Source: Leidyana gryllorum EB-2025a (lineage: Eukaryota > Protista > Apicomplexa). Taken from it: DNA of 64,000 bases. The DNA is taken from assembly GCA_048772705.1 (NCBI GenBank), contig JBLWGC010000180.1, forward strand, positions 1 to 64,000, written 5' to 3'. Within the stretch, counting starts at the first letter, position 1; every line of letters begins with the position of its first letter. The notes beneath the pieces were generated by a model. The model was not told where the DNA came from. It was given only the letters and a program-made list of their open reading frames with translations, and ran no database searches. The translations under genes were made by a program, and so were the position numbers. Below, piece by piece: positions 1-64,000 of this stretch.

Positions 1-3000
1 CACCTCCGAGGGAGCGTACTGGTGCAAGGGCCCGCCGCAGCAGTCTCCCGTCCCTAACAGCATCGAACGGGGTGTCACTCAGTGTCTCAGTCCCAATCAC
101 CACCGTAGATGACGCAGCAAACGTCCCTGCCTCTCATCCAGGTCCCAACTCGTTCCTCCGACGCCAGTCAAGAGTGAGCGCGGTATGCCCGCGCTCTTCC
201 AACTCCCCGTCGATCGCGCGTCCCTCGAAGTCGGCCTCTCGGAATGCCGTAGGTGATGAGGGGGCTCCGCGCCGCCCTTGCTGGAGTACGAGGCGCTCCG
301 AACCGGATGCGTATTCGCCACGTCGCACTCCTGCGGGTCGACCTCGAACCTCCGAGGTGTCGCGAGATCTGCCAACGTGGTCATCTAGTTTTGAGAGTGA
401 CTCGCCATCTGACCGGATGAGACGCCGGCTGTACGAAAGATCTCTGCAAAGTTCTGTCGAGCGAGATCTGCCGGAATCAATTGGAAGGACGGCTACAGCG
501 CATAATGACGCTCCAACGACGATATCTTCTCCGCTCCCTCCACTTCTCGAAGAGGTCCCTCGGCCTCGGATGCAACGCCCGCCTCAATCAACAAGACGAT
601 CTTCCCTCCCTCCACTTCTCGAAGAAGTCCCTCGGCCTCGGAGGCAAGCCAGCAAGCTCACTTCTCGCAAACAGAATCGGAGAACACCGAGGAGAGTGTC
701 CGCGCCAGCCGTCAGAAGTACGCCTCCTCCGCTTCGTGGTCGGTCGACAGTGCGAGACTTGCCACAGCCAGCCGTGAGGCCGTCTCGACGCAGTCTGGAT
801 GAATATCACATGAGCACTCGTCAAGAAATGTCCCGAATGTCTACACGGGCTTCCTCGCTTTGTCCGTCTCCACGCTCTGACCATCCTTCTGGAATCACTG
901 TGGTGAGCGACAACGAGGTAGAAATCGACTTGTTGAGTTCGGAGGAGAACGACTCGGACTCCTCTCCTGAGAGCGAGGTTGACATAGAAATCGACGAAAG
1001 AGAGTCTCACAGTCCTCGGCCGAAGAGACAGCGGCTGTCGAAGCAAGTTGGAGGGTCACGAGAGGTCCCCAGTGGAGGGCGAGTTGGGCGGCGTCAGAGA
1101 TATCGGAGAGCGAACATCGAGACGCTGAGACTGTGGCGCAATTTCTGCAGCCACGAGGTACGAGTAGCTCTCAATGCGAACTTGCCAGACGAGCAACTGC
1201 TGAGTGTGTTAGGACTCAATGAAGATCAGGTACACGACCGAGTCCTCATGCAGCGCTACTTGGGTATGGGGGCATCCATGGTAGATCAGTATCTACTGCA
1301 TGATCTGATGAAGAGGCTCGCTCAGATCCGCACTCAGAAGCAGAGACTCAGATCAGAAGCTCACGGGAGATGCCAAATGGTGGGGCGTTTCACCGGTGGT
1401 TACTACACCAAACATCACATCGAGCTTCGGTCCCTTTTCTCAATGGTGGGATTGCCATGTGCTTTGGTCACCTTCACACTACCGAAGAACGAGAACAAAT
1501 TTGGCCGCGATTATCTTGCAGACTGCAAGTCTCAGCTCGATAGATTATGGGCGGAACTTACGAGTCTCCCGTGGTTAGCTGTGTGTTGGGGGCGGATAGA
1601 ATTTGCGGACGATGTACCACACATTCACACCCTGCTTTGGCGACGTCGCGGTCGGATGGTCGAAGATCTGTCGGACATTGTGTGTTGGCGGTCTCGAAGA
1701 GAGCGTCAACAATATGTCAGACGGGGAACGATGGGCAGACAAGAGTACCAACCCACTGGAGACGACGCTTTGAACGAGGATGGCCTCCTGCACCCAACCG
1801 CGCTAACACAAAGTCTTACCGACTTGGTACCAATTGTTGGGGGTCAAGTACAGCACAGAGGGCGGTTGCCAGTCCTACGTGGTGTGAACTGGGACTTTCG
1901 CCAGCACGTATCGAGGGTCATCTCAGACAGGGGACTCTCCACATATTTGACCAAGAGCCAACCTACATCCTTCTCGGTCTTACTGTGGTCATTTGCAAAC
2001 TGGCCGATCTTCAAAAGTCACAATATTCGCTTCTTCAGTCCTCCATTCCACTGGCCTAACACCAATATTGCCACCAGAAGTCGTTGTTTATTGGACTGTG
2101 CAATTCACACTTTGGATCGGGGTCGGAAAGTGCCCAGTCCCCAAGTTCTGCAGGTGCCGCGGGTGAGACTCTGCAACTTCGATCGGATGTGGGATACAAG
2201 TATCTCAACGGTTCAGCTACTTTGTCCTCAGAATAGCGAAGCGGGAGACATCAGCTGCATCCCCATTGACACTATGCAGTCTGTATTGAGCCGTGCCACT
2301 TATTACATGCAGGGAGAATTTCAGTGTTACTCGACAGAACGCAGCGGGCAACGAAAGTGGGATGAGCGCATGACACAAACAGAGACGGCAGACGCAGCTC
2401 GTCTTCCTGCAGTCTCCGACCTCATATCCAAACTTGGTCCCGCGAAAAGTGCAGTCCTTAGGCTGGAACACTCTGGTGGTCGAGTGGCAGCCGCAGTCGC
2501 TAAATCTATTTTGGCTCACTGTGTCGAGCACCACGCATCAGGTATCATCGCCAGTGATGCTGAGCAGGTGTGTTGTGGCACACTTGCTCTGCCCCTGCAT
2601 GACTTTGCTTTCAGTCGAAATCAACCATCCGCTCACAGTGTTATTCTCGTTCTCGCACACGCGGACGAGGAAAATGAGGGATTCTGGAAATGTCTACGGG
2701 AATCCGTTCCTTCCAAATCGGTGCTCATAGTGCTTTGTTGGGGCGGGAGTGCTTCTTTTCAGCCACAACGTTTCATGCGTCCGCGAGGAAGCTGGGCACA
2801 ATTGGCAATAGAGCCATTGACCATACGTGCCTTACAGGAGCAGCGAATGCCGATTCCCAAACTCATCGCGACAAGAAATGCCTCCGACACCAAAGTTGTT
2901 CACCCAGTGTACTGGCAAACAGTATACCGCTTCACCGCCCCTTTGTACGACCTGCCATGGTGGATATGCCGGCCGCTCGAGATACACCGCGGTCAGCAAG

Positions 3001-3284
3001 TGGTCTTGACCGAAAACATATCGCCCTCAATCGGTCTGAGTTGTGGTACGAAGTTGGAGATATCTGGGTGGGGAGATCGGAACAGTTGTGCAGCCAGCTT
3101 GCCGGGAGCTCAAAAACCCTGGCTTCATCCGTCAGAACTGTGCCATCTCGAAGTCAGAATCCTCTCAACGGGTACGGTCTGTCACTTGAGACGGTCTCAC
3201 AGACGCGGAATGGCCCAATTCCCCATCGTCACCACCCAAGCCGATGTGGAGCGTCTCTTTGAGGGCCCCGATTGCGTCTCTTGA
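1..3284 (+). CDS. Helitron2/Helentron-like Rep (HUH endonuclease) plus degenerate Pif1-like helicase protein; 5' end probably lies outside the window
   Basis: Intronless frame is open from position 3 to TGA 3284. Rep motif 1 GLPCALVTFT (~1449-1478), HUH motif RIEF..PHIHTLLW (~1593-1640), NWDF...YLTK (~1887-1955). Pif1-2B-like LEIHRGQQVVLTENISPSIGLSCGT (~2976-3050) and QFPIV (~3216). Long disordered S/R/P-rich N-terminus. Confidence 0.7.
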   Translation, partial: PPRERTGARARRSSLPSLTASNGVSLSVSVPITTVDDAANVPASHPGPNSFLRRQSRVSAVCPRSSNSPSIARPSKSASRNAVGDEGAPRRPCWSTRRSEPDAYSPRRTPAGRPRTSEVSRDLPTWSSSFESDSPSDRMRRRLYERSLQSSVERDLPESIGRTATAHNDAPTTISSPLPPLLEEVPRPRMQRPPQSTRRSSLPPLLEEVPRPRRQASKLTSRKQNRRTPRRVSAPAVRSTPPPLRGRSTVRDLPQPAVRPSRRSLDEYHMSTRQEMSRMSTRASSLCPSPRSDHPSGITVVSDNEVEIDLLSSEENDSDSSPESEVDIEIDERESHSPRPKRQRLSKQVGGSREVPSGGRVGRRQRYRRANIETLRLWRNFCSHEVRVALNANLPDEQLLSVLGLNEDQVHDRVLMQRYLGMGASMVDQYLLHDLMKRLAQIRTQKQRLRSEAHGRCQMVGRFTGGYYTKHHIELRSLFSMVGLPCALVTFTLPKNENKFGRDYLADCKSQLDRLWAELTSLPWLAVCWGRIEFADDVPHIHTLLWRRRGRMVEDLSDIVCWRSRRERQQYVRRGTMGRQEYQPTGDDALNEDGLLHPTALTQSLTDLVPIVGGQVQHRGRLPVLRGVNWDFRQHVSRVISDRGLSTYLTKSQPTSFSVLLWSFANWPIFKSHNIRFFSPPFHWPNTNIATRSRCLLDCAIHTLDRGRKVPSPQVLQVPRVRLCNFDRMWDTSISTVQLLCPQNSEAGDISCIPIDTMQSVLSRATYYMQGEFQCYSTERSGQRKWDERMTQTETADAARLPAVSDLISKLGPAKSAVLRLEHSGGRVAAAVAKSILAHCVEHHASGIIASDAEQVCCGTLALPLHDFAFSRNQPSAHSVILVLAHADEENEGFWKCLRESVPSKSVLIVLCWGGSASFQPQRFMRPRGSWAQLAIEPLTIRALQEQRMPIPKLIATRNASDTKVVHPVYWQTVYRFTAPLYDLPWWICRPLEIHRGQQVVLTENISPSIGLSCGTKLEISGWGDRNSCAASLPGAQKPWLHPSELCHLEVRILSTGTVCHLRRSHRRGMAQFPIVTTQADVERLFEGPDCVS
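534..642 (+). repeat. 37-bp direct repeat (534-570 and 606-642, 36/37 identical) encoding LPPLLEEVPRPR twice
   Basis: ctccctccacttctcgaagaRgtccctcggcctcgga occurs twice, 72 nt apart. Confidence 0.9.
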
Positions 3285-6200
3285 TCAAGATTCTATGTCA
3301 GGTGTGACCGTCTTAACATGTACAAATGCTTTGCTGATCTCCGCATCGAGTGTCGTCAAGGAGGGCCAAGAATCGATCGCTAGGCCTCTCCGGCTACAGA
3401 TGCTCAAGAGCTGTCGATAGCCCTCACAAACCGCAACTTTCGTGGCTTCCAGCAGCATGGACGCAACATCAGCCGGTGTACTCTCCCATGCCTCGGTTGC
3501 ATTAGACTTGAGTTGCACTGATGGTTTTTCCGACGAGGAGGGCATCTCCACACTCGCATCGGCAGGTTGTGAGAGCTCCTCTAGAGGCACTATGGGATTG
3601 GCATCCTCAACTTCGGTATTCAGCAGGTAGAGGGCCACTCCGTTGGCTATGGAGGGGAGACATTCTCGCAACTTCAACCAGAAGGTTTCTAAATCCAGTT
3701 CACATCCAGCTTTCCAGTGTTCGCTGGCGGCGTCCTCTTGCGCCAATTTGCTGGCGGCCTCCACGAGCGGCATTATGACTGCAACAAGAGTTTCTAAGGA
3801 ACAGAGAACGTCACTTACTCGGCTTCGTTGCCCATCCAATCGCTGTCTCGAACAAAGCGTCGAGACGTCCCTCCAACATTTCTCTCGCATCTAATTCACT
3901 CTCTTGTACCTCGGGTACAATGAAAGCAAAGAATATTCCAGTAATTCCCGGCTTCTCGCCCGCAATCGAGCTGCTGTCGAACAATAGGGAGATCCCCCGT
4001 CGTAGCCGAGAGAAACTCAGCGACCTTGACGAAGTACTGACGTCGAGATCCAGAGCCTCGATACGACCTTTGAGGTACAGTAGGTGTCTGATTCCGAATA
4101 AAGAACCGTGTAATGGGTCGCCCTCCTGAGAGACATTGCAACTAAAGGTATTCTTGATTGGGCTTACATGAGCTTGTACTATCATATTCACGGCCTCCTG
4201 TGTCTTCTCCAAACAGCTGATAATTAATTCCTGCACGAGGCAGTGAGATGCACACCCTGCGGCGCTAAGGGACGTACGTGGGCCAGGATTCGGAGGATGG
4301 ACGGTTGAAGTGCAGAGCGCATCAGCATCAGAGACCTTATGCTCTCCATTATTATTGGATGATATATCGCAGCTCGAGTGGCGGCGGGAGCTTCGAGCAG
4401 AATGCGAGGATAGTCCAGGGATTCCGAGGAGAGGGCGTGAGATCGTACTTGATTGGCAATGAAAGCCTCAGCTCTCACAACCATACGCTCTTGGAGATCC
4501 TTTTGTAGCTGTTTGACAGGTCGAAGTTTATGTCTCTCTATTTCTTGGATCAGAGGCGAGACAACAGACAAAGACGCGGTGCGAACATCGATAACATCTA
4601 TCGCCAGAGCATCGTATATGTCTCTGCATCACAAAGTGATCGTTAACTCTTCGCTCTCGAGCTCTCACCTAATGATCTCCAGATCATAACACGCCAATAC
4701 TTTCCGTCGCGCGATATCATAAAACTCGTTTCCCAGTTGTGTGATGATATAAGTCAAAGTGGCCTGGTGGTGGTCCTGTCGGAGTAATTGTCATGTCTCC
4801 TCACCTTATATGATTGGGTTGGGGGACCAAAGTAGCCTGTGTAGAGATCCACCTCATAATGCGCTATGGACAACCAGAAAGTGGTTATCTGTCGCAGTGC
4901 AATGTCAAGAGTCGTATTTTCCAACTCGTGTCGTCTCAGCAAATGGTGTAGTTGCTCTCTGAACGCCGCAGCAACAAAGCGGAGACGCAGAGAAGCGTAC
5001 ACGCCGTTGAGACCCTCCAGAGTACTACGGATACCGTGAGTTGGAGTCTCGACTCCCAATCGTACCTTCTATAAATCAGCAGACCAGTGGTGCGATCTCT
5101 CTCAGACAACAGCGTAATGATCGGGAGAACGTGAGCTCCGTATGCTCTAAGAGAAGAAATCGCCCGGATTCGGAGATGAAGGCTACATACCTGTATTTGA
5201 TGTAGAACCATCTGGCCGGAAGGAAAGAACTGTGCTCGTCCCCTCCAAGGCCAAAAGGATCTTCAGCTTGCTCTCCATCGTCCCCTGGAGGGCGTGGCAG
5301 ACCTCCAAGTGGCATAGCAACATTAGTAAGGCGACTGACATATCTCTGACGATCTATTGCTGCTTTCAAGTTTCTGCGGGACTTTTCCGCCTGCTGAGCG
5401 AGCGTCCTTTCAGCCTTCTCCATGGTCCGTGACACTATGGCCCGCAAGGAGTTACACACACGTGACCGAAACTTGCTGTAGCGTTGTCGGTAAGCAGACG
5501 CCTGTTGCACTTTGGTCAACACTTCCATAAATGGTCTCGTTACCTCTGGATGAGCTGACATAGTCAATTCCGCTTCAGAAGCATCTAAACTCTCTAATAT
5601 CCGCCCAAAGCCTTTCAGGTCATGTGTAAGGACCTGCACCACCACTGCGTCGTCAAAAGCCTCCAGTCTCTTATACAAGGGCTCATCGGTCAGCAAATAG
5701 GGAGACAGTTGGGCTGCAATCAGAGTTCGCCTTTTCTAATAATGAAGGGCTGTACAGCACGTATACATCGGCGTAGCTCACCTCACTCTCCTGACGGTCT
5801 CCGGCCAAAGAGCGGGTACGGGCTTCCGACTCTGTCAACTTCTTGTTCCCGAGTGCGATGTTGGAGTCCAATTGACTCATGGCCTCTACAAGAGTCTCGT
5901 TCAAACTTTGAGCTTGTCGACCCAAGCTCTCTGTTCTCCAGTACCTGAAAGGGAGAGTGCACGACCAACTCGGCGACAAAGATTGTACCATTCGTATTGG
6001 TTACTTGTGATGCGTAAACTTCTGCTGTACGACGGACTCTCGGCATGAGAGGTGGTCTCCGGTGTCTGTGGCGACGAATGAGTGACGTGAGCAATACGGT
6101 GCACCTTATGATGCTGCAATACAGCGGTGAGCTCCTCATCCGTGAGGAGTTTGCGATCAACTGAATCGGGTCCTTCGCCCAGCAGCACGGCAGAGGCGGC

Positions 6201-6311
6201 ACGAGACCCCCATATAGCCAATTTGGAGACAAAGTAAGAGCGATTAGTGCTCTCGTCAAATCTATGAGGACATTGAGTCAATTCTGCCACGAAGCCATCC
6301 AGGCCGTTCAT
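3285..6311 (-). CDS. COG3: Conserved oligomeric Golgi complex subunit 3 (Sec34), multi-exon
   Basis: SKLAIW..LLTDEE N-terminus; [30 protein letters not shown]; [14 protein letters not shown]; [16 protein letters not shown]; ALYLLNTE. All resemble COG3 blocks across ORF pieces 5901-6311, 5076-5696, 4224-4571, 3811-4236 and 3285-3890. Confidence 0.75.
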
Positions 6312-7374
6312 GCTTTATTTTGGACACTATTCTGCAAATCAGAAAAGTCAAACTCGGGGTGCTGAGCCTTGAAAGTCTCTAAGAGTCGAGCTTGTTCCTG
6401 ATCGGCTGAGGTCGGTAGTCCCATTTGTCGTTGTCTCTGGTCATACATCATCTTTTCGACGGCTTTTCTCGTTTCCGCATCCAAATCAGCCAATGAAGCG
6501 TTCTAGTTATCAGTGTGAATAGCGATCATATGTACCAATTCTCACCTCAGGCTCAACCTTTTGCGTATCAATCTTCGGCTCGCCCTCACAAACACAGTCC
6601 CACCATCCCATGGAATCTGATTTTTCCAAGTTCAACTGAATGAGTGTGCCATCAACGATGGACCACACGCTATCATCCGCATCGACACGGCCTGGCAAGT
6701 TGCCCTCTGAGCACAGAAGAAAGACTGTGTGGCAATCAATTTATCTGGCCCTTACCCAGAATCTTGTTGCCTTTCACCACGACGGAAATAAAGTTGGATT
6801 TGATGACTATCTTGCATTCCCGAGAAGTGACACGTTTGTCAGTGGGAATATTGATCTCCACCCCTTTGAGTGTCTGGGTCCAGTAATATCGGTCAGTCTT
6901 GCCCCCATTTCCCGCATTGGGTTTGATCTTCCCGGCATTGTCTTCGGTGGCATCAGCTTGTTTCTCCCCATCTGCCAGCTTCCGATTTTTCTCAGGAGAC
7001 ACCACCGTCTCGGGCTGTGGAGACTCCACCACTTCTTCAAATCGCGGGGCACTCCTCAGTCTTTCTTGCTCTTCATGGAACTTACGCAGATTCTCACTTT
7101 CGCAATCCGTCGTTTCTGGCGTCTTGTTAGCGGCAGCCTTTCGCTTGGCCTCCTGTTCTCTCTTCTCTTTAGATAGCTTCTCTTGTCTTTCCTTCTGATA
7201 TATCCAGTTCTCTTTGTCGAAAGCCTCGAGTATAAGAGTCTTTCCCTTGTTTGGATCCTCGAAGAAGTCCGTACGCCGACGGAGGAAGCCGAACACTGCT
7301 GTCATGATCCCATCTATGCCCTCCTCCGATGCCTTGCGGAACAACACCTGCTCCACGACGTCCATCGTGCTCAT
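6308..7374 (-). CDS. NUDC: Nuclear migration protein NudC (CS/p23 domain co-chaperone)
   Basis: [11 protein letters not shown]; PNAGNGG..YYWTQTL; [20 protein letters not shown]; [18 protein letters not shown]...HPEFDFS; two short introns. Confidence 0.93.
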
Positions 7375-7389
7375 ACTCTAATTTTTATT

Positions 7390-9064
7390 ATGAGCTTCTG
7401 GAAGGCTCTCCAGCATGAGACTCCTAGTATGCGAAGAGGGCTATGGGGTGGAGGTGTACCAGTCATCCTCGAGCTTATATTGCCGTCTCAATCACTCAAG
7501 CTGCTGGTGATAGTGGCCTTCCAGCAGAAACAGTGTGCATGTGCCTTCTTCAGATTATGGCTCACCGTGTGAACTATCCACTCCAGTTGGTAGTACCTTT
7601 GCTAACTCGTTTGGCTCCTGTATTGGGTTCTGATGATTTAACACTGAATGTCGCTGATGGTATTCAGTGTGAATTCAAGTATCAGCAAGAATCATTCCCT
7701 CCAACGTAAGCTGAACTCCAGCTGCATCGAGCGATATCTCAGAGTACCTATTGGTGTAGCCTTCGATTTGTTGGTGGACCGCGTGCGTTACATCTCGCCT
7801 GTTGATCCCTTGGCCCTAGTTGGGCATTTCAGCAAAGGACTGGATCTCAAAGAGCCCCTTTACTTGAAATGTACCGTATCCACAGAGGCTGTGGAAGCGA
7901 GAGATCTTCTGGCAAATCAGGTTCGCCATGCCACTCAGTGCTGCACGCGATACAATGTAGCTGCAATTACTCGCACGACTGACTCTGCACTCCTGGAAGC
8001 TGGTATAGCATTAAACGGATTGCGCCATTCTGATATCTGAGACAGGGAGCCAGTCTCTGGAGTCAACGGAGTTTCATTGGCATCCAGCGCATGTTTAAAG
8101 GTAGCTTGGGGAGACAGACTGGCCAAAGTATTTGTCCGCGCAGGGCACCTGGAAGCTTTCTACAATGCTTTCTCTATCGGAACAATCTATCAGAGTGACT
8201 ATGAGATCGCGAACGGTTGCTTCAAGTCGCTGGAGGGTTACTTGGACGAGTACTTTGAGCCTCTCTTCATGCGGGGTTTACCAGAAGCAGGCAAGAATCA
8301 CCGGAAGCGGATAACTCGGCCGCTTGAGCCTGAGACTCCAGCTCCGGTGTCGTACGAATCTCAGCGGTTCAAAAACTCCCTGATCCAGGATATTAAAGCG
8401 TGGGGCCTCAATCTTGCAGCTCGAGTAGCTCCCAGAGTTCAACAGAGCAGCGCTCCTGCCGTCCAAAATCCTCGCTCCCCACTCCCGAATTACAGTCCAA
8501 CGACAATCCAGAGCAACCAGCCCTTCATTCCCTCCTCATCCCTACCACAGGCTAAGACTGACACTGCAAGATTGGTCGTTAGATTCCACGTATGGGGTCC
8601 TCCATATCTGCATCGCATCGCCGCGTTCCCCGCAGTAGTTGGTGGTGGGTTTCATGCTGTGGGAAGCACTGCACGATGATCGATGTCAGGCGACCTATGC
8701 ACCATCGGAGACATCATCAGGAGCATTTTCCCTCCGGACATGGCTGAGTGGATAGTGCAAGCTTCTGACTCGCGGAGGTGAGAGAGTCAGCCTCCTCTGT
8801 TAGTTGAAGGTAACGTTGGTCGCTACAGTACCGCAGGGGGCACCGACCAGCAGTGCTGGGTCACAGTGCACGGATTGAATCTCCCCAGTTCTACACCCCT
8901 CGTTTGGTTGTACTGTGGGTCTATCGGTTGGTCCGCCTGCTTGGACTTATGCGTGCGGTGAGCGCCATGACTAAACTAATATGCTAATAGAAATCGTATA
9001 CAGACTTCCGCCTCAGCTCGTTGAAGAGCCCGGAGCAGCTGACAACGCACACAACAAAGGATGA
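7390..9064 (+). CDS. ATG5: Autophagy protein 5-like, multi-exon (start at 7390 or 7429; end at 8961 if the last intron is not spliced)
   Basis: GLWGGGVPV N-terminus, VPIGVAFDLL, and C-terminal VHGLNLPSSTPLVWLY match the ATG5 pattern W.G.IP / YPIG.L.DL / IHGI.....PL.WL. Confidence 0.75.
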
Positions 9065-11188
9065 CGTAGTTGATAGTCCTTCTGTATTTGTATAAGACGG
9101 CTCAGCAGTCGAGGTACCGCGAAAACGACATCCGATGACGCCCTATCGTCGAAGTGAATTATCAAAGGCAGTAGGATGTACGATCACTTACGTGGCCTCA
9201 TCCGTGTTTGCTGAGCATGGAAAGCCGTCAAACTTCCCCGCAGCCTCCACGGCCAGAGCGAAAGCGTCTGGCGTATCTGCCCCGCATAGAAAGCGCAAGA
9301 AAGATCGAGTCCACATTTGATTAGAGTCTTCGGGTGCAACTTCGAAGAGCTCGCCAGTCCATGCGCTGGTGTCAGCCACCCCATACACGAGGTAGAGACA
9401 CATTCCATTCCTGTCTCCAAGCCGATGATTCCACTTGAATAATTCTGTACTCACCGCACGTCTTCCCGGCAAAGCACCCCCTCTCGCAAGGGCATCATTC
9501 CCCAGAGCAAGCTCGCCTGCGAAGGATGCAATCCGCCCTTTTCACATCCGCTGATCCATGCCTCTCTCCCCACGGAAGCTTCCTGCAGAAGCAGTCCAAA
9601 ATCGGCACACACACACAAGTCAGTCCCTTACACCGAACAGTGTGGTCCATGCTTCATCAAAATTGTTTGCTTGTTGTCGCATTCGTAGCGTAAAATCACC
9701 CCAAAGCTGACGAAGAAGTAGACTCCGTCACAATCTGTTCATCACGGAGTAGAAATACCTGTGGAGTTTCCCTTGTGCGTTGGATAAGCTGCAGCGGAGG
9801 GGCAGCCATGTCGAGAACGATTGGAACATTCTCATCATAAATCACATCAATGAAGTTAATGAAACGTCTCAGGGGTTCTTGATCTTGTTCAATGTCAAGT
9901 CTGGGTACGCGATACACCCACATTCCGTGAGAACAGTTGCGAGCCAATGCAATGAAGTCTGCAGGGGCCGAATTGGCACGGCAGAGGTCATCGAAAGAAA
10001 CTACAGCCAAATGCTGATCTGGGTTGTAGTAGTCAACTTTCATGGCCCGATGATGGAATAGTGGCACACTCTGGTCCTGTTGTTCGGCCTCGATCAACTT
10101 CTTGAACCGCAAAGATCCCTCTATCTCCTTAAGGGTCCTGCTTGGTGTGACTACTGTGAACGAGTCGCGTAATTTGCAGTGCGTGTCTTCGGTGATACCA
10201 GTTTCAGCACTTTGCTGTTGTCGGCGAACCATTCGTAGGTCACGTTTCGTATCAATTTGCACTTCCGTGCAGTGTCGCCTTAGAATTGGTAAGAAATCTA
10301 AGAATCTATCTCGATTCAGACCTCCCTGATAAAGGTCATCAATTGGGCAATTCGATGTGCAGATCAGGGCTACTCCGTACTGAAAGAAAGCGCATTCGAC
10401 TTTATACATAATTGGTTCTACAGTCTCACCTGGAACAGTTGGCTGAATAGCCGCTTGCATATCAGAGCGTCGCTGATGTTGGTGATCTGAAACTCGTCCA
10501 ACAGTATAGCATTGAGCCCTTCAGCTACTATCCGTTTTGCTAGTTGCACGACCAAGTCCTTGTCTCCCGTGGCGTTGGAAGCGAAACCCGTCTTCGCCTC
10601 AACGCCCTCTGCCTCTAAACTCTTCAGCCGGTCGATGGCAACTTTGAGCGGGACTCTTGGTACATTTGTGTCAATCTGCTGTTGCTCCTCATACAAAGCT
10701 TGGTGAACTGCCATCATAAAGTGATGATAGTGACAACGAAGCACCCCTTCGCTTGCCGATTCGAACCCATTCGCGGGATCCGCCAAATACTCATTTAACA
10801 AATCTAGAAGTACCGTCTTTCCCTGGCCCACTGGACCGTATAAGTAGGCTCCCTTGTTCCGCACATGAATAAGATCTGAGGGCGGAGGCGTTTGCTGACG
10901 CTCCATGCGGAATAGATACGATATTCCTCTAGTGAAAGGAGGAGCTCGAGCCTCTTTCTGTGCCACATTGTTCAACTCTCGAGCAAGAACATTACGGGCT
11001 TCCTCAAACGCTGGCCGATTCACTTGCAGGTCACTCAGAATGCGCCCCAATTCCCGCACTGCAACCAGTTGCGCGTCCGCCGGCAGGAATTGCTGCTTTG
11101 CTGCGTATGAGGAGAAGTGTTGTTCGAAGCTCCGGGATAAGTAGCGACATGCTCCCCCCAAAAAGCGCTGGCTCCAGCACAGACTCAT
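9013..11188 (-). CDS. AFG1/ZapE (LACE1) family AAA ATPase, multi-exon
   Basis: KGAYLYGPVGQGKT Walker A; LLDEFQITNISDA; CTSN..DDLYQGGLNRDRF; RRFINFIDVIYD; last exon FAVPRLLSRL. Confidence 0.9.
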
Positions 11189-11215
11189 GTGTAAATTTCG
11201 TATGCTCTACTATAA

Positions 11216-11779
11216 CTAAACCCCTGTTGAGCCGATGCCCCGTTCCCCGCGCACAGTCTCGTCCAAAGAAGTCACCAACTGAGAGAGACATGCTCCAGCG
11301 GACAATTTCTCACACCACTTACTTCAAATGAGATCTCGCTCAGATCACTCGAGACAGCTTGGAGCAATCGATCCCCTCGTTTTATCGTATACGGATAGTC
11401 CTTGATATTATCAAAAAGACCCATAAGAGTGCCTCGATACCCGGCATCAATTAAACCAACTGGGGAAGGGCAGCGAAATTGGCAGCTGACGTCAGGACTC
11501 ACCCGAGTTCGCCAATCGTAGGGGTGTTTTCGAAATCGAAGAACGGGGGGTAATCAGCCAAGAGATGGAGGGAAGACACGCACCTGTCCCGCCCTGTACG
11601 TCCGCACTGCGGTGGGCCGAGGCTCTAATCCCTAAGGAAACAGCTTTGGTTTCCCCTGGCTTAATCGTAACTTCTTCAGGACAGAATAAGTCGAAGCCAG
11701 CATCGCCTGGGTGATATTGCTCTTTGGTGGAGTACAATTGTTGAACAGAGTCGTCGAGACACAAGATCTTGAGATGCAT
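11216..11779 (-). CDS. DUT: dUTP pyrophosphatase
   Basis: GDAGFDL, PRSSISKTPLRLANS, GLIDAGYRG, GDRLLQ, RGTGHRL/GFG-type terminal motif split by an intron. Confidence 0.93.
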
Positions 11780-11814
11780 TGTCGTTCAAAAAGTTTGTAA
11801 CACACGCGTTTCTA

Positions 11815-12581
11815 ATGCTCCACGGATTCGGCGTGGTAGACCTCAAGGCACGCTGTCCGATTGTTACCCGATTTTACGATGTGATAGTGAGATTTCTAGA
11901 CCAAAAAGTTAGTCGACTGGTGTTTAGGAACCTGACCAATGCAGAAATCTTGTCAAGCGTCTGTACAAATTAGTGTGTACATTCGAGGCTGAAGGAGCGA
12001 CTGGGAATGCCCAGAGCGGGGCCGGGCTTTCGACGTCGGTCCGCCTCAACCAGCTTCCTGACGTGATTTGCAATGTGGTCCCCACACGTGCCGTTGCCTT
12101 CGCAGCCCCCGAGTTGACCGGCAAAGCTTGTCAACTCTTACATCAGACCCATGGCGACATGTTGGTATACATTCTTGCCGCGGAAGGCCACAATGAACTT
12201 GTTCTAATTGATGTATTGTCGGTACGTGGCTGAGAGGCAGACACCTTTATGCCTTTCCTTTAGCTGTTCATGCAAGCAGCACGAGTATTGCTTTCTGATA
12301 TGGACATCAAGGAGCCCGTGGAAGCATATGAGACTGTGAGCTGAGATTCTGTGGGGCACTCGTTGTTATCTATCTACTAGCTGAATCGGCTGGCCGATGC
12401 CATGATTGTGGGTGGCAGAATCTTTGAAACACATCTGCCTTCGGTCCTGGAGTTAGTTCATTCCGAAGCCAGTGCATTGGACTCTTCATCGGCTGGGCCC
12501 CTGCAAGCTGCCATCAGTGCTGCTGGCACCTTCGGAGGGACCCTTCTACAGGCCCTCCGGCAGGCCCACCCCACCAATTGA
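11815..12581 (+). CDS. Divergent clathrin-adaptor sigma-like (longin) subunit, possibly AP-3 sigma
   Basis: Three introns join MLHGFGVVD..TRFY / ..CNVV..LVYILAAEGHNELVLIDVL / LADAMIVGGRIFET, matching the sigma-adaptin layout (NEL.ILD.I; EMV.GG.V.ET). Confidence 0.65.
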
Positions 12582-12661
12582 TGAGACCTAGGTGGCCGTT
12601 TGAGCTGAAAGAATACTGTATAAGGGAAGTTGCATAAAATTCAGAAACAAAAAAATTGACA

Positions 12662-13846
12662 ATGGCTGACCTTCACGTGCCCAGAGCGGAGCTGACAGAG
12701 CCCGCTATACTGCAATCAGTGCTCGATCAGCATGAAACCGTCAACGAAGCAAGCGGGGGGATTGACGTGGAAGGAAATCCGGTGATTCGTCGAACCTCGC
12801 CACGCCGAAAAGCGCTCTATTGGGTTGCCGGAATTGGGGCAGTTTGCGGAGTTCTCTTCACAGCCAACTATTTCCGAGAGCACATCAACGACCGAAGCGT
12901 CCCAGACCAAGTGAACTTGCATCACTTTCACCCATTAAATAGTTTAGCTGGGTACAAGGTTCCATATGTGGATCTGAGTCTGAAGGGCTCATCCGGTAGT
13001 CGTAGTCTCAAGGGTTGGCTTCTGCAGGCTGCTCCCGAGGCTCCCACACTCATAGTTCTGCATGGGGGTCGCGCTGGCGAGGTGGGTTTTTGGATTCCCG
13101 AAGCAGTGAAACTTCATCGGGAAACAAATCTCAATGTCGCCATAATGTCATATCCGGGCGGAAGCTTACGCCGGACAGAGCAGGAACAGAAATTAGTGCG
13201 GTTGGAGATGCGTCATGCGGTGGAGAACTTGATAGAAGAGATGTCCAGTCTGGTTGACACAGGAAAGGTCTTCCTTTACGGTCAAGGGTTGGGAGCGGAT
13301 GTTGCAGTGGGTCTCGCCCACGACCCTGTCATCCGATCAGTAAGTCATATCTGCTTGAATAGTCGACAACCATTGAGCGCAGAAATTGAAGGGAATAGTT
13401 GTCGAAAACCCACGGCAAGGAGTGCCTGAGAAAGAACCCTCCAGTCAATGGGTCGACACGCTGAGATATGTTTTGCCTCTCTGGCTGCGTAACTTGGCGA
13501 CTACGTTGTCCCCCACGGTCCACGAGAAGTTGGCGGAAGTGGACAACGTACCTATGCTTTTCTACGGGAACGAGGGTCTCAGCAGCGCCACCGCGGGAGA
13601 GTGGTTCATGAAAACAGCCTCTGGTGACAAGGTTTTACTGACCTCATGTGCGATGGAGCCCACTCCAGAGGAGACTCCCAGCATGACCGAGCGCAAGTGG
13701 AGAGAGGTGAGTGGACCTTCAATTGAAAGTAGTTAGAATCTTCACCATTGCAGAAACTATGCGAGTTCGTGAACCAAGTGTCAGAAAACCAACCCGTAGG
13801 AGTCAATGTGTTCTCCGTGTATGATGATTGGAAAGCTTACATGTGA
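12662..13846 (+). CDS. ABHD13/ABHD12-like alpha/beta hydrolase with N-terminal TM segment; nucleophile Ser appears absent
   Basis: TM helix ALYWVAGIGAVCGVLF; LKGWLL; TLIVLHG; SYPG; VFLYGQGLG; GIVVEN; PMLF. Confidence 0.75.
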
Positions 13847-13857
13847 ATTTTAACGTG

Positions 13858-16800
13858 ATGGATGACTGGAACCGCAAAGTTCGGGTAACTTAGCACTATA
13901 CTCATGTCGAGTAGAGTTTCTATCCAACTTCTTCACAGACTCTGTACACATGGTCCCACCTCTATCTCGGCTTCAAGGTAGCCCAGGTTCGGTCGCGTAT
14001 GCTGCCGGAACAACAACGGGCAGAGTACTGGAAGAACCGGCACTCTAAGTTTGCTCAAGCGATTTGGACAAACATTGCTGATCTACGAGGGTGGTGGGTT
14101 AAAGTTGGTCAGTTTCTCTCCACTCGGGCCGACCTTTTACCGGACGAGTATGTGGCAGAACTGGCCAAAGTTCAAGACATGATGCCCACGAGTCCCTTCC
14201 CCATTATCAAAGATATGATAGAGGAGGAGTTGGGTGAGCAACATACACTGTGCATAGCTGTACACAAATATCCTCGTAACCAAATGGATGAGCTTCCACT
14301 GAAGTCTCTTTGCAAAGACGACTTTCGTAGGGCAATCCATTGAAGAGCTGTTTGACTATTTTGAACCGAATGCCATAGCTTCTGCGTCCATTGGACAGGT
14401 GAGATCTTGGCATCCTCAATGAAGCTGACTCTCAGGTGCACAAAGCACGACTTAGAACGTCAAAGGAATGGGTAGTTGTCAAGTGTCAACACCCCAATGT
14501 GGACAAACTATTGAGCCAAGACATGCGTCTGCTGACGCAGTTGAGTTGGGCTTTTGGTCTACTGGAAAGAGGTCTCAATTTTACGAGTGTCTTGGAAGAG
14601 TGGCAGAAGCAGGCAGCGCTCGAACTCGATTTCCGCCATGAGATGCGAGCACAACAACGAGTCAAAGAGGCGATGGAGAGGGCAAAGATCAATGTCAAGA
14701 TTCCTGGATGCTATCCCGAGTTCACCACTCGTAAGGTAATGGTCATGGAATTCATTGATGGGTTCAAGTGTACGGACACAGCCGCTCTGGAAGTAAGTCA
14801 ACATTTTGTGGGACACCCATTGCCCCATGTCAGGCCCACAATGTCAATGTGGACGACCTCTGTATCGAGATCACCAAGTCTTTTGCGTACCAAATCCATA
14901 TCGATGGGCTCTTCAATGGTAAGGAGCCAACTGGCTTTCCATACTGATTGTTAGGCGATCCCCATCCTGGAAACATTATGGTACAGCTAGATCCCAATAC
15001 TGGAAAGGCACGTCCGGTATTGATCGATTGGGGTCTGGTCAAGGAGTTCACCGTGTCCGAGAGAATCGCTTTTGCCCAGACTGTGAGTGCGGTCTGCCAT
15101 GTCTTCAGCGACGCTAACTTTTAGATTGTCAGTGTCGCCAACGCGGATGTGATGGGTTTGATGGGAGCGTTCCAGCAAATGGGGTTCCGTTTCCGCCGAC
15201 CCAATGCACCGAAGAAGTCTTCTAAAGGTGTTTCGAAGGTCGCGAATGAAGCTTCACCCATTCCGGTGGACCCAGAGATCTACCTTGATGCCATTGGTGT
15301 ACTATTCAGTGGCTCCAAGGCGGCAGAAGGGGCTGAGTCACAGCCGGTGGTCAGCGAGGCTGATAAGAAGCTCGTCTCGTCGAAGATGAAGAACAAGAAG
15401 GTTCAGAAACAAGGATTGCAAGCTGTACAAGAAAGTAAGCTCGGCAGAACGCTGGGCCCTCATGTTCTTCTGGTATAACAGATAACCCGCTCGACGATTG
15501 GCCGAAAGATGTCATCTTCTTTCTTCGTGTAGCATCGCTTCTTCACGGATTGTCAGTCCAATTGAAGGCGAAAGTGCCCTTCTTTCAAATCCTGCTGGAG
15601 CGAGCCGAAGAGGCGATTCGCACTCACGGGTCCATTCCATCTCCCTTTGCTCATCTCGTGATCCGTCCACGACTTAGTTTACGGGAAGCGCAGCTGTCAG
15701 ATTCATGGAGATCCACCAGTGGGCTAAACCATAATGGGTCAAGGTCTCTGCTGGAGTGGCGATTGCATAAAGCTCTGGTAGTCGCCGCAGCCAGAGGTGA
15801 CTTGCTGGGATGTCAAGTGGCAGTCTGGCATCGACGGACGCTTGTGGCTGATGTTGCAGTTGGACGGATGGGCCCGTATGATTCGCGTCCGGTAACAAGT
15901 CAGACTTTGTTCACGGCGTTCTCTTTGACCAATGTGATCATGATAACAATGATATTGAATATGATTGGATCGGGGCGGCTGAAGCTCACCGACTGCCTCT
16001 CGGAGTGGTGGGACCAATTCATCCGCGGAGGCAAGAGGTCTGTGACGGTGAAGCAGGTCCTCAATCATCAAAGTGGCGTCCACTCTTTTCTACCTAGCAA
16101 CCTTACTTTGGCTCAGATCACCAATATTCGACATATGCTGAAGCTGGTCGAGGCTGCTCCTGTGCTGTGTACACCAGGCCAATGCGGACACTATCCCTAT
16201 TACTGTTGCTCCTGGATCTACTACGGTTTGATCGAAGCTGTTGCCAAGATGAGACCCAGCAAGTACTTGAGATCGGTTTGCTTCCGAGAATGGAAGGTGC
16301 GGCAATTGGCGAAAGGAATCTATTTCCCGGTTCCAAGTCGCACTGTGGCGGTGGCCAAAGAGGCAGAAGCCAGAATTCAACGAGCCACCACCTTTGCAGA
16401 TCAGCTGCCCGCTCTCGACTCGGCTGTTGTTTCCACTTCAGACCACAAGAGAGCTCGATTTGCCAAGTCAACCACCCCACTTCCGATGAAGAGTTCTTTG
16501 GAGAGTCTGAAAGTCTCGCCGCGGTTGCCGAACACAGCGCCTGCGATGCAAAGGAGCCTAAGTATGCAGGATCTCTGCACTCCCCCGACTGGTAGAGGCC
16601 GCGGTGATGACGGTTCCAGTGTGTCGAGTGAGGATGTGCCTCAGCCCGAGAGCGTCTCCGTCTTTGGAAGTGGAACACGAGACACTCGAGCCATTTTGGA
16701 GTCTCCACTCTTCTCAACCCCACAGACGCAAAAGTTACCACCGCATCCCGTTTCACGCCCTGAAAGTTTACCACTGAGCAAATCCCAACGACGAGGTAGT

Positions 16801-18271
16801 CGGAGGACGAGCATGGCGAACAATATCTTGCCTCGGGTGCGCAGTGCCACCAGGGCTTTGGAAGCTACGTTGTCTGAAGACCAAATTGTCAGAGACATTG
16901 AAACTACGACGCCATATGATCAGATTCCGGACCAATTGCTCAAGCATGTTATCCTAGAACGACGACGATCACATGACATCACTGATTTTTCCACTATCCA
17001 GTCTCTTCGGAGGTGAGTGTACCACCAATCATAGTTTAAACTCTTTATTTGATCCTCAGCCGGGGAGCTGTTGGTATGGTGGGAACTCCCCCTGCATTGA
17101 GCGGGCTCAAGAGCTCATCTGGACGTCCTCTGGCTGCCTCGATGGCGCTGATGGAGTCTGGCAGCATGCTCGCGGAACAGTCAGCGCTACTGACGCTCGC
17201 AAGAATGGCATCGATGAAAAGAGACTTGGGCATTGCCGGGTGAGTACCACTCGATATACATCTCTCTCTTACTTTCTCCTTCTCCGAACCAGGATGGCGG
17301 ACGCGACGAGTATGCGACTGGCAACCAAAACGGTAGCTGAGGAGCCACCCCAGGCAGAGGTGGATCGCAAAGATTGGGATCAGCGATTAGCTGCGTTGAA
17401 GCGAGGCAAGCGGAGTGTGCTGATCGACCAAGGTGGATTGTTCTCCAAGTATCCCGGACGACGGAAGTTGATGGAGGAACTGGAGGCTAAAAGATTGGAG
17501 AAAGCCTCGCGGATCGCCGCATTCATGGCCAAGCAGGATGAGAAACCAAAATCGCTGAGTGCATTACAGCTCATGCGAAGCCGACCACATCTGATGGACC
17601 CTCTCCTCTTCGATGCCAAAGATGTCATGCCGCTCGACATCCCTTGTGCGAACGCACGAGTGACAGCTCGGGCGTTGAGTGGACTACTACACGCAGTGAA
17701 CCGGAACGCGGTGGTCAAACCTTCGTTGCTCGCACAAGCCTGTCAACCAACAACACAGGACTCAAGCGTGGAAGCATGGATTGCGACTGGAGGTCTCCCG
17801 CCACTCTTCGGGCTGGGGTACCAACTTTTGCCCGTTCAGCGTTGTGGCGCTCCTAGATCTCATCCTGCCTCTTACAGTCTCGAAACTTCTCTGTCTCCTG
17901 ATTTGACAGTGGTGGCAGACCTCCCGCCGACGTGCGCCACGACGGTCCTTCCTAGTCACTCAGTGCCAGTCATATGTGTTCCGCCCAATACGCGCATGAC
18001 CAGGAACGTTGTTAAGCATCGGAGTGTGCCTCGTCCCTCGAAGCCGTCTCGTGATGTCTGCCACATCAGCTTCCGCGGGACGCCGACATCAGATGACCTG
18101 ATCTACGGTTTCGGAGGCTCGGATATGAACGGCAACATGATCTTTAGTTTCACTGAGTGTGAACTGTCAGTCTGTATATTGGTAAACGACAGTGTGATGG
18201 GTAGCCGTACCTCGCGTCGCGTTTTGTCTATGGTCTTGGAGGCATTTGGCCTTGAAGTTCGAGCGGCTTAG
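13858..18271 (+). CDS. ABC1/UbiB atypical kinase fused to a serine beta-lactamase-like domain, multi-exon
   Basis: WWVKVGQFLSTRADLLP, ASASIGQVH, VVVKCQHP, ELDF, FNGDPHPGN, LIDWG; then GCQVAVW, RPVTSQTLF.AFS, TVKQVLNHQSG, FGLGYQ. Confidence 0.88.
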
Positions 18272-18288
18272 AGCCCAATTTTTGAGAC
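18272..18288 (+). promoter_or_regulatory. AATTTT(T) pre-ATG motif, putative initiator/TSS element (example instance)
   Basis: Similar A/T tracts lie 5-35 nt upstream of ATGs at 7390, 11188(-), 13858, 18289, 22923, 41446, 42634 and 48293(-). Confidence 0.5.
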
Positions 18289-21200
18289 ATGCAGCTTTCC
18301 ATGTATGAGGACCGGTCCCTGCACATCTCCAGACTCCCTTCGTCTTCCCTTCTGGGCTCGAAAGTAGACTCTCAACCATTCCGAGCCAGACTTGTGAGGT
18401 TGCACCTCCGGCCTGAGGTCTCAATTGAGACTCTGTCGGCAAGGTGGAGGGACGCCACAACCGATGTCCAATCAAATATATCGTGGGACTTACTCTCTTC
18501 AACCACGAATCGTCATGTATTGTATGTTGTTGCTAAGCAACGTGTTAGTGGGCCAACTACGACAGAGCCCCAAACCTCGTTAGAAGCCTCTTTGGCTCGC
18601 TGGTTCTCTGCTATCAGTGGATATTTGTCCAAACCATCGGCCAGTTCACAATTGATCCCAGTGACGGAGTCCGAAACCACATATCCGTCTTTCGTCTGTC
18701 TGGAGACTGTACACGTGAAGCCGGGTCAAGAAGCAGAGTTTGGCGCCTTCGCGCGCGAATGGTTGGAACCTGAAAACCTAAGTCTTCCTCCGCGGCTAAT
18801 TAGGATGGTTCAATCTGAAGTGCATGAGCCAATGGGTCACTCCATCCTCCAGGATGTGACCAATTCGACTGTGTTCTACATAATTTACCACTTCAGCAGG
18901 TGAGACTTGACCATCCTCCCTTGTGGTGTATCGAGCCGAGTGCAGTGAGAGCGTTGCATCGAAGATACGAGCAACACCTGCGTGGCGGTCCTGGAGGCGA
19001 CGCTTTGGACCCTACGTGGAAGGACCCAGCGGAGTCGAGTCGCTGAATGTTGTTCTGAGTAATCGCGATCACAATGACGGAAGCCCAGTTTCGACAGCCG
19101 TAAGCGTCATTTCCCTGGGGTTTGAGAGTTGTGAGTTGCAGGCAACGAGCTCCTCTTTTGAGATGGTACCCCATGAGATCACGACTTTCTCTATGGAATC
19201 CAGCGAAGAGGTGACCAATCGATGTCTGGCAACTGATGAGAGGTTGAAACCCTACCGAGACTTCATTCGATCTCGTTTTGAATCGTATGTTCATCAGATT
19301 GAAGAGGTTAAAGGATCACATTCAACTTGGTTTGACATTGCCAAAGCTCATGAAGAGTTTGGAGTGTTTCAAACAGACGACCCTGGACTTTATCGTGTTC
19401 GAGAATGGTTACCTGGTGCTAAAGAAGTTTACGTATTTGGTGACTTCAACGAGTGGAACAAAGAGTCACATCCCTTGGCAAAAGAGTTCCTCCCAGATTC
19501 TGAGGAGCCGACGGGTGCTTGGTCGACTTTGATCGGAGGCATGGCGCCACGACAGCGCTTCAAGCTGCGAATTATAGGAGCCGACGACCAGGAACGTGAG
19601 GTGGTATCAATCTGGGTGCGAACAGCTTGGCCCTCGATTGAGCCCAATGTGTTGGATGGAGTAGTGACGCTGCCTCACACAGCAAAGTTTGTTAATGCTC
19701 GCCCACCCCCACCAAAGTCGCTCCGCTTGTATGAGGTTCACGTCGGTATCTGCTCGGAAGAAGAAAGAATCGGGACTTTCAGTGACTGCAAGAGAATTGT
19801 TTTGCCTCGTATGCGTATGCTGGGCATGAACACGTTGTTGATCAAGGGCCTTCAAGAGCATCCCTATTTTGGTTCTGGAGGGTGGCATGTGACCGGATTT
19901 TTTGCCCCGAGCTCCCGTTTCGGCACACCTGACGAGTTACGTGACTTGATTGAAGCGGCTCATGCCCAGCAGATCCGGGTGCTGTTTTCAGCCGTGATCT
20001 CGCATGCCAGTCCGTCGCTGGATCTGCTAGACGGGACTGAGAGTATGGGAGGGCTCTTCATGACTGGTCACGGGCGCCGAAATGCTATGTGGGATGCTCC
20101 TACCTTCGATTATAGCCAACTGATGGCGCAACGTTTCACTCTCTCTTGTTTACGATACTACCTGGAAGACTTCAATGTCGATGGTTTCGTTCTCGAAGGC
20201 CTTCAGTCCGTACTATATCGCGACCACGCTGCTTGTGGGGGATTCGACCGATATGACTATCACGCTCACTTTTCGAATAATGCTGCGATCCCCAACCACG
20301 TCTTTTTGATGATGTTGAACGAGATGATCCATACTCTGAGGCCCGATGCCACCACCATTGCGAGTGACTCGTGTCAAACTCCAACACTGGCCACCTCTCT
20401 CGAGAATGGTGGACTGGGTTTCGACTATGTCTGTTCGTTGCATATCAATAGTGCTGTCACTAAATTCATAGACACCATTGACGACATGCGATATCCACTG
20501 AGAGCCTTTTCGTATGAACTGGACAGACTGTCTACGGAGAAAAGATTGGCTGTTATGGAGAACATTGATTCACTGATGATTGGGAAACGGCGGATGAAGG
20601 TTGCATTCTTCGCTTGGGAAACTCTGCACACCATCGCCGTCGGAGGGATAGCGCCTCACGTTACCGAATTAGCTGCTGCTCTGCGCAGATGCGGAAACGA
20701 AGTTCATATTTTCACCCGTGCGACTACCATCAGTCCCGGAGTCTCAAATCACTATGGAGTATTCTATCACGAGGTGCCCTTCTCGCTCGATCGAGACTTC
20801 GTCCGAGAGTGTGGCAACATGTGTGGAGCCTTCGTGAGCGCAATGTTAGAGGAGGAGCGTGTCTCGACCGAGGCTTTTGACGTGATCCATGGTCACGATT
20901 GGTTGGTCGCACGCGCTGTCACTGCACTGAAGGGACTGGGTCGCACGGTTGTCTTTACCATGCATAGCACCGAGTCTGGCCGCTGTGGAAATCAAGTTTT
21001 CGGGGGTGATTCTGCTCGCATCCGAGCGATAGAAAGAGAGGCATGTGCGGTTGCTGATCGGGTCATCTGTGTCTCGGGTGTCTTGGCCGACGAGGTACGC
21101 ACACAGTACAGCGTCCACAGGGAGAAGATCCGGGTGGTGTACAACGGATGTAACGTACAGAACTTCGATGGGTTCGAGGATGCGGGTGAGCGCTCGTTTG

Positions 21201-22722
21201 TTTGTTGGCCGATGATCTCATCCACTCTTGAACAGCACCTACAAAGCAGAGATACAATGTTGAAGCTTTGCAGCCCACAATACTTTTTGTTGGACGATTC
21301 GTAGTTCAGAAAGGCGTCGATCTGCTGGTGGAGGCCGTTCCCCACATTCTCAAATTCCGGTCGGATGTTGTCTTTGTAATCGTTGGTGATGGGCACATGC
21401 GCGCGGATGTTGAGAAGAGAGCGAACGTTCTGGGCGTCTCCCACGCGCTGAGGTTTGTTGGGGCCAAGACAGGGCCCGAGCTGAAGAGTCTCTTCAAGAT
21501 GTGCGACGCCGTCATCGTTCCAAGTAGGAATGAACCATTCGGAATTGTTGTTTTGGAAGCATGGTCGGCCTACAAGCCAGTGATAGCTACTACCTCCGGA
21601 GGCCCTCGCGACTTTGTCACACCCAACGTTGACGGATTGCTGGTGGATCCCACCCCAAGCAGCATTTCGTGGGGGGTCTGCGAGCTATTGAAGAATTTTG
21701 AGCACGCCCGGGTGAGTCCCTTGCGACACGAATGTCGTCACTTCTGATAATGTCGCAGTGGATGGGCGAGAGAGGTCGCGTCAAAGCAGCGTACAGTTTC
21801 TCCTGGGACACCATCGGACTGCAAACCCGCGACATCTACTTTGAGTTGATGAACCGATCGGACGCTCCCTACTGCAACTCTCTGAGAGGCGGCTGTAGTT
21901 TGTCCCAACGTGCGCTTGGTGGTAGTCTGTATCACCACATGACAATCTTTGACGACGATGCTGCCACTAGTCGCGGCTTGGCTCTCCTACGTCTGGTGCA
22001 ATTGCTTTGCTGTACACTGGCCAGTGACAGCTTCGCATTGGCGATCGGGAGTGAATTCGGTCATCCAGGTAAATGATGAGGCTAGTCATATATGTATGCG
22101 TTCGCAGATTGGATCGATTTGCCGCGAGCCGGCAACAACTTTAGTCACTTCCACGCTCGTCGACAATGGTCGCTGAGTCTGAGGAAGGATCTGAAGTATA
22201 AGCACATGTTGCTCTTCACCAAAGTGCTCAACTCGATTGATTCTGTGCTAGAGATCAGCGCGAGCGAGCATACTTACGTGAATTGCTGCAATGAAGAAGA
22301 TAGAGTGATTGCTTTCGAGCGAGGGGAGTGCTTGATTGTTGCAAACCTTCACCCCGAGAGAAGCTTTACTGATTACGGAATTGGACACAGCTTACCTTCA
22401 GCCAAATCAGGCAATCTGAGGTGTATTATGGACACCGACGAAATCCGGTTTGGTGGATGGGGACGAATTGCTGAACATTTTTCAGAGTATCCACCATGTG
22501 TGGATCGAATTGGCGACCGCGAAAAGGCGGTTAAATTGTATCTCCCTGCAAGATCTGCTTTCGTGAGTCGACAAGACACCTCTCTCTATCTTCACGGGGA
22601 TGTGTCAGGTACTTATCTCAGAGGAATTATTCGAAAGCAAGGCTCTAGGCCACATGGAGGTCTTGAATGACCTCACCCCCGATGCTTTAATAGACCGATT
22701 TGTGGCCCTCGATACCCCTTAG
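18289..22722 (+). CDS. Multidomain ABM-like(x2)-CBM48-GH13 branching-enzyme-like protein with an inserted GT4 glycosyltransferase domain
   Basis: REWLPGA..FGDFNEWN, LRLYEVHVG, FFAPSSRFGTPDEL (GH13_8). MKVAFFAWE..GGIAPHV, HGHDW, FVGRFVVQKG, PSRNEPFGIVVLEAW (GT4). GSEFGHPDWIDLPRAGN..RRQW, VIAFER, LYLPAR (GH13 C-terminal half). Confidence 0.88.
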
Positions 22723-22922
22723 ATATACAAGTTTTCTCACTTCTTCCTTTAGCTCTAAAATCAAAGTGCCTATTTCCTCCCTCTGTCTGTTGGTTGCTTC
22801 TAGACGCCTCCCAGGAACTTGTGAATGGACGGTGAGGCACCGCACTCCAACTCTACGACATAATTGGATTTATGCACAAGCATCCTATTTCGTAATTTTT
22901 GGTGGCTACGGGGGCAGAAGTC

Positions 22923-24564
22923 ATGGAGAAGGACAAAGGAGGGCCGGAAGCGCGCAGGGAGGTCAGTCGAGCGGAGAATGGTCCCTCAGCGGACAAATCG
23001 GCTGATGTTGACAATCATATTCAAGAAAGTGAGCGAGATGTACTGATTTTCGATTGGGATCAGAAGCTGAGCACATGTTGTTGCTCCTGTCTCTCGTACC
23101 TGATGCAGCTGATCTTAATGGCGGCCTGCGGTTCCTTCTTGTTTGGCTTCAACATTGCCCTCCTCAACACCTCTGTCGCCCATATCATGTGGGAGTTTGG
23201 ATGGTGCGATCTCACCGAGGAAATAACAGGATGTTCAGCTGCGACTAATTATAGTGCATTCATAAATACCTCTGTCTTCATTGGGGCTGCCATCGGATCT
23301 CTCACTGGTGGTTCATTCATGAGCCTTGGGCGCCGAAATATGGTTTTGATCTCAATGGCTATCTTTGTGTTGGGGATCATCGCATCTTGCTGTGCGAACT
23401 CGTTTAGCTCATTGTTGTTCGCGCGGCTAGTTTGCGGCTACGCAGTGGGACTTGTCTCAGTTTGCGTTCCTACTTATATGGCAGAGATCACACCGCCCTC
23501 TGTGCGAGGCAAGTATGCGTCTTACCACCAGCTCTTCGTGACTGGGGGGATCGTCATCGGTACGCTAATTGGACTGCCTCTGGCACTGGTGGACCCCGTG
23601 CCAGAGGGCCTCCCTCCTTCGGGTCAACTTCATCCCGAGATTGCTACTTTTTCCAAGATATGGTGGAGAGTGATGCTGGGTGTGGCTATCTTCCCCGTAA
23701 TACTTGTCACTTACCTTTTGCTCAGAGTCTACACCTTCGAAACGCCTCACTACTACATTGAGAAAGATCACTATGCAGACGCCGAGATGCTCCTGCGGAA
23801 AATCTTGAACAAGGACGATGTCAGCAACGAGTTGCGAGAGATGGCGGATGAGGTGGAGAACGCGAAACGAGCCGCGCTGCAGGGAATGTCTCTGCGTGAG
23901 GCGTTGAGTCGAAAAGAATACCGCTTTGTCATCTTCTACGGGTGTCTTTTTGCTGCATTCCAGCAACTCGTCGGAATCAACGTCTTCATTGCTTCTTCCA
24001 ATGATTTGTTCCTCGAAGCCGGACTCACAGGGCACATGCCGACAGTCTTGACGATTGGTGTAACTTTCTTGAACTGTATCATGGCTCTGCCCGCCATGTT
24101 TGTGATGGATAAAGTGGGTCGACGGCCCTTGATGATTGTTGGGACAGTAATGATGACACTCTGCGTCTTGCCGGGGGCAATTTGCTACTGGGCATTGGAG
24201 GAGGGCTCCAAGGTAACCATGTGGCTCGCTTTGGTTGGCTGCTTTGGGTACATTTTATTCTTTGCCTCGACGTACGGTCCGGTGAACTGGGTTTACCTGT
24301 TCGAGATCTTCCCGGTTGAGATCAAAGATGCCGCCTCTGGGCTGTCGATTGCCTGCAACTGGACGGGTAGTATCATCATGGTTTTCCTCGGAAGCTACTT
24401 GAATAACAGAATCTTATTCACGGTCTTCACAGGTGAGTAGAGGGTGGATTCGTTCAACGTATCTCATAGCAATGTGCGGCATTGGAGCTTTACAAGTGAT
24501 TCTGTGGATGCGCGAGACCAAGGGTCGTGTACTCGGGGACTCGCCCTACATCACTAAAAACTAG
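22923..24564 (+). CDS. Hexose transporter (MFS sugar porter, apicomplexan HT1/GT1-like), copy 1
   Basis: GSFLFGFN, GRR, YMAEITP..RG, HQLF, FETP, QQLVGIN, DKVGRR, YGPV.W, FEIFP, RETKG; intron 24433-24469. Confidence 0.95.
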
Positions 24565-24977
24565 ACCACAACGAGGCCGAAGCACCCGATAGTAGTCCAC
24601 TCTCCAAATATTCACATGGCCGACTAGCTATGGAGATACCGTCACACCGATATTGCAGTTGTAGTGCAACATGGCAGTTTTCGCAGACCTACAGAAGAAT
24701 CCCTCTCACGACAACGCCTACGATCCAGAGAGGGCCACTCACAGCCGACAGACAGTATCTCGGTAGCTGATCAGACAAGGTAGTCTCAATGCCATTCTAG
24801 TGACTGCTCATCCGCAACATCGACAGTGAAAGGTCGAATCAAGAAATTCGTCAGACGGGAAGAAGAACGTGTGTCTTCCATGTCCCACAAGTCATATACG
24901 ATTCACCATTCGAATGAATAAATTGTACTCGTAACTCTCTCTTTCATTTTTCTTCTTGGTTCTCAAGCATCTACAGC

Positions 24978-26673
24978 ATGGATCCAAGTGTCTCTCGTGA
25001 AGGCTCAGAAGTTGGCCGCGCCGAACCGATGCGGGCCGCAGCACCTCCGCCCCCCCCGCCTCCTCATCAACCCCCTCGTGACAAATCTTTCGACAAACCA
25101 GTGGCACTGCCGGGTGAAGTCGGACAGATTGGAGAGAGCGAACGTGATGTTCTGACCTTCGATTGGAACCAGAAGCTTACTTGCGGGTGCTGCTCATGTT
25201 TCTCTTACTTGATGCAATTGGTTCTCTTGGCTTCGTGTGGCTCCTTCCTGTTCGGCTTCAACATCGCCCTTCTCAACACCGCAATTGCTCATATCATGTG
25301 GGAATACGGGTGGTGTGACTTGACAGATGAGATCACTGGCTGTACTGCTGCGACCAACTACAGTGCATTCTTGAACACTTCGATCTTCATCGGAGCTGCC
25401 ATTGGATCGATGACAGGAGGCGTCTTCATGAAGTTCGGCCGTCGTGTTATGATGCTCATGTCCATGGCCATCTTCGTTTTCGGCATAGTTGCGTCCTGCT
25501 GCGCCAATTCCTTCTCCGCTCTGCTGTTCGCCCGTCTTGTTTGCGGATATGCCGTTGGTCTTGTCTCGGTCTGCGTCCCCGCCTACATGTCTGAAGTCAC
25601 CCCTCCCGCGGTTCGGGGAAAGTATGGCGTCTACCATCAGCTGTTCATCACTGTTGGCATTCTTATCGGCACTGTGGTCGGCCTCCCTCTCGCTCTCTCT
25701 GACCCCGTTCCCGACGGACTTCCCGAGAACGGATTGATCCATCCGACGATTGGTACTTTTTCCCAAGTCTGGTGGCGTGTTATGCTTGGCCTTGCCATCC
25801 TTCCGGTCCTTCTCGTCAGCTATCTGTTGATGAAGGTCTACACTTTCGAGACCCCTCACTTCTATATTGAGCAGAATCACTATGCTGATGCTGAGATGCT
25901 ATTGAGAAAGATTCTCAACAAAGCCGAAGTCGCAACTGAATTGAAGGAAATCACCGATGAAATCGAGGCCTCGAAGAGAGCTGCTGCCGCTGGTATGTCT
26001 CTGGGCGCAGCTTGTGGAAGATCGGACTATCGCTTCGTTATCTTCTACGGCTGTCTGCTTTCTGCCTTCCAGCAGTTGGGTGGTATCAATGTCTTTATCG
26101 CCTCCTCAAATGAGCTGTTCGAGGCAGCCGGTTTGGAAGGACATATGCCTACTGTTATGACTGTTGTGATGGCCCTTGTGAACTGTGTCATGACCATCCC
26201 AGCTGTCTACCTCATTGAACGGTTGGGTCGTCGTACTCTCATGGTCATGGGAACAATTTGCATGACTATCTTCGTGCTCCCTGCGACCATCATGTACTGG
26301 GTCGACGAGGATTCGGATGTTACCATGTGGCTCGCAATCGTTGGTTGTCTGGGATACATTGTCTGTTTCGCCTGCACCTATGGACCGATCCTTTGGGTTT
26401 ATCTCTTCGAAATTTATCCGGTTGAGATTAAGGGTTCGGCTGCTGGTCTGGCGACTGCATTCAACTGGATTGCGGGAATCATTATGGTGTTCGTCCAGAA
26501 CTATTTGGAGAACAAAGTACTGTATCTGATCTTCACCAGTAAGTGACTTGGGTAAATCTTTATGTGACACTCTTGCAGTTATGTGTGGCATTGGCGCGGC
26601 CATTGTCATTCTGGGCATGAAAGAGACTAAGGGTCGCGTCCTGGGAGATTCTCCTTTTATCAACAAGAACTGA
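24978..26673 (+). CDS. Hexose transporter, tandem paralogue copy 2
   Basis: Same motifs (QQLGGIN, ERLGRR, KETKG) and same intron position (26539-26578). Confidence 0.95.
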
Positions 26674-27320
26674 GCCCATATTTTTCTGCGGCATGGACAG
26701 GAATCCGTTTTTGGCCTCTGACCGTGCTGCTCTTTGATGAATATGTCTATGCTGTCCGAAGGACTCCTCTTGCGGGCCTCCCATCGATTTTTTTTTCGCT
26801 GAAAGTGTCTCCAACTCGCCTAGGGCCCCAGCGTCGTTCAACGTGGCTCGATGGTTTGACTGATACCAAGTCAAAAATGGACAACCGCAATGTTGGATGA
26901 TAGGACTCTTGAAGGCTCCGATCTCGGCCGCACCAACTCCAATTCTGCATTCTGTAAATTCGCCCTACTGGCTGTCGCGAACTGGCGAGAACTTGGGTAC
27001 GGCTGCACATTTTAGTTCAGACATTGCAGATCAGAGTGCCAGTGGGATCAAATGGTTGAGCGTGGGCGGTTTGGCGGATTCTTTGGTGAATGAATATTGA
27101 ATAGTGAGGTGTTCACCCTTCATCTGCTGTCTTCTGGGTATGCTCTGGAGCGTAGCGCCTGGCCTCAGTCCGAATGGTAGCAAAATTGAGAGGAAGACTT
27201 CATGTCAGTACGAGGGGGCGCAGGACGATGTGAGCTTGAAGGAATGGGGTTATGGCCTGGCATGGTGTGTAACTTTTTAGTGTCGAATGGTAGTGTTGGA
27301 GGTGTAAAAATATCTATACA

Positions 27321-29955
27321 ATGCATCTGCCACCCTGTACTCTCGACCTGGAACTATTTGAGGCGCCCTGGAAGGTTGCGGCTGCCGACACATGGGACCA
27401 GTCCACAGCGGACACAGGGGGTGCGACTCCGCCCAGTCGACAATATAAACAACGTCCGTCGACTCCAGAAGGGCCTTCGTGGCTTGAGTTACACACTTCT
27501 TTTCTATCGTCTGCGGAGCGAGAGTCCACTCCCGGGGCTGGAGATCAACTACGCTCTAGTCAATGCTGGCCCCCTGACCCTGTTCAAGATTTACTCGGGT
27601 TCGGCACTGAGGACACGTGCAATGAGTCTGCCGACCCGGCTGGTGGCTTGCTCCAAGACGACACGCTGATGCTCGCCCTCAAATCGTCTCTTGGCGTTGA
27701 CCAGGATACTGCTTGTCTCCTAGCCTCGCTCCTGTCGCCTGCTGAGACAGACACGTGGACGACCGAATTGACTCACAGAGGTAACGCAGGAAATATTAGC
27801 CTCGATCGCCTCCCCTTCCTGATGAAGCATCGTTTACGGAAGTAGCGCTTATGGTGAATGTCCAGAGGTTGGGTGGGCACGTTACGCGCTCATCCCTTGA
27901 AAAAGATGTGGTCGATGCCGAAGTATGTCGGCAGCTCCTATCGTCCTTGTCCCGTAAAACATGTCACCCTCTGCACCTGGCATCTTTCGACTCCTATGGA
28001 CACCTAAATCTTATTTTAGGCCCCTTCTTCCGCTTCCCATGTTGTGTGACTACTCCTAATGACTTTGCGGCTCATCTATTTTCTCAGTCGACGCGTTCTG
28101 TGAGCCGGAGTGGAAACATGATCATCCCGACCGCTCTGACCGTCTGCACAGCACTTGGAGTTTGACTGGTCCATGTGGCGATGACCAGACCGCTTTGCTG
28201 CCGCCTAAATCTGTTTCTAATAAACCCCCGTTGCGAGCTCGATGTGCTCCCGCTGCTCGCAAAAGACGGCCACGGAATACTAGATCGCCTCCGGCAACCC
28301 GGAAGCGGACGAGCGACAGTAAAGTCATCGAACCTGATGACAATGCTCTGCGCTGGTGTCCAACGTCGCCCACTTCGAGACGTTCAATACGGGAATGCGC
28401 AGATTGGAGCGGTCGTCCACAGTCACATTCCCCACACATTGATATAAAACATTCTGCTCCTTGCACTCGTTCGCGCCTTCTACATGATTTTCGTTGCGGC
28501 CGCGTCACACTCACCGATCTGTTCGGCATTGAACACCATTTGGTAAGTCGACGAGCATTCTGCTAGCGGGAGGGCGCGAGTCAGGACCAGCGGCTGGATC
28601 TATGAAAGTGTATGATGTTTTGCAGCTGGAATTCGCCATGGATCAGTTCGGAGCTCGCTTTATACAGTACCGCCTAGCTTGTTGTCCGCCAGAGGAAGAT
28701 TGGTTCGCGCGGAAGTGTCTCGTGCCGCACACTAAGGCGCTGGTCACCGACGTATTCGGAAACCATATTGTACAGAGATTGCTTGAGACTGGTAAGTAAA
28801 GGTTTCGGGCCGGTGTTTTCAATCTCGACGCGCTCGCTTTCCCCTCAGGGAGTCCATCTCAAAGGCATGAAATCCTCTTACAGCTGCAAGGAGACATACT
28901 CCGATTTGCACTACAATCATACGGCTGCAGAGTGCTCCAGAAAGCATTGGAGGTGAGGGGAAGCGGATTGTGAGATGTCTCACTCTTGTGTTGGTCCGCA
29001 GACTTTGTCCTTGGACGATAAGCTAGCTTTCGTGGCCGAATTGGAGCACCACGTTGTACGATGCGTTGAGGACCAGAATGGAAATCACGTGATACAGAAA
29101 TTCATCGAAAGACTTCCGCCGATGGAAGTTCAATTTATCGTAGAAGCCGTCCGCGGCCAGGTAAGTCGCTCGCTCAGTACATCCACACAGTTCCCTGTGG
29201 CAGGCAACTAGAGTTTCAGTGCACTGCTATGGGTGTAGAGTGATTCAGCGTATCTTGGAGCGTTGCCCCCCTGAGTTGACGGTGAGTTGAGGGATGATCC
29301 TCTTCACAAGGGTGTATGTAGGCTGGACTGTTGGACGAGATTATTGACCGGGTGGTTCGACTTGCCCAAGATCAGTACGGAAACTATGTTGTCCAACATG
29401 TTTTACGGTACGGACGACCTGCTGACAAGGAGTAAGTGGACGCCGAGTGCACTCTCTGAATATATATCTCCTCTACTTCTACTCACAGGGCAATCGTGGA
29501 CACTATCACGGGCAACCTTTTGATGATGTCTTCCCACAAGTTCTCTTCCAATGTGGTAGAGAAGTGTTTGGTCAGCCGTCCGACTCCTGACGCCCGAATG
29601 CGGATTATTCGGGCCGCGTTTGGAGAGGCAGACGACCAGTGAGTCCCCCCCACACTATGCCTTTCGTATTCATTGATCTACAGGCATCCCCCAATCATGC
29701 AGATGGTTCGTGACCGGTATGCGAATTACGTAGTCCAACGCATGTTGGACGTGGCGGCTGATGATGAAGACCACACGTTGAAGGGTCTCCTGCACGAAGT
29801 TATGAGCAGGCTAGAGAAACATATGCCAGCTCTCCGCAAGTTTACTTACGGTGAGAACAGTGAGCGGTGCGGGCCACACCCAGTTGGTAGGCAAACATAT
29901 AGCGGCTGCCATAGAGCGTCTACAGAGAGAGAGTGAAGACGGCCGCTTCGGTTAG
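27321..29955 (+). CDS. Pumilio/PUF RNA-binding protein with 8 PUF repeats (5' exon structure uncertain)
   Basis: Repeats [70 protein letters not shown]; terminal LRKFTYGKHI. Confidence 0.9.
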
Positions 29956-30074
29956 GCGTCCTTTTTGTACAAATGCCATTTGAGTGTGAAGCTAGCGCAA
30001 AGGTGGAATCAAAAACGCAACTTTTTTCGGGAGAGAAGCCGAGCAGGGCGATTTTCCCTACTTTCTAGCTCAGC

Positions 30075-31850
30075 ATGGCCAAGGGTAAGGCTCGTCTCTA
30101 ATGTACCACAACAACCTATGGTGCAGTCCGCTTCCTCACGGCGCTGAAACCCATCCAATCCCTCCTCCCGGAGGTGGCGGCCCCCGACCGACGGGTAAGA
30201 CTCGACGACATCCTCGTGTCGTTGTTTGTGATTTTCTCTGTGTTGCTCGGATTTCGGAGTGGGTGCGGGCTTCGGCTGATCCGGGGAGTTCTCCCGAGCC
30301 GTCTCTGTCTCTGCAAATAATAGAGAGGCACAGAGAGATTCCATGCTGATGTGCTTTCATGATCTACGGACATCCACGTCGTGCAGGTGCCGTTCAAGGA
30401 GCGTTTAATGTGGACGATGATGTCCCTCTTCATATTCTTAGTTTGCTGTCAAATACCCCTGTTCGGCGTCGTAACCTCGAAGAGTTCGGATCCGTTCTAC
30501 TGGGCTAGAGTCATATTGGCCTCAAACAGAGGCACTTTGATGGAGTTGGGTATCTCGCCAATCGTCACTGCCTCCATGCTCATGCAATTGCTGGTCGGTT
30601 CCAAGGTGATAGAGGCAAACCTCAGTCTAAAAGAGGACAGAGCTCTTTTTAATACGGCCCAGAAGTGTGAGTCAAACTCCTCTTTCCACGATCAAATGGT
30701 GCCTGCAGTGTTTGGCTTATTGATCTGCTTGGGAGAAGCAGTCGCATATGTTGCAGCCGGTGCTTACGGAAATGTTGGATTCGTTATGGGTACTATCATT
30801 GTGCTACAGCTCTTCGCTGCTGGTGTAGTGGTTTTGCTACTCGACGAGCTCATGTCAAAGGGTTATGGTCTCGGAGCAGGAATCTCCCTGTTTATCGCAA
30901 CCAACATTTGCGAGAACATCGTGTGGAAAGCTCTCTCACCAACTACTATCAACACCGGCAGGGGCACAGAATTCGAGGGTGCCCTGATCGCCTTGGTACA
31001 TTTGCTAGTGTCAAGGCCAAACAAGCTCTCAGCCCTCCGCGAAGCTTTCTACCGAAGCAATGCTCCAAACTGTACCAATTTGATCGCCACCATCCTGGTC
31101 TTCGTCATCGTCATCTACTTCCAAGGCTTCCGAGTCGACCTTCCGGTGACTAACCAGAAATTCAGAGGACAATCCGGACACTACCCTATCAAGCTGTTCT
31201 ACACATCGAATATCCCAATCATTCTGCAAACTGCTCTGGTGTCGAACTTGTACTTCGTATCTCAGGTTCTCTACCGACGTTTTAGATCCAACTTGGTCGT
31301 CAACCTCTTGGGTCAGTGGCAGGAGACTGAAATCGGGGGTCAGGCAATCCCGATAGGAGGTGCCGCTTACTACATCTCGCCCCCACACACATTTAGAGAC
31401 CTAAGTAAGTATCACCTTTTCACGCTCATCAAAACGTCGCGTCGTCTTTTAGTTGGCGACCCCTTCCACACATTTGTCTACATCGCTTTCGTCCTGGGAT
31501 CTTGCGCTCTTTTCGCAAAGGTGAGTGACGCTCTCCACCACTGTCTTGACGTCTTGTAGACCTGGATCGAGGTTTCTGGGCAGTCGGCGAAGGACGTCGC
31601 GAAGCAGCTGCGGGACCAAAATCTCGTCATCAAAGGGCACAGGGATAACGCTCTGGTCAGTGTCTTGAATCGTTATATTCCCATTGCCGCTGCTTTTGGT
31701 GGCATGTGCATAGGAGCTCTCACCCTGGTGGCGGACTTCTTGGGAGCCATTGGCAGTGGTACAGGCATCTTGCTGGCGGTCACGATCATCTACCAATACT
31801 ACGATGCGCTGATGAAGGAGCGGGCTCATGGCGGGAACTTTCTAATATAG
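30075..31850 (+). CDS. SEC61A: Sec61 translocon alpha subunit
   Basis: [65 protein letters not shown]. Confidence 0.97.
30195..30386 (+). ncRNA. Candidate structured intronic RNA (H/ACA-like) in the 192-nt Sec61alpha intron
   Basis: Intron is about 4x the typical length; gctcgg/ccgagc stem, AAATAA (ANANNA) hinge, then taga-gaggcaca...tgtgctttc-tcta hairpin followed by ACA. Confidence 0.35.
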
Positions 31851-31950
31851 ATTATGCTATTGCTGTTCTGTGCCAGCACTGTTTGTGGGGGAACGGTGTC
31901 ACCAACTCGGGGTTCAGTTCCATAGATGGCCATTGCAATGCAAATAAGTC

Positions 31951-34116
31951 CTATTGTGTTGTCAAATGCGAGGGAGCAGCTGCTTTGATCTCCCCGAATT
32001 GAGGTGGAGGGTAGCCTAGAGCTTGGAAGTCCAGTACTGCGAGTCCTGGACTGGGACCAGCTACCGCAAATAAAGGCTGCTGAGATGCATAACCTGCATA
32101 GTCTTCAGGAACTTGGGAGTAACTGATAGGATATGTTGGTCGGGGTGGGCTCCAAGCCGAAAGAGCCAGTCGCGGGCGTTCGCACTCCTCAAACGTTGTG
32201 TGATGGTAGGCAGGCATGACGTATGTAGTGAAATGTTGTTGAGGGGGACCGCCGTTATCATCACTGATGGGAAGCCCCGGAACAGCATAATGCCGGATTT
32301 CGCCTACGGGAATCCCTTGACATATGTCTGTTGGGTAGTCGGGGGGGAGGGCTCTGCTGGGACGACGAACCGCGGACGGAGCCTCTACACTGATCCCAGT
32401 GTCGATGCTTGATCGGTGGGATGGTGTCACAATACTTGGCTTGCGACCATTCTCCACTCGGCCAGGCGTTCTTGCGGACCAACTGCTCACGCTCACCTCC
32501 GCCTGCGTTCCTCTGCGGCGAGGCGCATGATCCATATGTCGTCCAACGAGGGCAGCCAAAGGATAGGCTTCCGCAGCAGCCGGTTTGGAGTCTGACAGGT
32601 CAATACAGAGCACAGATTGTTTAGACGCACGTCGAGGCGCCTGGAATACGCTACCAGCTCGGACACTATAGCGATCCGCACCGATCGTTGAGCTTCTCCG
32701 ACTGTCCGGCCGTGTCCACGTGTTGGCAACTAGTGAACTGCTGCGGCCGGACGGATTCACATATTTTGGAGTGCTTCTTTCGCTGATCCCATCTTCGTCG
32801 GTCAACACACCATCCTCTCGGTCGCTTTCTTCGTCCTCCTCCGCTTCAACCCCGATTTTATGGTTCACCACTTTCTCTGCCACAGTCGCTGTTCGGGCGG
32901 GAGCAGGCGGAGCGATCACCGTAGGGGGCTTGGTGATCTCCGGTATAGCGCCTTCACTGCTCTGCATTTCGCGAACAGGAGCCAGTGGTCGACTGTAGTC
33001 TTCCGTCTCCCCGGTCTTCTCTCCAGAGGAAAGCCCTCGTTCCCGAACTCGCTGCTGTCGTGACGACACAACAGCAGGTCCGCCTCCACCTCGACGGCCG
33101 CCTCGCGGCGTGAATGTCTCGTATCGACCTCTACCTGATCCGCTGACGGGTCGTACTGTCTCCGGAGATCCTTCCGGACGCCAGACAGGTCGCTGTGCCG
33201 GACTCTTGGCTCCCCTGTTGCCGCCTCTCATGGTCGATTGCGTGTTCATGATGCGAGCCCCCCGAAAGTCTTCTGGGAAGTCGTCCGACATGAAGCTCTG
33301 AGGACGTCGTCCGTAAGATCGGTAGCTCACGTGTGGTGCTGTCGGGCCTTCGTATTGAGGCAATAAAGCTTCGTTGCGTTGATAGTCTTGGCGCTGTCTA
33401 TAGGGCGCCGGTGGGTTGTCCATCGCCAATGTCCGGCTGTCGAAAAAGGAATTGCTATTCGCACCTCGTACCCCCCCTTCGCTGGCGTCGCTTGACTTCC
33501 AAGCCTTATCATACTCCGAAGCGCTTTGCAGCTCGTTATATCCATGCGCATACCTGTCAAAAATAAGGTATACCAGCACTCAGCGGCGTTGAAGAAGGTC
33601 TGAGCATCAGATCCGTTGGTGACATGTCACAAGCACAACAGGCATGAGGCCAGTTCAAGAGCAGCAGCTCACGAAAAGTGCGCCCGCACGTCTCAGATAC
33701 ATAGGGCACAACTGCACGCGAACAAACCACCACACACCACGAGCCGGACAATTGCGAAATTGGAGAGCCAGACATCCGCGAGCAACTCCGCTCTACAATG
33801 CTTACGTGCAGTCGCTGCCTTTGGCACAAGTCTTTGTCGCTGAGTATGCATCACACAGCTTCGTTTTCCGCAGATCTGGCTTCTTTCGCAACTCAGCGTC
33901 ACCATGTGCAAATGTACAATTGGCACTGTTGCAGACTCCCTTCACGTATCGCGTGCACAGACGCGTTTTAGCTGCCACCACGGAGCTTGTCATTGGTCGA
34001 TTGCGTCGTGCCGTGTTCCGGCGTTGACCAGAAATGGGGTAGGCATTTGTATTGGGGTAATAGAGTACGTCATCTCGACCGGGAACGTCGGCTGTCCCTG
34101 GGTAGTGACTGGTCAT
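31951..34116 (-). CDS. Tandem CCCH zinc-finger (ZFP36/TTP-like) RNA-binding protein with long disordered tail
   Basis: KTRLC..C..CTFAHG..ELR and KTKLC..C..CT|YAHG.NEL; second finger is split by a 252-nt intron (33554-33805). Confidence 0.85.
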
Positions 34117-34188
34117 ATCAAATCAGCTGTCACAATATGCGGAGGGAGCATGTAGCTTCGACCAAAGAATGGGATTTTCTAAACCGCA

Positions 34189-34836
34189 TTACGCAACTCG
34201 CTGCTTTTTGCACGATGCTACTGGCCTAGCTGACCCTAACTCAACTTCGGCTCCAGGTTCCTCGCAGCCGCACACAGGACATGTTCTGCTGCCGTTCGTC
34301 TTGACCTCACAGGCGGCCTTCTTCGTGTAGATGCACCCACACTTCCAAGACAGCATAACGGTGGCTGTCCCGTTACATGCAGTGCCACTCAGAGGGCACT
34401 GCAATTGCTTCGCTTTTGGATCCCACTGAGGGAAAGGGGTTTCCACGGAGCTTCGGGTGGGAACTATCTGCGAGATATCCTTGAGCCGTTTGACTCGTTT
34501 GGCAACCTCGGGGGGTAATGATTTCTCCAGTAATCCTTTGACCACAGGTTCCTTGTTATATAGGTATCCGCCTTTATCAGCCACTATTGGGGGCTCTAAG
34601 GGAGCTTCGGTGAGGTTGCATTGTGTGAATCGTAGTCGCCGCCTCTCTTCCTCACTCAGGTGCTCGTCAGCCAGATGAATCTGTGAAGAGGGTTGTGCGG
34701 AAATGCGGTTCTATCTTAATTGACGTACCAAAGTGTTTGGGTCATAGCCCATACCACCGAGATTACGTTTGAACCCATATCCCTTTACGCGAACGACATC
34801 TGCCCGACCTGGTATACTACCACCATCGCCACCCAT
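34189..34836 (-). CDS. RTF2: Replication termination factor 2 (RTF2)
   Basis: MGGDGGSIP.R start; D..GYLYNKE; CPLSG...NG; WKCGCIY; CPVCG. Confidence 0.9.
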
Positions 34837-34887
34837 TTGAGCTTTTGCCACTCCAAAAAACGGTTTGTATATATGTACAAGAAAGCA

Positions 34888-35305
34888 TCAAGCACCATGG
34901 ATACGAAGCTGATCCTCAGTTACAATGTACTCAGTGAGGAGGAAAGTACGCACAGAGTTTCTCTGATCGCCTTGCAGCTGCAGGATAGCTCCGTGCACAG
35001 CATCAGACACTACTGTTCCATTACAATTGTATCGCTGTGGTGCAGAGACAAGTAGTGAGATTGTCCACTGTTGTTGCTCACCTTCTTGAGAGCTCTGACG
35101 ATTTTCTTGGGGTCCAGTCGTGGATCTAAACCTTGGACCGTGGTTACGCACTTCCGACCATTACGTTGTTGCACACGGATATCTACATACAGGTGTGTCA
35201 GTGTCAGACCCAAATGGGAAGCAGCTTACGGATTTGATTGGACCCTGAGGTGCTTTTCTCCGTATGCTCTGCCAAAGAATTAGCAGAAGGGGTGGGTTCA
35301 GCCAT
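34888..35305 (-). CDS. SUI1: Translation initiation factor eIF1 (SUI1)
   Basis: HIRVQQRNGRKCVTTVQG, CNGTVV, LQLQGDQR, LRIHG; two short introns. Confidence 0.95.
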
Positions 35306-35349
35306 TCTCTTTCGAAAAGAAGAAAAAAAAGCTTGCCCCACCGCATGCT

Positions 35350-35670
35350 ATGGCAATCTTTGACGAGTCTGTGAAGTCCATCATTCAGAAAGCTGCTTCG
35401 CAGGCGAACCTGACAGTATGGGAGGAACGAACTTTATTTTTCCATTGTTGGCGATCTGAGCTGCGCACTCTACGCTCGCTCCGCCATGCTACCCAAACAC
35501 AAACTCTTCAGACACTGCTGCCTGGAGGGGAGGCCAACGCGGTTCTGAGTGCAGCTAAATATCTCTTTCCACTACAATTTGGAACCATTGTGTCACCTCC
35601 CACAGTGTCGGGAATCCATTCGGCTGATGGGAAACTTTATGCCTCAGTGTCATACAATGTGGAGAACTAG
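35350..35670 (+). CDS. Hypothetical 106-aa protein
   Basis: ATG-initiated ORF fills the space between eIF1 and the next gene (20-nt spacer); no recognised motif. Confidence 0.5.
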   Translation: MAIFDESVKSIIQKAASQANLTVWEERTLFFHCWRSELRTLRSLRHATQTQTLQTLLPGGEANAVLSAAKYLFPLQFGTIVSPPTVSGIHSADGKLYASVSYNVEN

Positions 35671-35690
35671 GGTGCACTCTGGAGGTGCTG

Positions 35691-38600
35691 ATGTCTTCAC
35701 TACTCTGTGTGCTCTTTTTTGTTCTTGGAACAGCAGGACTGCCAAATTCTGATCCCTTCCTCAACCTCGTTCCCTTTGCCGACTCCCTAGTCCCCTCTGA
35801 ATCAGCCAATCCTGCCATTGACATAGATAATCCAACTCAGCATTTTTCCACCTCCCAACTAGTTGTTCTCGAACAGGAGATTGGGTTCTTTTCGTGGCTC
35901 GGAGTTCCACGTATTACGAGTAGAGAACAATATGAGGATTTTTCCCGACCACGGCTCGGTAGAGTCAATCAGGGTCCACTTCCCAAACATGAACCGAAGC
36001 CTTTGCGGAATTCGGGCAAACAGAAACCTTCTCCAGCTATCACTACGGCGGAGATGCGGGTGGCTACGCTGTTGTTGACCTTGGAGCTCATGGACTGGAA
36101 AGAAGGTACACCGCTCCACTCTCTTTCAAATTGATACTATGGCCTCCTCAGCTCAATCCGTGATCGGAAGAATACGAGTCCCATCGGACGTTGACGATGG
36201 GCCTACCGCCGATGACATCTTCCCCTCTTTGCAGCTATTACGACTGATAAGGCCCGTGTACTCTCGAAGCGCCAAAGAGTAAGATCGTTCTTCGATTGTT
36301 GAGGTCCATATCTCATTCCGTACGTAGAAAGGCGGGGCCTGGGGTCAAAGTGCTCACCACAACATTGGAGCGAATTGCTGCACAGGTACTGGAGACGTTG
36401 CAGTCGACTCGAAGGGCTGAGATATTCCCCAGTATGTTGATGGACTTTCACCTCAGATCCTTGGCTTGGAGTGTATTTAGCAAAGACGAGGAGGTTCAGG
36501 GAGGAATGTCGGACACTGAGGAGGACATTCCACCCAGACTTCGCTGGTTGCACAGATACCTCTTGGCTGTCGGTACCGTCCCTCTGAGCGAAGACCATCT
36601 CTGGACCACTGTGGGGCCCCTGGTTATGGAGAAGATGACCGAAGACGAGACCATCCCGCATGAAATGATCACCCGCTTACCACCTCCGCGTGTCGACGGA
36701 TACAGAGGGGCGACCTTCGCTCTCTTCTTATATGAACGATGCGTATGGCGATATAAACCCTCAGCAGCTGTGTTGGCCCGGTTCTTCGAGGATCATACCC
36801 CTGAGTATCGTGCCATCATCCAGGAACACAACCGACAGACTGCGGCAGGAGAGGCAGGGTACTCCACCTCGGGCTGGGTTACAAATCAAGGGCCACAAAT
36901 GCTACCCAGAGCCTATGCGGAATCCCTCCAGCGGCATCTCGTCGGATATGCCGACGCGCAGCTCGAGTCGTGGATCAAGATCTATAAGATCCCGGTTGAA
37001 CACTTACTGACGCTGGGCATGCATTTTGCAGTCAGACTCCGAGGAGACTATGTCAGTACCCAACTAAGACACCCGTCGACCGGATGGGCCTACCAGCGTG
37101 TATACCCCGTGCTCATGGTCTCAACAATGGCTTTGATACCCAAACCTCAGAAGATATCGGGCATCTTAGAGCAACTTCGAGCGCAAGCCGAAGAGATCGC
37201 AGAACAACGATATGACGGCGAGATCCAAATGGTGAAACCCTCTGACCTGAGCACTGTGCCACTTTCTCTAGTCACTGATACAATCTCCCTCCAGCCCACC
37301 CCGTGGACACCGCTGACAATAATGTCAATAGGGTAAGCCGGCCTGTGGAATGCAATGTGCAGAGACATCATTTTGTCAGAGCGATTACACTGCCTCCCGA
37401 CGCCCCGCGCCGGAATCTTGATCACCAGTTCCAAATGTACGCCCGCAGTTTTGTTCGCACCGCGCAGGCGGATAGCGAGGAGGCAGCAGCAGTCAGAGCA
37501 TACAGACCGCTGCAGATCAAAATGTTCGATCTGTACCCGGGTCTCAAGGAGGCGTCTCAGCGATTTGAGATAGTTAGATCATTACACCCTCCTGCCAATG
37601 AGCAATTCAGTCCATATTGTCCAGGACTGCCTCAAAGCAATTTCAATCCCATCAACAGTGACCGTCGAGTCCCACAGATTTGTGCTGCCCCACCCTACGG
37701 TCCTTTGGACACCACGGAGGCCGAGAAATTTGCCATCACTTTCTTAAACTGGTATCCCTTGGCCACTACAGTACCACAACAGTGAGAATGATCATCGTCG
37801 CCTATGATGTTACGCCCATCAACAGTGTTGTGGAGAATGGCAATAGGGATGTATATGTGACCGTCTTATGTACAGAACAGGGATGGAAACTTCATCCGGA
37901 CAACTTATTCCACCAGCAGATGGTGAGCGCTTTCACTCAAAGAGACGTAGACGGGTCTTTCACCACAGGCTGGCTGCAAAGGAGTGGCGAATTACGTGGC
38001 CTCGCAGGAACGTTGGGCGGCTATAGTCAAGAAGAGACTGCTGGCCAAGTTTGAAAGAGACCAATCCCATTTGACAACCTATTACACAGGTTTCCAGAGT
38101 CGGGCCTGGATTACAACTCTTTTCCAGTATTCTCCAGTCACCTTCTGAGGGTAGCAATGTGTGTGCTGGTTGAGGTGCACAGTTGAATCATGTTGGTCAG
38201 GCTAGGCGTGCTCATACCTGCTATTGCACACACTCAACGAGTGGATCTCACCCAGGGGGATGTCTTTGGTCTCCACCCGGCGGTTGACGATATGGAGAAC
38301 CCTCAAAGATTTGTCGAATGGGAAACAGCCAAGTTGCGATTGAGATCCAGTCCGGAGATCAAGCGGCTCGCCTTGGTGGCTCCAGGAATAGTGGATGTCC
38401 TCGACATTAACGTGGCGGAAGTCCCGTTGACTTGGGAAGCGTTGGACTCGGGCCCGATGATGATGTGAGAGTGAATACTGCCAGCCCATTGACTATTTGA
38501 GTTCTTTGCAGGGAGGAGGATGTGGAACTTCTGAGACCCGCTTACTACTTCGCCTACGCTCAAGCCAGACGGAACGGAACACTTGATAAACTTTTTCAGA

Positions 38601-40499
38601 GCTTTCCCGATCAACCATTGCCAAATGAATTACTCTTGAGAAATTCAATCGACAAGATAGACAATCTGCTGCAACAGCATGAGCGCGCAATGCAGGGGTT
38701 GGGCTGGTCAATGGCTCTCACCCGACCGGACGGTCTGCCTGCCATTGCCAATGCCTTCATGTCTCAGACACGCTTGGTGTTCCGTTACTACCCGGAGATC
38801 AAGTTCAGTCGAGCTGGTGAAGGGAGGGAGGCAGTGGGCGGTTTCGTCAAAAGCAATGGAGCTCGATTGACAGCTCTCCCCCGCACATTGGTTCGAGAGC
38901 TTGAGGATGCTTTGATGGTGGCTGCAGAGGAGTACTTGGACGCAATGAGAAGTCGCCTCAAACTCAATGAGGTACGTGGGTCAACCCTAGTGTGTTATCA
39001 TGTCTCACCGACCTTAGGCTCTCTTAGAGTTGTACGGTCTGCAAATACTTGCGAATATCCGCCTCGAGATCACATGCAGTCAACTGCAGCAGAGCGAAAC
39101 TGGACGGCGGCAAACCCGCACTTTGGTTGTGAGTCTGATGTGACCGATGTGGAACGAAGTGATCTTTTACTCCCTTCCTCGCAGAATGCGTTCGCTAAAC
39201 TGGAGCCGTTTATCCCCGATGAGAGTGATGTTGCCGACGCATTGCGGGCAGTGAGGCGACAGAAGGGTTTCAGGTACGCGAGAAATATGAAGTTGTATAG
39301 CCGCCACATCATGTAGGAAAATATCGGCTGCTCTCGAGAACCCGGTGCTAGTCAGAACATACATTAGATTACCGACATCAAACTGGAGACATTTGACCAT
39401 TGTCGGCGGTGACCTCCTTCCGCAACACGTCGGTCCCATACCCAGACAACCAACGAAACGGGCGCGAATGGGTATCATTCGGCAACTGATGTCGAGGTGA
39501 GTAGTGTCGACGAAATGGGAAACCTGTTGTTCATCGTTGAGTATATACACATACATATATAGGTTTGAAGAGTTGAAGAGGGAGATGTTCCAAGACCATC
39601 GCCAACTCTTCGGGCTGCGGTACCTCCATCTCTTGTCTCGCGCCACGGTACCCAAAGTGGCCTGGGAGGATTTGAACCCAAAGCACGGTACATTATCCAG
39701 ACTCAAACGGAGATTTGATCCACGAAGTCCTTCCCCGCTGAAATTTCACAGCAGTGCGACCTCCGTGAGTACTTCCTACTCGAGAACGAAGTCATCTCCA
39801 GCCAGCAGTCAGACGGATCTTTGCGAGACATCTGTACCGAAGCCACCTTGCTTCTGCCTTTTCAGATCATAGCAGACATTTGTATCCTCGTTCCGCGGAA
39901 ACCTTGGGCTCTCAATCCTGCGGAAAAATTCTTTGTACAGTGTGCCGCCTCCTATCCCATCGGCACCATAGCCTTCGTCACGTGAGGAATGAGTAGTCAT
40001 CTCGGAACTTGGTATTTATTGTCGTTCGTGCAGGCATAGCTCGAGACATCGAATTCAAAATGATCTTGATAACCAGTTGAGTCTTGCGGAGTGCACCGAG
40101 ACGGGATGGAGTGGTATTGCCGCTGAGCATTTCGAGTCTCCCAACCCTGAAGAATTCATGGTGAGCAGTTCTTTTGGTCAACTCCATCCGCAATATCGTG
40201 TATGCAGCGAGTGTGCTTTGAGGCACAAGCCGCTGAAGAGGGCTACGAGCGGCTCATGGCTCATGATTTTGCACGAATCCTCGGCGATGGGAATCCCTTC
40301 AGCCCAGACTGGTCTCTGGGCAGATCCTCGAAAAGACACGTAAGTAGTATTAAACAATATTCCACGGTGTTGATAACATGCTTTACAGTTCAATGTCTTC
40401 CGCGGGGGTCAACGGGACCTCCCACGGATTATCGGGTCGGCTGTCAGCGTCAAACCTGCTGAAGCAGCGATCACGAGGAGGGATGACCTGCTCGCGTGA
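35691..40499 (+). CDS. Large multi-exon, probably secreted hypothetical protein with an internally duplicated Cys/Trp module
   Basis: Signal peptide MSSLLCVLFFVLGTAG. ORF fragments join in frame via 41-50-nt GT-AG introns (e.g. 37333-37379, 38159-38200); the 39000-39870 exons were less certain. Confidence 0.65.
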
Positions 40500-40505
40500 C
40501 CAACC

Positions 40506-41400
40506 TCAACTAATGCTAGCAGTAATTCGACGTAGGGGTTTCCAGTTGCGCATCCGATCCCGCTTTCTTATTCGCTGCGTAGGTCGCGCGACTAGAGTCT
40601 CCCCCGCTGCAGCCGGTGCTCGTGGCGGCGCAGTCTTCTGGGGAAGCAACGGATTAGTCAGGGTAGACATGGTGGATTGCGATGCCAATCCGTCAATCAT
40701 CGTCTTCTCATTCGGTAGCTTTTCTTCATGCAGCGTTGCATCTGGGAAGTCTGTCCAGATCGATGGTCCTTGCTGGTGGGGATCGTCGCCGCAAGGGTCG
40801 CAGAACAGGGGGGCATCGGGCCGAATCGGGCCAATGAATTCCGGCTGCATCAAGACAGACTTTGCCACTGAGCCGTCAGGCAAGCGAGGTCGTGGCATCA
40901 ACTCCGCTGAAAAGCAGAGCTTGATGTGCGGCCGCTGTTTTAACTACAAATAAGGGCGATCTGTGTTGGAAGCAAGGTGTGAGATCGGTAGCCTACCCTT
41001 GTGCGTCTGCAGGCAAAAGACATTTGAGAGGTACATAGCAGAGTGCTCAGAGGAACTTGACAATCCCCCAAGAAATATTCGTTCTTGCCATCATAATGAT
41101 GGACTGACCATCTGTTGAGGATAGCAGACCCGATCTTGAGTTCGCACTCACTCTAACAGAACGTCAGGTCGCCATGGGAAATATATAGCAGACTTCCAGA
41201 AGAAGGCGCCAGTGACGCTTTTTGATTCGCAAACCGGAAACCGCTGGCGGCTCTCTCCATATCTGGCAAAAACTAGTAGCCCCTTCTGTGATAAATTTGT
41301 TCAGTTAATAGATCGCCAAGCAACTTTGCGAACTCACCGTTTTCCCTTTCGGACAACCTTCGACCGTGTGCAGTTGTATACAGACATTTCTAGGTGGCAT
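40506..41400 (-). CDS. C2-domain-like protein with Pro-rich tail
   Basis: Spliced MPPRNVCIQLHTVEGCP..VFARYG..FFWKSAIYFPW..WSVHHYDGKNEYFLGDCQVPLSTLL resembles a C2 beta-sandwich. Confidence 0.55.
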
Positions 41401-41445
41401 CAAACACTTCAATTTTGCACCTGAAGCATATTTTTTTGGTCCGCC

Positions 41446-42617
41446 ATGGGTCGACTATCTGTCACAATCGTTGGTTCAGGCAACTTCGGGACCGCAATAG
41501 CCCGCCTGGCGGCTCTGAATGCAGCAATTAAAGGAGACCACTTTCAGCATGAAGTGATCATGTGGACTCTACAAGAGACTTTGTCTGACGGGACTTTATT
41601 GACTGACCATATTAATTCAAATCGCGAAAATCCTAAATATCTCCCTGGCGTCTACTTGCCAGCGAACTTGAGAGCCGAACCAGATATTTGCAAAGCAGTG
41701 GCCTCAGCGGATTTGCTCGTCTTCATCTCTCCTCATCAATTCATTGAGTCGGTCTGTTCTTCCATATGTGGTCGTGTCAAGCCGTCAGCCCGTGGGATCT
41801 CTTTCATCAAAGGTCTCTTGATCCGTGACTATCGGCCCCGGCTGCTATCTGATGTAATCTCTGACAAACTCGGTATCGAATGTGATGCTCTCTCGGGCGC
41901 GAATCTAGCGAATGAGGTTGCCTTAGATCGCTTTTCTGAGAGCACACTGGGCTGTCGCGATGACTTCTACTCAAAAATCTGGACGGAACTCTTTCAAACT
42001 CCAAGTTTTCAAATTCGACGTGTACGTGACGTCGCCGGGGTACAGGTAAGAACCACAAAGGAAGAATTGTCACTTGCAATTTTTAGGTGTGCGGAGCACT
42101 CAAGAATGTCGTCGCCGTCGCAGCAGGTTTTTCCGATGGTGCACAGTGGGGTCTCAATACAAAATCTGCCATTATCGCCCGCGCCTTTCGAGAATTACGA
42201 CTGTTTGCCGAAACCTTCTGTCATAACGTCGAAAGCTCGACGTTCTTCGAATCAGCAGGAGTAGCAGACATCATTACCACATGTTTCGGCGGTCGCAATG
42301 CTCGAATGGCTGCGGAGTTTGCCAGTAGAGGGGGGCGTACCTCTTGGGAGGACCTCGAGAAGGAGGTGCTAAAGGGACAAAAGATGCAGGGACACTTGAC
42401 CATATTAGAGGTGATGGAAGTCATCAATCACCACGAACTGCAGCACCTTTTCCCACTGACAACTCAAGTGTACCACATAGCCTTCTCTGCAGCCCCACCA
42501 GACGTCATGTTGCAGGCAATGCGGACCGAAGCTATCATGCCAGTAACCACAAAAGCGGAGAAAGAGCCCAACACCCCTTCTACCACCCCTCTAAGTCAAG
42601 AGGAATTCCACAGCTAG
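41446..42617 (+). CDS. GPD1: NAD-dependent glycerol-3-phosphate dehydrogenase
   Basis: IVGSGNFGTA, ENPKYLPG, PHQF, LSGANLANEVA, CGALKNVVA, ESAGVADIITTCFGGRN; intron 42046-42086. Confidence 0.96.
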
Positions 42618-42633
42618 AAATTTTTCTGTTACA

Positions 42634-44584
42634 ATGTCTACCACCACACAGGACCCAGTAACTCCTCAAAAACTGACTCAGGGTCTTCTATCAACCAAGG
42701 CCCAAGTTGAGAACGCTTTTCGGGATGCCCTGAAGTCCGCATTCCCCACTTTCCCTTCAGAGGCCTGGGAGCCCGTCATTTGCGTCAGTAACCCGCGGTT
42801 CGGTGACTACCAATGTAAGCCCTATCACCGACCAGAATCCCCTGCACATCATCCCCTTTAGGCAACAACGCAATGGCCGTACTGAAACAATACAAGGATA
42901 AGCTCCCCGCCGAGTGCAAGTCCCCCAAAGACATTGGCGAGGTGGGATCTTACATTCAGACTTTTTCCCACGTTTCCTGGTGCAGCTGATCAAGGCACAT
43001 CTTGACAACCAGTTCTTTTCCGACATCACAGTCGCTCCCCAAGGCTTTGTGACTGTCAAGTTTTCGAACGAGTGGCTCGAGCAGCAAGCCAGCTCCATTG
43101 TCACTGGAGACATCTCGTGCAAAGTTGCCGAGTCGTTGTCATGTGGGGTCGATTACAGTTCGCCAAACATTGCCAAAGAGATGCACGTTGGTCACCTCCG
43201 AACCACCATCCATGGAGAGGCCATTTGTCGCATTTTGGAATTTGTTGGCCACGAGGTTACCAGAATTAACCACTTGGGAGACTGGGGCACCCAGTTCGGA
43301 ATGCTCATCGAGCACCTGCAGGAGGCGTACCCTGAATTTGAGTCCAACCCACCGGACCTCAGTGACCTCACCACCTTCTACAAGGCGTCCAAGAAACGGT
43401 TTGACGAGGACCCCGAGTTCAAGGATCGAGCACGAAAAATGGTCGTCACCTTGCAGAAAGGTGACGAGAAGGCCCGCAAAGCATGGCAGCTACTTGTCGA
43501 CATATCGATGGCCGAATTTCAGAAGATTTACGATAGGCTGGGAGTGACTCAGCTGGAGTCTCGTGGAGAGTCCTTCTACAACGACATGTAAGGGGAACTG
43601 CGTCATCGCTCAGTCACTTCTCTCCCTGTCATTAGGTTGCCAGACGTTGTCAAGTGGTGCACTGATAAGGGATTAGTCACAGAGTCAGATGGGGCCAAGT
43701 GCATTTTCCTGGAAACTGAACCTGACAAGAGAGAAAACGAGGTCCCACTGATGATACAGAAATCGGATGGGGGTTATGGGTATGACGCTACCGACATGGG
43801 AGCAATCTACCATCGGCTGCAAATGGTGAAACACGACTGGATCATTTACATCACCGATATCGGCCAGCAAGATCACTTCTTCAAGGTATTCAAAGCCGCC
43901 AAGTTGATGGACTGGCATCATCCTCCCAAAACTCGGGCTGAGCACGTCGCCCTTGGATTAGTCTGTGGTGATGACGGCAAGAAATTCAAGACTCGCAGCG
44001 GGGAGACTATCAAGTTGGTGACTCTACTCGATGAAGCAGCAGACAGGGCGGAAGCCGAACTGAGGACCCGTCGAGAGGGTGCGCCCGCCGATATCGACGG
44101 CATCGATTTACACGAGGCGTCTCGCCGGATTGGGTTCGCGGCCGTGAAGTACGCAGACCTGAAACAACAGAGAGCTGGAAACTACCGTTTCAGTTTCGAG
44201 AAGATGCTTGACCCCAAGGGAAACACTGCTGTGTACTTGTTGTATGCTTACGCGAGAATTTGTCAAATCTTCCGGAAGGCTGGAGTGGAAGAGAGCGATT
44301 TGACCAAAGAGTCGCTCAAGATCAGCGAGCCCAAGGAACGTCAGCTTCTGATGGTCCTGCTGCGGTTCCCCGATATCATCGAAGCCATTCTTACAGATTT
44401 CAGTTGTCACAGATTATGCGAGTACATGTACGAGCTGTCCACCACTTTCACAGATTTCTACTCAGAGTGTCGCGTTGTTGGTAGTGAGCAGCAAGGCAGT
44501 CGTTTGCTTCTGTGTCTCGCCACCAAGCGTATGCTTGCATTGTGCTTCCATTTGCTTGGCATTGAGCCGTTAGAGCGTATCTGA
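42634..44584 (+). CDS. RARS: Arginyl-tRNA synthetase
   Basis: FGDYQC, DYSSPNIAKEMHVGHLR, NHLGDWGTQFG, GESFYN, KSDGGY.Y, KFKTRSG, GNTAVYLLYAYAR. Confidence 0.97.
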
Positions 44585-44607
44585 ACAAAAAGCTTTGCAT
44601 TTAAACA

Positions 44608-46339
44608 TGACTAGCTCCTCACAAGGAGAATTCGATTCCTCCGTAACCCAGTCCTTCGCCAAGCGGGAAGGCACCACTGTGAAGGGCAAAGTGGCCTACT
44701 TTTATGACCCTGACATTGGCAGCTATTACTATGGCCCGGGACATCCAATGAAGCCGCAACGGATGCGGATGACACACTCGCTCATCCTTAGCTACGACCT
44801 GTATAGGTCACTAGAGGTATACCGACCCCACGATGCCACCCACTCAGAACTCGTCGGCTTCCACGACGCGGAATACGTCAGCTTCCTGGCTGATGTGAAT
44901 CTTGACAACTACAAGGTATCCCGCATGGACCTCAGCGTCGCTTCCTCCAACAGACTTCTCAGCTGTATATCAACCAACTACGGCGTTTCAATCTCGGCGA
45001 GGCCACTGACTGCCCTATCTTCGATGGGGTTTTCGATTTTCAGTCAAGCTGTGCTGGCGCATCGATTGATGCGGCCTTGCAGCTCAATCATCGCAACTGT
45101 GACATTGCGATCAACTGGTCGGGAGGCTTGCACCACGCAAAACGAGGAGAAGCGTCGGGTTTCTGCTACATCAATGTGAGGCTTCTGAGCGTTGAATCGC
45201 CAACGGACTTTCTCTCCACAGGACATAGTGCTCGGTATAATCGAGCTCCTCAAGTATCACACTCGAGTGATGTACATCGATATCGACATACATCACGGAG
45301 ACGGTGTGGAGGAAGCCTTCTATCTGAGCCATCGGTGAGGTGTTCGCTTTTCTGATATGTAGGCATGAATTGATCAGCGTGATGACAGTGTCATTTCACA
45401 AGTTTGGCGATTTCTTCCCTGGTACCGGTGACGTTGTTGACGTGGGCGCTGGGGCGGGCAAATACTACGCTGTGAATGTCCCTCTGAACGATGGCATTAC
45501 GGACGAGAAGTTCGTTTCGCTATTTAAAGCTGTGATGCCGAAATGTATTGAGGTCTTCAGACCCGAAGCAATCGTGCTTCAGTGTGGGGCAGACAGCATC
45601 ACTGGGGACCGAATCGGCAGCTTCAATCTTTCGACCAAAGGTCATGCCGCCTGTGTAGAGTTCATCAAATCATTTCGCATCCCGCTGATGTTGTTAGGAG
45701 GAGGAGGTTACACTATCAAGAATGTTGCACGGGCTTGGCTGTACGAGACGGCGGTCGCGTTGGATAAAACCCATTTGATAGGCGACAAAGTTCCCATCAA
45801 TGTGAGCACTAAAGAGTTCGTCACCTTCTCATGTTACCGTTCCGCAGGAGTATTACGACTACTTCGGTCCCGAGCATAATCTCCATCTAACGCCTGATCT
45901 CAATCTGGTAGACAGCAATTCGGACACATACATTGAGAGTCTAAAGACAAGGATCTTTCAAAATCTCACACACCTGTCTCATGCACCCAGTAAGGTTCTC
46001 TGTCGCAACGATCACAGATTCATTCAATTATCCTCGACAGGTGTCCAATTTGGTCACTTGCCTCCGGACTTTTTCAATCGAGACGGCAACATTCAAGATG
46101 ATACCGATGAAATTGATCAGGTCACTGTTGATTGGGAAGGCGGCGGAATCGTTTGGGCCGACTTGGAGCCGCCTCACGACGGGCTCCCACCCCCACAACG
46201 CCCACCGATCCTCCAAACGGCCCTGCCTGTCCGTCTCCGTCGCAAAGACAACGAAAATGACGCTCCTGGTGCTGATGATCTTGATCAACGACGAGGCAGG
46301 TCGGCTATCTCTATCACGGCGCATATGAAACCAGAGTGA
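44608..46339 (+). CDS. HDAC3: Class I histone deacetylase, apicomplexan HDAC3 type
   Basis: [69 protein letters not shown]. Confidence 0.95.
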
Positions 46340-46341
46340 AT

Positions 46342-48293
46342 CTAATGACGATTGACCTTGCCTCTTCCCCGCACAGCATTCTGCGGTTCCGGGTTGCTCT
46401 TAGGATTCTTTACCATCTCATCGACAGACAAGATACTGCAAGCCGCCTAAAATCGATTTCAATAGTAACCTTTTAACTCACACCATTTCCCACTCACCTC
46501 CGTAGCTGCGGCTAAAGCATTGAGTTTGATCATCACAGGCTCCCAGATGAAATTCTTCACAGCGTCGACAACACCTTCACCGTTATGGATGTTGAGGCAG
46601 TCGACGCCCATCCATCTTGTCTCATCAGCTTTCCGGTTGTGCAATTGCCTCAACTTGTTCAGAACATCGGTAGAGTCCAATCCCGCATTACTGGCCAGCA
46701 CTCGAGGAATGACCTCTAGAGCGCGGGCGTATGCGTGGATGATCAACTGCTGCTTTCCTGGGATGCCACGTGCGATCTCTCGCAAGTATGCTGACAACTC
46801 CATCTCGACGGCACCGCCGCCACCCACAACGGCCTCGCTCTGCAGTGCCCGGCAACAGGTCATGATGGCATCATTCAGCGATCTCTCTGCCTCATCGATG
46901 AACTGGTGAGCACCACCTCTCAAGACGATAGTTGCGGCGCCAACCTGTACATAAGGCAATCTGCCAAGTGGGATGAGGATAGCTCTTTACCTTGGGACAG
47001 GCTGAGAAGACGTTGTAACGTTCGCTTCCGATCTGTTTCTCCTCGAAAAGACCACAAGAACCTGTCATTGTCAATATTTTGGCATCCGTTACCGCAGGAT
47101 CCGGCAGCTCACCCATATCATTCTCTCCCAAAGACGAAACAGTGGTCAAGATGCGGGCACCGATAGAGGTTGAGAGCCTCTTGAGATCACCCTCTTCGAC
47201 TCTTCCGGCGCAGAAGATACCGCGATCGGCGAAGTACTGAGTTGCCAGATCACCGATGGCGAGGCGCGACAGGACTATTTGCGCACCAGACTCGACTATC
47301 TTTTGAAGCTTCTCGAAGATGATGTTCCATTCGGCATCAATCATCTTTTGGTAATCGGCAGGATTATCAATGCGAATCTCAGCGTTCTCTTTCTCCGCCT
47401 TCAACTCCAACTCCAGGTTCAGGAGAAGGATCCGGGGATTAGTGAATCGCTTGGGAGCAGCCTCAAACCCAGCGTATGAGAAGCACTTCTTGAAAGCAAC
47501 GCCATCAACACAGAATGAATCGGTCACGGACCCCCCGGAGACTTTCTTGACACCAATCATATTTTTGTTCATTACTGAATCGAGGCGGGAGACGGCTTTG
47601 TACACCATCTCTCCGAACATTTCCTTATGATTGGCCAGCAACTTGGAGTTCAACGAAGTTTCGGCACAGCGAGTTATGGTGGCTTTTTTCTCCCTGAATG
47701 AATGAGTGACAAGTGTTCTCGGAGTCCATATATTGGTACACGTACTCCGCAGACATGGTAGTCAAGTCGTACTGCAAAGTCTTAATCCGAGCCAATGCCA
47801 GCTCGCAAGCCTTCTTGTACCCGGCAACAATCAGCTGTGGGTTGACCCCGTCTTCGATGAAAGTACGGGCTGCCTCAAGGAACTCGCCGGCCAGGATGAC
47901 TACCGAGGTGGTGCCGTCTCCCACCTCTGCGTCTTGGCTCTGTGAGATGTCAACGAGAATCTTCACAGCGGGATGCACAACTGTCAGCAACTCCATTATT
48001 GTTGCGCCATCATTGGTTATAAATACTTTCTGTCCAGTAGAGATGAGTTTGTCGTGACCGCGAGGACCTGTGGGAAGTTGGGATGATAGTTCAATGATTT
48101 GCGCGTACCCAAGGTAGTCTTGACGGTGTCCACGATTTGTTGGCATGCTTTGATGTTGGAAAGAATCAATCCTTTACCCTGTGATGCTTCTGTCCCCTCT
48201 TTTAACAGAATAATTGGTTGTTGCTGCGTATCGGTCTCATATAATCTCATTGTCGGACGACCTTACCATCATAGGGGGGCCTTGCATCATCAT
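46342..48293 (-). CDS. CCT7: T-complex protein 1 subunit eta (CCT7)
   Basis: [74 protein letters not shown]. Confidence 0.95.
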
Positions 48294-48525
48294 CTTGCCA
48301 ACTCTGGAAAGCTACCAAAATTTCTACCAAGTCGGACTGTGTACTCAAGATGATTGGAGCTACTCTTACTCTCTCTCAGAGTGTTGTTTATCTTTATGTA
48401 CCCGGTACTTTACACTGGGTGTCTGACCCGCTAGCGAATTGGGAGTGTTCAAGTATGTGTTTTGCAGCAGATGATGATAAGTGTTGGATGTCCACCAGGA
48501 TACTAAAGACGGCAAGGCAATCACA

Positions 48526-49136
48526 CTACTCAGCTTCCTCCTCATGGAGTCTGGCACGCTTGTTGGTCACGTATATCTTGAGCTCCTCGGCTTTGGCAAC
48601 AATGGCTTTGCGGTTGCGTGAAGAGACGGCATGATGGATTTCGGCAGCAAGCCCCTTGTTCTGCATCGTGAGCATGGTCAGATCCTCCACCTGTTGGTAA
48701 ATATGAATCGGAGCGAATGAGGAGGGAGTGTCATGAAATAGCAGGTGGTTCATCATGACATGGAATAGTTACACAAAGTCGTGTCAGACATCATTTTGTA
48801 TCGTCAAAGCTTTTCGGCCTCGAAAGATGGTATGATTAAATCATCATCGGTCAGTCACATTGTGTACAGCGAAACGGTGGATTTTGAACTCACGCGGCGA
48901 ACGAGGAACTTCTTGTAGCCACAAGGAAGGACGTTGCGGGTGGCAGCGGGGGAACCGTAGCCGATCTTGGGCATGCGCAGAGTGCCCCGGAAGCGACGGC
49001 GGACTCTGTTATCAATACCCTTGGGCTTTCTCCATGATGGGCCAACACGGGCGAAGCGGTCCGACTGGAAGCGGACAAACTTCTTGGTGCGCTTCTTAAC
49101 GATCTTGGACCTCTGAACAGGCTTGATGGCGGTCAT
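48526..49136 (-). CDS. RPL32: 60S ribosomal protein L32 (eL32), one 203-nt intron (48691-48893)
   Basis: [52 protein letters not shown]. Confidence 0.97.
48780..48851 (-). ncRNA. Intronic box C/D snoRNA, guide complementary to LSU rRNA CGAAAGAUGGU (snR39b/SNORD2-like)
   Basis: Minus strand: C box ATGATGA (48847-48841), guide ACCATCTTTCG, D' CCGA, C' TGACGA, D box CTGA (48787-48784); flanking tacacaa/ttgtgta stem. Confidence 0.85.
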
Positions 49137-49206
49137 GACTGCGCGTCTCTGGGGGACAAGCCGAAAACTTTTGTGCGAATTTCTGAAGTTCTTTTAGACA
49201 CAACAG

Positions 49207-49746
49207 ATGGTAGAGAGGCTTCAATGGAGCCTCGAAGAGGTGGAGCGGCGGTTAAAGGCCCCCGAGATAAGCGAGATTGAGCGTTCCATCCTCGAAGGAG
49301 AATTGAAAGATCTTAAGCGATCCATAAAAGCGGCCAACAGAGCAGAGAAAGTCAGGGGATCTGTGGAGGACGTGGTGCGAAGACTCGCCAAGATACCATC
49401 TGTTGAGTTGGCCGAAGGGACATACAAGTTTGCGTTCGTTGAAGTTCGCCCGAGGGGGAGGCCTGAAGTCTTCCGATTTGTGCGCTCTAAAGACTATGCT
49501 GACTATCATTACATGGCAATTCAGGAGTTGCGTGAGCAACTTGAAGTGGAAATAGGATGCTACCGCGATGAAGTGACGGTACCGGGTGGCGGCCGGTGTA
49601 CAAGAAATTCAATAGATCGTACTGTGCATGTGTACGGCTACTCTAATCAGTACGGGCAACCTGAAATGCCTCTGGTCAAGCAAGTGATCGAAGCGGCGGA
49701 GGAGTTTGCAGATTATAAAGTCACCTACTCACTGGATGGCTACTAA
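49207..49746 (+). CDS. PHPT1: 14-kDa phosphohistidine phosphatase (Janus/Ocnus family) with N-terminal coiled coil
   Basis: GTYKFAFV, FVRS..YADYH, PGGGR, VHVYGYSNQYG. Confidence 0.85.
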   Translation: MVERLQWSLEEVERRLKAPEISEIERSILEGELKDLKRSIKAANRAEKVRGSVEDVVRRLAKIPSVELAEGTYKFAFVEVRPRGRPEVFRFVRSKDYADYHYMAIQELREQLEVEIGCYRDEVTVPGGGRCTRNSIDRTVHVYGYSNQYGQPEMPLVKQVIEAAEEFADYKVTYSLDGY

Positions 49747-49754
49747 CTAATCTA

Positions 49755-52633
49755 CTACTCATGTTCAACAGCTAGGAAAAGTTCTAAAAGTTTGCAGAAT
49801 TGGCGAAAACGTGACACTATACCGAGTCCTGGACCAAACCAGATGCGACCTTCCAGGAAGAGTCGAAGGGGTCCCGAGGGGTATCGTTTCAATAGAATCA
49901 GTCGCAGTCCTTCGAAAGTCATATATATCTGGGGGGTGTTGGGTTTCTCATCATAACCGGTTGCTGCACGCATATATAGATACTCACCTCGACAAACTCG
50001 CTATGATTTTGAGGAATGGCGAATGGATGCGTCCCGTCCAATACATTTACCGTCAACACTGAGTTCCGGGTTATGACCTCAACCGTCGTATTTGGATTCG
50101 CCTGTACTCGTTTCAATGTTGGGTCCACATTGGACGACAAGTCAGACTTCTCGTGCTTCGCATCCTCAATCAAATGGATGCGAAATATGGTGCGCCCGAA
50201 TGAGATGAGTGTTGGCTCGAAACGAGCCGGAAAGCTCTTTAGCACAGCAATAAGATCCGGGACTGTGGCCAGATAGTGGTTGCGAAGAGTACGAGCAATG
50301 CCAGCATTCTCCGCCTCCTCTAACTCCTTCTCATAGTCGGACAAACTTTCAGCTAGATACCAATTCCGACTGCTGGCGCTCAATTCGCGACGCGCCAGAC
50401 ACCATAAAGCTTCCTTCTGGAGACATTTGTATAGGGGTCTGCGCAAATGATCTGCTAGGGGGGCCGTGCTCCTCGCAGTCACACTCTCCTGCCTCAAAAT
50501 CGGACATGTCTGGTCCAAACTCTCATTGATGTCACTTTCATCGCCAAAACCTGAGTCTTTCAGACCTATGCGACTGCAAATCCCAGCCTTCCATTCAGAG
50601 TAAATACGCTGTAACATGAAGGCTTCCGATCGCGTGACTCGAGCCTGCTGCCAGTGGATCTTGTCCAAGTCAGCAGACTTGCATAACTTCGCACGTTCCA
50701 CATCGCCCGGGTCGGGGGGCGCCTTGAGGTCTCCATGAGAATTCAAATAGAGTTGAGATAATTCGAGGGCCCACTGTCCGACAGGTAAACCATCCATATT
50801 ACGACCTCCTCACACTCACCTGACACTCTCCGTCATCGAGGGCTTTGAGTATGGCGCCCGTCAGGTCTCCGACGCCTTCGATCAGATGCACCAATCGCTA
50901 CGAAATGTCCGAGGCAATGACAGTTACACAACAAAATCTCACCGTAGATCTCTCGGCGGTCGATAGTTTGTGTGTGTTGATGTCCACAGCCGATCCGCCA
51001 AACCATCCCCGCTGATGGAACACCACAGCCTTTGCAGCCCAATGGATTTGGCCATAAAATGGCATCGCGGGGTCGGCGAGGACCAGAGGGTATGCGTGTA
51101 CATCGAAGCCCAATGGTCCCTGCTCCGAGGATCGGGGGAAAATTGACCAAAACAAATCGGCGACTCTGCTCGCAATTGCGTCGGCATCACTCATACGGTT
51201 CATAAGTCGGATGGTTTGATCGTGAACGAACTGTATGGAGTCGCGATACCGCTCAAGAAGGGTTCTAACCCTTTCTCGACCGAATACGGGAGTTGTGTGC
51301 CCCAATGCTAATACGTCTGTGGATGGCACATAGCGTTGTAGCAGCTTATCCAGACTCCTGACCCAGTCCAGCGGATCGCGAAAGACGCCCCCCCGTAATG
51401 GGTATATGTTGGGGAAGGCAAAATAGAAATTGTCCGCGGCATGGAGTAACTTTAGTGTAGGAATGAAGAAGCCCAACTAAGCAGACAAAATTCAGGTAAA
51501 CGACTGAGCTGACTCACCTGATCTGATGTTTCGCCCGGGAGGTGAGCCATTTCAATCACATGGCCATTGAGATACAGAGTGTGTGTCTCTCCACTCCAGT
51601 AGTGAGTGGGATATTCCACATTCTTCCCGTCGGCTTGGGTTGACGTGAGGCGAGCCAGAGTTCGGCCGATCCCTGCCGATATCACTTCAGGTCTCCGGTG
51701 ATCTGAGTAACTCTCGCTCACATCCAATTCGCCCAATTTCAAGTATGTATTGGTTCCGAACTGCTTCATAGCTCGACGATATTTGGCTTGGGGCTGCTGC
51801 AGAAAGTAATCGGTGATGTGACGAACGGTTTGTTCATGTGCTATCAGCAGTGCTTGATTGTGGTGCCCGTGAAGTTCATTCCATTGTCGCACACCCCCTA
51901 GACCTCCGACGTGATCAGTATGATAATGCGATATGAGCACCGCAATGATGGGCCGACTAGAACATTCTGGGTTTAGAGCATCTAATGCCTCTAAACTGGT
52001 CTTGAGCACGTCTGGGGTCTCTGCAGCATCTATCAGAACAAAACCGCCATCTGTTTCGATGACTCCGACATTCGCCAGCCCATAGCCTTGTATTGTGAAG
52101 AATCGAAGGCGTCCTGGCGATGTTTGGGCGGGCTGAGACGTGAGAATAGCCTCCTTCTCGTCGTACTCGCCGCCCATCGACCAACAATTTGGAGTGGCCA
52201 GATTGGTGGCACTCAACAAGTTTTCGCCGAGTAGAGGTTCATCGTCGGTCTCTGTGGACGCCAGAATAGATACTCGTTCGCGGAAGTGCAGTCTGGCATG
52301 AGCTCGCACGACGACTTCAGCAGCACTGGCTTTGAGCGTCTCGGGTGTAGTGAGATTCAGCTCATCCGGTTTGGCAAGGCGACGGGCCGCTCTCAATACT
52401 TGATCAAACTCCAAAACATCACACACTGCATTGCTAGACGCCCTGGATAAATCGGGAGATAAGTAGCGTTTCACGCTGCATAATCCGCGTTCGGCCGTAG
52501 GTAAAGTCACGCGATAAGCAGCAAGTTTCAATACTGAATACAAGCGAGTTTGGGTGAGGATCAATGTTGTCACAGATACAATGGTGGCCAATATGCTAAA
52601 CACTACCCCGATGATATACCGCCGCTTGATCAT
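49755..52633 (-). CDS. Alkyl/aryl sulfatase, SdsA1/BDS1 family (MBL fold + dimerisation + SCP2-like), N-terminal TM anchor
   Basis: GYGLANV..IET..G.VLID, SHYHTDHVGG, HLPGETSDQ, ADNFY.AFPNIY.LRG..FRD, LGH..PV.G, YRDSIQFVHDQTIRLMN, FYG, GWF.G. Confidence 0.88.
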
Positions 52634-52635
52634 AA

Positions 52636-55600
52636 TCACACTGGGTTTTTGTCACTGGCTGCTACATGCTCTATCTCGTCCAACATTGCCGTGCTGGGTA
52701 GTGGGACAGGCTTAATGTCTGGAGCATCCCATGGCGACCGAGTCTCATATTCGTCGTGAGAAACAACACTGGCGACCCCCTCAGCAAAAGCTAATCCTCC
52801 GTCGGGAGACATCCGCATTTGTTGTTCTGAGAGCGCCTGATATCCGTGCTCACATGGCATCTCGCGCTCCCACTCCAACGCCAGAGTGTTGGTTAGACGT
52901 GCTATCTCGGACGAAATCTGAGACAGCTGTTCCGGGCAGTATACCACACGACTGTTAGGCTTGGCCTTGTCCTGCAAGTAGCAGGCGGCAATACTCTCTG
53001 GCGAAAACAAGCGGGTGATGAGGCAGAATCGGTCGGTGTCGACTCACCAACTCCTTGCAGAATTCCGTCTGTGAAAGGACAAACACTAAAGGCAGTCACC
53101 GTTGCTGACATCATCGCAGCCAATAGAGGGCTAGTAATGAAGCTGTCACAACCAGATGACTGAGACGAAAATAGCACGTGTGACCTACTGATGGGAATGG
53201 GGATCATTGAAGACAGGAAGCCGGGCGGACATCACCAAACTTATCAGCCCAGCCACCACAGCCCCCCAGAGACACAGAGCTGTCCGCAGCACCGCGCCAC
53301 TGTGGGACAAGATGCCCACTGTCGCCAAATTCTTGTTTGATCTTGGCTGAGATGCACTTTCTATCAGATCCGAACCGTCGAGTAATGCGTCAGTCATTAT
53401 CTGTCCGTTCACCGAGTGGTTGATCAACCACAGATCGTGTAGAATCTTTCTGACGCGAGGCATTTGACGAGTGCTCCGCAGGTACACTTTGTAAACTTGT
53501 GGAATCTGCGACAGCACGTCCACTGGTGATTTCAAAATCCTAATAAGAGTGGTTGATTGAAATCCACCCTATGTTCACATCAACCTACCGGAAAACGGAG
53601 TTTATGGCAGCGCATAACCCGACTGAACCCAGGTGGTAGGTCAACATTGTTCCTCCCGACTCTCTCAAGTCCCGAAGGGCAATGCTGCGCACAGCGGAGC
53701 CATGGAGAGGTACTGTGAAGAACCAAACAGTCACCCAGCCTCCAATCACCATACGGTTCAGTGCAATCAGTGTCTCTACCAGGAATAATGTACTGGAAGC
53801 GAACATGAAGAATATCGCCGCGGACTTCCACCGGAAAGGCAGGCGTATATGGTCCTTCATGGTGAACGGTATCGCCGCAGCGGTTGGGCCAGTGGCATGA
53901 TGTAACTGATCGTGGGCCAACTCGCCGCTGTCCGGCAGCACAATCACAGGAGTTGCCGGATCCGGGCGAGCTTGACCAACTACTGGTGCATCATGAGAAG
54001 GCGGCGCGTGAGCGTCCTCAGGAAGTGCCTTCGCCTCCAAATCCGCTTCAGCCTCCCTGTCGTCATCCTCTTCATGATGAATGACAGCGCGGCCCTCGAC
54101 AGCCTCAGAGGCCTCCACTTGGTGATGCTGGTCTGCATATCGATAGATACTGTCGTTGGAAGGACTGACATCGGGATCAGCAGCTTCCTCATGGTTGTGT
54201 GGCTCCTCGTCTCCAAGCGTCACATCGCGAGAATCGTGGGTGCCCACCTCGTACGGGTAAACTGGCGCTTGGGGCGGCCGAAGGCGGTTACTCTCCAGAA
54301 ACTCGTAAGGTGCCGGAATGTACATCGGTGGGTAGCGGTGTGCATAGCGGGGGTTGAGTCTCGGCGATTGGCGGAAGGCGGGAGGTAACCTATCATCAAA
54401 AGCATTGTCAATCACGTCATTGTCCTCCATATCTTTGAAATAGCGATCGGGAGGCAAGTGACTAAGCGGTGGAGGCGGACGACGATCATCAGCTCTGGGT
54501 TGAGGCCAAGGCTTGTGTGGTCTCGGACCCAAATATTGATGCTCGTCGTAGTATTCCGGATTGGGTTGGGGCTCCTCCGGTGCAGCGTCGTAAGCTGGAC
54601 CGTATGGCATGTAGCCATAATCCACAGGGGGGTAGCGAGGATTCATCATTGACTCCATAACCTGCAATTGACGCACTGCTGCGCTTCGGGGGTTCAACGG
54701 TGCCACAACAACTTCGTCTGCCTGATGCAGAGCAGGTGGCAGCCCTGTTGAGATCAGAAGGGCTGGGATGCTAGTGAGAAACCAGATCATTATGAAAAGA
54801 ATGAAGCCGGATATCACTGTCGGAACCATCACCAACGGCGCCACATCCTTTATAGCTCCTCCTGAAATGATGCCGATTGGAGAAGAGACGGAGTTTGGCC
54901 AACTCACCAAGAGTTTCCAGTGTGACACTTGAGACAGGCATCCAAGAGGATGTAGCGAACAAGGCAACAGCCGATAGTACTCCGAGTAATAGGATGGTGA
55001 TGACGATCTCAGCTTTGAGGCCAACAGCCTGTCAGGAGCCATAAATCAAAGCTCGGTACTCCCTCTATGAACTCACTCTGAAAGTGTTGTACAGCAACTG
55101 CATCGCAAAACTGGGCCCATCGTCATCTATTAGCTTTCGTTTCCCACTCAAGCATAGGTACACAACCAGTGCGGCAATAGGCAGTGTGTATGTAAGGATG
55201 TGTACTGTTCCAGCCGGGTGTTTGGTAGCGAAGTATCCGAGAGCTGCAACCATTGGCAGAACAATTATTGTCGGGATCGCGTACAGGAGTATCGACCGCA
55301 ACCCTATCTGCTCCACCATCAGCCACCAAACGGCGCTGCTCATTAAAGTGAATGAATTGACGATTTGAACACCTTTACCTCTGACTCTTCATTCCCAATG
55401 TCGCCAACAAATGGTCTCCCAATGTCGGGTGCTCGGGGATGCACAGAAAGTTACCGAACTGACACCAGCTAAGAGTGGCAGCTACGCTCGCTATGTCAAT
55501 CTCACCGGCTCGGTCGGGTAAACTTGCGCCTCGAGGAGTTCCGCAGCGTACGCCGTCTGCAGGTTAGGGGCATAGTCTCCCAGTGTGGTCCTTTGTAGTG

Positions 55601-55952
55601 CATCGCGTAGGCGTGGACAGGTGTTTATACAGACGGGATGAGAGAGGTCGAGGTCGTCCAAGGATCCTATAGTCTCCAGGTGTACTTTCATAGGTACATA
55701 CAAATACGAGGAGCCTTTCAGGGCGCCCTCTCCGCATCGTCTCCCAGCGTAGTCAACGCTTGGCGAAAAGCTTGTGCTAGAAGTTAATCCCGGGGCGGAC
55801 GCTCTCACGGCGGCCAACCACCATGCCAATGCCGTAATGATGATGAAGGTGAACCAACCATCCGTGACTCGTTTGACTGTCCTGCTACGTCGGCTGGGTT
55901 CCGAGTTTTCAACCTCGAACGGGGCAGTGTGTATAGCAAGACCACCTTCCAT
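52636..55952 (-). CDS. Choline transporter-like (CTL/SLC44) membrane protein with large hydrophilic insertion
   Basis: R..TD then TM, DYAGRRCG..YLY..VCINTCP, YHLGSV, VNGQ.....S, multiple TM segments. Confidence 0.7.
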
Positions 55953-55967
55953 TTTTATGCGGCTAAA

Positions 55968-56556
55968 CTATGATTGACTAGCACTTGCTTTCTCCATGAG
56001 ATGTAGGGGTGCCAAAACTGCCAACTTGTTGGTCTCAATGATACGCCCATTGGCAACCATCTCGTCCAGTAGGAAGTGAGCTTTCTCCAGGTTGAACATA
56101 ATCTATAGACGAGGTGGCATTATAGGGCAAGAATATGTTCATCATGCATTCTTACGTCGAGTTCGCACTACAAACCAATGTCAATGAGCGACAACAGAAA
56201 CACTCACCACCTTCTCAAAGTACCGGTCATATGTCTCCACCAGACAGTGGATGAATTCTAGAATGGAAAGCTCATTCTGTGCGATAAACGGTGGAGACGG
56301 ACAAGAGAGAGCTGCTCACGATGGATGTATCATTCAAGGTAACTCCAACGATGAAGTAAAGGCTGGCATATCGGCGGTAAACAATCTGGTATCCCCCGAA
56401 GACCAAAGAGGAGGTGGCATCTTCTGGACGAGACAGACACCTGCGGATCAGACCACCCTCGAGCACTGCTCGCTCTCCTTGTGGGAGAGCGGCTCCGTAG
56501 TAGTGGGCCAAGCGGGTTTGGCCCTGCTTGTTTACCATCAAGATGAACTCGATCAT
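55968..56556 (-). CDS. AP4S1: AP-4 complex subunit sigma
   Basis: MIEFILMVNKQGQTRL, IVYRRYASLYFIVG, NELSILEFIH, V|CELD|IMFNLEKAHFLLDEMV.NG.I.ETNK. Confidence 0.93.
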
Positions 56557-58970
56557 CGCTGGAATGTTTTTTGGTCAACTGAATGCATAATTGGAAAACG
56601 AGTAGTAATCATTGTATCCGACGAGAGTTCATTCCTGCTACACATCTTAAGACAAAAGGTGTCGAGCTCACCATATGCCTCCAGGTCAGCTGGAGTCAGC
56701 TTTTCCAGGACTTTAGCAATTTGGCTGGCTGACGGTCGTCTGGTAGCCGCCCAATCGAAACACTGTAGGTGATAGATGTAAAAAGGCAAAAGCGACGCGA
56801 CTCACATGGTGCAAGATTTGCCGAACATCCGGGTGGAACCATTGAGGGACCAGCGGGGGTTTCTGCTCTGTCAAGATCTTCTGAATTACCGCTGCGTTGT
56901 TATAGTGCTCCTCGTGTGGAATTGGACCGCCCAGTATTTCAATTAGACAACATGCTAAGGACCAGATGTCAGCTTTCTCCGTGATCACACCACTCGGGAC
57001 AAAACATTCGGGAGCCATATATCGCGGTGAGCCGCCATTGTCGTCCAGAAGCAAGAAAGACCGATGCTGCAAGACGTCTCGGCACAGGCTAGTGGGAGAG
57101 TGACCTACCATAAACTTTGTTTTCCCGAAGTCACACAACTTCAAGTTCAAGTCCTCATCCAGAACCAAATTAGGCGTCTTGATGTCCCGATGAATGACCA
57201 CTGGCCGGCATGAGTGCAGATGATCGAGCACCTCCACCTGAGGACCTGTCTCGCTCAGAACTTTGCCCACATACACCCACCAGTTGGCGTGCCATTTTAA
57301 GGCGCTTTGCTGCGCTCACCGCTTCCTTGTTATCGAAGAAGAGCTCGAATGCATTACCACGCGGCAAAAACTCAGTCACCAAAGCCAACGTGTCCAGAGA
57401 GTCCACACACGCGCCATAGAACCGACAAATATGTTGATGATCCAGAACCCTGCAGGAATTGATCTGAGGCACAGAGTAGGCTGTCATCCTCACCAGTAAG
57501 CGTTCAACTCTCGCTCAAAGTTGCGGAGTTGTTCGATGGTAGGGGGATTGTCCGCATGGCACCATTTTACTGCCACTTCTCTCCCGCGCCACCTTGCTTT
57601 ATATACGGTTCCAAACGTTCCTGAAAGCACCCGCAGTGTGATTTTCGCTGCTGACACCACTCACCTTTGCTAATTGGCCTTCCCAACAACTCCAAATCTG
57701 ACAGAGAGATCCGCAACTCGGGAGGCAGATCGCACATCAAGTCGGCCGGTTGATGGGGCGGAACGATGACTCTGGCCACTAAACGCAAGGCTTTTTGACG
57801 GAACAATTTCTCGCGAGTGGTCTCCTCTACCGTCGCGGGGGCCGTTTGTTGGGCCGACAGCTGGGATGTTTGCGGTCGCTGCATTCCATCAGCCCGCAGC
57901 GTATAATCGCTTGAGCCCACTGTCCGTCGCAATGCACAGCCCGAATCCAGGCTGCGACGGCTCTGTTGTAGGTCGTAGACGTTGAATGGATCACTCTCCA
58001 ATTGTTGACGTAGACAGCTCATAGGAGTGCCAGCTCGCACATGCCGACATTGTAAGTCTTGATCAATACCCGTGCAATTCTCTTCCGGCCACCGGGGTAT
58101 CACTCGACGAGACAAGATCTCTGGGACTGCGAGCGAACGAGCTGATGGAGACGTCCCTCGCCACGAAGGAGACTCAAAATTCGAACGACGCCGGATAGGA
58201 TGGTCCATCGAGTTAGTCAGCTGGCGCACCGACGGCCGCAACGCGGGAGATCGCGAACCAGGCGAGGCTGATGCGAGAGACAATGGTGGCGGGGAAGAGA
58301 GGTGGACAGGACCGGGCGATTGGGGGGGAAATCCAGCAGCTTCACTGATCACCAGTTGACGACGGGGGGACCGAGCAGTGGTACTGGCCAGCGTGATGTC
58401 GTCTTCTTCTATTGGTGAGTCTCCACCTTCATGTGTTTTAACTGAATTACTGTCGTCCATCCGTCTCGAGGCAACACGCCGAGCACGGTGGTTCAGATTT
58501 AGGGACGCAAGAACTGAGTCAGCATTGGACCCGTCGGCGGCGAGTTGAGTCATTAAGAGTCGCTTCCAAAAGGTCGCACTGAGACCACAGGTACTTCCCT
58601 GCACATTCGTAGTCTGCCCCGATGGGGGTTTGCGGATGACGAAGTGGGTGCGGGTCGGTTGCGTTCGGGTGGGGTAGCGCATGGCATCCGCCAGGGGATC
58701 GGCCCACTGCCTGGAGGGCAACTCTGTGAGTCGCAGGAGCTGTCGACACCGCAAGGGATTTACACGGAATCTGAGCAAATACAAGAGGTCATCAACCCGT
58801 TGTGACCGACAACGATCGTGTACTGAAGGAAACCTCCAAGAAGGCAATGGCGAATGTGGGACTACCGCAGCAGCTGAGCGATAGCGAGTGCTGGTGGTCC
58901 CTTTGTCGTCCATCAACTTCGAGTCACGGGGCAATTGGGCCATGAAGTCCAGCACGGCAACATCCAACAT
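56553..58970 (-). CDS. Tyrosine-kinase-like (TKL) Ser/Thr kinase with long N-terminal region
   Basis: G.FGTVYKA.WRG.EVAVK, ICRFYGAC, LVTEFLPRG, IHRDIKTPN, KLCDFG, GSPRYMAPE, EKADIWS, CF..RRPS. Confidence 0.92.
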
Positions 58971-59184
58971 CCCTCTTCCAATGTGTTACATCAGACTCCA
59001 GATCACTCCAAAAAAGTATCTCCCACATTTTCCGAGAAATAGGACAGAGCATGCACTACTGCCAAACACGAACCAATTGAACGAACCTCCAAATGGGGTA
59101 CATGGGTACTGCCGCACAGCTGTGTGACTTCTTGTAAGGCAGGGACCACGACTATATGAGAAAAAGAGCAAAAAAGTGACTACT

Positions 59185-62100
59185 ATGCACAATGCTACCC
59201 TGAGTGCCACTCGCCCCAATTCTCCTCTCTGTGGCAATGCTGCCAGAAGGGCTTTAATTCGCCACTGGGAAAGTAAGCTGCCCGTTTCGTGTTACACTGA
59301 TGTGGAGACATACACACACATACTGACACGGTTATTATCTGTGACACACCCGATTATGTCGTGTGTCTCCAAGGAATCTGATATTTCCATGTGCTACGTA
59401 TGTATTGAGGGGCCAATTATGGACGGTTTAATCTTCAGAGACATTGAGTGAGCATCGTGACGGCTCGCTAGCAACTGTTGAATGGAGAAATCGCCAGCGA
59501 TTGACCGCCCCAGTGCCAGCAGCCATGGTGGAGCTACTCAGCTACCTCTTCCTGGATCTGGCAGAGATGCCATATAGTAGTGTACACAAACGGCTGCTGG
59601 GGCATATGATGATGCGAGTGCAATATTTGTTCGGCCGTGTCGAGAAGGCCATTGACACATGTGTGATGAACTCTTACGATGGCGGGGATTTGATCAGGAC
59701 GACAGTGCAGTATGTGACTCTCACCCCTGGTTGTTGACAATGGATGTGCATTGCAGGCGACTGACGATCATGGCCGTCGAAGCGATGAAGATCTCTGATC
59801 TACGCCAATTGCATCAGCTTATTGACAGATTAATAATGCTGATTCATCGTTGCAAAGTATTACAGAGCAGAGGCAGTATTCGACACCCTGAAGTCCAACG
59901 CTTACAGCATGAAATATGTCCCAGTATCTGTGTGGACTTCTTTAGTTCACAGCATACAGAAGCAGAAACTTCCACAGCCAAGTATCGCTCTGCAGCTCAA
60001 GCCCGAGCCTTTCAATGCAGCTGTACCTGTCATCTCCCCGCCCAGCTCACTCTCGCCTGTGTCGGGTTGTCTTCCACAAGTCCTCTATCTTCACTGCAGC
60101 AGATGATGGAATCTGTAAGGTTCAATAGATTGGAGACGTCGTCTCATAATGCGCCCCTTGCAGTCTAACCTGCCAGCTCTGCAGCAAACATGGTTTGCAG
60201 CTCGTCCAGATCGACTTTTAGTCAAAATGACCTGGCACTGTTACGAGTTACAATCAGCAATAATGGATCCGTACGAAGGAATGCACCGCAGTTTGGAGGC
60301 TGGGGTGCCAGTTTCTGTTCATACGCAATTGGCAACATTCGCCGAAACCGTTGGAAGGTAAGGCAGCCATGTTTTCGCTGACCATTCTTCATTGGGCCTT
60401 AGCTGCACGGCCTTGTATTCTTACACTAAGGAAGTGCTGATAACGTTGGCGCGCTTGACCAGTCCTACACTCCCATCCACCTTAGCCAGTGACTCTGGCT
60501 TGCGAGAATTGGCTGAGGCGTACGGAACCCTTGCTGATCTTATGGCGTCGCGTCCTCCTCCTATTACATCCGACTTCTACCTAGAGCAAGCCATTGATGG
60601 CTGCCCGCCCGACTTACGTCGGACTTCCAGTTACGCTTTCCAGAAACTGATCGAGGCACTGAGAGGTTTTGGGGATGGTACTGTGGGCACCATTCGTCTC
60701 CAGCTCGGTTTGCTGTGCAGAAAGGCGGGCATCTTAGACCGTCGCAATTGCGAATCTCAGGCGGTGGAAACGCTGCTGTCCTTTGCAGAGAAATTGGGAC
60801 AGGCGCTGCCGCCTCGGGCCACACGTCCGAGAATGTCGCTCGGTGCAGCCTCACCCACGCGTACACCCCATGGTGCTCCACTTCTCCCGCCCAACGGATT
60901 GAATCTCCAGGTGTCGTCAGCTTCGGCTGTTCGAGCTGTGAGTGATACTTCTTCCCACCAGTGTACTTACTCAATCTTTGACAGTTTTTTGTTCAGCGAC
61001 TGCCTCACATCCCATTGCTCGCCACTAGCGCGGAAGTAGCCGCTGCGAGGACGGCGTCCAAAGTGGACTCTGTTGGCGACCTCTGGGATGTTTTACTCAT
61101 CATGCAGAGTCCAATATGGACTTACTTGATCTCAGCTGGTAAGTGATCTCACATAGGCAGGATTACTGGTCATGCCTCACCTCTTTTAGTCCTGTTCGAG
61201 TCCTTCCTAACCCCCTACTCCGCAACGACCTTGCGGAATGACGGCCGCATTGAAACTGACACTCTGAGCGCATGGCTGATATTGATCACTGCAATCCCTC
61301 TACTTATGGCCACAGTTGAAGGATCAGCCTTGCCTGGTCATGCCCATGTGATTCAGACCCTAAACACTTACAAGATGGATAAGGATTATGTGGTGTGTAA
61401 TCAAGTCTTGTCCTCTCACCTGGCGCACCGGGAGTGGGTCCGGTCACGGAACGCGGGCAAGCAGGGCGATAGTTTAGTTAAACGACGGCGAAAGTAAGAC
61501 CCGAATATCTCATGGATTCAATGTGGATGAGCAGTTCTCCGTCCGCCGTTTGCGCTTCGGTCCTTACCTTCGAACGACTCTTGGAAGCGCTTAATGGTCG
61601 CAATGACCCTATAACCGGTATCCCACCATTATGGGCGAAAGTATTGCAATGGATCAGTATGGGCGAAAACCGTCCTCTCAAAACCCTCCGCATCTTCTTC
61701 TCTTCTCTTCAAGAGGTGTATGATATTATTCATCGGGAAAATGAAGTGGTGAGTCACTCGCCACTTCACATCGTCGCTGAATGGATGAGCAGGAGCCTTG
61801 GTCAAACCCCAAAGTCAATGTTCGCGCAGTGCTGGGGAACATGCACCAGCAATTCAAAGATATCTGCGCTGCAGCCGATAACAACAACAGTACTATCGCA
61901 ATGCAAGTTCAGAGCCGACTCTCGGTTCGGCTTTGGCGTATGGTAAGGCGGTTTTGTATTTGCCCGATGCACATTGCTCTCCACTGTTCAGCTAATGGTT
62001 TGTTTAGCGAATTACCTTCTGGATGGAGGTTGGGGCGGAGTGGGTCCAGGATTGGATGTTGAGGCTGCTCGGCCTCTGAGCTCGCAGGATGCCTTCATGT

Positions 62101-62591
62101 TGAACTATCTATTGATGGAATTCCGGACAGAGAAGTTTGTTGGAGATGGTAGAGACGTGTTCCCTGGTGCAGTCTTGACTATTGTGCAACGGCTGCAGTC
62201 CAAGCGCACTCCGCTGTGCGAAGCCATCTTGGTGGGGAACCGTCAAAACTTGAAGGAACTTTATTGTCGCTGGTTGCTCGCTGTTGGGCTGCCCGGTCAA
62301 GGGGTCAGAAGTTGTGCCCTGCGGGAAAGATTGAAGAGTGATCTGGAGATTCACGGCTCCGGTCTCGTGATGGATCTGACCGACGAAGAGCGAATGAAAA
62401 TGAAACAATATATCGGACAGAGGTGAGTAAAGTCAGATTTCTGTGGAGTTGTGCTCAGGCGCCACGATGCGAAAGAGGGAGACCCTAGTATATGCCTGGC
62501 TATCTACTTCTTGCGATATGGCACTTTCAAGTCTCCAAGCTCTGGTTTGGATCGATTATCGGTTCTATTTTTAGGCTGCACCAATTCCTGA
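59185..62591 (+). CDS. Large multi-exon helical protein, possibly a VPS50/VPS54-like (CATCHR) tethering subunit
   Basis: Chain of + strand exons with GT-AG introns; weak resemblance of QQF...RLWRML.VCLANYLLDG and the N-terminal coiled coil to syndetin. Confidence 0.4.
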
Positions 62592-63708
62592 CTCCTCGTT
62601 CCACTGACGAATAATATATGAATGATTATGCAATTGACCCGGGTGAACCAAACCACTCACCTGAGCGATCATGGCTCTCCGCTCCTCAGAATCTGTCCTC
62701 TCATGTCTCCTTGGGGGAGGAGGTGGGCCGTCGTCTTCATAAACTCGATCCTCTGACCGTCGTCGGTCATCTCGCCCCCCCCGATCTGCAGACCGCCGGT
62801 ACCCTCCACTGTTACCACTCCACTCACAGTTGTTATCACGGGGACGCTTTCGTACTCGTTCGTAATCATTGCTCCTCCATCGATCTCGCGGGGGTGCGTC
62901 ACGTGTCGACCTATGGGTAGTATCGTCGTACATAAACACCCGATGAGAAGAGAGAGTTCCTTACCGCCCCTCCAACTCCTTGACTCTATTCACGTTGTAG
63001 TTAGGATGCGTTTCGTACATCCGACGCATCAACTTCCGACGCAGTGATCGCGGAATGTGCTTCAGATGCATGAAATTGCAGTAACCACCACCTGAAGAAG
63101 TAGTCTCACATTTGCTGAGTAGTGAGCTTACGCGTGCATTGACCATCAACAAACTGTCGGCAACGAGCTTCCCGAAAGTCAGTCACAGGAGAGAACTCGG
63201 CCTCAATGAGCCGTCCCGAGTAGAATCGGCCGCTCAAGCGCCGTATAGCCACCTCAGCGTCTTCCTCGTTACAATACTTGACATAAGTATTTCCTATCAT
63301 GTGGTCGCCTGAACGGACATTACACCACCGAACGGCGACTGCATTTCTTTTACCTATGTTGTCTACAACCACAGCCTCTTCAATTTCACCGAACTTTGCC
63401 AACTCATCGAATACCTCCTCAAAGAAGGCTTCGAAATGGTCTTGCGCTCCGTCCGCAACTTCATCGTCCACGTCTTGCCCTTCAGCAATTGCCAGCGCCA
63501 CCGGAGGATTTTGATACAAGTGACGCAATATCAGCGTTTGGCCGCTAGTAGGCTTATAGTGAGTTCTTGAGCATTGGTCTCCATGCCGGCAGGCACCAAT
63601 CTTCCAGTAGAAAGGACAATTTACCCTGAACGCAGCATTATAGTACCTCCCTGTTGTTACCTACCTGTCCTCTTCAGTACCGATGATGCGAGCGAAGTGC
63701 TCAGCCAT
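62571..63708 (-). CDS. U2AF1: Splicing factor U2AF small subunit (U2AF35)
   Basis: MAEHFARIIGTEEDR, CPFYWKIGACRHGDQCSR, DHMIGNTYVKY, EFSPVTDFREARCRQ, GGYCNFMH. Confidence 0.96.
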
Positions 63709-63752
63709 TCCCAAAAGGTAAAAAAATCCGCTCACTGCATGCTCCTTGTACA

Positions 63753-64000
63753 ATGACGGTGTTGGATGCTTCCACATATGGAGATGTCATTCGCTCAGCA
63801 GACTCTCTTATAACCCTTATCACGCACCAGAATACGTTCCTGCGGGAAACACAATTAGAGGCCCATCCAATAGCCTTACGTACCGAATTACCGATTGCCA
63901 TTCACGCGACTAATCAGCATGTACCCATCCTGGCTCCTCAGGTGTGAGCTCAGAACTTTCTTGTGACCCTCTGTACTCTGCAGGCCTTCTTGCGACCTCA
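63753..64000 (+). CDS. Hypothetical protein, 5' part only (runs off the window)
   Basis: ATG 44 nt from the divergent U2AF35 start; first exon followed by a gtgtga...tgcag intron. Confidence 0.55.

Follow-up and report, generated by a model that had tools for sequence, protein, structure and literature searches.

The window, a stretch of 64,000 nucleotides at the beginning of contig C180 (assembly of 15.5 Mb in 237 contigs, with 22 alveolin (IMCp) matches that mark the genome as alveolate), opens inside a long gene on the forward strand. Frame +3 is stop-free and intronless from base 3 to a TGA at 3282–3284, a total of 1,093 codons, which bears out the first-pass annotation of an intronless, stop-free open reading frame (ORF) of more than 1,070 amino acids. 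The frame runs off the contig start, so the N terminus of the gene is missing, and no other contig of the assembly overlaps the start of the window. None of 20,000 shuffles of bases 3–1376 was stop-free, and 12 of 20,000 shuffles of bases 3–809 were; given these counts and the presence of the same ORF in a second organism, the open frame is not a chance product. Coding support seems less certain for bases 3–809 than for the rest of the frame; codon usage in this part shows no preference for frame +3 (one training segment was in the wrong frame). The N-terminal region at 3–1049 is of low complexity, rich in serine, arginine and proline, without a Pfam match and outside the coverage of the orthologue contig. 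Within it, a duplication with a 72-nucleotide period at 511–647 (copies 82% identical) encodes LPPLLEEVPRPR twice in frame +3. We take VEIDLLSSEE at nucleotide 918 to be a SUMO-interacting-like motif (SIM-like) and PRPKRQRL at nucleotide 1014 to be a nuclear-localization-signal-like motif (NLS-like); both roles are inferred.

Immediately downstream lies a convergent COG3-like gene with introns on the reverse strand (3285–6311; COG3_C E = 0.0013; 5′ boundary approximate), and beyond it are NudC and AFG1-like genes. The stop codon of the COG3-like gene abuts that of the ORF (0 bp between them, versus 36 bp at the orthologous locus), leaving no room for the end of an element or for further exons. 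A perfect 12-bp palindrome at 3279–3290 was rejected as a terminus, because it is merely the point where two Ser-stop ends meet and has no counterpart at the orthologous locus. The earlier statement that nearly all other genes here have introns was checked for neighbours within the first 11 kb only.

One homologue was identified, P0001, which is 41% identical to the window protein over amino acids 459–1091. Its contig, from run ERR10900107, is collinear with window positions 1350–9918 (8.6 kb) through all neighbours. Divergence at synonymous sites has reached saturation (pS 0.80, with differences at 96 of 119 fourfold sites), and dN is about 0.64. The Rep part is the best-conserved portion (51% identity) and neighbouring exons are 56–78% identical between the two loci; on these alignments, the gene is evolving faster than its neighbours. 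The orthologue contig starts with what is presumably amplification-adapter sequence, 55 bases upstream of the homologous methionine, so the N terminus is cut off there too, and Met459 is unsupported as the true start. No further homologue was recovered by a word-index search or a full HMMER scan of 1.84 billion representatives, no relative was found in viral and prokaryotic contigs, and a PDB sequence search returned no homologue (53BP1 Tudor rows at E of about 1 were treated as chance). A search for more syntenic loci through the 3′ ORF of COG3 recovered only the query itself. Protein, DNA and profile searches each find a single copy of the gene in the genome, with no dispersed copies or shared termini and no DNA similarity to resident elements. 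Copy number, synteny and dN/dS had been proposed as checks on whether the gene was domesticated, mobile or decaying. Under neutrality, an open frame of 635 codons would not survive at a saturated synonymous distance, so the gene is not a neutral fossil. It is well supported by the comparison of the two loci that the gene is old, fixed and under purifying selection, and not a mobile copy. The gene thus has what is expected of domestication, a single copy at an orthologous locus and an intact, selected ORF, albeit in two species only.

The Rep and helicase-remnant motifs quoted in the first-pass annotation are all present in the frame +3 translation. Those of the Rep half begin at nucleotides 1395 (GGYY), 1452 (LPCALVTFT), 1593 (RIEF), 1617 (PHIH), 1887 (NWDF) and 1932 (GLSTYLTK); the LLWSFANWPIF block is present as well, but matches Helitron profiles only weakly. 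Upstream of these motifs, a helix at 1275–1364 (+) resembles the Helitron1 ‘VD..ak.E..RL..IR..Q..LR’ segment, which extends the Helitron homology upstream of Met459; the resemblance was spotted post hoc, and 6 of 5,000 shuffles equalled its score. The Rep motif I block (GGYY...MVGLPCALVTFT; 1392–1481, +) scores highest of all positions in each orthologue, whichever Helitron class it is compared with. Motif II (HUH; 1593–1643, +) retains E533, H540 and H542, and motif III (1884–1967, +) has G644 at the position of the first tyrosine and Y648-L-T-K651 at that of the second. Both HUH histidines and one catalytic tyrosine, the residues previously said to be kept, are indeed present in both orthologues; E533, H540, H542, Y648 and K651, comprising the metal ligands and catalytic YxxK of an HUH endonuclease, are invariant across a 48-row alignment. 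The first catalytic tyrosine is replaced by glycine in both orthologues, so the pair of tyrosines of an autonomous Helitron is lacking. A four-residue deletion that spared the first tyrosine instead of the second cannot be fully excluded. Motif III aligns without gaps to that of the resident Helitron (YVSKSEPT versus YLTKSQPT), and is the best-scoring position only for the window protein and only against Helitron2. The Helitron QxRG motif is ADDV in the window protein and SDDV in the orthologue. Between the HUH and tyrosine motifs, around 90 residues are missing, a Zn-binding insert among them; the spacing from HUH to the second tyrosine is 108 amino acids, compared with 196 in the resident element. 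We saw no Zn-finger-like N domain in the window protein, and an equivalent of the Helraiser-type N-terminal domain is unrecognizable except for one helix.

The helicase half is more strongly reduced. A degenerate 1A-like P-loop fold (2340–2846, +) is recognizable at the level of fold and features, without the Walker A lysine or the Walker B DE, and its sequence-profile alignment does not rise above shuffles; amino acids 825–835 read GGRVAAAVAKS. The Pif1 2B domain and the strand that follows it (2976–3230, +) comprise LEIHRGQQ at nucleotide 2976 and RRSHRRGMAQFPIV at 3189–3230, the latter identical in both orthologues. This matches the reported loss of Walker A and B alongside a retained 2B segment: neither orthologue contains GK[ST], a hydrophobic-DE Walker B or HKxQG, motifs V and VI are absent, and most of 2A is missing from both. 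The helicase motifs of an autonomous Helitron (Walker A, Walker B, V and VI) are thus not met. As first read, the frame closes just past QFP without TIHKSQG or motif VI; 19 residues follow QFP, and the orthologue likewise ends shortly after RRSHRRGMAQFPIV. A spliced continuation of the helicase was ruled out, because there is no room before the COG3-like gene and both orthologues end alike.

Similarity to Helitron RepHel proteins is remote but consistent. For Helitron2, we used profiles derived from 89 relatives of the RepHel of this genome; the Helitron1 profiles came from metagenome loci. A two-orthologue profile aligned with Helitron2 over Rep motifs I–II (hhalign E = 2.5e-5; score 46, shuffle maximum 23) and over the stretch from 2B to QFP (E = 1.7e-6; score 55, shuffle maximum 24.5); the 2B match of the orthologue scored 21 bits. 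Block scans placed motif I, PHxH and 2B at their expected positions in both orthologues. No match to the window protein reached Pfam cut-offs, and BLAST against the resident RepHel was not significant. Sub-threshold Pfam matches follow the expected order (REP_ORF2-G2P, E = 0.08; Pif1_2B, E = 0.015, or 0.002 in the orthologue), and ESM features assign the N part to REP_ORF2-G2P (0.96) and the C part to PIF1 (0.90). The two-orthologue structure model is poor (pLDDT 34), yet contains a P-loop fold at amino acids 780–948 (Z 8–9) for which the top Foldseek row is T4 Dda, an SF1B helicase (E = 4.9e-3). A Rep model assisted by the Helitron2 family is confident over motifs I–II and the tyrosine helix and ranks Helraiser (7LCC) first (Z 6.7, r.m.s.d. 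2.5, 132 residues); the model was built with the Helitron2 alignment, so this ranking is partly circular, and a Z of 6.7 is middling. Matches of alignment A4 from this genome to the window were circular and were excluded from the evidence. Rep motifs I–III in order and a Pif1-family domain C-terminal to Rep, as expected of a RepHel derivative, are both present, and the similarity to an HUH Rep and to Pif1 that the first reading staked its case on was found. Helitron RepHel ancestry of the gene is, on this alignment evidence, supported.

The genome also contains a young, intact Helitron family, so the premise that apicomplexans largely lack DNA transposons does not hold here. Three long RepHel frames are 99% identical (two complete, at 1,636 amino acids, and one diverging after amino acid 1424) and are accompanied by decayed copies; the loci are C43:184578–192999, C201, C25 and C180:146131–151010. 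By protein, the family is of Helitron2 type, yet its 3′ end is a hairpin and CTAG, always followed by TC. This end occurs 41 times, in many cases near contig ends; three occurrences are on contig C180 outside the window and none is within it. The gene has neither the 3′ terminus nor the dispersed copies of an autonomous Helitron. A divergent 463-amino-acid accessory ORF without a Pfam match accompanies the resident element, and tandem cassette repeats of about 1.37 kb and a satellite lie upstream of an intact RepHel (C43:192000–201999). A Gypsy-like reverse transcriptase ORF stands beside a decayed copy (L014 4886–6835; C43 near 83–85 kb). All PIF1 matches across the genome are to Helitron copies; no ordinary host Pif1 was found, although introns could hide one. 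A RepHel that is 56% identical, in an intact Helitron, was found in run ERR10900114, which neighbours the run of the orthologue in the same series but has not been shown to be from the same organism. The accessory ORF is partly conserved at that locus, and a tRNA-like fragment lies at the end of the contig. These sequences suggest that an active Helitron lineage has persisted vertically over a long time, so that Helitrons would be long-term residents of a lineage in which a survey of 64 apicomplexan genomes concluded that there was no DNA transposon (PMC9141347).

The relationship of the gene to this family is less clear. Motif III and the identities within blocks point to Helitron2, whereas the upstream helix points to Helitron1. 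A tree built on 105 hand-anchored columns places the resident Helitron2-type family as sister group of the domesticated pair (93/96); this grouping appears in five LG+G4 variants and is lost under a mixture model. The pair drifts to Helitron1 once the resident sequences are removed, a Helitron1 grouping is not rejected (AU 0.40), and long-branch effects are likely. Descent from, or kinship with, the resident family is therefore suggested by the tree but is not robust. The Helitron2/Helentron label of the first-pass annotation remains likely from the core motifs but is unproven, as the tree rejects neither class.

We consider it probable that a RepHel gene was fixed as a host gene, trimmed, and now encodes a predicted single-tyrosine nickase of single-stranded DNA (ssDNA). 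That fixation preceded the split of two related alveolate (probably gregarine) species, with purifying selection since then, is well supported. Trimming has removed the Zn-binding insert, the first catalytic tyrosine, Walker A and B, most of 2A and motifs V–VI, leaving a dead 1A/2B module that would only hold DNA or partners. In Helraiser, the HUH pair and second tyrosine are needed for ssDNA cleavage; Y731F abolishes cleavage whereas Y727F and the Walker A mutation K1068Q do not, and each of the three abolishes transposition (PMC4778049). Weak end joining persists in a Walker A mutant (PMC5876387). The loss pattern of the gene matches that of these mutants, from which we predict a protein that cuts and re-joins DNA but can neither unwind it nor transpose. 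The protein is unable to transpose. Nicking would form a covalent 5′-phosphotyrosine link, from which re-joining is possible; the ssDNA substrate would, we infer, come from other processes, and a nuclear location is inferred from the NLS-like and SIM-like motifs. We lean, although not strongly, towards a nuclear single-tyrosine ssDNA nickase, with activity, expression and target resting on inference alone. Helraiser fragments that lack the N-terminal domain fail both to bind and to cleave DNA (PMC4778049), and the change of QxRG to an acidic DDV may spoil DNA binding. The case is limited by two known sequences, by remote similarity and by the lack of anything that identifies a substrate.

Two alternatives deny that this is a domesticated Helitron gene. 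The gene might belong to a rolling-circle element that still moves without a helicase (Replitron-like), or be a Helitron fossil in decay, readings that could be entertained because it is intronless, its 5′ flank is unseen and Y1 HUH transposases without a helicase exist (PMC10288648); a single copy at the same locus in species with saturated synonymous divergence, a frame intact in both, 0 bp to the next stop and the absence of DNA similarity to residents largely refute this and make it very improbable. The helicase-less element left open by the first-pass annotation is thereby effectively excluded, and its host-capture option gains support from copy number, synteny, selection and profile matches. 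That the gene is instead a viral or plasmid Rep-helicase, or a host gene of other origin whose motifs arose by chance, is improbable. The nearest ESM feature clusters of the Rep part are phage and viral Reps, viral Reps also match the Rep model and all E-values are modest; however, REP_ORF2-G2P also matches true RepHel proteins, Atlas structure matches of the family-assisted model are all Helitron_like_N clusters, no viral or prokaryotic contig relative exists in our searches, and four Helitron-specific blocks occur in order, with Rep followed by Pif1 2B, the Helitron architecture (PMC8788227).

The other alternatives accept domestication and differ in what the protein does. It might have no catalytic activity and serve as a scaffold or in DNA binding, keeping its histidines and tyrosine only for structure or metal binding. 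Many domesticated transposases retain DNA binding alone, the protein has lost its first tyrosine, QxRG and every ATPase motif, and the inferred SIM-like and NLS-like motifs hint at a regulator associated with chromatin; against this, the active-site E, H, H, Y and K are unchanged between the orthologues despite saturated divergence and sit within the blocks of highest conservation, and we regard silence as unlikely but not negligible. Rather unlikely, too, is an active nickase that takes part in DNA transactions of the host at large, or amplifies or shuffles host repeats, for which TnpA-REP acting on bacterial REP/BIME repeats is the precedent (PMC3333891); a role at tRNA repeats is disfavoured by the absence of tRNA genes from the window and beside the examined Helitron copies. 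For the nickase that we prefer, the likeliest single job would be to act as a decoy or brake at the ends of the co-resident Helitron family or at its ssDNA intermediates, a doubtful assignment that is inferred only. The broader proposal of an active HUH nickase from a still-resident Helitron lineage, reduced to just the residues that cutting requires and no longer able to transpose, policing the element or remodelling host repeats as a eukaryotic RAYT counterpart, is possible but falls short of being favoured.

Compared with known systems, the gene resembles Helitron RepHel proteins (Helraiser, PDB 7LCC; Helitron2/Helentron) in having Rep motifs I–III followed by a Pif1-family helicase, and Helraiser in its E-H-H triad, second tyrosine, 2B domain and QFP strand. 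It differs from Helraiser in its one tyrosine, shortened Rep, lack of Walker A/B, motifs V–VI and most of 2A, absence of termini and single fixed copy. The resident Helitron (C25, C43 and C201; homologue P0002) shares the ungapped motif III (KSEPT/KSQPT) and is the nearest neighbour in most block trees, but is multi-copy, its copies being 99% identical, and has CTAG ends and a full set of helicase motifs. TnpA-REP (RAYT) is likewise a single-copy, host-fixed, single-tyrosine HUH protein with no working helicase; unlike the window gene, it belongs to the IS200/IS605 lineage, is flanked by its REP targets and has activity shown in vitro, whereas the window gene has no flanking target and only predicted activity. 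Replitrons are also eukaryotic Y1 HUH proteins without a working helicase; however, they are mobile, multi-copy and CRESS-related and have no helicase remnant, and the window gene does not fit that description. We found no description in the literature, coverage of which was incomplete, of a whole RepHel domesticated as an orthologous host gene; in a fungal screen, Helitron Pfam domains were among candidate fusions (PMC10799480). Domesticated Helitron cis-elements have been described. The natural losses mirror laboratory mutants that cut but do not transpose, and so yield a sharp, testable prediction. Domestication is well known for DDE enzymes, and RAG1, PiggyMac, CENP-B and the Crypton-derived genes (domesticated DDE transposases or tyrosine recombinases) are, like the window gene, transposases fixed as single-copy orthologous genes under purifying selection. 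Their chemistry is different and, to our knowledge, none is an HUH RepHel; the window gene would be a rare eukaryotic adoption of that class.
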